From an uncultured Planctomycetota bacterium (GTDB lineage: Bacteria; Planctomycetota; Planctomycetia; Isosphaerales; Isosphaeraceae), in contig CAVTTN010000002.1 of the NCBI GenBank assembly GCA_963737655.1, positions 1,056,001 through 1,120,000 on the forward strand: a stretch of DNA of 64,000 bases, read 5' to 3'. Numbering within the stretch: the first letter of the stretch is position 1; each line of letters starts with the position of its first letter. The position numbers were made by a program, and so were the translations under genes. Of the stretch, positions 1 to 64,000 are shown piece after piece. The notes below the pieces were generated by a model. The model worked only from the letters and a program-made list of their open reading frames with translations, did no database searches and was not told the origin of the DNA.

Positions 1-364
1 CGCGAAGCAGCTTCACCCGCCCCGGCCCGCTCTCGGCCACGAAAAGATCGCCGTTCGGAGCGGTCACGATCACTCGCGGATTGTTCAGTTTTGTGGCGAA
101 TTCGGTGACCTTGAACCCCTCCGGCGCCTTCGGCCACGCCCCCTCGGGCCGCTTCACCACGCGAGGGCCATTGTTGGCCGAGGGGGTGTCGTACGGGGCC
201 GGCAAATCAGCCGGCGTGAGCTTGCGGCGGACCCCGGGGGCATCGGTCGTCCAGTCCCCCATCGCCTCCGGGCCCGTGAGGGTCTTCGATTTCGGCTCAT
301 CGGCGAGGGCGGGGATCGCGAAACCGACCAGGAAAATCAGGGCGGGACGAACGCATCGAGGCAT
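1..364 (-). CDS. PQQ-dependent sugar/sorbosone dehydrogenase family protein (N-terminal part, runs off window)
   Basis: Hand translation from ATG at 364: MPRCVRPALIFLVGFAIPALADEPK...PEGFKVTEFATKLNNPRVIVTAPNGDLFVAESGPGRV. Signal peptide plus the typical PxGF..FA..L.NPR....PNGDLFVAES pattern. Not in the ORF track because it is truncated. Confidence 0.8.
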   Translation of the reverse strand, partial: MPRCVRPALIFLVGFAIPALADEPKSKTLTGPEAMGDWTTDAPGVRRKLTPADLPAPYDTPSANNGPRVVKRPEGAWPKAPEGFKVTEFATKLNNPRVIVTAPNGDLFVAESGPGRVKLLR

Positions 365-462
365 GGATGTCAATCCTGGAGGGAGGTGGGGCGGGTCTCC
401 GAGCCATCTTGGCCGGGAGGGGGCCTCCGTGCAATCGCCGGGCCTCCTGGAAATCCGGGGAA

Positions 463-604
463 GACCAACCGCCAAGCCGCCAAGAACGCCAAGGAGCAGA
501 AGAGAAAACCAATCAGGTCATTTTTGGTCTTATCTTGTTTTTGTCGTTCTTTGCACTGCCTTTCTCTTCATTCCTTGGCGCCGTTGGCGTCTTGGCGGTT
601 GGTC
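463..604. repeat. Palindromic intergenic element, family C (AACCGCCAAG...CTTGGCGGTT)
   Basis: Arms GACCAACCGCCAAGCCGCCAAGAACGCCAAGG and CCTTGGCGCCGTTGGCGTCTTGGCGGTTGGTC; related copies at 17429 and 29744. Confidence 0.85.
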
Positions 605-714
605 TGCATTCCAACCCCTTGCACGGAGACGGAGGAGCCGTATCCTGGGCGGGACTCGCGGGGCTGGCCTCTCGCCCGAGCGGGGTTCGGACGTCCGATT
701 TCGGGGGACCACCC

Positions 715-2409
715 GTGAGATTGCGAATCGCGGCCTTGTTCGTGATCGTGGCCGGTCCGTCGGCCCTCGCCGACGGCCCCGACCGGGCCTTTTCGGCGTT
801 CGTGGACCGCTACTTCGACGCCCGGTTCCGGTTCAGCCCGAGCGACGGAACCTCAGCCGGGTTCCACGAATACGACGAGAAGCTCGAGGACCGTTCGAGG
901 GCCGCGATCCGGGCCCGGATCACCGAGCTGGAGGCCCAGCTCGCCGCCCTGAACGGCCTCGACCGCTCGAAATTCTCCCCCGACGACGCCATCGACGCCG
1001 CCGTGCTCGACGGCCAGATCCGAGGAGAGCTGCTCGACCTGGACACCCTCAGAGTGCTCAAAACCAACCCGATGCCCTACATCGGCCTCCCCGGCGGGGC
1101 GATCGATGGTCTCATGAAGCGCAACTTTGCGCCGCCGAACAAACGCCTCCGCGCCGTGATCGCCCGCCTCAAGGGCGTCCCCGCCCTGCATGCGGCCCTG
1201 AAGGAGAACATCACGACGCCCCCGAAGGAATTCACCGACCTGGCGATCCGGATGGCCAAGGGGTCGGTCGGCTTCTTCGAGGACTCCGTGGCAAGCTGGG
1301 CCAAGGACGCGGCCGGGTCCGACGCCGTCCTCCTCGCCGAGTTCACCGGGGCCAACGACGCCGCCATCGCCTCGACCAAGGCGATCGCCGCCTGGCTCGA
1401 ATCGGACCTAAAGCCAAGGTCGAACGGGAAATACGCCATCGGCGCCGAGAATTTCCTCAAGAAGCTGAAATACGAAGAAATGGTCGAACTGCCCTTCGCC
1501 GACCTGCTGGCGAAAGGCGAAGCGAACCTGGCGCGTGACTACGAAAACTTCGTGAAGACGGCGAAACTCATCGACCCGTCGAAGACCCCGGCCGAGGTCA
1601 TGAAGGGCCTCTCCGACGACCACCCGACCGCCGACGACCTGATCCCTTCGGTCCGAAGGTCCGTCGAGGCCGCCCGCGCCTTCGTCGTCGAGAAGAACAT
1701 CGTGACCGTACCCTCCGAGGTCCGCGTCAAAATCGAGGAGACCCCGCCCTACGCCCGCTCCGGCTCGTTCGCCTCGATGGACACACCCGGACCTTACGAA
1801 ACCAAAGCGACCGAAGCGTTTTATTACGTGACGCCGGTCGAGAAGGACTGGACCAAAGAGCACAAAGACGAGCACCTCCGGCTCTACAACCCACCGGTCG
1901 TGGCGATGATCAACGTCCACGAAGCCTATCCCGGCCATTATCTCCAGTTTCTCTATGCCCCCCGTTTCCCCTCGAAGACGAGGAAACTCACGTTCTGCGG
2001 GACGAACGTGGAAGGCTGGGCCCACTACACCGAGCAGATGATGGTTGACCAGGGATTCGGCAACGGCGATCCCAAGATCCGCCTGGCGCAGCTCCAGGAA
2101 GCCTTGTTGAGAGACTGTCGGTACGTCGTGGGCATCAAACTGCACACCGAGGGGATGACCGTCGAGGACGGGGCGAAACTGTTTGTCGAGAAAGGGTTTC
2201 AGGAGCCGGCCAACGCGTTTGAGGAGTCGCGTCGAGGGGCTTACAACCCGACCTATCTCTATTACACGTTCGGCAAGCTCCAGATCCAGGAGCTTCGCGA
2301 CGAGTACCTGGCCAAAACGGGCAAACCTCTGCGCGAATTCCACGATCGGTTCGTGGCCCAGGGCGGGTTGCCGATCGTCCTGGTTCGAAAGATCCTGTTT
2401 CATGATTGA
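715..2409 (+). CDS. DUF885 domain-containing secreted protein (putative metallopeptidase)
   Basis: GTG at 715 gives a signal-peptide-like start. Motifs HEAYPGHYLQ, EGWAHYTE and YTFGKLQI...R are typical of DUF885. The ORF-track extension to 367 crosses a repeat. Confidence 0.85.
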   Translation: MRLRIAALFVIVAGPSALADGPDRAFSAFVDRYFDARFRFSPSDGTSAGFHEYDEKLEDRSRAAIRARITELEAQLAALNGLDRSKFSPDDAIDAAVLDGQIRGELLDLDTLRVLKTNPMPYIGLPGGAIDGLMKRNFAPPNKRLRAVIARLKGVPALHAALKENITTPPKEFTDLAIRMAKGSVGFFEDSVASWAKDAAGSDAVLLAEFTGANDAAIASTKAIAAWLESDLKPRSNGKYAIGAENFLKKLKYEEMVELPFADLLAKGEANLARDYENFVKTAKLIDPSKTPAEVMKGLSDDHPTADDLIPSVRRSVEAARAFVVEKNIVTVPSEVRVKIEETPPYARSGSFASMDTPGPYETKATEAFYYVTPVEKDWTKEHKDEHLRLYNPPVVAMINVHEAYPGHYLQFLYAPRFPSKTRKLTFCGTNVEGWAHYTEQMMVDQGFGNGDPKIRLAQLQEALLRDCRYVVGIKLHTEGMTVEDGAKLFVEKGFQEPANAFEESRRGAYNPTYLYYTFGKLQIQELRDEYLAKTGKPLREFHDRFVAQGGLPIVLVRKILFHD

Positions 2410-2456
2410 ATGGAGGGCCGGTCGCCGGTAAGCTCCACCGATCCCGGAGTCCTCCC

Positions 2457-2993
2457 ATGATCTTCACCCCAACGGCCCTCCCGGGCGCGTTCTTGATCGA
2501 GCCGGAACGCATCCACGACGACCGAGGGTTCTTCGCCCGGCTCTACACGCCCGAGGAATTCGAGGCCCACGGCCTGAACCCCCGGATCGCCCAGACGAGC
2601 GCCTCGTTCAACCGGGTCAAAGGGACGCTCCGGGGCATGCACTACCAGTCGCCCCCCCACGCCGAGGCGAAACTCGTAAGATGCGGGGCCGGTGCGATTT
2701 ACGACGTGATCATCGACCTCCGGCCGGAGTCGCCAACCTTCCGAAAGTGGGTCGGCGTCGAACTCTCGGCCGAGAATCGCCGGATGCTCTACATCCCCGA
2801 AGGGTTCGCCCACGGGTTCCTGACCCTGGCGGACGCCTCGGAGGTCTTCTATCAACTTTCGGCCGGTTACGCCCCCCAGGCCGCTCGGGGGGTCCGCCAT
2901 GACGACCCCGCGTTCGGCATCGCATGGCCGGGCGAGGTCGTCGTCATCGCCCCCCGGGATCGCGATTACCCCGATTTTGAGGTTCCCGCCTGA
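2457..2993 (+). CDS. rfbC: dTDP-4-dehydrorhamnose 3,5-epimerase
   Basis: DDRGFFAR, GTLRGMHYQ, EAKLVRC..GAIYDVIIDLRPESPTF and IPEGFAHGF motifs. Confidence 0.93.
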   Translation: MIFTPTALPGAFLIEPERIHDDRGFFARLYTPEEFEAHGLNPRIAQTSASFNRVKGTLRGMHYQSPPHAEAKLVRCGAGAIYDVIIDLRPESPTFRKWVGVELSAENRRMLYIPEGFAHGFLTLADASEVFYQLSAGYAPQAARGVRHDDPAFGIAWPGEVVVIAPRDRDYPDFEVPA

Positions 2994-3052
2994 ATGACTG
3001 GCCGAGGATCAAGGGTGGTGCGTTGCATGCACCAGGCGCAGGAGGCCCCGCG

Positions 3053-3962
3053 ATGAAAGCCGTGGTGATCGGTGGCTCGGGACAGATTGGCGGCTGGCTC
3101 CTTCATCATCTTCATGCCCGAAACCATGAGGCCGTAGGTACTTACCACACGGTTGCCTTTCCCGGCCTGCTGCGGCTGGATGGGGCCGACCTGGCCGCTT
3201 CGGCGGCCTGGCTCCGCGAGAAACGGCCGGATTGGGTCTTCTTTCCCGCCGGGTTTACATGGGTGGATGGATGCCAACGCGATCCGGCGAAGGCCCGGGG
3301 GGCGAACCGGGATCAGCCGTTGAACCTGGCGAGGGCGGCGGCGGAGATCGGGGCGAAATTCCTGTATTTCTCCACCGATTATGTCTTCGACGGCGAGACG
3401 GGGCCGAATTCCGAAGGGGATCCCCCGAGGCCGGTCAATGTCTATGGCGAGGCAAAACTTGAAGCCGAGCAACAACTTATGGAAGATCTGGGCGACCGCG
3501 CCCTGATCGCCCGGACTTCCTGGGTCTACGGACCCGAGAAGCAAGGGAAAAATTTTGCCTATCAAATCGTGAAGACGCTCACGCAGGGCAAGACCCTCGT
3601 GGCGCCGACGGACATGGTCTCGAACCCGAGCTATGGCCCCGATGTGGCCGAGGCGGCCGTTCGGCTGGCCGAGATGGGGCAATCGGGTCTGCTCCATGTC
3701 GTCGGGCCCGAACTCTTGCCAAGGCTGGAGTTTGCGCGAGGGATCGCCGAGGCGTTCGGGCTCGATCCGTCGCTCGTCCTGGGCAAGACCACGGCCGAGA
3801 CCACTCCCGAGACCTGCGCGTCCGCTGCGGGGCGGCCTCCGCTCGGATCGACTCGAAGGGCTCCTGCCCGGGTTGATGAGGCCGCTCGGGCCCTCCCTGG
3901 CGGACTTCCTGGCCCGCGTGGCCTCGGATCAAGGCTGGGCCGATCCTCGGAGGCATGCCTGA
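3053..3962 (+). CDS. rfbD: dTDP-4-dehydrorhamnose reductase family SDR (frameshift near 3810)
   Basis: GGSGQIG, STDYVFDG, PVNVYGEAKLEAE. The C-terminus RPLRGGLRSDRL continues in the 3633..3962 frame. Confidence 0.8.
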
Positions 3963-4245
3963 TGTGGCGCAACTTCTTGATCCTTCTACATTTCAGGATG
4001 CTTTCCGGCCCGGCCTGCTCGACCCTCCGGCCGGGGGACGAGGCCCCGTCGAGGTCCGTCAGGGGCATTTGTTCACGGGTGATCGACGTTTGCGCCAGTT
4101 TGGGGTGAATTTGTGCTGCGACGCCAGCTTTCCCGCCATGACAACGTCATCGTCGATCGCCGATGAAGTTTATTTGCATGCTTTTCCGATCGGACCGGAC
4201 CGAGTTTCGCGACCTGGATCGTTGGCCCCGAGTCCTGGGATCTTC

Positions 4246-7200
4246 ATGTCCCGACGCGCTTCGGACCGGAATCTTTTGTTCGGAATCCTCGCGGTCCAGA
4301 TGGACTTTGTCTCGCGGGATGACCTGATTGCGGCGATGAATGCCTGGGTTCTGGAGAAGGGGCGGGGCCTGGGGGAGATATTGGTCGAGCGAGGGGCGAT
4401 GGAGGCGGGTGAGAGGGCCTTGCTGGAGCCGATGGTCGATCGGCACGTGGCCCGTCATGGAGGCGACCCGGAGCGGAGCCTGGCCTCGCTGAGCTCGGTG
4501 GAGTGGATGGCGGCCGAAGTGCGGGGGAAGGTGGCCGACGAGGAGGTGGCCGAGAGCCTGTCGATGCTGAGGTCAGCGGAAGACGGCTGGAGCACCCGGC
4601 CCTCGTCGCAAGTCCTTCCCCCGTCTCCACCTGGGCTCCGATTTCGGAAGATCCGCGACCATGCCAGGGGGGGGCTGGGCGTGGTGTTCGTCGCCCTGGA
4701 CTCCGAGCTCAACCGCGAGGTCGCGCTCAAGGAGATCAAGCCGGCCTTCGCCGACCATCCCGAAGGGCGGGCCCGGTTCCTCCTGGAAGGGGAGATCACC
4801 GGGGGGCTGGAGCATCCGGGGATCGTCCCGGTTTATGGCCTGGGGCGGTACGAGGATGGCCGCCCGTTCTACGCCATGAGGTTCATCAAGGGGGACAGCC
4901 TGAAGGAGGCGATCGATCGGTTCCACCTGGCCGACTCGGACCGAAACCGTGACCCGGGTACGCGTTCGGTCGAGCTTCGCGACCTGCTCCGGCGGTTCCT
5001 GGACGTCTGCAACGCCGTGGCGTATGCCCATTCGCGGGGGGTGTTGCATCGCGACTTGAAGCCGAACAACATCATGGTGGGCCGATTCGGCGAGACGTTG
5101 GTGGTGGATTGGGGGCTGGCGAAGGTGGTGGGGCGACCTGAGGGGGATGGGTCGAGCGAGCCGACCTTGCGGCCATCGTCGGCGAGCGGGACGGGGGAGA
5201 CGATCCCGAACTCGGCGCTGGGGACGCCCGGTTACATGAGTCCGGAGCAGGCGGCCGGGCGGATTGACCAGCTCGGCCCGGCGACCGACGTTTACAGTTT
5301 GGGGGCCACGCTTTACGCCGTGCTCGTGGGTCACGGGCCGTTCCGGGGGCTGAACGCCGAGGCGGCGGTGGCGATGGCGATCGTCGGCCGGTTTCCCCGG
5401 CCGAGGGAGGCGAACCGCTCGGTGCCTCGGGCGTTGGAGGCCGTCTGCCTGAAGGCGATGGCGGCTCGGCCGGGGGATCGCTATCCGTCTCCCCTGGAGC
5501 TGGCCGAGGACCTCAAGAAGTGGCTGGCCGACGAGCGCGTGTCGGCCTATCGAGAGCCGTTGCCGGCGCGAGCCTGGCGGTGGGCCCGGAGGCATCGGAC
5601 GGCCCTGGTGGCGGCGGGATGGTCGTTGGTCCTGGCTCTCGCGGTGGGCGGGTTCCAGGTCTGGCGTCGGGCCGACGACCGGAGAAGGGCCGACGACCTG
5701 GTGGATCGGCTGATCCGGGGGGACGTGGCCGACTCGCCCGCCCTGGCCGAGGCGCTGGTCCCCCTCCGCGAGTTCGCCGAGCCGAGGTTGACGAGGCTGG
5801 CGTCGTCGTCCGACCGCTCCCTGGCGCTCCGGGTCTCGCTCGCCCTGTTACGGATGGACCCGGGTCGGGCCGAGGGGCTGGCGTCGCGGATCTTCGTGGA
5901 GCCCCCGGAGGTCGCCGCGGTCCTGATCCGCCAGCTTCGCCCCTTCGGGGACCGCCTGTCGGCGCTCCTGCCCGAGATGGCCCGAGGCGGGGGCGCGTCG
6001 GCCCGGCTCCGGGCGGAGTCGGCCGGGGTCGCGTTCTCTCCCGAGGCGTCTCGGGGCCCGGAGTGGTTCGAGGCCGTCGCCCGGGACCTCCTGGCCGAAG
6101 ACCCGGGGGCGGCCCAGGTCTGGAGCGGGTTCCTGGACCCGTTTGGCCGGGGACTCCTCGTTCCGCTCAAAACCGCTTATCGTTCCAGGGTTTACGACGG
6201 ACAAAGACCGGAGGAAAAAGGCCGCGCCCGGGCCCTGATCGAGCGGTTCGCCGGGGACGATCCGTCTCTGCGGATCGACCTGTTGCCGGACGCCGAACCG
6301 GAGTTCTTCGAGCGGCTGATTTCGCAAATCCCCCCGGGTGCCGCCTCGGCCGGGCATCCGGCGCTTGCGCCTCTTGCCCCGTTGCCGCCCCTTGCGCTGA
6401 TCCCGCCTCTTACCCCCGACCCACGCCCGGACGACGCGCTCGATCGCCGGCGGGCCCAGGCCGCCGTGGCCCGGAGCCGGCTCGATCCGTCGGCCGACCT
6501 GGTCGAATTCCTCGACCGATCGCCCGATCCGAACCTTCGTTCGCACCTGATCCGGCTTTTTGGAGAACTTGGGGGAGATTGGAAACGGATTCGGGATCGA
6601 CTTCTCGACCGAGACGACCCGCCCGGGGTGCGGTCGGCCCTGATCTTGATCCTGGGCGACCTCTCGGCCGCGATCCCGAGAGAGGCCCGAGATTCCCTGG
6701 TTGTCCGACTCCTCCCCGTCTACCGGAACGATCGTGATCCGGGGGTCCACGGCGCCCTGGCCCGCCTCCTGGACCGGATCGGGGCGATCGAGACCCGACG
6801 AGAGGCGGATTCGACATTGGCGAGGCTCGGCCCGAGGGCCGGTCAGGGCTGGTTCGTGGCCCCGGGAGGCCACACGATGGTGGTGGTCCGTCCGCAAAAG
6901 TTCGCATTCGGGTCTCCGAACGACGAAACCGGCCGGGAACGGGGCGATCTGGACCGCGAGACGGCCTCGATTGACACAGAGTACGCGATCGGGGCGAGGG
7001 AGGTAACCTGGGGGGAATTCCGCCGGTTCCTGGCCGCGACGAAGGGCAAGGTGGTCCACTATTCGGGGGACCAGGAGGGTGGATTGGATGCGGACGACTT
7101 GCCGGCGATTTCCGTAACCTGGTTTGTGGCCATGCAGTTCTGTCGGTGGCTCAGCGAGCAGGAGGGGTTCGGCGAGGACCAGATGTGCTACCCGAAGGTC

Positions 7201-7638
7201 GAGGCGATCGGCCCCGGGTTCCGTCCCGACCCGGTCCTCGGCCAGAGGCTGGGATACCGGCTCCCGACGGAGAAGGAATGGGAATGCGCGGCCAGGGCCG
7301 GCGCGTCGTCGGCGAGGTCTTACGGCCGGTCCGACGCGCTCCTGGGCGGCTATGCGGTGTTCGGGGTCGAGCGGCCGGCCCGGGTTGGCACTCGATTGCC
7401 GAACGAATGGGGGCTTTTCGATACACTGGGGAACGTTGCGGAATGGTGCAACGATCTTTACGAGACCAGGCCGGACCGGAACGGTATCGTCGCGCCGTTC
7501 CGCGTCCAGCGGGGCGGTTCGTTCGCCCTGCCGTATCCGGGATACGTGCGGGACGCCCATCGGGACGGCTACTCGCCGGAGCTGGTGAACATGACGGTCG
7601 GTTTCCGGGTGGCTCGGTTCATGATCGCGCCGAAATAG
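4246..7638 (+). CDS. Ser/Thr protein kinase with C-terminal FGE-sulfatase (SUMF1) domain
   Basis: DRNLLFG start, ARGGLG.V, HRDLKPNN, DWGLAK, GTPGYMSPEQ, a TM-like segment, then YRLPTEKEWECAARAG, GNVAEWC, RGGSF and GFRVAR. Confidence 0.93.
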   Translation: MSRRASDRNLLFGILAVQMDFVSRDDLIAAMNAWVLEKGRGLGEILVERGAMEAGERALLEPMVDRHVARHGGDPERSLASLSSVEWMAAEVRGKVADEEVAESLSMLRSAEDGWSTRPSSQVLPPSPPGLRFRKIRDHARGGLGVVFVALDSELNREVALKEIKPAFADHPEGRARFLLEGEITGGLEHPGIVPVYGLGRYEDGRPFYAMRFIKGDSLKEAIDRFHLADSDRNRDPGTRSVELRDLLRRFLDVCNAVAYAHSRGVLHRDLKPNNIMVGRFGETLVVDWGLAKVVGRPEGDGSSEPTLRPSSASGTGETIPNSALGTPGYMSPEQAAGRIDQLGPATDVYSLGATLYAVLVGHGPFRGLNAEAAVAMAIVGRFPRPREANRSVPRALEAVCLKAMAARPGDRYPSPLELAEDLKKWLADERVSAYREPLPARAWRWARRHRTALVAAGWSLVLALAVGGFQVWRRADDRRRADDLVDRLIRGDVADSPALAEALVPLREFAEPRLTRLASSSDRSLALRVSLALLRMDPGRAEGLASRIFVEPPEVAAVLIRQLRPFGDRLSALLPEMARGGGASARLRAESAGVAFSPEASRGPEWFEAVARDLLAEDPGAAQVWSGFLDPFGRGLLVPLKTAYRSRVYDGQRPEEKGRARALIERFAGDDPSLRIDLLPDAEPEFFERLISQIPPGAASAGHPALAPLAPLPPLALIPPLTPDPRPDDALDRRRAQAAVARSRLDPSADLVEFLDRSPDPNLRSHLIRLFGELGGDWKRIRDRLLDRDDPPGVRSALILILGDLSAAIPREARDSLVVRLLPVYRNDRDPGVHGALARLLDRIGAIETRREADSTLARLGPRAGQGWFVAPGGHTMVVVRPQKFAFGSPNDETGRERGDLDRETASIDTEYAIGAREVTWGEFRRFLAATKGKVVHYSGDQEGGLDADDLPAISVTWFVAMQFCRWLSEQEGFGEDQMCYPKVEAIGPGFRPDPVLGQRLGYRLPTEKEWECAARAGASSARSYGRSDALLGGYAVFGVERPARVGTRLPNEWGLFDTLGNVAEWCNDLYETRPDRNGIVAPFRVQRGGSFALPYPGYVRDAHRDGYSPELVNMTVGFRVARFMIAPK

Positions 7639-7770
7639 GAAGATGTTTGACAGAGAGGTCGGGGCCGGTCATCTTCTTCAAGGGACATCCCTCCCAACCG
7701 TTCGGCCTTTCCGTCCCGGCGACGCGATCGCGACGAGGGCCGTGCTCCCCGACACGAAGAGAGAGCGACG

Positions 7771-10700
7771 ATGCCTCGGACCTTGCGCCGCCGACGCCCC
7801 TCCCGCCGTCCTGGGGCCGAGCTCCTGGAGCCTCGGGCCTTGCTGGCCACCGGGGCGACGATCCCGTTCACGTTCCAGGTGGATGACCCGTCCCACCTGT
7901 TCACCAACCCGCAACTGGCGGCGACCCTGGCGGCGGCCGGCGCGACGATGACAGCCCTGGTGCCGGGCCCGGCGATCGTGACCGGAGGGGCGCGGCCCAG
8001 GCGGCTTCGAGCGTGACGGTCGTCCTCCGCCCCGACGCGACGGTCACCGCCCCCCGGCCCGGGACGCCGATCTATTTCCCCCGGCTCGGCTGGCGAGACT
8101 CCTCGGTGATGAGGGACCTCCGAGGCGTCGGGAACGTCGAGTTGCCGATCGACGTCCCTCCCGATGATGTCAATGACAAGTCCGGGACGGTGTACGTGGG
8201 GGCGAGCCCGAGCGTCCCGGCGGGGATGGAGGATTTCTATTCGGTCCTGCTCCGGGAGACGCTCCACGGCCTGGGGTTCCAGGGCTACCGGCAGCCCAAC
8301 GGCACGTTCCCGAGCGATTCCAACGGCACGTACCGCTCGGCGTTCGACCACCTGGAGACCCCCGGCTCGGGCGGGACGATCCAGTTCTCCGGGACCAAGG
8401 CAAAGGCGGCGGCCGGCAGCTCGGCGATCGTGGTCGATCCGGTCCAGGCCGGCGACCCGACGGGCGACGAGGAGGGGACGGACTTCGGAGGAGAGATCAC
8501 CTATCTGTATTTCCTCGCCCCCCCGGGCGGGACGCAGGACCTGATGCAGAGAGACTTGCCCAGCGGGACGAGGCTCCAGCCCTCGGCGATCGACGCGGCG
8601 ATCCTCGACGACCTGATCCAGGCGCCGGCGATCCTCGCCTCGGGCGACCTGGCGGCCCAGCCGGTGGCCTCGACGCTGAGCGTCCCGGTGTCGGTCGTCG
8701 GCCCGCCGCCGAACGGCACGACCGTCACCGTGACGGCCCAGACCGTCGACGGATCGGCCAGGGCGGGCGTGGATTACGTCGCGAGCTCGGAGACCGAGAC
8801 GTTCGACGGCACGCTCAACACGTTCAACCTCTCCGTGCCCATCCAGGCCGTCTCGACGCCCTCGCCCGACAAGACGTTCGGGGTCCAGCTCGTGGGGTCG
8901 GACGGGACGATTTATGATCAGATCTCGGTGAAGATCGTCCACGACGGCGCCCCGCCGGTCGTCTCGGTGTCGCCGCCCCTCCAGCCGATCGTCACGAACC
9001 CCGGCGTAGCGGAGGCCGACTTCACGGTGACGCTCTCGGCCTCCGAGCCCTACCCGGTGACGGTCCAGTACGCGACCCAGGACGGCTCGGCGAAGGCCCC
9101 CGGGGATTACTCGGCGACGAGCGGGACGTTGACGTTCGCCCCGGGGCAGACGAGCAAGGCGGTGGCCGTCCCGGTCACGGTGTCGCGGGTTGGGGGGCCG
9201 AGCAAGGCGTTTTCCCTGATCCTCTCCAACCCGTCGAACGCGACGATCGGCCAGGGGACCGCCAGCGAGTCGATCTTCGAGGGGACGGCCGACGTGGTGG
9301 TCACGAACCCGTCGGCAGGGGCGGCGACGGTGACCGTCGGGCAGGCGGGGATTCCGCTGTCGATCCACCTGGCCTCGACTCCCGAGTTCCCCGTGAACGT
9401 GACGCTGAGCGGCGGCGCCTCGCTGGCCGCCTCGCCCCAGGTCCTGTATTTCAACCCGTCGAACTGGAACGTGGACCAGACCGTCATCGTCGCCGCCAAT
9501 GACATCGGCGGGTCGGCCGGGACGTATCCGGCGACGCTCTCGGCGATGTTCACGTCGGCCGACCCGCGATATTCGAACGTGACGGCCCCGACGGCCTATC
9601 CGGTCTCGGTGGTGGTGCCGCCGGGCCGGGCGTCGGCGATCGTCGCGTTCGACTCGGCCTCGTACTCGGCGACCCAGGGTTCGCCGGTGATGGTGACGCT
9701 CAGCCGGACCGGCGACCTCTCGCAGGCCGTGACGGTCGTCCTGGTCGCCTCGGACGGCACCGCGCACGTCGGGACCGACTACCAGCCGAACTCGCAGACG
9801 ATCACGATCGCCGCGGGGCAGACGAGCGTCCAGGCCGCGATCACGACCACGGCGTTTCCCGGGTTCATCGGCCAGAGGATGCTCGGGCTGAGCCTGATGA
9901 CCTCGGGTTCGGGCGTCCACATCGGCCCGATGGCCACGGCCTCGGCCGCGATCGTCGGGGTCGGCCTGAACGTCCCCCACAAGGCGGTCCCGGGCGACTT
10001 CGACGGCGACGGCAAGAGCGACGTCGCCGTGTTCGACCCGCCGACGGTGACGTATTACATCAGCTACAGCGGGGGAGGGGCCAAGGTCTTCGCCTTCGGC
10101 GTGCCCAACGGCCAGGACATCCCGCTCTACGGCGATTATGACGGCGACGGCAAGACCGACATCGCCGTGTACGACCCGCCGACTCCACGTTCTACGTCGT
10201 CTACAGCGGAGGGGCGCGAAGGTCTACCCGTTCGGCATCCCCAACGGCCAGGACATCCCGATTGCCGGCGATTACGACGGCGACGGCAAGACCGACTTCG
10301 CCGTCTTCGACCCCAGGACCGTCACCTTCTTCATCAGCTACAGCGGAGGGGGCGCCAAGGTCTTCCAGTTCGGCAATCCCAACGGGCAGGACATCCCCAT
10401 CCCGGGCGACTACGACGGCGACGGCAAGACGGATATCGCCGTGTTCGACCCGCCCTCGGCCACCTTCTACATCGCCTATTCGTCCGGGGGCGCGAAGGTC
10501 TTCCAGTTCGGCAACCCCAACGGCACGGACCTGCCGATCGCCGGGGATTTCGACGGCGACGGCAAGACGGATATCGCCGTGTTCGACCCGCCGAGCGTGA
10601 CGTATTACGTGAGCTATTCGGGCGGAGGGGCCAAGGTCTTCCAGTTCGGCGTGCCCAACGGGACGGACCTGCCGGTCCCGGCCGATTACGACGGCGACGG

Positions 10701-11007
10701 CAAGAGCGAGACCGCCGTGTACGACCCGCCGAGCTCGACCTTCTACATCTCCTATTCCAGCGGAGGGGCGAAGGTCTACCCGTTCGGCATCCCCGGCGGC
10801 CAGGACATCCCGGTCCCGGCGGTCGTCCGAGGTCGAGGGCAATCCGCGTCGGCCACGATCGCGAGCATCCAGGGCAGCCCGGACGCCTCGCCGACGGAAC
10901 GGGCCGCGATGATCGCCCCGCCGCCGTCGTCCGATCCGACCTCGCCGCCCCCGATCGCGAAACGGCATCACGGCCCGGCCCGGCATCGGTCCTTGTCGGG
11001 TGCATGA
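7771..11007 (+). CDS. Large secreted protein: LEPRxLL N-terminus, metalloprotease-like domain, Calx-beta domains, six FG-GAP-like repeats (frameshifts near 8000 and 10190)
   Basis: ELLEPRALLA at the N-terminus; TQDGSAKAPGDY..TSGTLTFAPGQT Calx-beta motifs; GDxDGDGKxD repeats. Joins ORFs 7771..8016, 8013..~10190 and 10138..11007. Confidence 0.8.
9993..10818 (+). repeat. Six tandem 138-nt coding repeats (FG-GAP/VCBS-like)
   Basis: Units start at 9993, 10131, 10267, 10405, 10543 and 10681. The second unit is 136 nt, matching the frameshift. Confidence 0.9.
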
Positions 11008-11012
11008 TTTCC

Positions 11013-11103
11013 CGGGGTGGCATGCTCACGTCTTCATGAGCATGTCTGTTTTTGACACGCGAAACCGAAGGCATGCTCACGAAGACGTGAGCATGCCACC
11101 CCG
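11013..11103. repeat. REP-like inverted doublet (GGGTGGCATGCTCACGTCTTC...) between convergent genes
   Basis: CGGGGTGGCATGCTCACGTCTTCATGAGCATG ... CATGCTCACGAAGACGTGAGCATGCCACCCCG; each arm is itself a hairpin. Confidence 0.85.
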
Positions 11104-11127
11104 CGAGGATTCCTCGGGCGGATCGGT

Positions 11128-12912
11128 TCAGAGCACGGCCTTCGCCGCGCGGTCGAGGGCGTGGTCGTCGTTGTCACGGAGTTCGTGGAGGGCCAGGTCG
11201 AACTTGCGGGCGGCCATCCGGAGATACAGGTCGGCGGCGGCGCGATCGGCCTCGGTGGCGGTGCCCGCGGCCTCGTCGTGGTCGATCTTCGCGAGGGTCG
11301 CGGCCGAGGTCATCAGCGCGATGGCGGCGTCGGCGAGCCGTTCGTGGGTGAATCCGGCGTCGAGGATCGCCTCCTTGAACCTCATCACCGAGGTCTCGAC
11401 GGCCCAGCCGAACCGCTTGACCCGACCGGCCAGCGCCGAGGCCGCCTTGCGGAGGCTCGCGGTCTTCACCGGCACCTCCGGCCGACCCGCGAACTTCGCC
11501 GCGTGGCCCGAGCCGAAGCTCCAGAGCGTGGGGAAGAAGCTCGCGGGCTTCTTCATCTTTTCCAGGGTGCCCACGAGCCCCATCGCGATGTCGCGGATGC
11601 CGACCATCGCGATGAACGACTTCAGGACCTCGTTGGCCCCCTCGCCGATCTGGTTGATCCGGGCGTCCCTCATCATCCGTTCATAAGGCTCGTCGGTAAA
11701 ATATCCCTGTCCACCGTGGATTTGCAGGGTCTCGTACACGGCCTCCCACAGGGCCTCGGTGGAGAAGACCTTGAGGATCGCGGTCTCGAGCATGTAATCC
11801 TCGGCGCCCGAGTCGATCAGGGCGGCGGTCTCCAGGGTCGTGGCCTCCATCGCGTAGGCGAAGGCGGCGATCCTCGCGATCTTCTTGCGAACCAGCTCCA
11901 GGTCGGCCAGGGCCCGGCCGAACTGGCGACGCCTCTTGGCGTGGCGGACCGAGGCGTCCAGGCACGTCTTGGCGGCCCCGGTGCAGCTCGCGCCGAAGGT
12001 GGTCCGGCCGAAATCCAGGACGGTGAGCGCGACCTTCAGGCCCTTGCCCACCGGCCCGAGGACGTTCTCGGCGGGCACGGGCATGTCGTGGAACGCGAGC
12101 CGGGCCGTGGCGGTCCCCCGGATGCCGCACTTGGGCATCCTCGCCTCGACGACCTCGAAGCCGGGCAGGTCGGGCGTCACGAGGAACGCGGTGACCTTGG
12201 AGTCGCCCCCCTTCGGGTCGGGCGTCCGGGCCATCACCGTGAGCACCCCGGCGATCCCTCCGTTGGTGATGTATCGTTTCGTGCCATTCAAAACATAGGT
12301 TTTCCCGTCCGCCGAAGGGGTGGCGGTGGTCTGGACGTTCGAGGCGTCGGAGCCGGCCTCGGTCTCGGTCAGCGCGAAGGCGGCGAGGGTCCGGCCGGAG
12401 GTCAGCTCGGGGAGCCATCGGCGCTGCTGCTCGGGCGTGCCGAACAGGAGCAGGGCGCGGATGCCGATCGAGTGATGCGCGTTCACGAAGACCGCCGTGG
12501 AGGAGCAATGGCCGCCGATGGCTTCCATCACCCGGCAGTATTGCGACTGGGTGAACCCCCGGCCGCCGAACTCGGCGGGCGCGGTCATCCCCAAAACGCC
12601 GATTTGCCCGAGCCCGTCGATCACGGAGCGGGGGATGTCGGCCTCGCGGTCGATGGCGGCGGCGTCGATGTGCTCTCGGGCGAACTGGCGGAGCTCGGCC
12701 ACGGCGGCGGCGGTCGCGGCCTTCTCCGGCCCGCTGAGCTCGGGATACGGGAAGACGGACGAGCCGAGGAACTCGCCGCGAAACAACGCCTTGGCAAAGC
12801 CGGCCTTCGCCGGACCCGAGAACAGAAGCTCCTCAGCCTGGGCGACCTGCTTGGCCCGCTCCGGATCATTCATCGGCGACGAACCGGGACGCGCGGGAGC
12901 CGAGATCGACAT
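11128..12912 (-). CDS. Acyl-CoA dehydrogenase (VLCAD/ACAD9-like)
   Basis: FALTETEAGSDA, LNGTKRYITNG, RRQFGRAL, QIHGGQGY, RDARINQIGEGANEV. Confidence 0.95.
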   Translation of the reverse strand: MSISAPARPGSSPMNDPERAKQVAQAEELLFSGPAKAGFAKALFRGEFLGSSVFPYPELSGPEKAATAAAVAELRQFAREHIDAAAIDREADIPRSVIDGLGQIGVLGMTAPAEFGGRGFTQSQYCRVMEAIGGHCSSTAVFVNAHHSIGIRALLLFGTPEQQRRWLPELTSGRTLAAFALTETEAGSDASNVQTTATPSADGKTYVLNGTKRYITNGGIAGVLTVMARTPDPKGGDSKVTAFLVTPDLPGFEVVEARMPKCGIRGTATARLAFHDMPVPAENVLGPVGKGLKVALTVLDFGRTTFGASCTGAAKTCLDASVRHAKRRRQFGRALADLELVRKKIARIAAFAYAMEATTLETAALIDSGAEDYMLETAILKVFSTEALWEAVYETLQIHGGQGYFTDEPYERMMRDARINQIGEGANEVLKSFIAMVGIRDIAMGLVGTLEKMKKPASFFPTLWSFGSGHAAKFAGRPEVPVKTASLRKAASALAGRVKRFGWAVETSVMRFKEAILDAGFTHERLADAAIALMTSAATLAKIDHDEAAGTATEADRAAADLYLRMAARKFDLALHELRDNDDHALDRAAKAVL

Positions 12913-13029
12913 GGACGGCCTCCTGATCTCTCGATCTAGGGCAAAGCAGGGGATCGGCACGACCCGACGGACCGACGAAGGGACGGACCTCCGAATTGTA
13001 CGACCAGGCCCCGGTTTCGGATAGGGCGG

Positions 13030-13260
13030 TGAGCTTTCGGCGATCGGCGGTCAGCTTTCAGCGATCGGCAATCGGGTTGCCCTATCGAAAACCCCGGGCC
13101 GTGCCGCCGAACGAGTAGGTCCGACTTCAGTCGGGCCTGCGAAGCTCCGCCCCCTACTTGTAGGCCCGACTGAAGTCGGACCTACTCGTTCCCCCCTCTC
13201 ACAGGGGATTTCCATCGAGAAAGCTGACCGCTGGCCGCTGAAAGCCGACCGCTGACCGCT
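13030..13260. repeat. Nested palindromic element: outer 7-mer-type inverted tracts around a GTAG REP doublet (13109..13191)
   Basis: Core ACGAGTAGGTCCGACTTCAGTCGGGCCT...AGGCCCGACTGAAGTCGGACCTACTCGT; flanks CGGTCAGCTTTCAGCG and AAAGCTGACCGCTG; core recurs at 62389. Confidence 0.85.
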
Positions 13261-13269
13261 CCAGACAAC

Positions 13270-13283
13270 GGCATGGCAAATGC
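13270..13283 (+). promoter_or_regulatory. Putative sigma54 -24/-12 promoter
   Basis: GG-CATGGCAAAT-GC, about 55 nt upstream of ATG 13339. Confidence 0.5.
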
Positions 13284-13338
13284 GTCGATATCTAAGCCTT
13301 CGCAATCCCCGCGATGTCCGCGATTCGGGAGGGTCGGC

Positions 13339-13965
13339 ATGGTCCAGGTTTTGCGGGCGACGGTTCATCTCCGGGGCGACCTTCGCGGGTCTGCGGACTT
13401 GGCGGCCCTGGAGCGAAATGAAGGGACCGTTGAGGTCCATCTGGACGACGGGCGGGCCGTCGAGGCTCCGGCCTCGGCCTTCGAGAGGCGGGGCGACGGC
13501 TCCTATTTCCTGCCCATCGGCCTGGAGGCAGCCCCGGCCTCGACCTCGGCCGTGGGCTCGGCCTCCGGCGCCGCGGTGGGCGAGACGGTGATCCCCGTCG
13601 TGGTCGAGGAGGCCGAGATCTCCAAGAGGGTCGTCGAGACCGGCCGGGTCCGGGTCGTCAAGCGGGTCCGCCAGCGCGAGGAGACGGTCGATGAACCGTT
13701 GTTCCGCGAGGAGGTCCGGGTCGAGCGCGTCCCGGTGAACCGGCCGGTCGAGGGGCCGGTGGAGGTCCGCGAGGAGGGGGGCGTCACGATTGTCCCGGTG
13801 GTCGAGGAGGTCCTCGTGGTCGAGAAGCGGCTGGTCCTCCGTGAGGAAGTGCGGATCACCCGGGTCCGCGTCGAGGAGCATCGGCCGCAGGCGGTCTCGC
13901 TGAGATCCGAGGAGGTCGAGGTCGATCGGGTCCCCAACGGCGCCGCCCGCGAACCGGCGGTCTGA
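13339..13965 (+). CDS. YsnF/AvaK (DUF2382) domain protein
   Basis: IPVVVEEAEISKRVVETGRVRV, EEVRVERVPV, VEEVLVVEKRLVLREEVRI; RBS GGGAGG. Confidence 0.9.
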   Translation: MVQVLRATVHLRGDLRGSADLAALERNEGTVEVHLDDGRAVEAPASAFERRGDGSYFLPIGLEAAPASTSAVGSASGAAVGETVIPVVVEEAEISKRVVETGRVRVVKRVRQREETVDEPLFREEVRVERVPVNRPVEGPVEVREEGGVTIVPVVEEVLVVEKRLVLREEVRITRVRVEEHRPQAVSLRSEEVEVDRVPNGAAREPAV

Positions 13966-14002
13966 GGGCGCCTCGGAATTCACGCCCCTGAATCGTTCGA
14001 TC

Positions 14003-14016
14003 GGCATTGCGTTTGC
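14003..14016 (+). promoter_or_regulatory. Putative sigma54 -24/-12 promoter
   Basis: GG-CATTGCGTTT-GC with a TTGC -12 element. Confidence 0.55.
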
Positions 14017-14127
14017 CAATCCGTAGCAATCATCCCGCCGGGGGCTGAGGGCCCCGACGGCGAGGACGATCCTTTGAGCGTCACGACGCTCCCCTATCAC
14101 TTCCCATCTCGAGAGGAGACCCGAGCG

Positions 14128-15234
14128 ATGGCGACTCGCAAGAAGACGACGGCCGAGGTCCAGGGCGAGGACGCGGTGGCCCCGGCCACCGGGGCGGCGG
14201 CGGGGCTGGCGACCGGGGCGGCGATCGGCGCCGCCGTGGGCGGGCCGGTGGGGGCGGCGGTGGGCGCCGCCGTGGGCGGGCCGATCGGCGCGGCCCTGGG
14301 CGAGGCCGTGAACTACTCCGACGCCGAGCCCGTCTTCCGCCAGCACTGGGAAAGCGGCCCGTACAAGGCCATCACCAAGTGGGACGACGTCTCCCCCGCC
14401 TATCGCTACGGCTTCGAAGCGGCCGACCGCGACGACTGGCGCGGCAAGCCCTATGACGACGTGAGCACCCACCTCCGCAAGGGCTGGACCGGCAAGACGA
14501 AGTACGACGACGTCGAGCCGATGATCCGCACCGCCTGGGACAGCCGCCTCGGCGCCGACCGGCCCGCCTCCGCCTCGATGACCGGCGCGGCCACCGTCGG
14601 CGGCGAGACGGTCATCCCCGTCGTGGAGGAGGAGCTCCAGGTCGGCAAGAGGAAGGTCGAGAAGGGGGGCGTGAAGGTCCGGAGCCACGTGACCGAGACG
14701 CCCGTGGAGGAGCAGGTGCATCTCCACGAGGAGCACGTGAAGGTCGAGAGGCGCCCGGCCCACCGCGCCGCCTCGGCCAAGGACGTCGCCTTCAAGGAGG
14801 GCACGATCGAGATGACCGAGACGGCCGAGGAAGCCGTGGTCGCCAAGAGGGCCCGGGTCGTCGAGGAGGTCGTGATCCGCAAGGAGGGTCGGGACCACAC
14901 CGAGACCGTCCGCGACACCGTCCGCAAGACCGACGTGGAGGTCGAGAAGACCGGCGGCAAGACGAAGGTCGGGCCCGTCGAGTGGGAGCACTTCACCACC
15001 GACTTCCAGAAGGACTGGAAGAAGCGCCACGGCGACGCCGGTTACACCTTCGAGGAGTTCACCCCGGCCTATCGCTTCGGCTACAACCTCGCCAACGACG
15101 ACCGCTACCGGGGCGACTGGTCGGAGGTCGAGCCCGAGGCCCGACGCTACTGGGAGCACACCAACAAGGGCACCTGGGACGAGTTCAAGGACTCGATCCA
15201 CCACGCCTGGGAGAAGGTCCGCGGCAAGAGGTGA
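14128..15234 (+). CDS. YsnF/AvaK (DUF2382) domain protein with glycine zipper and two PAYR(Y/F)G...AW domains
   Basis: IPVVEEELQVGKRKVEKGGV, TETAEEAVVAKRARVVEEV, DTVRKTDVEVE; RBS GAGGAG. Confidence 0.9.
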   Translation: MATRKKTTAEVQGEDAVAPATGAAAGLATGAAIGAAVGGPVGAAVGAAVGGPIGAALGEAVNYSDAEPVFRQHWESGPYKAITKWDDVSPAYRYGFEAADRDDWRGKPYDDVSTHLRKGWTGKTKYDDVEPMIRTAWDSRLGADRPASASMTGAATVGGETVIPVVEEELQVGKRKVEKGGVKVRSHVTETPVEEQVHLHEEHVKVERRPAHRAASAKDVAFKEGTIEMTETAEEAVVAKRARVVEEVVIRKEGRDHTETVRDTVRKTDVEVEKTGGKTKVGPVEWEHFTTDFQKDWKKRHGDAGYTFEEFTPAYRFGYNLANDDRYRGDWSEVEPEARRYWEHTNKGTWDEFKDSIHHAWEKVRGKR

Positions 15235-15260
15235 TCGCGGAGGCCCGAGGCGCGGCACTC

Positions 15261-15283
15261 GGGGGCGGGTCCGACCCGCCCCC
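15261..15283. terminator. GC-rich hairpin between convergent genes
   Basis: GGGGGCGGGT-CCG-ACCCGCCCCC followed by TGCCGTTTT. Confidence 0.6.
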
Positions 15284-15313
15284 TGCCGTTTTCGCCACGC
15301 GTTCGCGGTCGAT

Positions 15314-16305
15314 TCATGTCCCGGACCGCTTCATGGCCAGCGACGTGACCAGGGCCGTCAGGCCGACGATCGCCGAGGTCTCCGCCGCCTCGGCATAGAC
15401 CTGATCGAGCGCGTCGGCCCGGGCGGCGAGGTGCTTCAAGAGCGGCCGGGTCGTCTCGGGGAACTGGCCGGTCCAGCGGTAGACCTCGGTGGCGAGGTCG
15501 GCGTCGAGCCGGGCGATCAGCGCGGAGGCGGGCTTCCGGGGCGAGTCGATGGGGCTCCGGGCTCGGGGCGGCCGAGGTCCTCGAAGATCGACCGCAGGGC
15601 CGAGTCCATCCCCAGGGGCAGCGGGCCGCCGAGGTCGGCGATCTCGGCGTAGTATTCCTCCAGCGAGTAGGCGATCTCCGAGACGTCCTCGTCGAGCGAA
15701 TCGTCGGAAACGACGGGGGGGCGGGCCCGGACCTCGACCATCGCGCGGTCGCAATACTGCAGCTTCGCCAGGGCGACCGGGCATTCGGCGTACTCGGCCC
15801 TCCAGTCGCGCCCGGGGGTCATCCAGACGGCGAACGTCTCGGCCCAGTCCTCGTCGGGGTGCTTCTGGGCGTACCAGCCGGGCAGGTGCCTCACGAAGTC
15901 CCGGGAGAACGGCTCGGGCCGGTACTGCTCGCGGTAGGGCAAGGCGATCGGCCCGAAACGCCGGGTCCATTCCGGGGTCTTGAAGAGTTCATAGGCATAA
16001 TTGACCACGTGGCCCATCTCGTGGCGGAGGTAGCGGAGGACGTCCGCCGGGGTCCGGCCCTCGACGTGGCCGGTCCTCGCGAGGTGGAGGTCGGTCAGGT
16101 CGGCCCGGGCGAGGTAGAACGGGATCGCGATGGCCACGGTGCCATCCGGAACGCCCCACTCGGTCGAGAGATACAGCCGGGGCTCGACCCCGACGAGGCC
16201 CAGGGCGGCGAGCTCCGCCCGGAACTCGGCGACGACCGGCCGGAGCCGAGACTCGTCGAGGCTCAGGCCGAGGTCTCGGATCGGAGTGTGGAGGAGGTCG
16301 GTCAT
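15314..16305 (-). CDS. Putative zinc-binding metallopeptidase (Peptidase_Mx-like; frameshift near 15540)
   Basis: MTDLLHTPIRDLGL, LRHEMGH, YAQKHPDEDWAETFAVW; the C-terminus continues in the 15314..15970 frame. Confidence 0.82.
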
Positions 16306-16336
16306 GGCGGCGTCCTTTCGAAGGGCGAATCGGCCC

Positions 16337-16374
16337 GCATTCGCCATACCGTCGCCGGGCGGCATCCCGGTTGC
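16337..16374. promoter_or_regulatory. Back-to-back putative sigma54 promoters
   Basis: Minus strand GG-TATGGCGAAT-GC (16350..16337) and plus strand GG-CATCCCGGTT-GC (16361..16374). Confidence 0.55.
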
Positions 16375-16440
16375 AACACGCGAACGGCCATCGGCGGCGT
16401 CGCCGCCCGTCCCCTTCCCATTTTTCGGTGATTGCTTCGA

Positions 16441-17418
16441 ATGAAAGTCACGATCCTGACCTATGTGGAAACCGAAGGGGCGACGGAGCACGATATCGTC
16501 GTGGACCAGGTGGCCTCGGCCTTGAAGGCCGGCGGCCACAAGCCGTCGGTCCTGCCCGTCCACGGGGACGTCCGCAAGCTCGTCTCGGGGATCGCCCGGC
16601 GCAGGCCGGACCTGGTGTTCAACCTCCTGGAGATGTTCGGCTCGAACGTGAGGGCCGACGTCGGCGTGGCCGGCTTGCTCGAGCTGCTGGAGGTCCCGTT
16701 CACCGGAGGAGGGCCCGGGGAATTGTACGTCCGGCAAGACAAGGGCCTCGCCAAGAAGCTCCTGGCGTTCGACGACATCCTCTATCCGGACTTCGCCGTG
16801 TTCTCGCCCGACGGCATGGAGACCGGCGGCAACCTGCGGATGCCCCTGTTCGTCAAGCCGTTGCGCACCGATGCGTCGATCGGCATCTCGGGGGCGAAGT
16901 CGCTGGTGAACGACGCGAGGGCGATGATGAAGCAGGTGGCGGCGATCCACGACAAGGTGCACGACTCGGCCCTGGCCGAGGAGTACATCGAGGGCCGCGA
17001 GTTCTACGTCGGAGTCCTCGGCAACGCCCGGCCCGAGGCGTTCCCGCCGGTCGAGATGGACTTCTCCGCGATGCCCAGCGGCTCGCTCCACGTCCTGGAT
17101 GCGAAGGCGAAATGGAAGAAGAATTCGCCCGAGTACAAGGGCTCGAAATCGGTCATGGCCGACGTGTCGCCCGAGCTCAAGGCGAGGCTGCAAGAGGTCT
17201 CGATCAACGCCTATCGCGCCTTGCGCGTCCGCGACTACGGCCGGGTGGACCTCCGCCTGACCGATTCGGGCGAGATCTACGTGATCGAGGTGAACGCCAA
17301 TTGCTACCTGGAAGAGTCCAGCGAGTTCGCCACCGCCGCCAAGGCGGCCGGGATCGATTTCCCATCGCTGGTCAACCGGATCGCCGAGATGGCCATCGAG
17401 CGGCATCGTCGCGGATGA
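16441..17418 (+). CDS. ATP-grasp ligase, D-Ala-D-Ala ligase-like
   Basis: PDLVFNL, PFTG, DKGLAKKLL, PLFVKP..DASIGI, EEYIEGREF, YGRVDLRL, IEVNAN. Lacks the GG.S.E N-terminal motif of canonical Ddl. Confidence 0.88.
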   Translation: MKVTILTYVETEGATEHDIVVDQVASALKAGGHKPSVLPVHGDVRKLVSGIARRRPDLVFNLLEMFGSNVRADVGVAGLLELLEVPFTGGGPGELYVRQDKGLAKKLLAFDDILYPDFAVFSPDGMETGGNLRMPLFVKPLRTDASIGISGAKSLVNDARAMMKQVAAIHDKVHDSALAEEYIEGREFYVGVLGNARPEAFPPVEMDFSAMPSGSLHVLDAKAKWKKNSPEYKGSKSVMADVSPELKARLQEVSINAYRALRVRDYGRVDLRLTDSGEIYVIEVNANCYLEESSEFATAAKAAGIDFPSLVNRIAEMAIERHRRG

Positions 17419-17428
17419 GGGGGAGATG

Positions 17429-17687
17429 GAACCGCCAAGGCGCGAGGGCGCCAAGAGACAGAGGAGAAGAGGAGAAGAGGAGAAGAGGAGAAGAGGAGAG
17501 GAGAGGAGAGGAGAGGAGAGGAGAGGAGATTCATGGACGCGAATTTGATGGGTTTAAGGATTACGGTTTCACTCGTTCCCACGCTCCGCCTGAGGACGTG
17601 GGCTTGTGTCGCGGATCTCTACAAAGCAATTTTCCCTCCTCTTCTCCTCTCCTCTGTCCCTTGGCGCCCTTGGCGTCTTGGCGGTTC
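17429..17687. repeat. Palindromic element family C with (GAGGA)n purine tract
   Basis: GAACCGCCAAG... and ...CTTGGCGGTTC arms, a 70-nt GA-only tract at 17461..17529 and a complementary CT tract. Confidence 0.85.
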
Positions 17688-17705
17688 GTTCTCCTCCGCG
17701 GCGGT

Positions 17706-18209
17706 TCAATCTCCCCGTTTCGAGATGGCCGCGGTGAGCCAGGATCGGGCATAGGCCCACTCGCGGAAGGCGGAGGCCCGGGAGATCCCCAGGGCCTCGG
17801 CCGCGTCGTCGATCGACAGGCCGGCGAAGAGGCGGAGTCGCGCCACATCGGCCGAGCCCGGGTCCTCGGCGGCGAGCTTCGCGAGGGCGGAGTCGATGTC
17901 GAGGATCGCGTCGGGGTCGGAGACGATCGCCAGGTCCCCCTCATTCAGAGGGAACTTCTTGCCGAGGCCGCCGCGCTTGGCCGCCTTCTTGCGGCGGGCA
18001 TGATCGACCAGGATGCGCTGCATCGCCACGGCCGCCGCGCGGAGGAACCCGGCGCGGTCGTCGAACTCGGCCGCGCCGAGCTTCAAATAGGCTTCGTGGA
18101 CCAGCGCCGTGGCGTCCAGGGTATGGCCGACCGGCTCGTTCGCCAGCTTCGCGGAGGCGAGGCGTCGGAGCTCGTCATAGACCTTCGACCAGAGATCATC
18201 GGGCGTCAT
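17706..18209 (-). CDS. ECF sigma factor (kinase-associated planctomycete type)
   Basis: VYDELRRLA...GHTLDATALVHEAYLKL, MQRILVDHARRKKAAKRGG, LRLFAGLS..EWAYARSWL. Confidence 0.92.
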   Translation of the reverse strand: MTPDDLWSKVYDELRRLASAKLANEPVGHTLDATALVHEAYLKLGAAEFDDRAGFLRAAAVAMQRILVDHARRKKAAKRGGLGKKFPLNEGDLAIVSDPDAILDIDSALAKLAAEDPGSADVARLRLFAGLSIDDAAEALGISRASAFREWAYARSWLTAAISKRGD

Positions 18210-18260
18210 CGCATCGCCTCCGGGCGTCCCGGCCCACGGACCTGCTACAATACCATCGCC

Positions 18261-18524
18261 ATGGTCCCGAGGGAGATGGAGGCGACGACGAGGGATTTGC
18301 CCGTCAAGTTCCCGAGCGAGACCGAGGTGATCCTCGAAGACGTGGCGAGGACCCGTGCCATGACGGCCGACGAGAGGCTCCGATGTCTCCGGGGCATGGT
18401 GAACGCCGGGGCCTTGATGATGCGGATTTCGCCCAAGGCGGCATGGCTCGAAGAGCACTCGCAGGAGCAAGAACGCCTCGCCCAGAAGAATATCCAGGAT
18501 TTTCTCGCACGTCATGGATACTGA
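18261..18524 (+). CDS. Small antitoxin-like protein (partner of the nucleotidyltransferase)
   Basis: C-terminal 87 aa of ORF 16371..18524, ...RAMTADERLR...; TGCTACAAT extended -10 at 18243; overlaps the next start. Confidence 0.6.
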   Translation: MVPREMEATTRDLPVKFPSETEVILEDVARTRAMTADERLRCLRGMVNAGALMMRISPKAAWLEEHSQEQERLAQKNIQDFLARHGY

Positions 18525-18818
18525 TCACACGCTCTTGTCGGACGAGCTGGTCCCCATGCCCTCGACAACGCCGAAACCCTGGAATGGTCGAAGGGCCACC
18601 CGATCCGGGTCGTGACAGCCGAGGGGCTGATCCTGACCAAGATGATCGCGTTTCGACCCCAGGACCAGATGGACATCGACACTCTCCTGACGGCCAATCG
18701 CGACACGATCGACGTCGGCCTGATCCGCGAGGAATGGTCCCCGTTCGCGGCCACCGAGGTGGAGCGGACCTCGTGGCTAGAGGCCGAGATCGAGCGGATA
18801 GTCGTGCGGCGCGAGTAG
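18514..18818 (+). pseudogene. Internally deleted nucleotidyltransferase (AbiEii/DUF6036-like) remnant
   Basis: MDTDHTLLSDELV joins out of frame (~18553) to HALDNAETLEWSKGHPIRVVTAEGLILTKMIAFRPQDQMDIDTL. The E.LI..K..A.RP.D..DI tail is present but no GG...DxD core. Confidence 0.6.
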
Positions 18819-18837
18819 GGCCGCCATGGAGCAAAGA

Positions 18838-19050
18838 ATGAGTGACGACCAATCAACGAACGAGGACGCGGCCGGGCCCGTCCCGGGCGATTCGATGGAC
18901 GCGGTGATCGAGGTCGACAAGCGAGACGTGGACCGGATCCTCTTGCGCGAAAACTTGAAGCGGACGGTGGTGGAGCAGTTCCTTAATGTAATTTACGTGA
19001 ATAAATCTGTCGATGCATTGCGGGAGGCCCGGGCGGGCAAGACCCGGAGG
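18838..19050 (+). pseudogene. Second antitoxin-like remnant
   Basis: DAVIEVDKRDVDRILLRENLKRTVVEQF resembles small D..LLRENL..T.EER proteins found before nucleotidyltransferases. Lacks its own stop and runs into the kinase 3' end. Confidence 0.4.
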
Positions 19051-19055
19051 AGGGG

Positions 19056-21962
19056 TCACGGCCCCTTCGGCGGTTGCGGAGACATCGTCGGCCTGGCGGG
19101 GAGTTTTGCCTTTTCCTCGCGCCAGGCCGTCGCCTCGTCGGGCTTGTTTGTGGCCTCGGCCTGGGCGATCAGGCGGTCGAGCGCTTCGGCGAGAATGGCG
19201 CCGGCCTGAGGCGGGATCTTGTCGGCCCGGGCCTTCAGGCCCTCGTAGCCTGAGCGGAGGAGCGGCTCCGCGCCGTCGTCCTTCTGGCCGAGCAGGGCGG
19301 CTCCGAGCATCGAGCTCGTGTTGAACGTGGTCCAGGCGTCGGGTTCGACCTTCTGGCGGAGGGCCAGGGACTCGCGCAAGGGGGATTCGGCCTCGGCCCA
19401 CGCTCTGGCGTCCAGCAGGACCGACCCGATCTGAGCGAGCAATCCGGCCCGTTGGTGATCGTCCGAGGGCAGGGCGGCGCGGCCTTCGGCCAGCATCGTC
19501 CTCGCCAGGGCGACGGCTTGATCGGACCGTTTCGCGCGGAGGTAGGCGGTGATCAGGGGTGAGGTGACCCAGCGCAACACGGGATGTTTGAGGCTGGCCC
19601 GATGCGCCCCTTCGAGCAGGGGCAAGGCGTCGTCCAGGCGACCCGCGTCCCGGTAGGCAACGCCCAGGTTGGCCCGCGCGAACCAGGCGTTGGGATGGTC
19701 GGCCCCGTGCTTGGCGGTGCGAAGCCTGACGACTTCCTCCATCAGGACGATCGCCGGCTCGATCTTCCCCATCGATCGGTAGGTCATGGCCAGGTTGTTC
19801 ATGCTGTTGAGGGTCTCGGCATGGTCGGGGCCGAGCGTCGTCCTCCTCTGTTCGAGCGTCTTCACGTAGAGAGGGAGGGCGAGGTCGAGCCTCCCAGCGG
19901 CGCGGTAGCCGGTGGCGAGATTGTTCATGCTGGTGAGGACGGCGAAGTTGCCGGCGCCGTACTTCGTCATCTTGATCGCGAGGGTGGCCTCAAGAAGCGG
20001 GAGGGCCAGGTCGAGCTTGCCCGCATCCTGGTAGCCGGTGGCGAGGTTGTTCATGCTGGTGAGGAGGGCGGGGTCATCGGGCCTGAGCCGTGTCTTCATG
20101 AGGGCGAGCGTGTCCTCCAGCAGAGGCAGGGCGAGGGTGAGCTTCCCGGCGGCCCGGTAACCCTCGGCGAGGTTGCTCATGCCCTTGAGCGTGTCGGGGT
20201 CGTCGGGTCCGAGCCGCGTTTTCATGAGCGCGAGCGATTCCTCCAGGAGGGGGAGGGCGAGGTCGAGCCGGCCCGCGTCCTGGTAGCTCAGGGCGAGGTT
20301 CTGGAGGCTCTTGAGGGTGTCTCGATGGCCGGCGCCGAGCTTCGTCTCGAAGGTGGCGTGGGCCTGGGTCAGCAGGCGAATCGCCTTCTCGGGATGGGTC
20401 AAGTTGAGCTGGGCCACGCCCAGGGCCTGCTGCATCCGGGCCACGCTCAGCGGGTCGTCAGTCGCTTCGCCCTCCAGCTCCGCCGAGGCCACGTCGAGCC
20501 GCTTCCCCAGGCGCGATAACAGCGGCTCGGCCCCTCGTTCGCCCCGGGGATCCAGGTCGCGGAAGATCGAAAGAAGGATTTCGTTGGCCTTATCCTTCTG
20601 CCCGAGCCGCTTCCTGGCTTCGACCAGCCCCCACGTCGTCCCGATCACGCCGCCGATCAGAGCCATCACGATCAGAGACCCCGCGACCACCCGGCCCCGG
20701 TGCCTTCGGAGAAACTTGCGGAAGCGGTAGGCGGCCGTCGGTGGGCCGGCGGTCACTGGCTCGTGGTTCGCGAACCGTTCGAGGTCGTTGGCCATGCCGA
20801 TGGCCGAGTCGTACCGCCGGCTCCTCTCCTTGGAGAGGGCCTTCATGACGATCCAGTCCAGGTCGCCCCGGACGAACCGGCTCAGGCGGGCCGGCTCGGT
20901 GTGGCGGCTGGCGGCCAGGCTGGGCAGCGCCTCCGAGCTGCTCAGCCGGCTCGACGGCGTGGGCGGCTCGTCCTCCCGGATGATCCTCAGCATCTCGTCC
21001 AGAGCACTCCGCTTCATCGTCGCACGGAGAATCGGCGTCGAACCCGTCAGGAGCTCGTAGAGGACCACGCCCAGGGCGTAGATATCGGCCCGGGTGTCCA
21101 CGTCGATCGCGTTGAACGTGGCCTGCTCCGGCGCCATGTACAGCGGGGTGCCCGCCAGCGTGCCGAAGGCGCTGTAGAGGCTGTGCTCCGAGAGCTGCAG
21201 CCCGCCGGTGGCCTTGGCCAGGCCGAAGTCGATCACCTTCGGCACGGGCTTGTCGTCGTGCGACTCGACCAGGATGTTCGAGGGCTTCAGGTCGCGATGG
21301 ATGATCCCTTTTTGATGGGCGTGCTGGACGGCCGAGCAGACCTGGCGGAACAGGGCGAGCCTCGCCGGCAGGTCCAGGCGGTGGGAGTCGCAGTACTCCG
21401 TGAGCGGGACGCCCTTGACCAGCTCCATCACGAAGAACGGCCGGCCGTCTTCGGTCGATCCGGCGTCGAGCACCCTGGCGATGTTGGGGTGGTCCATCAG
21501 GGCCAGCGCCTGGCGCTCGGCCTCGAACCGGGCCAGGACCGTCCGCGAGTCCATCCCGGGCTTGATCAGCTTCAGGGCGACCTGGCGACGGACCGGCTGG
21601 GTCTGCTCGGCGAGGTAGACCGTGCCCATCCCGCCTTCGCCGATCTCCTGGCGGACCTTGTACCTCCCGGCGATGACGGACCCGACCGGCGAGGGCGGGC
21701 CCTCGACCCGGTACGAGAAGGTCGCGCCGGGGTCCGGCGGGGCGTCGTTCGAGCCGATCGTCGGCGCCTCGGAGCCGGCCCCCAGCCGGGTCTTCAGGGC
21801 CTCGGCGGGGGCGTCGTGGGCGGCGAGGAGCTCCTCCACGCGGAGCCGCAAGGCGGCGTCGTCGCCGCATTCGCGGTCGAGCAGGGCGGGGCGGTCGGCG
21901 GGGTCGGGCAGGTCCAGGGCGGCCTGGAAGAGCGCCTTCACTCGGCGGGGGTCCGGCGTCAT
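19056..21962 (-). CDS. Ser/Thr protein kinase with TPR repeats
   Basis: GEGGMGTV, HRDLKPSN, DFGLAK, GTPLYMAPEQ, RGDLDWIVMKAL, a TM helix and SMNNLA TPR repeats. Confidence 0.95.
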   Translation of the reverse strand: MTPDPRRVKALFQAALDLPDPADRPALLDRECGDDAALRLRVEELLAAHDAPAEALKTRLGAGSEAPTIGSNDAPPDPGATFSYRVEGPPSPVGSVIAGRYKVRQEIGEGGMGTVYLAEQTQPVRRQVALKLIKPGMDSRTVLARFEAERQALALMDHPNIARVLDAGSTEDGRPFFVMELVKGVPLTEYCDSHRLDLPARLALFRQVCSAVQHAHQKGIIHRDLKPSNILVESHDDKPVPKVIDFGLAKATGGLQLSEHSLYSAFGTLAGTPLYMAPEQATFNAIDVDTRADIYALGVVLYELLTGSTPILRATMKRSALDEMLRIIREDEPPTPSSRLSSSEALPSLAASRHTEPARLSRFVRGDLDWIVMKALSKERSRRYDSAIGMANDLERFANHEPVTAGPPTAAYRFRKFLRRHRGRVVAGSLIVMALIGGVIGTTWGLVEARKRLGQKDKANEILLSIFRDLDPRGERGAEPLLSRLGKRLDVASAELEGEATDDPLSVARMQQALGVAQLNLTHPEKAIRLLTQAHATFETKLGAGHRDTLKSLQNLALSYQDAGRLDLALPLLEESLALMKTRLGPDDPDTLKGMSNLAEGYRAAGKLTLALPLLEDTLALMKTRLRPDDPALLTSMNNLATGYQDAGKLDLALPLLEATLAIKMTKYGAGNFAVLTSMNNLATGYRAAGRLDLALPLYVKTLEQRRTTLGPDHAETLNSMNNLAMTYRSMGKIEPAIVLMEEVVRLRTAKHGADHPNAWFARANLGVAYRDAGRLDDALPLLEGAHRASLKHPVLRWVTSPLITAYLRAKRSDQAVALARTMLAEGRAALPSDDHQRAGLLAQIGSVLLDARAWAEAESPLRESLALRQKVEPDAWTTFNTSSMLGAALLGQKDDGAEPLLRSGYEGLKARADKIPPQAGAILAEALDRLIAQAEATNKPDEATAWREEKAKLPARPTMSPQPPKGP

Positions 21963-22179
21963 CGCGAGTCCTCCGGTGGGGTTCGGTCTCCCGGATTGGC
22001 GCGATCCGAGGCCGGCGCGTCTCACGGAAATCCGATCCAGGGTCGTGGGCCGCGTCGTCGATGTCAATCCGTCGATCGCCGGGCCCCCATCCCCATTGAT
22101 CCGAACCGGGCCTTGTGCGATCTTCGAGCGATCGACGTCCGCCCCGCGACGATCTTCCTCTCTCCCGGGACCCTCTCCG

Positions 22180-23524
22180 ATGCGCCATCGGCCGAGTCGT
22201 CGCGCGTTCCTTCGCACCTCGTCCTCGGCCGGGGCGGCGCTGGTGGGTCGCGGCCTCGGGGGCGGATCTGTTCGCCCGGTCGGCCAATGAGGTCGTCAAT
22301 CTCGCGTTCGTGGGCGTGGGCGGGCAGGGGGGGAGCAACCTGCGGAACTTCTCCCGGGTCAAGATCGGCGACAAGGCCGCGGTGAACGTGGTGGCGCTGT
22401 GCGACGTCGATTCCCGGAGGCTCGACGACGCCTCGAAGCTCCATCCCCAGGCCCAGACGTTCGCCGACTTCCGCCGGATGCTCGACCAGGCCGGCAAGAC
22501 GATCGATGCCGTGGTCGTCAGCACGCCCGATCACACCCATGCCGTCACGTCCCTGGCGGCCCTCGGCCTGGGCAAGCACGTCTATTGCGAGAAGCCGCTG
22601 GCCCACTCGGTCTTCGAGACTCGCCGGATGGCCGAGGCGGCGAGCCGGGCCAGGGTGGCCTCGCAGATGGGCAACCAGGGGCAGTCCTCGGACAATACGC
22701 GGAGGATCGTCGAGATCGTCCGCTCCGGGGCGATCGGCCCGGTCCGCGAGGTCCACGCCTGGTCCGATCGGCCGATCTGGCCCCAGGGGATGGAGAGGCG
22801 GCCCGAGGCGCAGGACGTCCCCAAATGGCTCGACTGGGACCTCTGGCTCGGCCCGGCGGCGAATCGGCCGTACAGCGGGGATTACCTCCCGTTCAAGTGG
22901 CGAGGCTGGTGGGACTTCGGCACCGGGGCCCTGGGCGACATGGCCTGCCACGTCGTCAACGCCGCCTTCTGGGCGCTCGACCTGAAATCCCCCTCGACCG
23001 TCGAGGCCCAGGGGGAACCCCATTCGCCCGAATCCGGCCCGAAGTCCGAGACGATCGCCTATGAGTTCCCCGCCCGGGGCGAGAAGCCTCCGGTGACGCT
23101 CACCTGGTACGACGGCGGCCGGAAGCCCCCGGACGACCTGCTGACCGACGGGGAGAAGTGGTCCCGGGGCGGCTCGTTGCTCGTCGGCGAGAAGGGGAAG
23201 CTCTACGTCCCCGACGACTACGGAGGCAAGCACGTCCTGCTCCCGAAGAAGGACTTCGAAGGCTTCAGGCCGCCCCCCGAGACGATCCGCCGGGTGGGCG
23301 ACCATCATCGCGACTTCATCGAGGCGTGCAAGTCCCCGATCGACCGCCCGGCCAGCTCGAATTTCGGCTACTCCGGGCCGTTGACCGAGATGGTCCTGCT
23401 CGGGATCGTGGCGTTCCGGGTCGGCAAGAAGATCGAGTGGGACGGCCCGGCGCTGAGGGTCACGAACTCCTCGGAGGCCGACGCCTTGCTCCGACCCGAA
23501 TTCCGGGGCGGATGGTCTCTCTAG
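22180..23524 (+). CDS. Tat-exported Gfo/Idh/MocA oxidoreductase (frameshift near 22260)
   Basis: SRRAFL Tat motif from ATG 22180, then VGVGGQG, STPDHTH, YCEKPL, WDLWLGPA and GDMACH in another frame. Confidence 0.9.
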
Positions 23525-23543
23525 TCGGAGACGGGAGGGGCCG

Positions 23544-23804
23544 ATGTTCGGCGGGCGAAGGCGGCGGCGAACGACCTTGTGGAAGCCCCGATTCACCATC
23601 GGCGGCGCGATGATCGCCATCGGCCTGATCGCGATCCTGATCACGGCGCTGAGGCCCCTGGGCCGGATGTGGTCGTCGGTGAACCCGGCCCTGGGACAGG
23701 CGATCCTCCGGTACGCGACCCTGGAGACCGGGCTGGTCCTGGGCTGCGGCGTCCTGGGCCTCTACGCCGTGGTCCTGCTGATGAGGATGGACGAGAAGAC
23801 CTGA
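23544..23804 (+). CDS. Small membrane protein
   Basis: PRFTIGGAMIAI start and two hydrophobic helices; RBS GGAGGG. Confidence 0.6.
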   Translation: MFGGRRRRRTTLWKPRFTIGGAMIAIGLIAILITALRPLGRMWSSVNPALGQAILRYATLETGLVLGCGVLGLYAVVLLMRMDEKT

Positions 23805-23811
23805 TGAGGGA

Positions 23812-23930
23812 CGGGTTCACCACCGAGCCACGGGGGGCACGGAGGAAGACACAAGGACCGAGCGAGCGGGTTTTCCTCCCATCCTCTTCGTGCCTTCCTC
23901 CGTGACCTCCGTGGCTCGGTGGTGAACCCG
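23812..23930. repeat. Palindromic intergenic element (CGGGTTCACCACCGAGCCACGG arms)
   Basis: Perfect 22-nt inverted arms with purine-rich and pyrimidine-rich inner parts; same design as family C. Confidence 0.8.
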
Positions 23931-24068
23931 GGCTCCCAGGGATGGGACGAACCGATCGGCGGCGAGAGGTGTCGAGGCCCCGGCATCTTCTCGGGTACAA
24001 TGGCGAGATCGCCCGAGACCGCGACTCGCCGACGGCCCCGCCCTTTCGATCCGGACCGGAACGTTCTC

Positions 24069-25227
24069 ATGATCTACCTCGACAACGCCGCCACCAGCTT
24101 CCCCAAGCCCGAGCCGGTCTACCAGGCGATGGACCGCTTCGCCCGGAGACTCCCTGGCCAACCCGGGTCGGTCGGGGCACCGGATGGCGACCGAGGCCGA
24201 GCGCTCGCTCGACGACGCCCGCCACGCCCTCAACGCCTTCTTCCGCGGCGAGGCCCCCCAGCGCCTGGATCTTCACCTTCAACTGCACCGACTCCCTGAA
24301 CCTGGCGATCAAGGGCACCGTCGAGCCCGGCGATCACGTGATCACCTCGGACCTGGAACATAACTCGGTCAGCCGACCCCTGCGGAAGCTCGAGAAAGAC
24401 GGCGTGATCTCCCTGACGAGGGTGGCCTCGCACGACGGCTACCTCGACCCGGCCGAGATCCGCGCCGCCCTCCGCCCCGAGACGGCCCTGGTCGCGCTCA
24501 CCCACGCGTCGAACGTCCTGGGGACCGTCCAGCCGATCGAGGAGATCGCCGCGATCGTCCGCGAGGCCGACGCCCTGTTCCTCGTCGATGCGGCGCAATC
24601 GGCCGGGGTGGTCCCGATCGACCTGAAAACCACGCCGATCGACCTCCTCGCCTTCCCCGGCCACAAGGCGCTCTATGGCCCGACCGGGACCGGAGCGCTC
24701 TACGTCGGCCCCCGCGCCAAGCCTCGCGCCTGGCGGGAAGGCGGCACCGGCGGGGATTCGAAGACGGAGGTCCAGCCGGACCTCATGCCGTACTTCCTCG
24801 AAGGGGGGACGCCGAACGTCCTGGGGATCGCCGGGCTGGCCGCCGGGATCGCCTGGGTCGCCGAGCGAGGCGTCGAGGCGAACCGCCTCCACGAGGTCCA
24901 CCTGCTCCAGAAGGTCGTCGATGGGGTGAACGGCTCGCCCGACGGCTGGAAGGTCGCCGGCCGGTGGGACCCCGCGACCCACGTCGGGGCCCTGTCGCTG
25001 ATCCCGCCCGACCCGGACGTCTTCGCCTCCCAGGACGTGGCGATGATCCTCGACACGAGCTTCGGGATCGCCGTGAGGGCGGGGCTGCACTGCTCTCCCT
25101 ATGCCCACCGGAGGATCGGCACGTTCCCCGACGGGACCGTCCGCCTGAGCCCGGCCCGTTCAACACCGAGGCGGAGATCGAGGCGTTGCTCGCGGCCCTC
25201 AGCCAGATCGGCGCGGGGGTCTTATGA
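24069..25227 (+). CDS. Cysteine desulfurase family, class V PLP enzyme (frameshifts near 24150, 24260 and 25150)
   Basis: MIYLDNAATSFPKP, LEHNSV, HASNVLG, VDAAQ, PGHKALYGP, RAGLHC and VRLSPGPFNT assembled across frames. Confidence 0.88.
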
Positions 25228-25243
25228 CCGGGGGGCGTCCCGG

Positions 25244-25999
25244 ATGAAGATCACGATCACCTGCCCCCGCTGCGGGCAGAAATACGACGTGGCGGCGTCG
25301 CTGGCCGGGCGGCGGGTCCGGTGCAAGGAGTGCTTCGAGGACATCCGCGTCCCGATCCCCTCGCCCGAGGCCGCCCGACGGGTCGCGCCGGCCCCTTCGC
25401 CGGCGCCGGCGCCGGCCGTCGATCTCGACGACGAGGAGGAACTCGCGGACGCCCCTCCGCCGCCCTCCCTCGCGGCGATTCGGAAGGCGGAGCCGGGTCG
25501 AGGCGCGAAGCTCTGGGGCCCGCTACTGGTCCTCGCGACGGTCGCGGCGGCGGGCGCTCTTTTGGTCTGGACCGGCGCGATCCCCCTGGGCCCCGGGGCA
25601 AGGCCCGGAGCGGAGGCCGCCCCGGCGACGGCGGCCGTGCCCGAGTTCGAGGCCGAGCGAACCAGGCTCGCCCAGCGCCTGGGCGATCGCGGGGTCACGC
25701 TCGCGATCTTCGGCCTCCCCGACCTGGACGACCCGGCCGACTCCCCTCGCCGTCAGGCGATCGACGCCGCCCTCCTCGAGAAAGTCCGCGAGCTGGCGCC
25801 CGGCGGCGAGGTCGCCGGGGGCGGTTCGGGATCGTCCCGGACGTTCACCATCGGCCCGGTCGCCGACGCCGGAGAACTCCGCGCCTCGATCCGGTTCGGC
25901 AAGGCCACCCGCCGAGGCTCGCGGATCGAAATCGAGATCGACCCGAAGCTCCTCGGCGAGATCGACCCCGGAGGGGCCGTCGGCGAGCCTCGCCCTTGA
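25244..25999 (+). CDS. Zinc-ribbon membrane protein
   Basis: CPRCG...AGRRVRCKEC, a Pro-rich linker and a TM helix. Confidence 0.75.
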   Translation: MKITITCPRCGQKYDVAASLAGRRVRCKECFEDIRVPIPSPEAARRVAPAPSPAPAPAVDLDDEEELADAPPPPSLAAIRKAEPGRGAKLWGPLLVLATVAAAGALLVWTGAIPLGPGARPGAEAAPATAAVPEFEAERTRLAQRLGDRGVTLAIFGLPDLDDPADSPRRQAIDAALLEKVRELAPGGEVAGGGSGSSRTFTIGPVADAGELRASIRFGKATRRGSRIEIEIDPKLLGEIDPGGAVGEPRP

Positions 26000-26037
26000 G
26001 TCGGCGGGCCTCTTCGGCTATACTGAACACGCATTCA
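25996..26037 (+). promoter_or_regulatory. Sigma70-type promoter with overlapping palindromic operator (possible LexA box)
   Basis: TTGAGT-N17-TATACT followed directly by TGAACACGCATTCA. Confidence 0.55.
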
Positions 26038-26070
26038 AAACGGCCGCGTTTCGGACGAGGAGACGGACCG

Positions 26071-26424
26071 ATGAGGTCGGCTTCCCATCGCTCGAGGAAG
26101 GGCGCTGGTCTCTCTCCCCAGATCCTCCTGGCGGCCGTGGCGATCGTCGGCGCGGTCGCCCTGCTGGCGACGGCCCGGCAAGGCCCCTCGGAGGTCCCTC
26201 CGCCTCCCGACCTGGTCGTGGAGGCGAACACGGCGCCCCTCGGGGTGCTCGCCGCCTTGCCGAACCTCGGGCCCAGCCGGGTCGAGGCGATCGCCAAGGC
26301 CCGAGAGGCCCGGCCTTTTCGCTCCCTGGACGACCTGGACCGCCGCGTGAAGGGGATCGGCCCCGCCACGGCCTCCGGGCTCCGGCCGTTCCTCCGGTTC
26401 GACGCCCCGTCCCCCGGTCGGTGA
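26071..26424 (+). CDS. ComEA-family helix-hairpin-helix DNA-binding protein
   Basis: TM helix then ANTAP...LAALPNLGPSRVEAI...R...PFRSLDDL..RVKGIGP. Confidence 0.85.
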   Translation: MRSASHRSRKGAGLSPQILLAAVAIVGAVALLATARQGPSEVPPPPDLVVEANTAPLGVLAALPNLGPSRVEAIAKAREARPFRSLDDLDRRVKGIGPATASGLRPFLRFDAPSPGR

Positions 26425-26433
26425 GGCCGCCCC

Positions 26434-28506
26434 ATGCCCGATTTCCAGCTCGTCAGCCCGTTCCCCCCGGCCGGAGACCAGCCCCGCGCCATCGACGAAC
26501 TCGTCGCCGGGCTGAAGGCCGGACGCACGAACCAGACCCTCCTGGGCGTGACCGGATCGGGCAAGACCTTCACCATGGCCAACGTGATCGCCCGGATGAA
26601 CCGGCCGGCGCTGGTGATGTCGCACAACAAGACGCTCGCCGCCCAGCTCTACGGCGAGTTCAAGGAGTTCTTCCCCCACAACGCCGTCCGCTACTTCGTC
26701 AGCTATTACGATTACTACCAGCCCGAAGCCTACATCCCCCAGCGCGATATCTACATCGAAAAAGACTCCTCGATCAACGAGGAGATCGAGCGTTTGCGGC
26801 TCCAGTGTACCAGCGCCCTGGTCAGCCGGAACGACGTGGTGGTGATCTCCAGCGTGTCGAGCATCTACGGCCTCGGCTCGCCCGAGGATTACCGCAAGCT
26901 CACCGTGAAGCTCCACGTCGGCCAGCAGATCGACCGCGACGAGATGCTCCTGAGGTTCGTGGACATCCAGTACGACCGCAACGACGTGGCGTTCGAGCGC
27001 AGCAAGTTCCGAGTCCGGGGGGACGTGGTCGAACTCTGGCCCGCCTACGAGGAGATCGCCTTCCGCATCGAGCTGTTCGGCGACGAGATCGAGACCCTCG
27101 CCATCATCGACCCGCTGACCGGCGGCGTGATCGAGCGCAAGGAGGAGATGTACGTCTACCCGGCCAAGCACTTCGTGATGCCCGAGGACCGCATCGAGGG
27201 GGCCGTGAAGTCGATCCAGGAGGAGCTCGACCAGAGGCTCCAGCAGTTGAAGGAGCAGGGCAAGCTTCTGGAGGCCCAACGCCTGGCCGCGCGGACCCGC
27301 TACGACATGGAGATGCTCCTGGAGGTCGGCCACTGCTCGGGGATCGAGAATTACAGCCGGGCCCTCTCGGGCCGGAAGCCGGGCGAGACGCCCAATACCC
27401 TCCTGGATTTCTTCCCGCAAGACAGCCTTTTGTTCGTCGATGAATCGCACGTGAGCCTCCCGCAGATCCGGGGGATGTTCGCGGGCGACTTCAGCCGCAA
27501 GAGCACCCTGGTCGAGCACGGGTTCCGCCTCCCCAGCGCCCTGGACAACCGGCCGTTGCGGTTCGACGAGTGGGAGAAGAAGCTCGGCCCGAGGATTTTC
27601 GTGAGCGCCACGCCCGCCGACTACGAGATCACCATGAGCGGCGGAGAGGTCGTGGAGCAGGTGATCCGCCCCACGGGCCTGGTCGATCCGATCGTGAGGG
27701 TCGAGCCGGCCAGGGGCCAGGTCCCGGCCCTCCTGATCGAGGCGAGGAAGAGGGCCGAGTCCGGCGAGCGCGTTTTGGTCACGACGCTCACCAAGAAGCT
27801 GGCCGAGGACCTCTCGCGGTTCCTGAAGGAGCAGGGCCTGCGCTGCAAGTGGCTCCACTCCGAGCTCGACGCCTTCGAGCGGGTGACGATCTTGCGGGAG
27901 CTCCGCGAGGGGGCGTTCGACGTCCTCGTGGGAGTGAACCTCCTGAGGGAAGGGCTGGATTTGCCCGAGGTCTCGATGGTCTGCATCCTCGACGCCGACA
28001 AGGAAGGCTTCTTGCGGAGCGAGACCTCCTTGATCCAGACGATCGGCCGATCGGCGAGGAACGTGAACGCGGAGGTCGTCCTCTACGCCGACACGGTCAC
28101 GCAATCGATGCAGCGAGCCATCGACGAGACGGCGAGGCGTCGGGCGTTGCAGATCGCCTACAACACCGAGCACGGGATCACGCCCGAGACGATCAAGAAG
28201 GCGATCCGCCGGGGGATCGAGGAAGAAATCCAGGCGAGGACGGAGGTCCGCAAGGCGGTGGGGCGCGACGAGGTCGAGGAGGTGACCGAGGAGTACATCA
28301 ATGAGCTCGAAGGCGAGATGCTCAAGGCGGCCGAGAACCTGGAATTCGAGCGAGCCGCCGCCCTCCGCGACCGCGTGATGGCGCTGAAGTCGCAGAAATC
28401 GGGAGGCCCGGTGAGGACGGCGGCCTCCCCGCAGGCCACCAGCGCCAGGGCGAAGGCCAGGGCCGGAGGGAAGAAGGGTTCGAGGCAGTCGAAGCCGTCG
28501 TTGTGA
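26434..28506 (+). CDS. uvrB: Excinuclease ABC subunit B
   Basis: [58 protein letters not shown] and a UVR domain. Confidence 0.99.
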
Positions 28507-28656
28507 GCGATCCCTGAAGGGCACGCGCCCCGAATTCCTCCCGGCGGTCCGCTCTTTCGCCGACGGGGGTGCCGGCCGACGGAGGGGCAAGTCGCGGACG
28601 GGCCGGGGGATTCGGCTGGGAAATCGGAGGTGTCGTCTCGGGGACCGCCTCGCTTC

Positions 28657-28765
28657 GGGTGCCCCCGGTTCTCGAACCGGGGTCGCGAAGCGACAAGAGA
28701 CGCTCTCGATCGCGTCGCCAGCCTCTCGCGGCTGCGCCGCCCCGGTTCGAGAACCGGGGGCACCC
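28657..28765. repeat. REP-like inverted doublet (GGGTGCCCCCGGTTCTCGAACCGGGG)
   Basis: 26-nt perfect inverted arms, each with an internal hairpin. Confidence 0.85.
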
Positions 28766-29083
28766 AGGTTGAGCCGACCACCCGACGAGACGATCGCCGG
28801 GATCCCGGGTCACACCGCGGGCCGGGGGCTTCGGTGCGGTCCCGAACCGGGCCCTGGAAGGCTCGGGGCCTGCGTGCTAGACTCCGGGGAAATTTGCCAG
28901 AATCGCCCGAAGCCGGGGCCCTGGCCCGGGTTCTCGGCGAGCCGGTGGAGAGCCGCCATGAGCCGTTCCTGGGCCCGGGACCTCCGCCTCTCCTGCCTGC
29001 TCTCGCTCGCGACCGCCTTGACCCTCGCCCTCGCGGCCCCGCCTCCTCCCTGCCCCGCCTGCCCCCGCCTCGGAGATGACCGC

Positions 29084-29737
29084 ATGCTGGAGCCCCACAC
29101 CGCGAGCCTCCTCGTCGATTATTTCGAGGCGTTCCTCCGCGACAAGGACCTTGAGGCGTTCCATCGCAACGTCCTGGCCCGGTACACCGAGGGGACGCTC
29201 GCGCGGCTGGCCTCCAGCGGGGACCTCCAGGCGAAGAGGGCGGCGGTCCTGGCCCTGGGGCTGGTCGGCTCGTTCGAGGTGAATCAGGCCGTCGCCCGGG
29301 GCCTGCGCGACCCCGACGCCGCCGTTCGGAACCTCTCGCAGAACGCCCTGTGGGCCATCTGGTTCCGCGCCGGGACGCCCGAGCACAACGCGAGGCTCCA
29401 GGAGGTCCGCGACCTGATCGGCCGGGAACGGTTCGCCGAGGCGCGCGACCTCGCCGCCCGCCTGATCGCCGACGCCCCGGGGTTCGCCGAGGCGTACAAC
29501 CAGCGGGCCATCGCGTTCTTCTCGATGGAAGACTACGCCCAGAGCGCCGCCGAATGCCGCCGGGCCCTGGAGCGCAACCCGTACCACTTCGGCGCGCTCG
29601 GCGGCCTCGGCCAGTGTTACCTGAAGCTCGGCCGCAACCGGGACGCCCTCCAGACCTTCCGCCGCGCCCTGACCTTGCAGCCCTTCAGCGCCGGCCTCCG
29701 CCAGACCGTCGAGATGCTGGAAGCCGAGGGGGAATAG
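29084..29737 (+). CDS. HEAT + TPR repeat protein (alternative start 28958)
   Basis: RAAVLALGLVG, LRDPDAAVR...ALWAIW, FAEAYNQRA, NPYHFGA..GLGQCY. Confidence 0.85.
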   Translation: MLEPHTASLLVDYFEAFLRDKDLEAFHRNVLARYTEGTLARLASSGDLQAKRAAVLALGLVGSFEVNQAVARGLRDPDAAVRNLSQNALWAIWFRAGTPEHNARLQEVRDLIGRERFAEARDLAARLIADAPGFAEAYNQRAIAFFSMEDYAQSAAECRRALERNPYHFGALGGLGQCYLKLGRNRDALQTFRRALTLQPFSAGLRQTVEMLEAEGE

Positions 29738-29743
29738 ATCGAG

Positions 29744-29941
29744 GATGAACCGCCAAGCCGCCAAGAGCGCCAAGGGCAGAGGAGAGGAGGAAGAGAGAAA
29801 ACGAGGCAGGAAAAAAGAGTTGGGTTGCTCGGCCGGTCACTCGTGATTTGCGCGTTCACGCCTCGATCTCTTTTCTCTCGTCTCCTCCTCTCCTCCTCCT
29901 CTTCTCCCTCCTTGGCGCTCTTGGCGGCTTGGCGGTTCATC
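29744..29941. repeat. Palindromic element family C
   Basis: GATGAACCGCCAAGCCGCCAAGAGCGCCAAGG and its exact reverse complement, with GA-rich and CT-rich interior. Confidence 0.9.
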
Positions 29942-29967
29942 TCCCTCCCCTCGGCGGTTCGTCCGGA

Positions 29968-31374
29968 TTATCGAGAGACCTCGATCTCGGGTTCGGGCAA
30001 GGTCCGGGCGATCTCGTCCAGGCGATAGCCGAAGCCCGGCCCGGCGAGGGAGGAGAGGTCAATCCGCCCGTCTCGCCGGCGATACAGCCCGGGGTGGACG
30101 GCCGCCTCGGGGGTTGAGGCGTCGGGATAGAACTGCATGGCGTTGGTCTCGATGCCCCGGATCGTCCCGGAGTGGGCCGCGAGCCCGGCGTGGGCGATTT
30201 GCGCCAGCATGGGATTGGTGAGGTCCTGGACCATCAGCGCCATCCCGTGGCCCTTCGCCCAGGCTTGCGACAGGAGCGCCCCGGTCTGCGTCTTGCACGT
30301 CTTCAAGGCCACGCCCGTCCAGCCGAGCGACTTGCCCAGCCTCACCAGCCTCCAGTCGTGGGCGCTCTCGTCCAGGAACAGCGGGACCCGCCGGGAAACC
30401 GCGCGAACGTCGATCCGATTCGCCTCCAGGTCGTAGGGGAACGGCTGCTCGACGTAGAGGAGCCTGGCGAACGTCTCGGGCCGGTCGGCCTTCACGCGAT
30501 CGAGGATGGAATTGACATATTCGGGGTCGGTCACGGTGCAATTGAAGTCGGCGGAGAGGGCCTCGACGCCTTCCTCGGCGGCGATCCGGCCGACCCGGTC
30601 GATCCGGTCGAAGTCCCACTCCGGATCGGTGCCCGTGAGCTTGATTTTCAGGCTGGTCAGGCCGTCCCGGCGGACCCAGTCGCGGAGGAGGACGGGGTGG
30701 CCGTCGTCGGGCTCGTCGCCGCGAAGATCGCCCGGGTCGATCGGGTCTCTGCCGCCGACGAGGTGCCAGGCCAGGAGACTCGTCGGCGGGTTCGGGTCGA
30801 GGAAATCGCCCGGGAACCGGCATTTGAAGCGCCGGGCTTCCTCGGGGTCGAAGAACGCGGCGAGGTCGCGATTCAGGAATGCCGAGTTGTACGATTGATA
30901 GGTCGAAATGCCGAGGAGGGCGCCGAACGCGTCGTGCAAGGCCAGGTCGAAGGCCGAGTCGCAGATCATCGCGGCGAGGAGGGGCATCGGCTCGGCCCCG
31001 GCGCGTTCCTCCCGGTTGAACGCGCGGAGGAGGCCGGGCAGGAGGTCGTCGAGGACGTCGTGGCCGACCTCCATCGGGTGGCCGAACTCGTCGATCGCGA
31101 AGGTCCAGACCTCGGCCAGAATCCGGCAGAACGCGACCATCGCCGAGAGCCGATCGGCCGCGGGGAGCGTCCCCGGCCAGGCCCACTGGACGCTCAGGGG
31201 CGTCTCGCCCCAGCCGACGGCCGAGTGTCCTCGGCGATCCTCGACCGTGAGCTTGACCCGGGCGCAGGTGACCTCGGTGAGCGTCTCCGGGCCGAATTTC
31301 AGGGGCATCCGGGTGCGGACCGGCAGCAAGTAAAGGCTCGCGGCGACGGGTCGAACATCGGTCGGCTTCGGCAT
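29968..31374 (-). CDS. Mandelate racemase/muconate lactonizing (enolase superfamily) protein
   Basis: LKIKL (KxK), ADFN, YVEQP, LDES and ALKTCK metal-ligand pattern. Confidence 0.85.
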   Translation of the reverse strand: MPKPTDVRPVAASLYLLPVRTRMPLKFGPETLTEVTCARVKLTVEDRRGHSAVGWGETPLSVQWAWPGTLPAADRLSAMVAFCRILAEVWTFAIDEFGHPMEVGHDVLDDLLPGLLRAFNREERAGAEPMPLLAAMICDSAFDLALHDAFGALLGISTYQSYNSAFLNRDLAAFFDPEEARRFKCRFPGDFLDPNPPTSLLAWHLVGGRDPIDPGDLRGDEPDDGHPVLLRDWVRRDGLTSLKIKLTGTDPEWDFDRIDRVGRIAAEEGVEALSADFNCTVTDPEYVNSILDRVKADRPETFARLLYVEQPFPYDLEANRIDVRAVSRRVPLFLDESAHDWRLVRLGKSLGWTGVALKTCKTQTGALLSQAWAKGHGMALMVQDLTNPMLAQIAHAGLAAHSGTIRGIETNAMQFYPDASTPEAAVHPGLYRRRDGRIDLSSLAGPGFGYRLDEIARTLPEPEIEVSR

Positions 31375-31503
31375 GGCGGAGGGTCTCCCGAGAGGCCCGC
31401 CATGATCGCCGATCGGCGGAGCCGCGGCCACTCCTCGCCTGCCGGGCCGGTCCGAAATGTGGTACGATCGGACTGAGGGATCGTCCCGAGAGAGGGCCAA
31501 GCC

Positions 31504-32082
31504 ATGCACGAGGTCGCCGTTTTGGATGAGATCGACGTCGAATCCACGCCGATCGACGACAGCGAATCCCTTTATGAGGTCGTCAATGGCCAGAGGGTGG
31601 AGATCGCGCCGATGGCGTTCAAGGGGAGCCTGATCGCGACGAGATTGTCACACGAGATCATGCTCTTCACCGATCCCCGGAGCCTGGGCATGGTCGCGAC
31701 CGAGGCTCTCTTTATCCTCGACAATGAGAGGAACTTGCGACGAAGGCCGGACCTGGCCTTCGTCGCGAAAGAACGGCTTCGGATCGACCTGGAGGACGAC
31801 CCCCCGGCCTGGGACGTCATCCCGAACCTCGCGGTGGAAGTCGTCAGCCCGACGGATCATTTCGTGGACGTGATCGGGAAGATCGGCGAATACTTCTCCC
31901 ACGGGGTCGAGGCGGTCTGGCTGGTCGTCCCTTCCCGGGGCCGGGTCTGGATCTTCGAGGCGATCGACCGCGTGACCATCCGCAACCGAGACGCGGAGAT
32001 CGACGGCGGGGCGGTCCTCCCGGGCTTTCGGTTGGCGGTCTCGGCGCTGTTCGACGGGATCATCGGGCCTCCGAGCCGCTGA
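31504..32082 (+). CDS. Uma2 family PD-(D/E)xK endonuclease-like protein
   Basis: YEVVNG, RRPDLAFV, PNLAVEVVSP, K..EYF..GV..VW, VLPGF. Confidence 0.92.
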   Translation: MHEVAVLDEIDVESTPIDDSESLYEVVNGQRVEIAPMAFKGSLIATRLSHEIMLFTDPRSLGMVATEALFILDNERNLRRRPDLAFVAKERLRIDLEDDPPAWDVIPNLAVEVVSPTDHFVDVIGKIGEYFSHGVEAVWLVVPSRGRVWIFEAIDRVTIRNRDAEIDGGAVLPGFRLAVSALFDGIIGPPSR

Positions 32083-32091
32083 GTTATCGAG

Positions 32092-33225
32092 TCATCCGGG
32101 GCCGAGGCGGGCGAGGGTCTGGACGACCTTCTCGGCGGCGTCGGGCCGGGCGATCCTCAGGGCGTTGGCCTTCATCGCCGCGAGGCGCCTGGGGTCGTCC
32201 AGGAGGCGATCGACCTTGTAGGCCAGCACCGGCAGGTTGTTGCAGCGGATCGCGGCGCCTTCTTCCAGGAGGTGATCGCTGTTGCGTTCCTCCTGGCCGG
32301 GGATCGGGTTGACGACCACGTACACCAGCCCCCGAGACAGGGCCTCGCTGGTGGTCAGGCCGCCGGGCTTGCCGACGATCAGGTCGGAGGCGCCGATGAG
32401 CTCGTCCATCTGGGTGGTGTAGCCGACGACCTTGAACGCCAGGGTCGAGCCGACCGGCAGGCGTTCGGCGCGGGCCTGGAGGTCGGCGCGGAGGTCCTCG
32501 TTCTTCCCGCAGACGGCGATGACCTGGGCCGGGTGGCGGAGCCGGCCGAGGCTCTCCATCAGCTCCTCGACCCGCCCCACGCCGAAGCCTCCGGCCGAGA
32601 CGAGGATCGTCGTCAGGTCCGGCCTCAACCCATGCTTCTTCCTCATCTCCAGGGGGTCGGCCGATCGGGCGAAGGCCGGGTCGATCGGGATGCCCGAGAC
32701 CGTGATCCTCGCCGGGCTCACGCCGAGCTCTTCGAGATGGGCCCGGGTCTCGTCCAGAGCGACGAAATAATGCTCGCAGCGGCGGCAGAGCCACATGGCG
32801 TGGACGTCGAAATCGGTGACGACGGTGGCCTGGCGGCAGTCCAGCCGCTCCTTGTCGCGGAGCCAGGCGATCACCTCGGCCGGGAGGAAGTGGGTGCAGA
32901 CGGTCACGTCGGGCCGGTACTTCTGCAAGAGCTTGGCGAACGGGCGGGTGTTGAGCTTCTCGAAGGCGGTCTTCGTCGGCCGGTTCCTCCAGGGCTTGTC
33001 CAGCGAGTCGTAGAGCCAGCCGAGGACCTCGGGCATGGTGTTGACCATGTCCAGATACGCCTTGGAGTAGAGCCGGCGGAACAAAGGATTGGTGAATTCC
33101 AGGCAATCGACGTGGCGGACCTCCCCGGCCGAGCCGGTCTGGGCGAACGCCTTCTCGATCGCCTGGGCGGCCCGGACGTGTCCGGCGCCGGCGCTGGCCG
33201 AGAGGATCAGGACTTTATTGAGCAT
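32092..33225 (-). CDS. MGDG synthase/UgtP-family glycosyltransferase
   Basis: SAGAGHVRAA, CTHFLP, VVTDFDVH..W, GIPIDP.F, KPGGLTTSEAL, PIPGQEERN. Confidence 0.9.
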   Translation of the reverse strand: MLNKVLILSASAGAGHVRAAQAIEKAFAQTGSAGEVRHVDCLEFTNPLFRRLYSKAYLDMVNTMPEVLGWLYDSLDKPWRNRPTKTAFEKLNTRPFAKLLQKYRPDVTVCTHFLPAEVIAWLRDKERLDCRQATVVTDFDVHAMWLCRRCEHYFVALDETRAHLEELGVSPARITVSGIPIDPAFARSADPLEMRKKHGLRPDLTTILVSAGGFGVGRVEELMESLGRLRHPAQVIAVCGKNEDLRADLQARAERLPVGSTLAFKVVGYTTQMDELIGASDLIVGKPGGLTTSEALSRGLVYVVVNPIPGQEERNSDHLLEEGAAIRCNNLPVLAYKVDRLLDDPRRLAAMKANALRIARPDAAEKVVQTLARLGPG

Positions 33226-33411
33226 GGGCGGACCGGGGGTTTTCTGCCGGGACGGGCCGTCGAGGCGATCTCGGCGATGGGGGGGAAGTGGTCCCGGCGA
33301 TGCCGCCATCATCCCCCGCAATGGTCCTTCGGGCCAGACTCTGCTACAATTGAGCGGAATCTCCCGCCGGAACCTCCCGCCCCACCCGCCGCCCGAGAAG
33401 GTCCCCGACGC

Positions 33412-36212
33412 ATGGAACCCGCCCCGGACCGCCGATCGGCCGTCGTCTTCCTCATCCTCGTCACGATCGCCCGGCTCGCCGCGACCGGATCGACCCTCGC
33501 CGACGAGGCCAGGCCCTCGCCGGCCGACCTCGAATTCTTCGAGGCGAAGGTCCGCCCGGTCCTGGCCGAGCATTGCCTGTCCTGCCACGGGCCCGAGAAG
33601 CAGAAATCGGGGCTGAGGCTCGACTCGCGATCGGCGGCGCTGAAGGGCGGCGCGAGCGGGCCGGCGATCGCGCCCGGAGACCCCGGGAACAGCCCGCTCA
33701 TCGAGGCCGTCCGCCAGTCCGGCGACCTGAAGATGCCGCCCAAGGGGAAACTGCCCGAGGAGGCCGTCGCCGCCCTGACCGACTGGGTCAAACGGGGCGC
33801 CGCCTGGCCCGAAGCCAAGGCCGCGCCGACTCTCGATCCCAGGGCCACGCACTGGGCCTTCCAGCCCGTTCGCAACCCCGGGCCCCCGGCGGTGAAAGAC
33901 GCGGCCTGGCCCAAAGACCCGATCGACCGCTTCATCCTGGCGAGGCTCGAAGCGAAGGGGCTCTCGCCGTCGAGACCGGCCGACAAGGCCACGCTGATCC
34001 GCCGGGCCTCGTTCGACCTGGTCGGCCTGCCGCCGTCTCCCGAGGAGGTCGCCGGGTTCGTCCGGGACGACTCGCCCGACGCCTTCGCCAGGGTCGTCGA
34101 TCGCCTCCTCGCCTCGCCCCATTACGGCGAGCGCTGGGGCCGCCACTGGCTGGACGTGGCCCGATACGGCGACACGAAAGGCTATGTGTTCACCGAAGAC
34201 ATGGAATTCCACTGGGCCTACACCTACCGCGACTGGGTCGTCAAGGCCCTGAACGCCGACGTCCCGTATGACGAGTTCCTCGTCCGGCAGATCGCCGCCG
34301 ACCGGCTCGTCTCCGGCGAGGACCGCCGGGACCTCGCGGCCCTGGGGTTCCTGACCGTCGGCAGCCAGTTCATGAAGAATCGCCAGGACGTCCTGGATGA
34401 CCGGGTGGACGTCACGACTCGCGGACTGATGGCGCTGACGGTCTCCTGCGCCCGGTGCCACGACCACAAGTTCGACCCGATCCCCACGGCCGATTATTAC
34501 TCGCTGTACGGCGTGTTCGATTCGACGGTGGATCCGTCGGTCCCTCCCCTGTTCGAGCCTCCCCCGCAAACCGCGGAATACGAGGCGTTCTCTCGCGACC
34601 TGGCCGCGAGGGAGAAGGCCCTGGCCGCGTTCGTCGAGGAGAAGCACGAGGAGCTCGTCCGCCAGACCAAGACCCGGATGGCCGACTTCCTCCTGGCGGC
34701 CCAGGCCACCGGCCGGCAGCCGGATACCAACGAATTCATGCTGATCGCCGACAAGGGAGACCTCAACCCGGTGGTCCTCGGCCGGTGGCGGCGGTTCCTC
34801 AAGAAGACCTCGGAGGGCGCCGACCCGGTCTTCGGGCCGTGGCACGCCCTGGCGAAACTGCCGAAGGACGGATTCGCCGAGAAGGCGGCCTCGACGCTCT
34901 CGACCCTGGCCTCCGACCCGAAGACGCCGGTGAACCCGGTGATTCTCCGGGCCCTGACCGAGGCCCATCCGTCGTCGTTGGCCGAGGCGGCGGAAGTCTA
35001 CGGCCGGGTGCTCAACGCGAACGAGACGATCTGGCAGGATTACGCGAGGCGGGCGGTCCTGAACGGCTCGCCCGCGACCGCGCATCCAGACCCGGCCCGC
35101 GAGGAGCTCCGCCAGGTCTTCCACGGCCCCAACTCGCCGGTGTTCCTGCCCCCTCGGCCCAATCGCGGCGACCTGACCTTGCTGCCCGATCGCGCCTCCC
35201 AGGGCAAGTATCGGGAATTGCTCAAGGATCTGGAAGAGTTCCGGATCAAGGGCCCGGCGCGCCGGCCCGGGCCCTGGCGGTCGAGGACTCGCCCAACCCG
35301 GTCCAGCCGCGGATCTTCCGCCGGGGCAACCCCGGCAACCCCGGAGATGCCGTCCCTCGACGGTTCCTCGCCGTCCTCTCCACCGGCGAGCGGAAGCCGT
35401 TCCAGGACGGCTCCGGCCGCCTGGAGCTGGCCCGGGCGATCGCCTCGAAGGACAACCCTTTGACCGCCCGGGTCCTCGTCAACCGCTCATGGATGCACCT
35501 GATCGGCAGGCCGATCGTGGGGACGCCCGGCGATTTCGGCCTCCGCAGCGACCCGCCCTCGCACCCCGAATTGCTCGACCACCTGGCCTCCTCGTTGCTC
35601 GCCGACGGCTGGTCGCAGAAGCGGCTCCATCGCCGGATCATGCTCTCGGCCACCTATCAGCAGGCGAGCGATCCTCGACCCGAATGCGCGGCGGTCGATC
35701 CCGAAAACTCGCTCGTCTGGAGGGCGAACCGCAAGAGGCTGGACTTCGAGACGACCCGAGACGCGATCCTGAGCGTCTCGGGGAGGCTCGACCGCTCCCT
35801 CGGCGGCCCTCCGGTGCGCGACATCCTCACGCCGGGCGCCTCGCGACGGACGCTCTACGGCTATATCGACCGCCTGAACCTGCCGAACGTCTACCGGGCC
35901 TTCGACTACCCCGACCCGAACGCCTCGAACGCTAAACGAGACCTCACCACGGTCCCCCCGCAGGCCCTGTTCCTCATGAATCACCCGATCGCGATCGAGG
36001 CGGCGAAGGCCACGGCGAAGAGGCCCGAGATCGCCGCCGAGGCCGACGAGGCGAAAAGGGTCGAGCGGCTCTATCGCCTCCTCTACGGCCGAGATCCGTC
36101 GAGCGAGGAGGTCGCCCTGGCCCGCGAGTACCTCGCCGACCCGGCCGGCTCCTCGTGGGATCGGTACGTCCAGGGGCTTATGATTGCCAATGAGTTCGTC
36201 TTCATCGACTGA
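33412..36212 (+). CDS. Planctomycete cytochrome c + DUF1549 + DUF1553 protein (frameshift near 35260)
   Basis: CLSCHG, HWAFQP, YGERWGRHWLDVARY, CARCHDHKFDP, GSGRLELA, PPSHPELLD, PPQALFLMN. Confidence 0.93.
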
Positions 36213-36225
36213 GGAGGGCCGGGGC

Positions 36226-36477
36226 ATGACGACCGTGATCCTGGAGCACGACGCGAGCAAGCTGGCGAACCTGACCGGGGAGGTCGAGGTGTGCGACCCC
36301 TCGGGCCGCGTCCTCGGGTACTTCCGGCCGAACGTCCCCGATCGTTCGCTCTATGAGGGGATCGAAATCCCCGTGACCGAGGAAGAATTGCAGAGGTCCG
36401 AGCAGGAGATGCGCGAGGGGAAGGGATTCACCACGGCCCAGGTGCTCGACCATCTCAAGGGCCTGGAGGCGCGCTGA
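36226..36477 (+). CDS. Putative antitoxin, copy 1
   Basis: MTTVILEHD...VEVCDPSGRVLGYF...FTTAQVLDHL; TGATG-coupled to the next gene. Confidence 0.7.
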   Translation: MTTVILEHDASKLANLTGEVEVCDPSGRVLGYFRPNVPDRSLYEGIEIPVTEEELQRSEQEMREGKGFTTAQVLDHLKGLEAR

Positions 36478-36740
36478 TGGCCGAGGTTCTCTGGACGCCG
36501 TCGGCCCTGGACCGGCTCGCCACGATCTGGACCGAATCGTCCCGCCGAGAGGCCGTAAACGAGGCGGTGGCACGAATCGACCGGGAACTCGCGGCCGACC
36601 CCGCCCACTCCGGAGAATCTCGCGACGAGGGCCGACGCATCCTGATCGATCTGCCCCTCGGTGTGATCTTCCGACCCGGGCCGGGCGGGGCGTCGGTCAC
36701 CGTCCTCGCGGTCTGGGCAATCCGGCCCAGGAATCCCTGA
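36477..36740 (+). CDS. RelE/ParE-like toxin, copy 1
   Basis: VLWTPSALDRLATIW...IDRELAADP...GESR...V.VLAVW. Confidence 0.7.
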   Translation: MAEVLWTPSALDRLATIWTESSRREAVNEAVARIDRELAADPAHSGESRDEGRRILIDLPLGVIFRPGPGGASVTVLAVWAIRPRNP

Positions 36741-36765
36741 CGAACCTTCCGAGAAGGAGGTGAAC

Positions 36766-37020
36766 ATGACGACCGTGATCCTGGAGCACGACGCGAGCAA
36801 GCTGGCGAACCTGACCGGGGAGGTCGAGGTGTGCGACCCCTCGGGCCGGGTCCTCGGTTACTTCCGGCCGAACGTCCCCGATCGTTCGCTCTACGAGGGG
36901 ATCGAAGTCCCGTCCGACCTGGAGGAACGACTGGGTCGGGCCCGCGAGCAGAGGGAGGCCGGCGAGGGGCACACCCTGGCCGAAGTCCTGGCCCACCTCA
37001 CGAGCCTGGAGTCCCGGTGA
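36766..37020 (+). CDS. Putative antitoxin, copy 2
   Basis: First 47 aa identical to copy 1; RBS AAGGAGG. Confidence 0.7.
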   Translation: MTTVILEHDASKLANLTGEVEVCDPSGRVLGYFRPNVPDRSLYEGIEVPSDLEERLGRAREQREAGEGHTLAEVLAHLTSLESR

Positions 37021-37286
37021 TGGCGAGCGTCCTCTGGATGCCTGCGGCCCTGGGCCGATTGGCGGACGTCTGGACCTCCGCGCCCGATCGCCAGGCCGTC
37101 ACGGAAGCCGTCTCGCGGATCGATCGGGCCCTGGCCTCCGGGCCGACCGTCATCGGGGAGTCCCGAGATCGCGATGAGCGCATCGTGGTCGAGCCTCCCC
37201 TGGTCGCCGTCTTCGCCGTGGGCCCGGGCGGTCAGGCCGCCTTCGTCCTGGACGTCTGGGCGTCCGAGCGACGTCGTCCCCGCTGA
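37020..37286 (+). CDS. RelE/ParE-like toxin, copy 2
   Basis: MASVLWMPAALGRLADVW...IDRALASGP..IGESR; TGATG coupling. Confidence 0.7.
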   Translation: MASVLWMPAALGRLADVWTSAPDRQAVTEAVSRIDRALASGPTVIGESRDRDERIVVEPPLVAVFAVGPGGQAAFVLDVWASERRRPR

Positions 37287-37356
37287 ATCGATCGAGGCCG
37301 CTCGATGGGTGGTCGTCCCGCCGGCATCCCTGAACCTTGGAATCGGAGCCCCCGCC

Positions 37357-38814
37357 ATGACCGACCCGAACGCCCGCCCCGATGACGCCTTCTTGACCCG
37401 TCGCGACGTCCTCCGCCGGAGCGGGATGGGCTTCGGCATGATCGGCCTGGCCGGCTTGCTCGCCGAGGAAGGGTTGCTCTCGACCCCCTCGGCCCGGGGC
37501 GATACCGACCTGCTCCCCCTGGCGCCCAAGAAGCCGCAGTTCCCGGCGAAGGCCCAACGAGTCGTCCATTTGTTCATGAATGGCGGGCCGAGCCACGTCG
37601 ATACGTTCGACCGCAAGCCCTTGCTCGACCAGTACCACGGCAAGCCCCTGCCGATGTCCAACCTCCGCACCGAGAGGAAGACCGGCGCGGCCTTGAGGTC
37701 CCCGTTCTCGTGGGCGAAGCACGGCCAGAGCGGCCTGGAGGTCAGCGAGCTTTTCGCGAAGACCGCCGCCCATGCCGACGACCTCTGCGTGATCCGCTCG
37801 ATGTGCGCCGACGTGCCCAATCATGAGCCGTCCTTGATGCTCATGAACTGCGGGGAGAGCCGCCAGCCCCGGCCGAGCCTGGGGTCGTGGGTCACCTACG
37901 GCCTGGGCAGCGAGAACCAGAACCTCCCGGGCTTCCTCGCGCTCTGCCCCAACGGGTATCCGATCACCTCGACGCAGAACTGGCGGTCGGCGTTCCTCCC
38001 GGGGGCGTACCAGGGCACGTATATCAACACGCAACATCAGGACGTCCGCAAGCTGATCGAGAACATCGAGAACAAGAACGCCTCCCCGGGCCAGCAACGG
38101 CGGCAGCTCGACCTGGTCCGCCGATTGAACGAGGCGCACCTGGACAAACGAGGCCGCGAGCCCCAGCTCGAAGCCCGGCTCCAGTCGTTCGAGCTGGCGT
38201 ACCGGATGCAGTCCGAGGCGGCCGAGGCGTTCGACCTGTCTCGCGAGCCGAAATCGACCCGCGAGATGTACGGCGACGGCATCCACGGCCGGCAATTGCT
38301 GCTCACGCGGCGACTGCTCGAACGAGGCGTGCGGTTCATCCAGGTCTGGAGCGGCGAGGGGCAGCCGTGGGACAGCCACGACGACCTCGAATCCGAACAC
38401 CGCCGGCTCGCGAAGGAATGGGACGGGCCGATCGCCGCGTTCCTCGCCGACCTCAAGGCGCGCGGCCTGTTCGACAGCACCCTGGTGATCTGGGGGGGCG
38501 AGTTCGGCCGGACCCCGGTGGTCGAATTGCCCACGCCGGGCTCGAACGCCGGCAAGATGAACGGCCGCGACCACAACCACTACGGCTTCAGCATGTGGAT
38601 GGCCGGAGGAGGCGCGAAGGGCGGCTACGTCCACGGCAAGACCGACGACGCGGGGTTCTCGGCCGTGGAAGACAAGGTCCACGTCCACGACCTCCACGCC
38701 ACGATCTTGCACCTCCTCGGCTTCGACCACGAGAAGCTCACCTACCGCTACGCCGGCCGGGATTTTCGGCTCACCGACGTCCATGGGAACGTGGTCAAGG
38801 CGTTGATCGCATGA
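37357..38814 (+). CDS. DUF1501 domain protein (Tat signal)
   Basis: TRRDVL, LFMNGGPSHVDTFD, GSWVTYGLG, ERGVRFIQ, WGGEFGRTP, GRDHN, DLHATILHLLG. Confidence 0.95.
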   Translation: MTDPNARPDDAFLTRRDVLRRSGMGFGMIGLAGLLAEEGLLSTPSARGDTDLLPLAPKKPQFPAKAQRVVHLFMNGGPSHVDTFDRKPLLDQYHGKPLPMSNLRTERKTGAALRSPFSWAKHGQSGLEVSELFAKTAAHADDLCVIRSMCADVPNHEPSLMLMNCGESRQPRPSLGSWVTYGLGSENQNLPGFLALCPNGYPITSTQNWRSAFLPGAYQGTYINTQHQDVRKLIENIENKNASPGQQRRQLDLVRRLNEAHLDKRGREPQLEARLQSFELAYRMQSEAAEAFDLSREPKSTREMYGDGIHGRQLLLTRRLLERGVRFIQVWSGEGQPWDSHDDLESEHRRLAKEWDGPIAAFLADLKARGLFDSTLVIWGGEFGRTPVVELPTPGSNAGKMNGRDHNHYGFSMWMAGGGAKGGYVHGKTDDAGFSAVEDKVHVHDLHATILHLLGFDHEKLTYRYAGRDFRLTDVHGNVVKALIA

Positions 38815-38815
38815 T

Positions 38816-38848
38816 TGATGGGGCGTGCGTTTCCTTCACGCCCCATCA
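38816..38848. terminator. Hairpin between convergent genes
   Basis: TGATGGGGCGTG ... CACGCCCCATCA 12-bp stem. Confidence 0.55.
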
Positions 38849-39307
38849 TCTCACCCCCCACTCCCACAACCCGAACGCGGTCTTCTTGTCGATCGGGTGG
38901 CCGGTCTGCTTGAGGGTCCAGCCGATCTGGCCTCGGTGGTGGGACTCGTGCGAGATCAGGTAGCCGAGGAACGCCGTGGCGTGGGGCTTGAACCCCTTGA
39001 TCCTGCCCCCCTCGGCCACGGCCCGGCGGAGGAGGTTCGCCACGGCGCCGCCCGAGGCCGTCAGCGCCGATTCCAACTGGGCCTTGGTGCCGCCGACCTT
39101 CGTCTCGAGCTTCTCCAGCCCTTCGAGCAGTTCCGGCGCCGCGGCCTTCAGCCACATCAGCCGGACGTTGTGGACGTGGGCGAACTGGTCGAAGACCGTC
39201 CGGCATCTGGGCAGGGCCGCGCCCAGGCCGGCTTCGGGCACGGCGTCGAGCAGATATCGGTGGATCCGGTCGTGGATCTGCCAGGTCTCGATCAGGGGGT
39301 CATCCAT
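38846..39307 (-). CDS. DinB family protein
   Basis: FAHVHNVR and HESHHRGQI His motifs. Confidence 0.88.
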   Translation of the reverse strand: MDDPLIETWQIHDRIHRYLLDAVPEAGLGAALPRCRTVFDQFAHVHNVRLMWLKAAAPELLEGLEKLETKVGGTKAQLESALTASGGAVANLLRRAVAEGGRIKGFKPHATAFLGYLISHESHHRGQIGWTLKQTGHPIDKKTAFGLWEWGVR

Positions 39308-39335
39308 CGACGGCGCTCCCGGCTTCGGAACCAGC

Positions 39336-40514
39336 TCAGGTCTTCGCCCGGGACCGCAACGGGGAGCCGGCCCGGCTGGCGGCGGCGAGGATCGCGTCTC
39401 GGAACGCGAACGATCGGTCGCCCAGGGCGAGCTTCACCGTCTTGCCCCTCGAGGTGACGATCGCCAGGTTGTGCGAGTACGTCTTGCTGTTGCGGCTCTG
39501 GACCTTCTCGATGGAGACCTCGAGCGAGACGATCGAGGCCCAGGGAAGTCTCTTGGTCCAGCCCACGTGGTCGAGTTCGAGGCCGTCTTCCTCGATCCGC
39601 AGGCGATACCACGTGTTGAAGATGCTCACGAACCCGACGAGGGCCAGGACCGGCCCGATGTAGCGCATGGCCATCGCCCGGCCGTCGTTGCGGCGATTGG
39701 CGCCGTTGTTCGGAGCGGGGGCGTTCGGGTCGTAGAGGAGCCAGCTCGCGGTGGTCAGCCCGACGAACAGGAGGGTGGTGAAGACCGCCCCGGCCACCGC
39801 CTTTTTCCTCGGGAAGACGATCGGGGCCGTCTTCGAGCCGCCGATCGGCCCGAAGTCGTCGGCGAGGGTCGGGACGGGGATCGCCGCCGAGGCCGGCGAG
39901 CCGGCGAGGATGAGCGCCTCCCAGTCCAGCCGTTGTCGGAGCCGTTCGAGGAATTCGTCGAACTTGCCGTACTGGTTGCTGATCTTCAAGGTCGGCAGGC
40001 CCGGCCGCCCTTCCAGGACGAGCCGGCCCCAGGCGTCCTGGAGGCGGACGGCGGCGATGTCCTCCCAGCCGAGGAATTCCTCGGGCCGACGGCCCTTGCG
40101 GCGGCTGATCCCGCGATCCTCGACCGTGAACCGCTCCGACATCCTGCCGATCACCCACGACAGCCCGAAGGCCAGGACGAGCAGGACGAGGCCCAGGAGC
40201 CACGGCCCCCAGCCGAGCGACGAGTCCAGGATCGCCCCCACCACGAACCCGCCGCCCACGACGACCAGGACCAGGACGAGGCCCCAGAGGATCGCCTTTT
40301 GCCAGGTCGGCGTGCCGATCGTCAGGACCGGCGCGGGCTTCGCCTCGATCGGAGGCCGGGCGGCCCGGCTCGCCGTGGGAGCTGGCTCGGATCGCGAGGG
40401 GGGCGTCGCCGATTCCGTCTTCGGCAGAACCCCCCGGCAGACGGGGCATCGCGAGAGCCCGGCCGGGACTCGGGTGGCGCACGCCGGGTCGGGACAGATC
40501 ACGTAGTCGGGCAT
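39336..40514 (-). CDS. Membrane protein with N-terminal zinc ribbon and two PH-like repeats
   Basis: CPDPAC..CPVC, four TM helices, and two G+....W..I repeats. Confidence 0.65.
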   Translation of the reverse strand: MPDYVICPDPACATRVPAGLSRCPVCRGVLPKTESATPPSRSEPAPTASRAARPPIEAKPAPVLTIGTPTWQKAILWGLVLVLVVVGGGFVVGAILDSSLGWGPWLLGLVLLVLAFGLSWVIGRMSERFTVEDRGISRRKGRRPEEFLGWEDIAAVRLQDAWGRLVLEGRPGLPTLKISNQYGKFDEFLERLRQRLDWEALILAGSPASAAIPVPTLADDFGPIGGSKTAPIVFPRKKAVAGAVFTTLLFVGLTTASWLLYDPNAPAPNNGANRRNDGRAMAMRYIGPVLALVGFVSIFNTWYRLRIEEDGLELDHVGWTKRLPWASIVSLEVSIEKVQSRNSKTYSHNLAIVTSRGKTVKLALGDRSFAFRDAILAAASRAGSPLRSRAKT

Positions 40515-40575
40515 GGGGCGCGGTCCTCGGGGGGCAGGCGACGCCCCTTGATGGGACTCGACGGGACCGGCCGAG

Positions 40576-41510
40576 TCAAGCCCCGGGGCGGGCCGTCAGG
40601 CCCGATGGCTCGCCCGACCTCCCCGGCCTCGTCGCCTTGCCCAGCCAGAGCCTCGCCGAGATCGCCCACGACGCCGCCATGTAGAAGGCCGGGTAGATCG
40701 TCGAGACCAGGACGAGGTTTCTCGCCAGGCCCTCGGGCACGCGATGGCCGGGGGAACCGTCGGAGGGCAGGAGCGCCAGGACCGCGACCAGGAGGGCCGC
40801 CCAGGCCGCCCCTCCGACGTTGCTGACCTTGTTCAGCAGACCCGGGCGCGACGACGGATAGAGATAGCGGCTCGGGACGAACGTGAGGACCGACAGCACG
40901 AGGACGACCGCCAGGGAGGCCCAGGGCGGCAGGTCCAGGACGTAAAGGTAGAACGCCACGATGTTCCAGAGCGACGGGAAGCCGAGGAAATAGCCGTCGT
41001 CGGTCTTGATCGACGTCTGGCAGAACCCGTAGGCGCTGGCCATCAGGGGGACGATCAGCCACGCCTCCTGCCCGGCGGGCAGGATCGCGGCCTTCCAGAT
41101 CAGCAGCAGGGGCAGGCAGGTGTAGGTCAGCCAGTCCACCAGGTCGTCGAGCCTCCGGCCGTCGAAGCCGGGGAGGACTTCCTTGATCCGGACCCGGCGG
41201 GCGAGGGTGCCGTCGGTGGCGTCGATGACCGTGGCGACGATCATCAGGGCGAACGACCCTCGGAACGCCCAGGGGCCGCCTTCGATCAGGAGCCAGGCCA
41301 TCCCGGAGGCGGCCACGAGGCCCAGGGCCGTATAGAAATGGACGAGCCAGGCCAGGACGCGGACGGTCGAGCCCCGGGCGCCCTCGGGGCGTTGCGGACC
41401 CTCTTGTCCTTGGTCCGGAGGATCACCCAGCGGGCCACGCGGTTGCGGGCGAGCTTGTCGCCGACGGTCCGCCATCGGGCGTTGCGGTCGCGGGCGCGTT
41501 TCTCGGTCAT
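40576..41510 (-). CDS. pcs: Phosphatidylcholine synthase-like CDP-alcohol phosphatidyltransferase (probable frameshift near 41380; start uncertain)
   Basis: AWLVHFYTALG, DATDGTLARR...PGFDGRRLDDLVDWLTY, SAYGF, KTDDGYFLGFPSLWN. ATG at 41510 overlaps the permease stop (ATGA). Confidence 0.82.
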
Positions 41511-42991
41511 CGTCGGGGTTCCCGTGGAGGGCGGCCGATCCGTCTTCGGCGGTCGCGGGCGATCAGGAGGCCGAGCACCACCAGGGCCGCCGTGGCCAGG
41601 GGGGCGGCGAAGCGCTGGTGCCAGGCCGGACCGTAGACCTCGGCTCGGGGCCAGCCGGTGTTGATCACGATGGCCACGGCCCACCCGACCGCGACGACGT
41701 TGACCGCCGTGCCGAACCGGCCGAGGCGGAAGAACGAGGGGGACTCCGGCCAGCCCCGGCTCAGGCGGCAGGCCAGCAGGGACGCCGACACCAGAAAATA
41801 CGCCAGGTCAATCCACACGACCGAGACCGTCGCGATCAGGACCACGACCTTCGGGTCCTGGAAATTCATCAGCAAACCCAGGGCCGCCAGGCCCCCGACG
41901 ACGATCGCCGGGGCCACCGGCGAACCCGAGCCGCCGACCCGACCCAGCCGGCCCGAGCCGGGCAGCAGGCCGTCCCTGGCCAGGGCGAAGACCAAGCGAA
42001 CGGCCCCGGCGTGGACCGTCAGGGCGCAGGAGACGATCGCCACCGCCACGACGACCAGGAACGCCGAGCCGAGGCCGGGCCCCAGGGCGGTCCGGACGAT
42101 CAGGGTCAGCCCGCCTCCGGCCAGGTCCGGGTCCGCCGGGTCGTCGGCCGCCATCAGGGCCGAGAGGATCAGCAAGCCGCCGAGCACGGCCGCCGAACCC
42201 AGGGCGAGGACGATCGCTCGGGGCGACTTCTTTCGAGGCGAGACCGTCTCCTCGGCGAGCGAGCCGGCCGTCTCGAATCCGTACAGCACGTACGACGCCG
42301 TCAAGGCCGCCGCGAGATACGCCCCCGGGCCGATCGGCCCGCCGCCCCGGGTGGAGGCCGCGCTCAGGGCCTCCATCGGCCCTCTCCGGGCGTGGGCGAA
42401 CAGGAGGGCCACCAGGGCGACGGCCCCCAGCAGCTCGACCATCACGCCGACATTGTTGATCGTCGCCAGGAGCCGGACCCCCCGTGCGTTCAGGAACGTC
42501 GTGAGGCCGATCAGGACGCAGCCCAGGAGCACCGCGTTCTTCGCCTCGGAGGCCGGGTCGCCGGCCGTCCCCACGACCTGGAATCCCGACCACAGGGCCG
42601 GCAGGACCGCCTGCAAGGCCATCGACACCGCCGCCAGGGAGACGACCGAGCCGGCCATCGAGATCCAGCCGGCCATCCAGCCCACCGACGGCGAGCCGAC
42701 CCGGCGGGCCCACTGATACACGCTCCCGCACAGCGGGTAGCGGGCCGCCAGCTCGGCGAAACCCAGGGCCAGGCTCATCTGCCCGAGCGCCACCACCGGC
42801 CACGTCCAGAACACGCCCGGACCGGCGAAGGCCAGGCCCAGGCCGAGCATCTGGAACAGCCCGGTCAAGATCGAGATGAACGCGAACCCCGCGGCGAACG
42901 ACGAGAACCCGCCGAGCGACCGGCCCAGGCTCTGGGCATAGCCGAACCCGGCAAGGTCGCGCTCATCTCCTGGAGTCTCGGCGGTGGTCAC
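41507..42991 (-). CDS. APC-superfamily permease, amino acid/choline transporter (ACT)-like
   Basis: DLAGFGYAQSLGRSLGGFSSFAAGFAFISILTG, FAELAARYPLCGSVYQW, YGFETAGSLAEET; about 12 TM helices. Confidence 0.88.
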   Translation of the reverse strand: MTTAETPGDERDLAGFGYAQSLGRSLGGFSSFAAGFAFISILTGLFQMLGLGLAFAGPGVFWTWPVVALGQMSLALGFAELAARYPLCGSVYQWARRVGSPSVGWMAGWISMAGSVVSLAAVSMALQAVLPALWSGFQVVGTAGDPASEAKNAVLLGCVLIGLTTFLNARGVRLLATINNVGVMVELLGAVALVALLFAHARRGPMEALSAASTRGGGPIGPGAYLAAALTASYVLYGFETAGSLAEETVSPRKKSPRAIVLALGSAAVLGGLLILSALMAADDPADPDLAGGGLTLIVRTALGPGLGSAFLVVVAVAIVSCALTVHAGAVRLVFALARDGLLPGSGRLGRVGGSGSPVAPAIVVGGLAALGLLMNFQDPKVVVLIATVSVVWIDLAYFLVSASLLACRLSRGWPESPSFFRLGRFGTAVNVVAVGWAVAIVINTGWPRAEVYGPAWHQRFAAPLATAALVVLGLLIARDRRRRIGRPPREPRR

Positions 42992-43026
42992 GGCGCGCGA
43001 TGCCCGAAGGGAAGGTGGTTCCTCAC

Positions 43027-43099
43027 TCCCGTAGGGTGCATGAAATGCACCATCCTGGATTGCATCAAGGGGATGGTGCATTTCATGCACCCTACGGGA
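43027..43099. repeat. GTAG-type REP doublet (GTAGGGTGCATGAAATGCACC), family A
   Basis: 29-nt perfect inverted arms; other copies at 46876, 54865, 54891 and 57836. Confidence 0.9.
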
Positions 43100-43135
43100 T
43101 TCCGTCGCCCTCTCCTCGGGCGAATACGTCCTGTC

Positions 43136-43942
43136 TCAGGCCCGCCTGGTCGCCTGATAGATGCCCCACTTCATGTCGCCGGCCTGGCAGAACCGGACCT
43201 TCATGGCCCAGCGATCGACCAGGTAATTCAGGTCGGCCTCGGAGAACGAGCCGAGGAAGTCCTCGCGATTGGCCTCGAGCCGGGCGGGCTCGGACTCGAG
43301 GATCTCGACGAACCGAGGGGTGGCGTCCTCGACGACCACGTCGACGAACCCGGCGTCTTCCAGGAGCTTGCCGTACTCGCTCGGCTCGACGAGGTGATAG
43401 CCGGTGCTCCGGGCATACGCCTCGAACTCGGCCGAGCCCGGCTTCTTGCCGCGGGCGTAGTCGGTGATCACCAGCTTGCCACCGTCGCTCAGGAGGCTGT
43501 GGAGCTTGGCGAACAGCCTCTTCTTGTCGTGGATGTGCATCAGGGCGTCGCGCGACCAGATCAGGTCGAACGGCTCGTCGAAGTCGGTCTCCAAAACGTC
43601 GGCCAGGAGGAACTCGACGCGATCGGAGACGCCCGACTCGGGCAGGGCGTCCAGGGCCAGGTCGGTCATCTCGGGGGAGAGGTCCACGCCGGTGACCGTC
43701 GCCCCGTACTCCCGGGCGAGATGGAACGCCGCGCCGCCGATCCCGCTGCCGACGTCCAGGACCCTCATCCCCGGCCGGAGCGCCCCGCCCAGGAGCGAGC
43801 AGAGGTACAGGGTCGTCTCGCGCCCTCCGGTGCTGATGTAGCCCTTCCCGAAGATCTTCTCGTACCGAAGGATGCTCGTCCGGCTGTACTGTCCGTTGTT
43901 GTCGTAAGAGCGGGACGCGGAGGATCGCGAGAGGGTGGTCAT
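43136..43942 (-). CDS. Phosphoethanolamine N-methyltransferase-like SAM methyltransferase (single domain, 268 aa)
   Basis: QYSRTSILRYEKIFGKGYISTGG, LDVGSGIGG, FDLIWSRDALMH, LVITDY and W..K......MKWG match the phosphobase methyltransferase pattern. Confidence 0.88.
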   Translation of the reverse strand: MTTLSRSSASRSYDNNGQYSRTSILRYEKIFGKGYISTGGRETTLYLCSLLGGALRPGMRVLDVGSGIGGAAFHLAREYGATVTGVDLSPEMTDLALDALPESGVSDRVEFLLADVLETDFDEPFDLIWSRDALMHIHDKKRLFAKLHSLLSDGGKLVITDYARGKKPGSAEFEAYARSTGYHLVEPSEYGKLLEDAGFVDVVVEDATPRFVEILESEPARLEANREDFLGSFSEADLNYLVDRWAMKVRFCQAGDMKWGIYQATRRA

Positions 43943-44103
43943 GTCGATGTCGAACCCTTGGAGATGAGCGTGATCGAGGAGGACGGGCGGGGCGGGGCAG
44001 CAAAGCAAAGAGGCGGACGGGCCGCTCGGCCCTGGCCGGGAAGCGCGGGCCGGGGGGATCCCGTGGAGATCCCGAGTGGGGCCCGTGAACGTCGGGGATG
44101 ATT

Positions 44104-45027
44104 CTAATCGGATCGACCCGCCCCGTCCAACCCCCAGGCGGTCTTTTCTGGACCCCCGAGCGAGGCCCGGGCCGCCCGGTGCCTCTCCAGGCTCGCCTCG
44201 GCGTACCCGCGATAGTCGAAATCCAGGTCCGAGGCCACCGTCTGGACGATCGACCAGAGCGCCTCCCTCAGCAGCGAAGACGCCTTGAAGATCCGCAATT
44301 CGACCAGGTCGGCCGGGTCGAAATGGCCCCGATAGGCCGTCAGGAGGAGCCGGTCGAGGTCCTCCCCGTATTCGCAGTTCGCCGAGATCCCCGCCAGGTC
44401 GAAGAACGGGTGGCCGATCCCTCCGTATTCCCAATCGACGATCCAGACGCGCCGGCCGTCGTCCAGGACGTTGGCCGGCAGCATGTCGTTGTGACACAAC
44501 GTCGGGACGAACGGACGGACCCGCCGGGAGAGCCGGCGGTCGTCTTCCAAAAGGGCGTCGATCCCCTCCGGCAGCCTCGCCCCGAGCCTCCGGGACGTCT
44601 CGGCATACGTCCGGTTGGCCTGAAACGGGGAGAAATAGAACATCTCGCCCCGGAGCCCGTCCCACCCGTCATGGAGTGCCCGGAGCAATCGGGCCAGCCG
44701 GGGAATGAACTCCGGGTCACGCCCGGATTCGGGCGTCAAGACGCGCGATTCGACGTAACGGGTCACCAGCCAACCCTTTTCGGCGAAAACGATCGGCGGC
44801 GCCACGCCCAGGGCCTCGGCCGCCCGCCCGCAGGCCAGCTCGTTGCGGCGGTCCACCCCGAGCCAGGGCAAATCGGCGCCGATCCGGGCCACAAAAGACC
44901 CGAACTCGTCATCCACCCGGTAGTTGCGGTTGGTGATCCCGCCCGGTAAGGGCCGGATCGTGACCGACCCTCGCCAGATCCCCAGCGACCCGATGCGATC
45001 GACCTCCGAGGCGTCCTCTCCGGCCAT
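44104..45027 (-). CDS. Choline/ethanolamine kinase family protein
   Basis: GGITNRNY, Brenner motif CHNDMLPAN and choline-kinase motif IVDWEYGG...FFDLA. Confidence 0.88.
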   Translation of the reverse strand: MAGEDASEVDRIGSLGIWRGSVTIRPLPGGITNRNYRVDDEFGSFVARIGADLPWLGVDRRNELACGRAAEALGVAPPIVFAEKGWLVTRYVESRVLTPESGRDPEFIPRLARLLRALHDGWDGLRGEMFYFSPFQANRTYAETSRRLGARLPEGIDALLEDDRRLSRRVRPFVPTLCHNDMLPANVLDDGRRVWIVDWEYGGIGHPFFDLAGISANCEYGEDLDRLLLTAYRGHFDPADLVELRIFKASSLLREALWSIVQTVASDLDFDYRGYAEASLERHRAARASLGGPEKTAWGLDGAGRSD

Positions 45028-45319
45028 CACGCCCTCCCGAAAGGGCCGATTCTCGCCTCAAGGACCGTCACCGGCAAGCCTTCGTCCGTAATCTTCGAAG
45101 GGGGATCGCACGCCCCGATCGGCTCGGACCCGCCTCCCCGGCCCGAAACCCCTGGCATAAAATGACCTTGCGCCCCAAACAATGCTGGAATCGCCGGAAA
45201 TATTGCGTGCAAGCATTGATGCACGCTTGACATCACGCAGTCACTCCCCCTATGCTTGGAATGACATCGGACAGGCCCGCGAGGGCCGATCGATTCGAAC
45301 CGGATCTCTGCTCACAGTC

Positions 45320-46390
45320 ATGGCCACGGCGATCCCCACCTTCGAGCCTCACCCCTGGTTGCGAGGCGGCCATCGGCAGACGATCGTGGGCCGTTACCTG
45401 CTGGGAGGAGAGGCCGCGCCGGCCTCGGAGGATCGGGTCCTGGAGCTTCCCGACGGCGACCGCCTGAGGGTGGCCGACTCGATCCCCTCGGGGTGGCTGG
45501 CGGGCGACCCGGCGGCGGTCGTGATCCACGGCCTGGCCGGGGACGCGACCTCGCCGTATGTGGTCCGTCTGGCGGCGAAGTTAACCAGGCGGGGGGTCCG
45601 GGTCGCCCGGATGAACCTGCGAGGGGCGGGGGCGGGCTTCGGCCTGGCTCGCAAGACGTATCATGGCGGCCTGACCGGGGACGTCCGGGCGGTGGTCGAG
45701 CGGCTCTCGGCCGACAGCCCGGGGTCGCCGATCGGCCTGGTGGGGTTCTCCCTGGGAGGGAATCTCGCGCTGAAGCTCGCGGCCGAGGCGGCGACCGAGC
45801 CGGTCTCGGGGCTGGATTGCGTGGTCTCGGCCAACGCGCCGCTGGACCTGGCGGCATGCTGCCGGAACATCCGCCGGCCGTCTCGACGGATTTACGACCG
45901 GAATTTCGTGGGGTCGCTCCGTACAGAGATCCGGCGCCTCCACGAGAGGTTCCCCGAGCTCGGCCCGGTGGACCTCGGGGCGATCCGCTCGGTCTTCGAC
46001 TTCGATGAGCTGTACACGGCTCCCCGGCACGGGTTTGCCTCGGCCGAGGAGTATTATGCCCGGTCCAGCGCCGGGCCGGTCTTGCCTCAAATCCGGGTGC
46101 CCGGGCTGGTTGTGCATTCTCGGGACGACCCGTTCATCCCGTCGGACACGTACGACGGACTCCTTTTTTCGGACGCGTTGGCACTGGAATTGATCCCTAC
46201 GGGAGGACATCTCGGCTACATCAGCCGTGCCCGTTGGGAGGGGGATCGCCGCTGGCTGGAGACGAGGCTGGCCGTTTGGCTGGCCGACCGATGGGCGGCG
46301 AGACTTCACGACCGGCCCGATCGCCCCGAGCGGTCGGCCCTTGGACCCCGACACGGAGGGCCGAACGCCCATGCCCAGCAATCGATATAA
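45320..46390 (+). CDS. YheT-family alpha/beta hydrolase
   Basis: GGHRQTI, HGLAG, GFSLGGN, DDPFI, GGHLGY. Confidence 0.9.
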   Translation: MATAIPTFEPHPWLRGGHRQTIVGRYLLGGEAAPASEDRVLELPDGDRLRVADSIPSGWLAGDPAAVVIHGLAGDATSPYVVRLAAKLTRRGVRVARMNLRGAGAGFGLARKTYHGGLTGDVRAVVERLSADSPGSPIGLVGFSLGGNLALKLAAEAATEPVSGLDCVVSANAPLDLAACCRNIRRPSRRIYDRNFVGSLRTEIRRLHERFPELGPVDLGAIRSVFDFDELYTAPRHGFASAEEYYARSSAGPVLPQIRVPGLVVHSRDDPFIPSDTYDGLLFSDALALELIPTGGHLGYISRARWEGDRRWLETRLAVWLADRWAARLHDRPDRPERSALGPRHGGPNAHAQQSI

Positions 46391-46718
46391 CAAGTACCGA
46401 GCGGCCGTGGAAGTCCTCCAGAAGGGGCGGGACGCGGTCGTCGATGCCATCGCCGACGACGTCCTGGATCAGGGGGACGACCTGATCGACGGCGGCTACA
46501 TGTTCCACGAGTTCCTGGAGACCCAGGGGACCCGGCTCCACTTCCTCACCCTGCTGATCTCGCAGCTCGAGCAGTCGGCCGAGACCGTGGAGGAGGTCGA
46601 GGCCCCCAGCTTGCTGCCGCCCCTGCCGCCCGAGCCCGCCAAGAAGCCGAGGAAGCCCCGGGCCAGCAAGCCCAAGAAGCTCCAGACCTCCGCCGAAGGC
46701 AAGACCGAAGACGCCTGA
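46371..46718 (+). CDS. Hypothetical protein
   Basis: RBS GGAGG, host-like codon usage, MPSNRYNKYRAAVEVLQKGRD. Confidence 0.7.
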   Translation: MPSNRYNKYRAAVEVLQKGRDAVVDAIADDVLDQGDDLIDGGYMFHEFLETQGTRLHFLTLLISQLEQSAETVEEVEAPSLLPPLPPEPAKKPRKPRASKPKKLQTSAEGKTEDA

Positions 46719-46937
46719 TCCGCGATCGCGATCGCGAGATCAACCTGGACCAACCGGGCCGAAGCGCTTCGGCCCGCTTTCCGATAGGCGATGGCCGGCG
46801 ACGGGTCGAGGGCGAGAGCCCCGGCCGGTCCCCGGCCATCGGCCATTCCCGGGCCGATCCCCGCGTCCCGACCCCGAAGGGTGCATGAAAGGCACCCTCT
46901 TCGATCCGCGATCGCCCGGAATCCATCCTCCCGAGGG

Positions 46938-47838
46938 TCACCCCCTCGCCTGCCGGCTCAGGAGGTAGCTCATCAGCGCCTTGTCGAACGGCATCCCGGT
47001 GTGGATCGGGACGTAGTCGATCCTCGCGCCGAGGCATTCCTTGCGATAGTCCTCGCGGAACTTGGCCACCTCGTCGAGGTAGTCGGCCTTGATCCCCTCG
47101 GCATCGACCATCAGCTTCTCATGGGTCTCGTTGTCCTCCAGCTCCAGCATCCCCTCGAACGGGAAGAGGGCCTCGGCCTCGTCCAGGATGTGGAAGACGA
47201 TGATGTCGTGGCCCGAGTGGCGGAGGCGATGGAACGCCTTGAGGATCGGCTCGGTGTCCCCCAGCAAGTCGCTGAAGAGCATGACGAGGCTCCGGTGCCG
47301 GATCATCCCGGCGACCTGATGGAGGCTCTTCGCCACGTTCGTCTCGCCCGACGGCGAGAGCTTCGCCAGCAGCGACAGGATGTTCCCGAGCTGGGACCTC
47401 TTGCTCCGGGGCGGCAGGCTCTGCCGGACCTGCTGATCGAAGGCGACCAGGCCCACCGGGTCCTGCTGATGGATCATCAAATAGCCCAGGGCCGCCGCCA
47501 GGCTCACCCCGTACTCGAACTTCGTGAGCCTCCTGGCGATAGGTGTAGCCCATGCTCCCGGAGAGGTCCATCACGAGGTAGCCCGTGAGGTTCGTCTCGG
47601 CCTGGAATTTCTTGATGTAGAACCGATCGGTCTTGGCGAACACGTTCCAGTCGATGTCGGCGATGTTGTCCCCGGGCGTGTACTTGCGGTGCTCGGAGAA
47701 CTCGACGGAGAACCCGTGGAACGGGCTGGCATGCAGCCCCGAGATGAACCCCTCGACGATGAATTTCGCCCGGAGGTCCAGCCGCGACACCTGGCGGATG
47801 ACCTCGGGCTTCAGGTACTTCTCGGCGGGTCCGGCCAA
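46938..47838 (-). CDS. DUF58 (vWA-like) protein (frameshift near 47530)
   Basis: GLHASPFHGFSVEFSEHRKY.PGD, IDWNV, MDLSGSM, then LFSDL in the second frame. Confidence 0.92.
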
Positions 47839-47861
47839 GGGGCATTCCTTCCGGGGAAGGG

Positions 47862-48438
47862 CTAGAAGACCTCGGCCAGGGGGATGGCCAGGCCGGGCAA
47901 AAGGGGCGACTCATACACCTCGTCGACCGTCAGGACGCGCTCATCATACCCCTCGGGGCGATGCGTGAGCACGGTCACGATCTTGCGGAACCGATCGACG
48001 ATCACGTATTCGCGAATTCCCAACGCATGATACTCGGCGCAGCTTCTCGATGTAATCCCGGTCGCGCGACTCTCGCCCCGGGCTGACGATCTCGAACATG
48101 AGTTCGGGCGGGTTCTTCGGGACGTCGAACTCCGAGGCGCAAAGATAGACGCCGAGATCGCCCACGCGGTCGCCATCCTCGGGCCGGACCCACGCCTGCC
48201 CGACGACCTCCTCGATGATCCCGGGATGGGCGAACTTGAAGAGGATCAGCCGATCGCGCCACGGGTTCGAAGCCCGGATATGTCCGCCACCTTCCGGCGC
48301 CATGGCCAGGAGCCTCCCCTTCACTCGCTCATAGGTCCACGGCTCGGCGAAGTCGGCGTCGGCGAACTCTTCGGAGGAGACGAGCCGGCCGTGGTCCTCG
48401 GGGCCGAGCTTCAGGAGGCGTGGTGCGTCGGTCGCCAT
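47862..48438 (-). CDS. Uma2 family protein, copy C (extra base at ~48041)
   Basis: MATDAPRLLKLGPEDHG..., FEIVSPG; AEYHALGIREY resumes in the next frame. Confidence 0.8.
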
Positions 48439-48453
48439 CGTTCGGGCTCCTCG

Positions 48454-49041
48454 TCAGGCGAACGCCCCGGCCCAGTCGATCGCCAGGCCCGGCAGGAGCG
48501 GCGAGGTGTAGGCTTCGCCCTCGGGGAGCTCCCGCTCGTCATACCCTTCGGGGCGGTGGGTGAGCACCGTGACCTTCCGCTGATGGGGATCGACGATCAC
48601 ATACTCGCGAATTCCCAACGCATGGTACTCGGCGCGCTTCTCGATGTAATCCCGGTCGCGCGACTCCCGCCCCGGGCTGACGATCTCGAACATGAGGTCG
48701 GGGACCCGGTCGGGGATTTTTGGGACGGGGCGGGTCGTGCTCAGGTAGACGCCGATGTCGCCGATCCGGTCCGTTCCTCCCTGGATCCTCACCCAGGACG
48801 AGGGCACGACCCAATCGATCGAGTCCGGATGGGCGTGCCAGTAGACAGCCAGATTGAGCCACCAGGGGCTGGTTCCGGCGATGTGAAGCTCCCCATCCGG
48901 CGGCATGACGACCAGCCTCCCTCGGACGCGTTCATACTTCCACGGCTCGGCGAAGTCGGCCTCGGCGAACTCTTCGGAGGAGACGAGCCGGCCGTGGTCC
49001 TCGGGGCCGAGCTTCAGGAGGCGTGGTGCGTCGGTCGCCAT
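48454..49041 (-). CDS. Uma2 family protein, copy B
   Basis: YERVRG, DRIGDIGVY, PDLMFEIVSPG, DYIEKRAEY, SPLLPGL. Confidence 0.92.
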   Translation of the reverse strand: MATDAPRLLKLGPEDHGRLVSSEEFAEADFAEPWKYERVRGRLVVMPPDGELHIAGTSPWWLNLAVYWHAHPDSIDWVVPSSWVRIQGGTDRIGDIGVYLSTTRPVPKIPDRVPDLMFEIVSPGRESRDRDYIEKRAEYHALGIREYVIVDPHQRKVTVLTHRPEGYDERELPEGEAYTSPLLPGLAIDWAGAFA

Positions 49042-49056
49042 CGTTCGGGCTCCTCG

Positions 49057-49644
49057 TCAGGCGAACGCCCCGGCCAGGTCGATCGCCAGCCCCGGCAGGA
49101 GCGGCGAGGCGTAGGTCTCGCCCTCGTGGAGCTCCCGCTCGTCATACCCTTCGGGGCGGTGGGTGAGCACCGTGACCTTCCTCTGGTGGGGATCGACGAT
49201 CACGTACTCGCGGATGCCCAACGCATGGTACTCGGCGCGCTTCTCGATGTAATCCCGGTCGCGCGACTCCCGCCCCGGGCTGACGATCTCGAACATGAGG
49301 TCGGGAATGCGGTCGGGGATTTTTGGGACGGGGCGGGTCGTGCTCAGGTAGACGCCGATGTCGCCAATCCGGTCGGTCCCGTCCGAAACCCGGACCCATG
49401 ACGCCGGGACCAACCAATCGATCCGATCGGGCCTCTGCTCCCAGTAGGCGAAGAGTTTGCGCCACCAGGGGCTGGTCCCCGAGATGTGAAGCTCCCCATC
49501 CGGCGGCATGACGACCAGCCTCCCTCGGACGCGTTCATACTTCCACGGCTCGGCGAAGTCGGCGTCGGCGAAATCGTCGGAGGAGACGAGCCGGCCGTGG
49601 TCCTCGGGGCCGAGCTTCAGGAGGCGTGGTGCGTCGGTCGCCAT
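49057..49644 (-). CDS. Uma2 family protein, copy A
   Basis: Same motifs as copy B; 603-nt period. Confidence 0.92.
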   Translation of the reverse strand: MATDAPRLLKLGPEDHGRLVSSDDFADADFAEPWKYERVRGRLVVMPPDGELHISGTSPWWRKLFAYWEQRPDRIDWLVPASWVRVSDGTDRIGDIGVYLSTTRPVPKIPDRIPDLMFEIVSPGRESRDRDYIEKRAEYHALGIREYVIVDPHQRKVTVLTHRPEGYDERELHEGETYASPLLPGLAIDLAGAFA

Positions 49645-49675
49645 CGTTCGGGCTCCTGTCGGGGCCGATCGTCCG

Positions 49676-50698
<1,023 letters not shown>

Positions 50699-50920
50699 AA
50701 ATCGGGCGTCCCTCTCCTCTCCTCGGGCGCGAGGTCCCGGGAGTCGTCGTCCCCGATCGGCGTCCGCCTCGAACGGGGCACAGGGCTCGTTCTGTCGCCG
50801 GCCTGGCCACGAGGCCGCGCCGGGTTCGGCCGCTAGGAACGCCATTGTAGAGGGCCCGGAAGTCGCGATTCAAGGCGGACGAATCCCGGGGACCTCGACC
50901 GCGTGCCCGCCTCGGGGCAG

Positions 50921-51109
50921 GCCATGCCGCGCCTCTCGGCAGGCCAACCACCCAGCCATGCAGGGTTGGCATTGTGCCCTCAGGCATTCTCGGTTAGGAT
51001 CAGGCGTGTCATACGGCCTTTGAGGACAGGGCTTTGGGGGCCGCCCCCACATCCCGGGCCCCGGCCGGTAGCCCCGATCGGGCCGGGGCCGCCCTCGGTC
51101 CGGCATGAC
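50921..51109 (-). ncRNA. Candidate structured RNA (~189 nt, 6S-like size and closing stem)
   Basis: Ends GUCAUGCCG and CGGCAUGGC pair; inner GGCGGCC/GGCCUGCC and UGUCCUCA/UGAGGGCA helices. G-U wobbles work only on the minus strand. Confidence 0.35.
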
Positions 51110-51337
51110 TCTTGCCTTGATGCTCCCGATCGGACCGAGTCCCGGGCGCCGCCGCCCCCCCCGCCGTCCCCGCCCGCATTTCGGGGTGCTGCACCCCGCC
51201 CCGCCCAATGCCGCACCCGACCCCCTGCATCGAGTCCCGGAGCCCGGCCCCCTGAGGATCTCGCGGTTTCGTCGCGAATCTTAAAGATTTCAGTGACAGG
51301 GGCGGCCCGCCCTGCCTTCCTGGAGAGAGGACCACGC

Positions 51338-52441
51338 ATGACCACCTCGCTGACCTCGTGGCTTCGCAAGTTGGGGCTGCTCACGGTCATCGGCGTCCTG
51401 GCGGCGGCGGCCCTGGGGAAATACTGCGGAGTCGAGCCGGCCTCGCGATCGCCCCAGCCCGTGAAGTTCATCCACTTCTCGGTGGCCGACGTCCACGACT
51501 TCGAGCCCGAGCTGACGCTGGTGGACGTCGAAACCGGGACCATGGCGCGGATCGCCCTGCCCGACGGCGACGTGCTGGACTCGGCCAGCCTCTCCCCCTG
51601 GCAAGAGCAGGGGGGCCAGGGGCAGATGGTCGGGCGGTGGACGAGCTGGTCGGGACGGGCCGAAGGGGGCCACAGCCGGGCGTTCGGCCTCGCCCGGTAC
51701 ACCCAGGACGGCAAGCCCCTGAACCGGGTCGTCAGCGAGGTCGCGCCCGAGGGGCCGCCCTGCTGGTATCCCGGCACCCGGGCCCGAATCCTGTTCGCCG
51801 GGGGGGACCGCGTCCTCCACCACTTCGCCTTCGAAGACGCCTCGGGGCCCGAGGCCGGCCCCGACGGCTGCGAGCTGAAGCCCCAGCCGATCGCCTGGAA
51901 AATCCCCCCGCCGGGGGAGGGCGAGGGGCACGTCCAGATCTCCGACCCGGTCTGGCCGGAGGAGCGGATCTTCGGCGGCCGCCTGGTCGTCTCGCTGAGC
52001 GTCCAGGTCCGAGAAGACGACCGGCCCCGGTTCCTCCCCCCTCGGCTCTGGTGGATCCAACTGGACCGGGACGGCTCGGCCATCGAGGCCGCCGGCCCCC
52101 TGACCGAGCGCGCCCCCCGGGACGACCAGGCCAAGGAGCGCTGCCCCCGGCTGATCCGCACGGCCTCGGGCGACCTCCGGCTCGCCTTCCTGACCCGCCG
52201 ACCCGGCCAGGTCGGCTGGTCGCTCGCCGTGGCCGACGTCGAGTTCGACGAGTCCGGCACGCCTCACGCCGACGCCTCGGCCGCCACGATCCTCGCCGAT
52301 CACTGCGCCATCTCGACCCTCGCCTTCTCGCCCGACGCCCGATGGGTCTACTATCTCCCCAAGGGCCCGCCCACCGGAGGGACCCGTCGAGTCGCCGTCC
52401 CCCCGGCCCTCCGGCCCGACCGCCGGGTGGCCATGCGGTGA
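51338..52441 (+). CDS. Hypothetical exported protein (possible TolB-like propeller)
   Basis: N-terminal hydrophobic segment, SLSPW, PCWYP, DPVWP and AFSPDARWVYY blade-like motifs; RBS GAGG. Confidence 0.7.
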   Translation: MTTSLTSWLRKLGLLTVIGVLAAAALGKYCGVEPASRSPQPVKFIHFSVADVHDFEPELTLVDVETGTMARIALPDGDVLDSASLSPWQEQGGQGQMVGRWTSWSGRAEGGHSRAFGLARYTQDGKPLNRVVSEVAPEGPPCWYPGTRARILFAGGDRVLHHFAFEDASGPEAGPDGCELKPQPIAWKIPPPGEGEGHVQISDPVWPEERIFGGRLVVSLSVQVREDDRPRFLPPRLWWIQLDRDGSAIEAAGPLTERAPRDDQAKERCPRLIRTASGDLRLAFLTRRPGQVGWSLAVADVEFDESGTPHADASAATILADHCAISTLAFSPDARWVYYLPKGPPTGGTRRVAVPPALRPDRRVAMR

Positions 52442-52546
52442 GAGGAAGGGAGCGGCCGACTTGCCCAAACGCCGGTCCGGGCCCATACTGGTCTATGACA
52501 AAGGTCAGACCCGGCCCCGGTTCGTCCTGGGACAAGGAGGCGGCTC

Positions 52547-54868
52547 ATGCGTTGGGAATGTGGGCGAGGCCCGGCGGTGATCGCGATGGCGATGGCCGTC
52601 GGGATCATCGGGGCGACGGCGCCGGCCTGTCGAGGCGACGTGACGCCCGAGGAGGTCGAGCGGGCGATCCGCGACGGCGTCAAATATCTGATCAAGAGGC
52701 AGAACGATAACGGCTCCTGGCCCGATTCCGACGCCCGGGCCCATGCCGGGACGACCGGCCTGGCCGCGCTCGCCCTGCTGACCGCCGGGGAGAAGGCCGA
52801 CAGCGTCCCCGTGAGCCGGGCCCTGACCTTCCTCCAGCAGTTCCGGCCCACCGACCTGAATTCGACCTATAGCGTCTCGCTCCAGACGATGGTTTTTGCC
52901 CAGGCCGACCCGGACCGCTTCCGGATCGCCATCGCCGGCAACGTCGCCTGGCTGGAGAAGGCCCAGATCAAGCCCGGCGACCAGGGAGGCCAGGCCCACT
53001 GGCCCGGGACCTGGACCTACGAGCTGAACAAGGGCACGCCCGGCGACAACTCCAACAGCCAGTACGCCCTGCTCGGCCTGAACGCCGCGGCCGAGGTCGG
53101 CGTGCCGATCAAGCCCGAGGTCTGGGCCCTGGCCCGTCAATACTGGGAGCTCGCCCAGAGGGGCGACGGCGGCTGGAGCTACATGCCCCAGGCCGGCGAC
53201 CCCACCTCCGGCAGCATGACCTGCGCCGGCGTCTCCAGCCTGATCATCACCGGGCTGAAGCGCTACGAGGGCCAGGAAGTCCTCCTGCCCAACGGCCAGA
53301 TCCGCAACTGCGGCAAGGGCGGGATCAACCCCAACCTCCAACGAGGCATCGACTGGCTCAGCGGCCATTTCCGCGTCAGCGAGAATTTCCCGAAGAACCA
53401 GACCTGGAAGTATTACTATCTGTACGGCCTGGAACGCGCCGGGAGGCTCTCGGGCCTGCGCTACTTCGGCGACCACGACTGGTATCGCGAGGGGGCCGAG
53501 TTCCTGGTCCACACCGACCAGAGGGACGGGATCGAGGGGTTCTGGACCGGCCGGGACGCCACCGAGCGCGACCCGATCGTCGCCACCAGCTTCTCCCTGC
53601 TGTTCCTGGCCAAGGGCCGGGCCCCGGTGGTCATGAACAAGCTCCGCCACGGCCCGGGCAATGACTGGAACAACGACCGCGACGACGTCCGCAACCTCGT
53701 CGGCGCCGTCTCCCGGGACTGGAAGCACCTGCTGACCTGGCAGGTCGTCGATCCCGAGACCGCGACGGTCAACGACATGCAGCAGGCGCCCATCGTCTAC
53801 ATCACCGGCCACGAGGCCCCGCAGTTCACGGCCGACGCCAAGAGGAAGCTCCGCGAGTACGTCGAGCAGGGCGGGTTCATCCTGGCCGAGGCGTGCGACG
53901 GCCGCCCCGAGTTCGACGCCGGGTTCAAGGCGCTGATGCTCGAAATCTTCCCCGAGCAGGAGTACGAGCTCCACCCCCTCGACGCCGCCCACCCGGTCTG
54001 GCGGGCGAAGCATCTGCTCTCGCCCGACGTCCACCCGCTCTGGGGGATCGAGCACGGCTGCCGGACCGTGGTGATCTACTCTCCTCAGGACCTCTCCTGC
54101 TACTGGAACCAGGCGGAGAGCCAGCCCGATCATCCTTATGTGATCAAGGCCCTGCGAGTGGGCCAGAACATCGTCGATTACGCCACCGGCCGCGAGCTCC
54201 CGGCCGACAAGCTGGCGATCCGCGAGACGACGAAGTTCGGCAACGACCGGGCGAAGCGGGGCGCCCTGCACATCGCCAAGCTCAAGCACGCCGGAGACTG
54301 GAACGTCGCCCCCCTGGCGGTCCCCAACCTCACGACGATGCTCCGCGACAAGTTCAAGCTCGACGTGGTGATCAACCACCGGGAGATCTTCCCGAGGGAC
54401 CCGAACCTCGTCTATTACCCCCTGGTGTACATCCACGGACGGGCCGGGATGGCGTTCGACCCCGAGGACATGAAGGCCCTCCGCCGCCACCTCGACCCCG
54501 GCGGAGGCACCCTGTTCGCCGACGCCGCGTGCGGGGCCCCGGCCTTCGACGCCTCGTTCCGCAAGTTCATCGCCGAGCTCCTGCCGGACAACCCGCTCGT
54601 CCCCATCCCGCCCGAGGACGAGCTCTACCACATGAAGACCGGCTACGACCTGTCCAAGTGCCGGTACAGCAAGGCCGCCGGAGGGGGGGTGGGCATGCCC
54701 CAGCTCGAAGGCGTCAAGATCAACGGCCACTGGGCCGTGATCTACTCGAAATACGACGTCGGATGCTCGCTCGAACGCCAGCAAGGCATGCTCGATTGCA
54801 AGGGATACGTCCACGAGAGCGCCATGATGATCGCGGCCAACATCGTGATCTACGCCACGCTCCCGTAG
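52547..54868 (+). CDS. DUF4159 domain protein with prenyltransferase/squalene-cyclase-like repeats
   Basis: QNDNGSW, GDNSNSQYALLGL, SMTCAG, YYYLYGLER, two GG.+.A.AC DUF4159 units. Confidence 0.88.
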   Translation: MRWECGRGPAVIAMAMAVGIIGATAPACRGDVTPEEVERAIRDGVKYLIKRQNDNGSWPDSDARAHAGTTGLAALALLTAGEKADSVPVSRALTFLQQFRPTDLNSTYSVSLQTMVFAQADPDRFRIAIAGNVAWLEKAQIKPGDQGGQAHWPGTWTYELNKGTPGDNSNSQYALLGLNAAAEVGVPIKPEVWALARQYWELAQRGDGGWSYMPQAGDPTSGSMTCAGVSSLIITGLKRYEGQEVLLPNGQIRNCGKGGINPNLQRGIDWLSGHFRVSENFPKNQTWKYYYLYGLERAGRLSGLRYFGDHDWYREGAEFLVHTDQRDGIEGFWTGRDATERDPIVATSFSLLFLAKGRAPVVMNKLRHGPGNDWNNDRDDVRNLVGAVSRDWKHLLTWQVVDPETATVNDMQQAPIVYITGHEAPQFTADAKRKLREYVEQGGFILAEACDGRPEFDAGFKALMLEIFPEQEYELHPLDAAHPVWRAKHLLSPDVHPLWGIEHGCRTVVIYSPQDLSCYWNQAESQPDHPYVIKALRVGQNIVDYATGRELPADKLAIRETTKFGNDRAKRGALHIAKLKHAGDWNVAPLAVPNLTTMLRDKFKLDVVINHREIFPRDPNLVYYPLVYIHGRAGMAFDPEDMKALRRHLDPGGGTLFADAACGAPAFDASFRKFIAELLPDNPLVPIPPEDELYHMKTGYDLSKCRYSKAAGGGVGMPQLEGVKINGHWAVIYSKYDVGCSLERQQGMLDCKGYVHESAMMIAANIVIYATLP

Positions 54869-54911
54869 GGTGCATGAAATGCACCGTCATGGAGGGTGCA
54901 TGAAATGCACC
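54865..54911 (+). repeat. Family A REP, tandem pair overlapping the stop codon
   Basis: GTAGGGTGCATGAAATGCACC then GGAGGGTGCATGAAATGCACC. Confidence 0.85.
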
Positions 54912-54984
54912 AACCAGGAGGCGGCCGAAAGGCCGCCTGCCTTCTCCCTTCTCCCTTCCTCAAGAAACCCAGGGCCGCCGCCCC

Positions 54985-55995
54985 TCAAACCTCCCGAGAT
55001 CGGCCCACCAACCGCCGCCCGGCCCGTCGCGACGGCGACGGCCCCCGGACCGCGTCGCCCGTCCCCGGATCCACCCGGCCCGGGATCTCCGGCCGATCCT
55101 GCTCGCTCCTTCGCTTCCGATCGAACCACCGGGCCATCGCGAACCATTCGTCGGCGCCGAGGAACGTGAGATAGCCGATGACCATCATCTCGCTGAACAA
55201 AGGGATCTGCACGGTCATCATGATCCCGGCGTGAAGCGCCAGCCCCGCCGGGAGGATCCACGGCCTGGCCGCCTTGAACCACAGGAGGAACGCCAGGGCG
55301 AACTCCAGGGCCATCGCGCCATGGGTCATCGCGCTGGTGAGCGTCGGGTACGCCGTCAGGCCGAAGCTCAGCCGGTGGAACTCGGTGTTCCCCAGGACGT
55401 AATGGACCGCCGTGCCGTCGATCCAGGGCTTGCCGCCGGCCTTGAGCATCGCCGTCGCGAAATAGACCATGGCGATCTGGAACCCGATCAGCCGTTGCGC
55501 CCAGGGGACGATCAACGGCTCGAACACGGCGCCGAGCTTCTTCCTCGCGCGTCGGTAGTCGAGCGACATCGCCGCCCCGCTCGGGCTGAGCATCAGGGTA
55601 AAGGCGAGGACGACCATCAGGACGTCCGCCCCGCTGCACGACGCCATGTTCCGATGATGGATCGACAGCAGCATCCCGTAGAGGAGGACCGAGGTGATCC
55701 GGGTCCGCCAGCCCAGGGTGACCATCGCCGCGACGACCCCGGTCCCGGCCAGGAACAGGCGGATCGAGAGCGGGTCCTGAACCCACTGCAACGGGCTGGG
55801 GCGCAGGGGGCCGGCGAGCTCGCGGGCCTCGGACCCCTGGAGCCGGCCGACGCCGCTCAGCCACTCGTCCGACTCGGGGAAGAACAGGGCGACATGCGCC
55901 AGGACGATCAGGCCGAACGCGATCCGGAACGCCGCCAGGGGGCGTGCCGAGGTCGGCGCGAACCAGAACCGATTCCACGCTCGCCAGGGGTTCAC
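54985..55995 (-). CDS. HTTM domain membrane protein (VKGC/SdpB-like)
   Basis: WNRFWF...LAAFRIAFG, LGWRTR, RN....GAD, SLD, QIAMVYF....K....W.DGTA, E+...L+W, H.GI. Confidence 0.85.
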   Translation of the reverse strand: MNPWRAWNRFWFAPTSARPLAAFRIAFGLIVLAHVALFFPESDEWLSGVGRLQGSEARELAGPLRPSPLQWVQDPLSIRLFLAGTGVVAAMVTLGWRTRITSVLLYGMLLSIHHRNMASCSGADVLMVVLAFTLMLSPSGAAMSLDYRRARKKLGAVFEPLIVPWAQRLIGFQIAMVYFATAMLKAGGKPWIDGTAVHYVLGNTEFHRLSFGLTAYPTLTSAMTHGAMALEFALAFLLWFKAARPWILPAGLALHAGIMMTVQIPLFSEMMVIGYLTFLGADEWFAMARWFDRKRRSEQDRPEIPGRVDPGTGDAVRGPSPSRRAGRRLVGRSREV

Positions 55996-56528
55996 GGCCG
56001 GGTCTCCGCCAGGTTGGGGAATCCGTAGGTGGTCACGACCGAGTCGAACGGCATCGGCGGGGGTTCGTCGAACGGGTCGTCGGGGCCGACGATCGGCTCG
56101 AAATGGAGGACGAGATCGACCTCGATCGGGAAATCCGCCTCGGTCAGCCCGACTCGCCGGGTCACGTACCTCGCGGCGAACTCGCGGAAGACCTTGCCGT
56201 TCTGCTCGCCGACCTTCGACGCATATTTCGCGTGGCGATACATCCAGAGCCGCCGGGGAGCGGGCTGCTCGCCGACCCGAGGGAAGTCGAAGTGGCGGAG
56301 GAACCCCCGGCGGTCGCGGACCACGGCCGACAGCGACATCGAGTTGGTCGGCGGGTCGGGGGCGAACATCCCCCACTGCTGGGCCAGGCCGGTCGGGCAG
56401 AGATAATACGCCGCCGCCGGGCCCAGGCGGTCCCTCAGCCGGCAGGTCGGCAGGTTCCACGCGACGATCGCGACCACGTGGACGATCACGAAGGCGGAAA
56501 TCAGCACTCTCTTGACGAGCCACGCCAT
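55992..56528 (-). CDS. HTTM-associated protein (QxWxMFAP motif; SdpA/DUF5819-like)
   Basis: One N-terminal TM helix, TGLAQQWGMFAPDPP; GTGA overlap with the HTTM gene. Confidence 0.7.
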   Translation of the reverse strand: MAWLVKRVLISAFVIVHVVAIVAWNLPTCRLRDRLGPAAAYYLCPTGLAQQWGMFAPDPPTNSMSLSAVVRDRRGFLRHFDFPRVGEQPAPRRLWMYRHAKYASKVGEQNGKVFREFAARYVTRRVGLTEADFPIEVDLVLHFEPIVGPDDPFDEPPPMPFDSVVTTYGFPNLAETRP

Positions 56529-56759
56529 CGGGGAACTCCTCGTCCATCGGTGAGGCCCGGCCGTCCGGGTCCATCGGCCGCAGACCGTAGGCATTTCCCG
56601 AAAAACGGTCAAGTCCAGCCGATCCCTGGCCGGGGGCCCGGCATTCGATTTGCGGGATGAAGAGGCGATGATCCCGGGCAACGTCGGCCTCGGTCCCGGT
56701 CGGTCGCGGAGGGTCGCGCCGAGGGGCGGTCGCGCCCCGGGCCGAAAGGGCCCTTCCTC

Positions 56760-57839
56760 ATGAGAACTCTGCGGATCGCGATCCCCCCGGCGACGGCCGC
56801 CCTGATCGTCGGGCTGGCCGGGCTCGCCGCCCCGGCCCAGGACGACGCCAAGGCCGCCCCGGCGACGGCCAAGGTCCATGATTTCGACTCCCGCCAGGCC
56901 CTCTCCGACTTCTACGACAAGCAATACGCCGAGGTCGATCGCCAGAGGATCGCCGACCTTGCGGCCCTGGCCCCGAAGCTCAAGGACGACGAGGCCGAGG
57001 CCGCCTATTCCGAGCTCTTCCACCTGGCCGTGACCCGCGACCAGTACGACTCGGCCGAGAAGGCCGCCGAGGCGTTCCTCGCCTCGGGCAAGGGCAGCCC
57101 GCAGACCCGCGCCCTGGCCAGCTTCGTCAACATCATCGCCGCGAGCAATCGCAAGCAATACGACCAGGCCCTGACGGACCTCGACGCCTTCCTCAAGGGG
57201 ATGGCCGCCTCGAACAAGCCCGACGCCAAGATCGACCCGAACCTGCTGTTCGCCGTCGGCGAGGCGTTCTTGCAGAAGCTCATCAAGGCCCGCGAATATG
57301 ACGCCGCGAGAAAGGTCTGCCGCCTGTTCGTGGCCGACTCCATGGACCCGCAGGTCAAGGAGCACTTCGCCTCGAGGATGAAGCGCCTGGCCATGCTCGG
57401 CCAGGACGCCCCCCCGATCGCCGGGACCGACGTGGACGGCCGCAAGATCAGCCTGGCGGACTACCGGGGCAAGGTCGTCCTGGTCGATTTCTGGGCCACC
57501 TGGGCGCCTCCGTGCGTGGCCCAGATGCCGTACTACGCCAGCCTCCAGGCGAAGTACGGCTCGAAGGGCTTCCAGGTCTTCGGCGTGAACGTCGATGCGG
57601 CCCAGCAGCAAGCGGGGAAGGACGCGGGCGCCGTCTCGTCGAACGTCCGCAAGTTCCTCCTGGGGATGAGGGTCGGCTGGCCGACGGTCATGAACGGCCG
57701 AGGCAGCCAGGATTTCGCCGCCGAGTACGGGGTGACCGACATCCCGGCGAACTTCCTGATCGGCAAGGACGGCAAGATCCTCCAGGTCGAGCTCTCCGAC
57801 ACCGACCTCGACGCCGCCATCGCCAAGGCGCTCAAGTAG
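56760..57839 (+). CDS. TlpA/ResA-like thioredoxin-fold protein with AxxC site
   Basis: Signal peptide, helical domain, DGRKISLADYRGKVVLVDFWATWAPPC, YGVTDIPANFLIGKDG. Confidence 0.88.
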   Translation: MRTLRIAIPPATAALIVGLAGLAAPAQDDAKAAPATAKVHDFDSRQALSDFYDKQYAEVDRQRIADLAALAPKLKDDEAEAAYSELFHLAVTRDQYDSAEKAAEAFLASGKGSPQTRALASFVNIIAASNRKQYDQALTDLDAFLKGMAASNKPDAKIDPNLLFAVGEAFLQKLIKAREYDAARKVCRLFVADSMDPQVKEHFASRMKRLAMLGQDAPPIAGTDVDGRKISLADYRGKVVLVDFWATWAPPCVAQMPYYASLQAKYGSKGFQVFGVNVDAAQQQAGKDAGAVSSNVRKFLLGMRVGWPTVMNGRGSQDFAAEYGVTDIPANFLIGKDGKILQVELSDTDLDAAIAKALK

Positions 57840-57856
57840 GGTGCATGCAATGCACC
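57836..57856 (+). repeat. Family A REP overlapping the stop codon
   Basis: GTAGGGTGCATGCAATGCACC. Confidence 0.8.
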
Positions 57857-57974
57857 AACCCAGCGGCGGCCCTCGGCCGCCCACCGCTCTCCTCCTCACA
57901 TCTCGATGAATGAGAATGGAGAGCGGCGGCCGGGCCGGGCCCGCCGGGTGCCCGTCGCCTTCGATGCCTCCGGC

Positions 57975-59231
57975 TCAGGCCAGCGCCCCTTCGGCAACCA
58001 CCGGCTTGCGGATCTCCTCGTCGCGGAACAGGGCGGCGAAGGCGAGGATGCAGAGGACCGTCAGGACGAACGGACCGGCCCAGATCGCCGCCCAGTTGTC
58101 GCCGAAGTGGTCGCGGATCGCCCCTCCGCCGAGGTTGCCGACGACCGTCCCCAGGCCATAGACCAGGAAGATCAGGAGGTTCTGCGCCGTGGCCTTGATG
58201 TCCGTGCTGGCCGCGCGGTCCACGTACATCTGCGCCACGACGAAGAAGAACCCGAAGCAGAACCCGTGGAGCGCGATCGTGGCAATCATCAGCCACTGGG
58301 GCTGGCCGATGATCGACAGGCCGAACCTCAGGGCCCAGGCCGAGGCGCCGAGGATCATCGTGTTCTTGACCCCGAGCGTCCTCACGGCGATCGGCACCAG
58401 GAGCATGACGAGGATCTCGGCGACCTGGCCGAACGACATGTAGAACGACACGTATTCTTCCTTGATGCCCACCCGATCCTTCAGGAAGAACCCCTCGCAC
58501 TGGAAGTAGAAGGCCAGCATGATCCCGATCAGCGCGGCCACGACCGTCAGGACGGCGAAGGAGCGGTTCTTCATGAGCTCCAGCGTCTCCAGGACGGCCG
58601 ACTTCTTGTCGATCGGGTCGTCCTTCCGGGCGGGGGTCGGCGGGGTGTGGGGCAGGGCGAAGCAGTAGAGCCCGTACAGGAACGAGAAGACCGCGGCGAT
58701 CCTCAAACAATCCTGGAACGACGGCTTGCCGATCGCGTGGAACAGCGGCTGCAAGGCCGAGACGTCCTTGCTCTGGAGGTAGAACGTGAAGAACCACCCG
58801 GCGGCGATCCAGCCGATCGTCCCGAGGGTGCGGATCGGCGCGAACAGCTCCTGCCTCCCCTCGCCCAGAGCCCGGAAGGTGATCGAGTTGGAGAGGCCCA
58901 TCGTGGGCATGAACAGGTTGCAATAGATGAACAGCAGGATGAAGATCGGCCAGAAGCCCGTCTGATAGGCCGTCGCCATCAGCAAGCACCCGCCGATCAG
59001 GTGGGCCACGGCCATCACCCTCTCCGACGAGAAATAGCGGTCGGCGAGCTGGCCGACGACGAACGGCCCGAGGATCGAGCCGAACCCGTAGACCGTCCCG
59101 ATGATCCCGATCAGGAACGGCCGGATCTGGAGCTTCTCCAGGTACAGGCCGACGACGGGCAGCCACATGCCCCAGACGAAGTACTGGAAGAACATCATCA
59201 CGCAGAGGCGGACGATCACGCCCGTTTTCAT
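57975..59231 (-). CDS. MFS transporter, nucleoside:H+ symporter (NupG/YegT) family
   Basis: RLCVMMFFQYFVWGMW, GQLADRYF, IRTLGTIGWI, GQVAEI, LHGFCFGFF. Confidence 0.9.
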   Translation of the reverse strand: MKTGVIVRLCVMMFFQYFVWGMWLPVVGLYLEKLQIRPFLIGIIGTVYGFGSILGPFVVGQLADRYFSSERVMAVAHLIGGCLLMATAYQTGFWPIFILLFIYCNLFMPTMGLSNSITFRALGEGRQELFAPIRTLGTIGWIAAGWFFTFYLQSKDVSALQPLFHAIGKPSFQDCLRIAAVFSFLYGLYCFALPHTPPTPARKDDPIDKKSAVLETLELMKNRSFAVLTVVAALIGIMLAFYFQCEGFFLKDRVGIKEEYVSFYMSFGQVAEILVMLLVPIAVRTLGVKNTMILGASAWALRFGLSIIGQPQWLMIATIALHGFCFGFFFVVAQMYVDRAASTDIKATAQNLLIFLVYGLGTVVGNLGGGAIRDHFGDNWAAIWAGPFVLTVLCILAFAALFRDEEIRKPVVAEGALA

Positions 59232-59369
59232 GAGGGAAGGCTCCGGGTCGAGGCGAAGGCGGGTCGGGGCGAGGATGAACGAATCTAACGCCCGAGAGGG
59301 CCGCCCGCCACCGGGTCCCGCCCTCGGATTCGGCCCGATCCCTCGACGGCCCGCGCCCTCGGCCGCGCC

Positions 59370-59806
59370 TCAGGGCCAATCGTCGAGCGGCGGGGCCTTC
59401 TTCGCGACGATCCCCGCGATCTCGGCGAGCCGCTCGTCGAACGACTCGATGAAGAAATGCGAGAGGAGCCGGCGGGCGACCTCTTCGGGCACGCCCCGGG
59501 CCTCGAAGACGTGGTCGGGCCGGAGCGCGACGGCCCAGGCCCCCCTCGGCCGGGTCAACCCGAGGAAGACGTCGAACGTCCGCCCCTCGCCTCGGACCGC
59601 CTCGATGCGGATCCTCGAACCCTCGGCCGTGCACCAGAGGGCCGGCAGGGCCCCCACGATGTCGTAGCGCGCGAACGTCTCGAAATCGCGAAGATACTGG
59701 TCCCAGGGGACCTCGTCGAAGGCCTCCAGGGCCGGGCCCGGTCGATCCGCCCGAGCTTCCTCGTGGTGCGGTCCGGGAGGAGCAGGCCGGCGGTCGCGAT
59801 GCCCAT
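59370..59806 (-). CDS. Hypothetical protein (probable frameshift near 59730)
   Basis: MGIATAGLLLPDRTTRKLGRIDRAR joins ALEAFDEVPWDQYLRDFETFARYDIVGALPALW if one base is restored. Confidence 0.55.
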
Positions 59807-59825
59807 CTCGGTGCTCGGGATCCGC

Positions 59826-61022
59826 TCAGGCCGGGAGCCAGTCGAGGAACCGCTCCACGACCTTCCGGCAGGTGTTCTCGCTCGCGTGGGCGAACCGGCG
59901 TTCGGATCGCTCGTCGTCCCGGCCCGATCGCACGAGCCGATGGGCGGCCTCGATGAAGGCTTCGGCGTCCTCGGCCACGTCGAAGAGGTCCTCGTAGAGC
60001 AGGCACTCGGGCAGGGGGGTCGAGACGATCGGCCGGCCGGTGGCCATGTAGTCCATGATCTTCGTCGGGCAGCAGACGCGGTTGAACGGGTGGTCGGCCC
60101 GATAGGGGATCAGGCAGACGTCGAACGCCGCGTTGTACCGGGCGATCTCGTGCTGGTGCCGCCAGTCCAGGGCGTGAACGTTCGGCTTCGCCAGGCACCG
60201 CCGACGGTCCGCCTGCCACGCCCCGGGCGGTCCGCTGCCGAGCCGGCCGACCAGGACGATCGAGCACGAGGGCAGGGCATCGGCCAGCCGGGCCAGCAAG
60301 TCCCAGTCGATCCGATCTTCGAGAGACCCGACGTAACCCAGCCTCGGGCCAGGAATTCGGGCGAGGTCGTCGGGCGGATGGGCCGGTTCCAAAAACGGGC
60401 CCGGGCCGAGCGAGGCCGACGGCGCCCCGTGAGGCAAGTGCCGGACCTTCCCCGCCGCTTCCGGGACCGCCGCCCGCAACCCGTCGGCCCGCAGCCGCGA
60501 GACGCAGACCGTCAGGTCGGCCTCGCGGACCGCCTGGACCTCCAGCGCGTTGACCCGGTCGGCGCATCGGGGCCAGTATTGCGAGTAGTCATCGATATTG
60601 AAGTAGACCTGGACGTCCGGCCGCACCTGATCGCGCAAATAGAGGTAGTGCGGGTAGGTCATGACCAGCGCGAGCGGGCCGTCGGGGGCGAACCGCCGCC
60701 TCCAGCCGTCGATGGAGCGGCGGATCGGCCTCATCCCCCAGGTCGGGAACCGCTTCATCCAGCCCGAGGGCAGGACGAGGTCCCGCCTCCAGTGGTTCGG
60801 GGCCGTCTCCGAGAGCGAGCGGCCCCAGGCCCACGGCCGCGCGTCCCGCCTCAGCGCATTGTAGTAGTCGATGCACTTCAGGAGGAGCGTGGACGTCCCG
60901 GGCCGGTCCAGCTCGGCGAACAGGTTCTCGGTGGTGAACCAGTTGGCGTCGGCCACGGCCAGGGCGAGCGGCCCCGGACCGGCCTGGACCTCGGCGATGC
61001 GTCGGACGGAGGAGACGGCCAT
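59826..61022 (-). CDS. Glycosyltransferase GT4 (TuaH-like)
   Basis: YFNIDDY, ADLTVCVS, LGYVGSL..RID, FDVCLIPY, CPTKIMDYMATGRPIVST. Confidence 0.88.
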   Translation of the reverse strand: MAVSSVRRIAEVQAGPGPLALAVADANWFTTENLFAELDRPGTSTLLLKCIDYYNALRRDARPWAWGRSLSETAPNHWRRDLVLPSGWMKRFPTWGMRPIRRSIDGWRRRFAPDGPLALVMTYPHYLYLRDQVRPDVQVYFNIDDYSQYWPRCADRVNALEVQAVREADLTVCVSRLRADGLRAAVPEAAGKVRHLPHGAPSASLGPGPFLEPAHPPDDLARIPGPRLGYVGSLEDRIDWDLLARLADALPSCSIVLVGRLGSGPPGAWQADRRRCLAKPNVHALDWRHQHEIARYNAAFDVCLIPYRADHPFNRVCCPTKIMDYMATGRPIVSTPLPECLLYEDLFDVAEDAEAFIEAAHRLVRSGRDDERSERRFAHASENTCRKVVERFLDWLPA

Positions 61023-61523
61023 CGCGGACCCCGGGCCGATCGCCGCACCGGGCCCTCCTACCGACTGGGGAGCGATCCGAAGGCCCCGGGCCCGGCGGCC
61101 CCGGAGCTTAAGCCACCCCCCGGGCCCCTGTCAACGCCAGCATCCACGCCCGAGCCCACTCGCAGGCCCGCAGGCCCGGGACCAATCGTCCCGACCCCGA
61201 AGCCCCGCAATTCAAGCACGAATGCATTGTTGGATTCATGATACCATTGCCCTCCCGCCCCCGCAACTCGGCGATTTTCCGACTCCGGGGCTCTGGACAA
61301 GGCAGGCCCGAGGACGAATCACGGGCGGGAAATACGGATTGCAAAAGAAAAAATCAAAAAGTTTCCGGCCATTGCGGGATGATGACTTGGGATCATTCTC
61401 CGAATCGGAGGTTCATGGAAAAACGGCGTTTAGGGGATTTCGCAAGGCCCGAACCATCTCCGAATTCTTTAGGATCAACGTCAAGATCGCCATAAAATCC
61501 CCCAGTTTGACGGCGGAAGGCGG

Positions 61524-61553
61524 TTGGCGCGGTCGGAGGGGGGTCCCTACAAT
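61524..61553 (+). promoter_or_regulatory. Putative sigma70 promoter
   Basis: TTGGCG-N18-TACAAT, downstream of an AT-richer region. Confidence 0.45.
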
Positions 61554-61806
61554 CCGGCCGTCTTGGTGACAGCGGCCCGTCGCATGAGGGCGGGTTGGGT
61601 GTCGCCGAGCGGCAACCTTCGTCTGGGATGGACGGGGTCACGTCGGAGGCCGGCGACGAGGCCGACCGAGGCGTCTGTCATACTCCTTGCCCGCCCCTGC
61701 CGGGATCGGGCCCCGGTTCGGGGTCCGTCGCGGGGGCGGTCGCCGGATGCGGAACCTCTCCGCATCCTCCCACACACGATCGACACCACGAGAAGGGTTC
61801 CCACCG

Positions 61807-62145
61807 ATGCATCAGATCGTCCTCCTGACCGCGATGACCGCCACCTCGGGCCTCTTCGGCGGCGGCCGGGCCTGCAAGTCCGGCCACTGCGGCTCCTACG
61901 CCGCCGCGCCCGCGGCCTACGCCCCGGCCGCCCCGTGCGCCTCGGGCCGGTGCGGCTCGGGCTACTCTTACGCCCCTTACGCCCAGCCGATGACGTATGG
62001 CTACGCCCCGACGCACGCTTACGCCCCGGCCCCGGCGTATAGCTACGCCCCGACCCCGCAGGTCGCCGCCGCGCCAACCGGCTACACGTCCTACTACTAC
62101 CCCCCCGCGTCCTCCTGCGCCACCGGCAACTGCCCCCGGCGCTGA
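61807..62145 (+). CDS. Small Tyr/Ala/Pro-rich protein with three CxxGxC motifs (112 aa)
   Basis: MHQIVLLTAMTATSGLFGGG, CKSGHC, CASGRC, CATGNC; strong C-ending codon bias. Confidence 0.8.
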   Translation: MHQIVLLTAMTATSGLFGGGRACKSGHCGSYAAAPAAYAPAAPCASGRCGSGYSYAPYAQPMTYGYAPTHAYAPAPAYSYAPTPQVAAAPTGYTSYYYPPASSCATGNCPRR

Positions 62146-62268
62146 CCGGATCTGATCTGATCGGAATCGACCAGGGGTCCGAGCGGCGGCGACTCGTCGG
62201 GCGCGGGGCTCTCCCGCCGCGCCGTCGAGGGTCACCAACCGGATCGCTCGAGTCCCTCCATCCCAAAA

Positions 62269-62309
62269 GACGAAACCCCCACGCCATGACGGCGGCCGGG
62301 GGTTTCGTC
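62269..62309 (+). terminator. Probable intrinsic terminator
   Basis: GACGAAACCCCC...GGGGGTTTCGTC stem, A-tract before and AATTTT after. Confidence 0.6.
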
Positions 62310-62388
62310 AATTTTGAGCGGCCGTCGTCCGAAGGGGACGAAAAAGGGGTCAGGGATGCTCTGGAGAGAACCCCATCGAAGCATCGAG

Positions 62389-62464
62389 ACGAGTAGGTCC
62401 GACTTCAGTCGGCCCTCCAAAGATCCCTCGTTTCGTAGGCCCGACTGAAGTCGGACCTACTCGT
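62389..62464. repeat. GTAG REP doublet, same family as 13109
   Basis: ACGAGTAGGTCCGACTTCAGTCGG...CCGACTGAAGTCGGACCTACTCGT. Confidence 0.88.
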
Positions 62465-62492
62465 TTCCTGTTCCTCAAAGGGGCTTTCTACT

Positions 62493-62705
62493 ACAGAGCA
62501 GCTCCGTCCCCTTTTCCTCGCTCCCCTTTTCCTCGCCCGATGGTATACGCCCGTGTGAAGTTCACGGGGAGGCGGCCTTCAGTGGCTCGGGAAGCTCAGA
62601 ATTCCCTCCGTCCCCTTTTCCGCCTCCTCCCCTTTTCCGCCTCTCCAGAATTCCCTCCGTCCCCTTTTCCGCCTCTCCCTGCCATTCGCTCCTGACCCCT
62701 TTTCT
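62493..62705 (+). repeat. CCCCTTTT-core repeat block, left
   Basis: Units such as AGAATTCCCTCCGTCCCCTTTTCCGCC; 62493..62624 is a 132-nt near-identical direct repeat of 63527..63658. Confidence 0.9.
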
Positions 62706-62791
62706 CCGTCCCCGCCCGACGGCAAGTCCTGGGGAGGGAGAAGGTCCGCGCCGGTTCGGCCGTCCGGGGAAAAAAAATTCACGAGGAGGCG

Positions 62792-63052
62792 TCAGGCCCT
62801 CGCCAACAGGCGCTCGTATTCCTCGTGGGGCCCGATCCAGAACCACACCAAGCCATCGGACGCGTCGGCCGCCAGAGCCCGATAACCCGACCCGGCCCGC
62901 ACCGACCACAGCCGCCCCACTCGCTTCATGTGCAGCGACGGATGCCGCGGGTCCGCCCGCAGCAGTGCATAATGACGATCCGCCACCCGCCGCACGGTCT
63001 TGGGCAGCCGCGCATAGCATAACCAGAAGTCGGTCGTGGTGTGATGATTCAC
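62792..63052 (-). CDS. RelE/ParE-like toxin
   Basis: HHTT..FW..Y..LP..VR..A...Y.LL..DPRHPSLH.K.VG..WSVR....YRAL...WFWIG.H.EY. Confidence 0.85.
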   Translation of the reverse strand: MNHHTTTDFWLCYARLPKTVRRVADRHYALLRADPRHPSLHMKRVGRLWSVRAGSGYRALAADASDGLVWFWIGPHEEYERLLARA

Positions 63053-63249
63053 AGCGGGCGGGTCCGCCCGGCTCGATGCTCCTCCAGCGCCCGGTCGATC
63101 AGGGCGTCGAGCCGGCCGGCCCGCTCGTCGCGCTCGACCTGCTCATCCCACAACCGCTCGGCGTACTCCGCCAGCCACGCCTGGACGCGGGCCACTTCAT
63201 CTGCGGAAAGATGCGCGATTGCGGTGGTGATCTCTTCGACTGTGCTCAT
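63049..63249 (-). CDS. Cognate antitoxin
   Basis: MSTVEEI..AI..LS..E....WL......WD.Q+E.D..AGRLD.L...A; GTGA overlap with the toxin. Confidence 0.85.
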   Translation of the reverse strand: MSTVEEITTAIAHLSADEVARVQAWLAEYAERLWDEQVERDERAGRLDALIDRALEEHRAGRTRPL

Positions 63250-63287
63250 CGGCGCCTCGCGTCTGGCGGGGGAACGATCCTTCGGTC

Positions 63288-63316
63288 AGCGTACCACCCG
63301 CTCCCCTCCTCGACAA
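63288..63316 (-). promoter_or_regulatory. Sigma70-type promoter of the TA pair
   Basis: TTGTCG-N17-TACGCT with TGn extension on the minus strand. Confidence 0.55.
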
Positions 63317-63343
63317 CCGATGTGAGAGCCCGGAATCGAAGAC

Positions 63344-63398
63344 GCCCAACGACAAGGTTCAGCGGCAGTACTCCGTCCACTGCAACCGTAGGTTAGGC
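63344..63398 (-). mobile_element. Integron attC-like recombination site
   Basis: Minus strand GCCTAAC-CTACG-GTTGCAGT-GGACGGAGTACTGCC-GCTGAAC-CTTGTC-GTTGGGC: RYYYAAC, 5-nt spacer, 8-nt and 7-nt L boxes, 6-nt spacer, GTTRRRY. Confidence 0.7.
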
Positions 63399-63417
63399 CA
63401 TGACAATCGTCGATTCG

Positions 63418-63722
63418 GCTCCTGACCCCTTTTCTGCCTCCATGGTATTTCCCTCCGTCCCCTTTTCCGCCCCCCCCAGAATTCCCTCCGTCCCCTTTTC
63501 CGCCCCCCGTCCCCTTTTCCGCCCCCACAGAGTAGCTCCGTCCCCTTTTCCTCGCTCCCCTTTTCCTCGCCCGATGGTATATGCCCGTGTAAAGTTCACG
63601 GGGAGACGGCCTTCCGTGGCTCGGGAAGCTCAGAATTCCCTCCGTCCCCTTTTCCGCCCCCGGGAAGCTCAGAATTCCCTCCGTCCCCTTTTCCGCCCCG
63701 TCCCCTTTTCCGCCCCTCCGTC
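63418..63722 (+). repeat. CCCCTTTT-core repeat block, right
   Basis: About nine CCCCTTTT units; begins with GCTCCTGACCCCTTTTCT, which also ends the left block (62688..62705). Confidence 0.9.
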
Positions 63723-64000
63723 CGGCCCCCACCGAGAGGCAAGGAACCACGCATACATGAAACCCGGAACGATCGATGGAAGGGCATACAGTGAGCACGA
63801 GAACGTCACAAATTTCCCAGGCGTCCCATTTGGAAGGGTTGCAAGTAGCATTGGGAAAAGGAGCAGCACGACTACCAGAGACAGTGCGATATGCTGGAAG
63901 CGGCCCAAACGCGGGGTCCATGCAAATCGATGTAATGCCATAATGATCAAGAATTCTGTACAGGCACTCATTAGAAGCGAGACAATAAAGCCTGCAATTA
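63669..64000 (-). CDS. Low-GC membrane protein, 3' part (start outside window; C-terminus runs into the repeat block)
   Basis: Open frame IAGFIVSLLMSACTEFLII...FMYAWFLASRWGPDG with hydrophobic helices; hand count gives about 49% GC over 63781..64000. Confidence 0.5.
   Translation of the reverse strand, partial: IAGFIVSLLMSACTEFLIIMALHRFAWTPRLGRFQHIALSLVVVLLLFPMLLATLPNGTPGKFVTFSCSLYALPSIVPGFMYAWFLASRWGPDGGAEKGTGRKRGRREF

Follow-up and report, generated by a model that had tools for sequence, protein, structure and literature searches.

A PMT-family methyltransferase beside a Pcs-like phosphotransferase in Isosphaeraceae, and a possible soluble phosphobase route to phosphatidylcholine

According to reviews, the bacterial routes to phosphatidylcholine (PC) are PmtA, Pcs and acylation, with Pcs needing choline from outside, and phosphobase methylation is unique to plants, nematodes and protozoa. 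PMC10434233 likewise describes known Pcs as relying on exogenous choline. The locus reported here resembles the phosphobase pathway of PEAMT, PMT-2 and PfPMT in the fold of its methyltransferase, the Tyr/His/Asp catalytic set, most of the phosphate ligands and the frequent pairing with an ethanolamine/choline kinase. In contrast to that pathway, the enzyme is single-domain and bacterial, has Thr in place of Arg179 and an Arg244 instead, and is coupled to Pcs, and no CDP-choline (Kennedy) step was found. The PmtA/OlsG lipid N-methyltransferases are comparable to the proposed route in using SAM for three N-methylations that end in a trimethylated membrane lipid, but they belong to a different sequence family, and most carriers of our gene show no Psd to make phosphatidylethanolamine (PE); the window genome has an OlsG-like gene at a separate locus. 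With the bacterial Pcs pathway the locus shares the exact Pcs motif, nearest NCBIfam models that are all Pcs, and a transporter partner, although here the phosphotransferase is tied to a head-group methyltransferase and scores under every curated Pcs cut-off. The Lic-1 pathway (LicA/B/C/D) also combines a LicA-like kinase with a transporter, but the window genome shows no LicC-type gene and our kinase is without two LicA quaternary-amine contacts.

The window, by which we mean the whole 64,000-nucleotide stretch of DNA that was analyzed, has four co-oriented genes on the minus strand at 40576-45027, in the order kinase, methyltransferase, permease and Pcs-like gene. A preliminary description had listed them in this order, and its coordinates and shared orientation are confirmed; the motifs that it named (CHND, DWEY, QY, SRDA..H, TDY, W..K...WG) were all found in the window proteins. 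A sigma-70-like site at 44101..44129 (minus strand), within the 3' end of the kinase gene and upstream of the methyltransferase, could be the three-gene core's own promoter; it is a consensus match only, at 9/12 positions, from a search that gave 2 sites where 0.2 were expected. The perfect palindrome between the methyltransferase and the permease (43027..43099, no strand, 29-bp arms, 15-nt loop) is a dispersed REP-like repeat with about 208 genomic hits and is not cluster-specific. An Rfam search of 39000-47500 gave zero matches.

Judged by sequence, fold and tree, the 268-aa methyltransferase (43136..43942, minus strand) is a true PMT-family enzyme. Its top 11 matches in a PDB search were all PMTs, at about 8e-68 to 4e-41, with the next family at about 4e-19, and its best solved matches were the Arabidopsis, nematode and Plasmodium PMTs. 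Foldseek TM scores were 0.87-0.91 to PMTs versus 0.73 to sarcosine/dimethylglycine methyltransferase. In a FastTree tree of 143 sequences, a set that left out the PDB sequences, PmtA and OlsG, the family clade (support 0.99) was nested in the QYH group (0.93) with named eukaryotes, apart from sarcosine-type and phosphonate-type enzymes. Sequence, fold, tree and synteny thus back the earlier assignment to a Pcs-linked enzyme of PMT type rather than PmtA, OlsG or sarcosine type, and the phylogeny that had been suggested as a check groups it with PMTs and not with sarcosine-type enzymes, PmtA and OlsG being outside the tree. The label "eukaryote-type", however, was too narrow, because single-domain PMT-like enzymes exist in other prokaryotes, some of them adjoining the same kinase family. 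Among named eukaryotic enzymes its likeness is to the C-terminal (PMT2-type) domain, with 41-48% identity; the nematode version of that domain does not carry out the first methylation, according to PMC10269165. We searched the window genome for an N-terminal-type PMT and found none, and looking for fusions in longer proteins turned up nothing but di-domain PMTs of eukaryote type, which is weak evidence of absence.

Nine residues (Q18, Y19, Y27, D132, H136, Y162, Y176, Y182 and K248) are identical in 119/119 close homologues and in 41/41 genome loci checked. Y19, H136 and D132 are the invariant counterparts of PMT Tyr19, His132 and the Asp of the SRD motif, whose role we take to be catalytic. 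Y27, Y162, Y176, Y182 and K248, invariant in the same 119 proteins, correspond to the phosphobase-site residues Tyr27, Tyr160, Tyr175, Tyr181 and Lys247, as mapped via the P. vivax and Arabidopsis alignments. Catalytic residue roles in PMT are from PMC6705855. All catalytic and phosphate-site residues are kept bar Arg179 of PfPMT, whose position is Thr180 in all 119 homologues and Arg in 50/50 long eukaryote-type proteins. The preliminary description had this Arg shifted within YARSTGY; it is instead replaced by Thr180, and the candidate substitute is the invariant Arg244, one helix turn before the conserved Lys248. Arg alternates between the two positions in the 131 scorable proteins among 150 wider-family representatives (71 only at 180, 44 only at 244, 2 at both, 14 at neither), and the same swap from 180 to 244 is seen in other single-domain lineages. 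Arg244 probably substitutes for the lost phosphate-binding Arg179, with helix spacing suggesting its placement in the pocket.

The Pcs-like CDP-alcohol phosphotransferase (40576..41510, minus strand) is matched by five NCBIfam Pcs models at 1e-41 to 8e-29 and by PssA at just 4e-5, and its 101-143 bits fall below every curated Pcs cut-off (300-440), these being cut-offs of lineage-specific models. The Pcs motif DGx2ARx8Px3Gx3Dx3D (PMC7867332) is exact in the window protein and in 119/119 homologues; no solved-structure relative was found by sequence. The protein is predicted to condense free choline with CDP-diacylglycerol. The ATGA coupling of permease and Pcs noted earlier is present as an overlap at 41507-41510, but here its ATG is in a different reading frame from the Pcs core. 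The N-terminus that starts at this overlap is in frame in three other loci (L001, L002 and L316) and, read by eye, in 22/22 of the closest database homologues listed, so a one-base frameshift lies between about 41410 and 41365. The cause is probably an assembly error, since 6/46 test loci of the window genome gave matches in multiple frames.

The APC-superfamily permease (about 41507..42991, minus strand; about 494 aa from a GTG start assigned by inference) matches Pfam AA_permease_2 at 1e-39. Its best NCBIfam model is TIGR03428 (urea-carboxylase-system permease, 1.8e-137, below cut-off), and TIGR00907, presumably the family containing Hnm1, matches at 1.3e-41, also below cut-off. Together with its position beside Pcs, these matches lead us to propose a choline/amino-alcohol importer. 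The 307-aa kinase (44104..45027, minus strand) belongs to the choline/ethanolamine kinase family with a LicA/APH fold: Pfam gives Choline_kinase (1.4e-12) and also APH, and the best solved matches are 3dxq (9e-26) and LicA 4r77 (6e-16). LicA catalytic Asp176 and the aromatics Tyr197, Trp251 and Tyr268 are retained as D181, Y201, W258 and Y275 in 30/30 loci, and the counterpart of Thr29 is T/S32. Two quaternary-amine contacts of LicA are lost, Trp254 (Ile/Val/Leu at kinase position 261 in 30/30 loci) and Glu213 (position 217 is Asn in 25/30 and Glu in 0/30). The proposed function is that of a (methyl)ethanolamine kinase. The guanitoxin-pathway kinase GntI was rejected as an identity, with 180 bits against a cut-off of 357, and the scanned neighbours include no guanitoxin cluster. 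As a counterpoint to the pathway proposed below, the kinase might, next to Pcs, act as a competitor for choline.

The methyltransferase gene is present in 77/121 genomes of the window's family, whose named relatives are Isosphaeraceae, and in 0/400 other genomes sampled from the phylum. Named carriers are Aquisphaera insulae (WP_165232183.1) and Paludisphaera borealis (WP_076345837.1). The four-gene unit envisaged earlier stands in part: methyltransferase-permease-Pcs is the conserved core, but the full order occurs in just 16/77 carriers, the kinase adjoins the core in 24/77, and 22 genomes have the core kinase-free. Pcs is found in 75/77 carriers, lying ≤2.6 kb from the methyltransferase in 62 and >2.6 kb away in 13, some of which are contig breaks. 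The permease adjoins Pcs in 70/75 genomes, and five nearly complete genomes have permease and Pcs alone. Any choline-kinase-family gene occurs in 56 genomes, 53 of them with the methyltransferase, and a CobD paralogue in 14, all 14 with it, co-occurrence counts that are not a statistical test because related genomes are not independent. Four unrelated metagenome loci also have kinase and PMT adjacent, there with the canonical Arg.

The CobD-like decarboxylase paralogue adjoins the methyltransferase, head-to-head, in genomes other than the window's. It scores best to TIGR01140 and 1lc5, a likeness to CobD threonine-phosphate decarboxylase and to the ethanolamine-phosphate-forming homologue of S. 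multivorans, but unlike CobD it is encoded away from the cobalamin cluster. Two CobD copies occur in nine genomes, the second copy in one of them (G507) sitting by cobQ/cbiB. The window genome's own CobD was ruled out as a cluster partner, as it sits by cobQ; the paralogue is absent from that genome. Neither a choline-kinase-family gene nor the paralogue was found in 18/77 carriers, 11 of which are 91-99% complete. In five kinase-free carriers examined, the top CobD-like matches were HisC by operon context, one had a group II PLP decarboxylase, and all five had other APH-fold kinases.

Phosphocholine must be dephosphorylated in this scheme, because Pcs takes free choline and the window genome (87.7% complete) shows no LicC/CCT-type cytidylyltransferase among its 13 nucleotidyltransferase matches (9 scanned, 4 read from N-termini only). 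The preliminary sequence of uptake, phosphorylation, N-methylation and lipid synthesis is therefore incomplete, having omitted this step. Neither the cluster nor its surroundings have a conserved phosphatase gene, and the PHOSPHO1/PECP1-type family (PF06888) is in 7/121 genomes, with a single carrier among these; the window genome has five generic HAD matches. Two further candidates, each seen at one locus, were set aside as not recurrent: a gene for a purple acid phosphatase that follows Pcs, and a HAD gene close to a paralogue of the kinase. Phosphatidylserine decarboxylase (Psd) was not found in 55/77 carriers, the window genome included, which apparently leaves most of them without the usual route by PE methylation.

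From their families and stand-alone occurrence, the permease and Pcs would form a module that imports a choline-type amino alcohol and joins free choline to CDP-diacylglycerol, to which the methyltransferase would be a choline-making add-on. As a PMT, it would use SAM to convert phosphoethanolamine or its mono/dimethyl forms, the presumed substrates, to phosphocholine. Gene context suggests that in the window the kinase phosphorylates imported (methyl)ethanolamine to give the phosphobase, and that in other genera the CobD-like PLP decarboxylase would form it from O-phosphoserine; a phosphatase encoded outside the cluster, required by the chemistry, would free choline for Pcs. Kinase and CobD paralogue support a phosphobase substrate because the product of each is an amino alcohol in phosphorylated form. 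We consider it reasonably likely that the cluster supplies and attaches the PC head group on a soluble phosphobase, bypassing PE.

Methylation could instead take place on the lipid, with the Pcs-like enzyme joining imported ethanolamine or methylethanolamine to CDP-diacylglycerol and the PMT-fold enzyme methylating PE/MMPE/DMPE or a glycerophospho-diester to PC. Kinase and phosphatase would then be unneeded, which explains the kinase-free core and the absent phosphatase, and a phosphate site without Arg179 might have room for a diester. We nevertheless regard this as unlikely: the remaining phosphobase-site residues are all invariant, no hydrophobic or membrane-like segment was found in the methyltransferase, kinase and CobD paralogue give soluble phosphobases and are nearly confined to genomes that also have it, and other single-domain lineages have the same Arg swap. 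Slightly less probable still is N-methylation of free (methyl)ethanolamine to choline that passes directly to Pcs, the kinase serving storage or catabolism. This is the simplest chemistry for the three-gene core and fits both the Thr180 of all 119 homologues and the 18 carriers without a known phosphobase source, but 5/6 phosphate-site residues are retained, Arg244 is present nearly wherever Arg180 is lost, and the head-to-head CobD paralogue and the kinase distribution are left unexplained.

Phosphocholine for glycine betaine, surface decoration or storage, with the permease-Pcs link reflecting shared choline metabolism, seems improbable to us. In other bacteria PMT and kinase do adjoin dimethylglycine-dehydrogenase-like and betaine ABC genes, and the 13 carriers with distant Pcs could be read this way, but the methyltransferase stays beside Pcs in most carriers and the nucleotidyltransferases examined in the window genome include no LicC-type. 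A phosphono- or methylcholine-type lipid would result if the substrate were 2-aminoethylphosphonate, aminopropanol phosphate (which CobD normally forms) or some other anionic amine, a reading that is very improbable: the adjoining decarboxylase is a CobD paralogue and an Arg244 sister subclade includes a fusion to aminoethylphosphonate aminotransferase (P0221), but that subclade has a differing signature (R18/S27/Y136) and branches apart, no PEP mutase scored above cut-off in the window genome, and many carriers lack any CobD-like gene.

Synthesis of the PC head group on a soluble phosphorylated precursor, as in plants and malaria parasites, is the most likely reading and would be an undescribed bacterial route. 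More tentatively, Isosphaeraceae may make PC entirely de novo through a hybrid pathway not seen in any other group, in which phosphoethanolamine from a duplicated CobD or a kinase is methylated three times by a single-domain PMT whose phosphate-binding Arg has relocated, and dephosphorylation and Pcs follow, without PE or CDP-choline; Arg244-type PMTs would then be an old prokaryotic branch. The major lipids of S. acidiphila are given as TMOL, PC, PG and PA in PMC12493201. The cluster offers an answer to where PC comes from in peat and soil planctomycetes that have PC but not PE among their main lipids, a question that is open to test in cultured strains, with a knockout already made in S. acidiphila. 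The methyltransferase is also a natural active-site variant within an antiparasitic target family.

The four co-oriented genes claimed in the preliminary description are all found on the minus strand where it placed them, and Pfam and NCBIfam match their families: a 307-aa kinase (44104-45027; best family Choline_kinase/APH), a 268-aa methyltransferase (43136-43942; class I methyltransferase), a permease of ~494 aa (inferred GTG start at 42991 to stop at 41507; AA_permease_2) and a phosphatidylcholine synthase (Pcs)-like gene ending at 40576 (Pcs). The identity of the methyltransferase, METHYLTRANSFERASE, as a phosphoethanolamine N-methyltransferase (PMT) is well supported. Its top 11 PDB matches are all PMTs (Arabidopsis, 8e-68; nematode PMT-2, 2e-47; Plasmodium, 7e-45 to 4e-41), with the next family at 4e-19 and sarcosine/dimethylglycine methyltransferase at 2e-12, and its AlphaFold model (pLDDT 87.6) gives TM scores of 0.82-0.91 to PMTs versus 0.73 to a sarcosine-type enzyme. 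In a FastTree phylogeny of 143 sequences, an analysis of the kind the preliminary description had called for, the methyltransferases of the window's family form one clade (support 0.99) nested in a group (0.93) with named plant, algal, oomycete and animal PMT domains; outside that group are a distant outgroup and a subclade of other signature that includes an aminoethylphosphonate-aminotransferase fusion. The direction of transfer is not readable from this tree. Given bacterial and archaeal clusters among the feature look-alikes, which are leads only, the PMT-like family is not restricted to eukaryotes. The outlying PMT-like subclade, to which P0221 and P0209 belong, has the signature R18/S27/Y136, with fusions to aminoethylphosphonate aminotransferase and to cytidylyltransferase, and its members are probable phosphonate N-methyltransferases; another protein, P0126 (553 aa), has two C-terminal-type PMT domains in tandem.

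In Plasmodium PfPMT, catalysis involves Tyr19/His132, and the phosphobase site comprises Tyr27, Tyr160, Tyr175, Tyr181, Arg179 and Lys247 (PMC6705855, in excerpt). Nine residues, namely the counterparts Y19, H136, Y27, Y162, Y176, Y182 and K248 together with Q18 and D132, are invariant in the 119 closest homologues, drawn from the best 120 of 668, and in 41/41 genome loci examined. At the PfPMT Arg179 position, all 119 homologues and 41 loci have Thr, and all carry Arg244. Among long eukaryote-type proteins, 50 have Arg180 and 0/49 scorable have Arg244. Arg/Lys placement was scorable in 131 of 150 representatives (50% clustering): only 180 in 71, only 244 in 44, both in 2 and neither in 14, although the sequences are related, so these are not independent events. 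Y240, R244 and K248 are i, i+4 and i+8 on one helix of the AlphaFold model. We infer that Arg244 takes over from Arg179 and that the anion site is retained.

The methyltransferase gene is present in 77/121 genomes of the window's family (28/47 high-quality ones), hereafter carriers, and a sample of 400 genomes from the phylum's other families gave no match (E 1e-30). The relatives that have names belong to Isosphaeraceae, Aquisphaera insulae and Paludisphaera borealis among them. Neighbours were counted from coordinates, excluding kinase matches <45% and permease matches of ~30% identity as paralogues. Pcs is in 75 of the 77 carriers, the permease lies next to the methyltransferase in 56 carriers and, of the 75 genomes that have it, is next to Pcs in 70, and a kinase orthologue is in 45 carriers, adjacent in 24. 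Synteny thus holds in part: methyltransferase and Pcs are linked family-wide (within 2.6 kb in 62/77), but the complete four-gene order occurs in only 16/77. Since five genomes (97-99% complete) have permease-Pcs with no methyltransferase, kinase or phosphatidylserine decarboxylase (Psd), permease-Pcs is a module in its own right, most simply for choline uptake and phosphatidylcholine (PC) synthesis, with the methyltransferase as its usual upstream partner. In one 99% complete genome, G460, the methyltransferase match (C1, 1148462-1149244) contains a stop codon and is separate from Pcs, which there has no permease, possibly a case of decay. A contig from a bin labelled Alphaproteobacteria (L011:6254-9731) carries a CobD-like gene together with methyltransferase and Pcs, arranged in the same way, reflecting either mis-binning or transfer. 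An Atg22-like MFS transporter is convergent and downstream of Pcs in 12/27 loci examined (e.g. L144:1778-3169) and is absent from the window.

The ATGA overlap proposed to couple permease and Pcs is present, but its ATG is out of frame with the Pcs core here, opening a 74-codon frame closed by a stop. Because the Pcs N-terminus is continuous in frame with the core in three fetched loci (L001, L002, L316) and starts all 22 closest homologues printed (judged by eye; a strict pattern counted 6), the window's gene must carry a one-base frameshift between ~41410 and 41365. This is likely an assembly error, since 6/46 test loci of this genome, some possibly repeats, matched in more than one frame.

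A choline-kinase-family gene is found in 56 genomes, 53 of them carriers; the other three are 78-89% complete. The window's kinase keeps the LicA catalytic Asp and three pocket aromatics and lacks Trp254 and Glu213, which are quaternary-amine contacts in LicA (PMC4364537, in part); their loss is consistent with, but no proof of, a preference for amines with fewer methyl groups. Other neighbourhoods show a second partner, a PLP enzyme whose best scores are to CobD (TIGR01140, 3e-66, below cut-off; 1lc5, 8e-35). This paralogue, at least 66% identical to the query, occurs in 14 genomes, all carriers. Judged by coordinates, 9 of them have it head-to-head with the methyltransferase and 1 has it adjoining the kinase on a short contig, and these cases span five genera; it is absent from the window's genome. 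The other CobD copy (51-59% identity to the query) adjoins cobQ in the window's genome and cobQ/cbiB in locus L183, and is the cobalamin enzyme where context shows it. A CobD homologue of S. multivorans has been proposed that may form ethanolamine phosphate (PMC4585668, partial text). Outside the window's family, a canonical-Arg PMT is paired with the same kinase family at four metagenome loci and with a HisC/CobD-like gene at one. At L203, L208 and L213, canonical-Arg single-domain PMTs adjoin a gene of the choline-kinase family and are accompanied by dimethylglycine-dehydrogenase-like, flavin oxidoreductase or betaine ABC genes, a possible phosphobase-to-betaine module of other bacteria.

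Among the arguments from context that the substrate is a phosphobase, the chief one is that two different partners would each yield a phosphorylated amino alcohol. The best reading, which we favour somewhat over even chances, is that a phosphobase would be methylated to phosphocholine, which would give choline and then PC. Psd is found in 28/121 genomes and was not found in 55/77 carriers, including the window's genome, a count limited by incomplete genomes; the customary methylation of PE thus looks unavailable to most carriers. Pcs takes free choline (PMC10434233, in excerpt), so phosphocholine has to be dephosphorylated first. No recurrent phosphatase gene turned up close to the cluster, and the genome offers only generic HAD genes for this step. 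Both the kinase family and the CobD paralogue are missing in 18 carriers, 11 of them 91-99% complete, and one of these has a stop inside the methyltransferase match. The window's enzyme resembles the C-terminal PMT domain, which in nematodes methylates only mono-/dimethyl forms (PMC10269165, partial text), and a search of the window's genome for an N-terminal-type domain gave none, so it is uncertain whether the enzyme performs the first methylation. The gaps in phosphatase, phosphobase source and first methylation keep alive both methylation at the lipid level (PE/MMPE/DMPE) and methylation of free, unphosphorylated (methyl)ethanolamine. A CDP-choline route is unlikely, since no LicC/CCT-like enzyme was among 13 nucleotidyltransferase matches and the Pcs motif (from PMC7867332, in part) is exact in the window's lipid enzyme.

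Major lipids of S. acidiphila are TMOL, PC, PG and PA (PMC12493201, in excerpt). The window's genome probably also makes trimethylornithine lipid, judging from genes at G000:C2:2699054-2701643 that are 64% identical to an OlsG-like/OlsH-like pair of locus L182 (labels from resemblance); such a pair lies directly upstream of the cobalamin CobD in L182 and L183.

A perfect palindrome at 43027-43099 is a REP-like repeat matching ~208 genome places, with a further copy at 46873-46905, and is no part of the cluster system. A co-oriented 392-aa ORF (39336-40514), 61 bp downstream of Pcs, has a weak bacterial PH domain and no match in any fetched locus. Three near-identical tandem ORFs at 47944-49644 (start MATDAPRLLK; the first apparently broken) may be Uma2-like by resemblance, and a small two-gene unit in two tandem copies (36184-37286) looks like a toxin-antitoxin pair.

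We found no description of a bacterial PMT operon or of the PC synthesis genes of the window's family in passages of literature drawn mostly from outside the subscription journals, and excerpts of PMC7828035 and PMC6356786 add nothing on these. The gene names are not new, because automatic annotation already calls many homologues phosphoethanolamine N-methyltransferase or phosphatidylcholine synthase. The literature searched gave no account of the pathway, of the linkage across the family, of the CobD paralogue or of the arginine swap. The cluster, a combination of known enzyme families undescribed in that literature, is real and family-wide.
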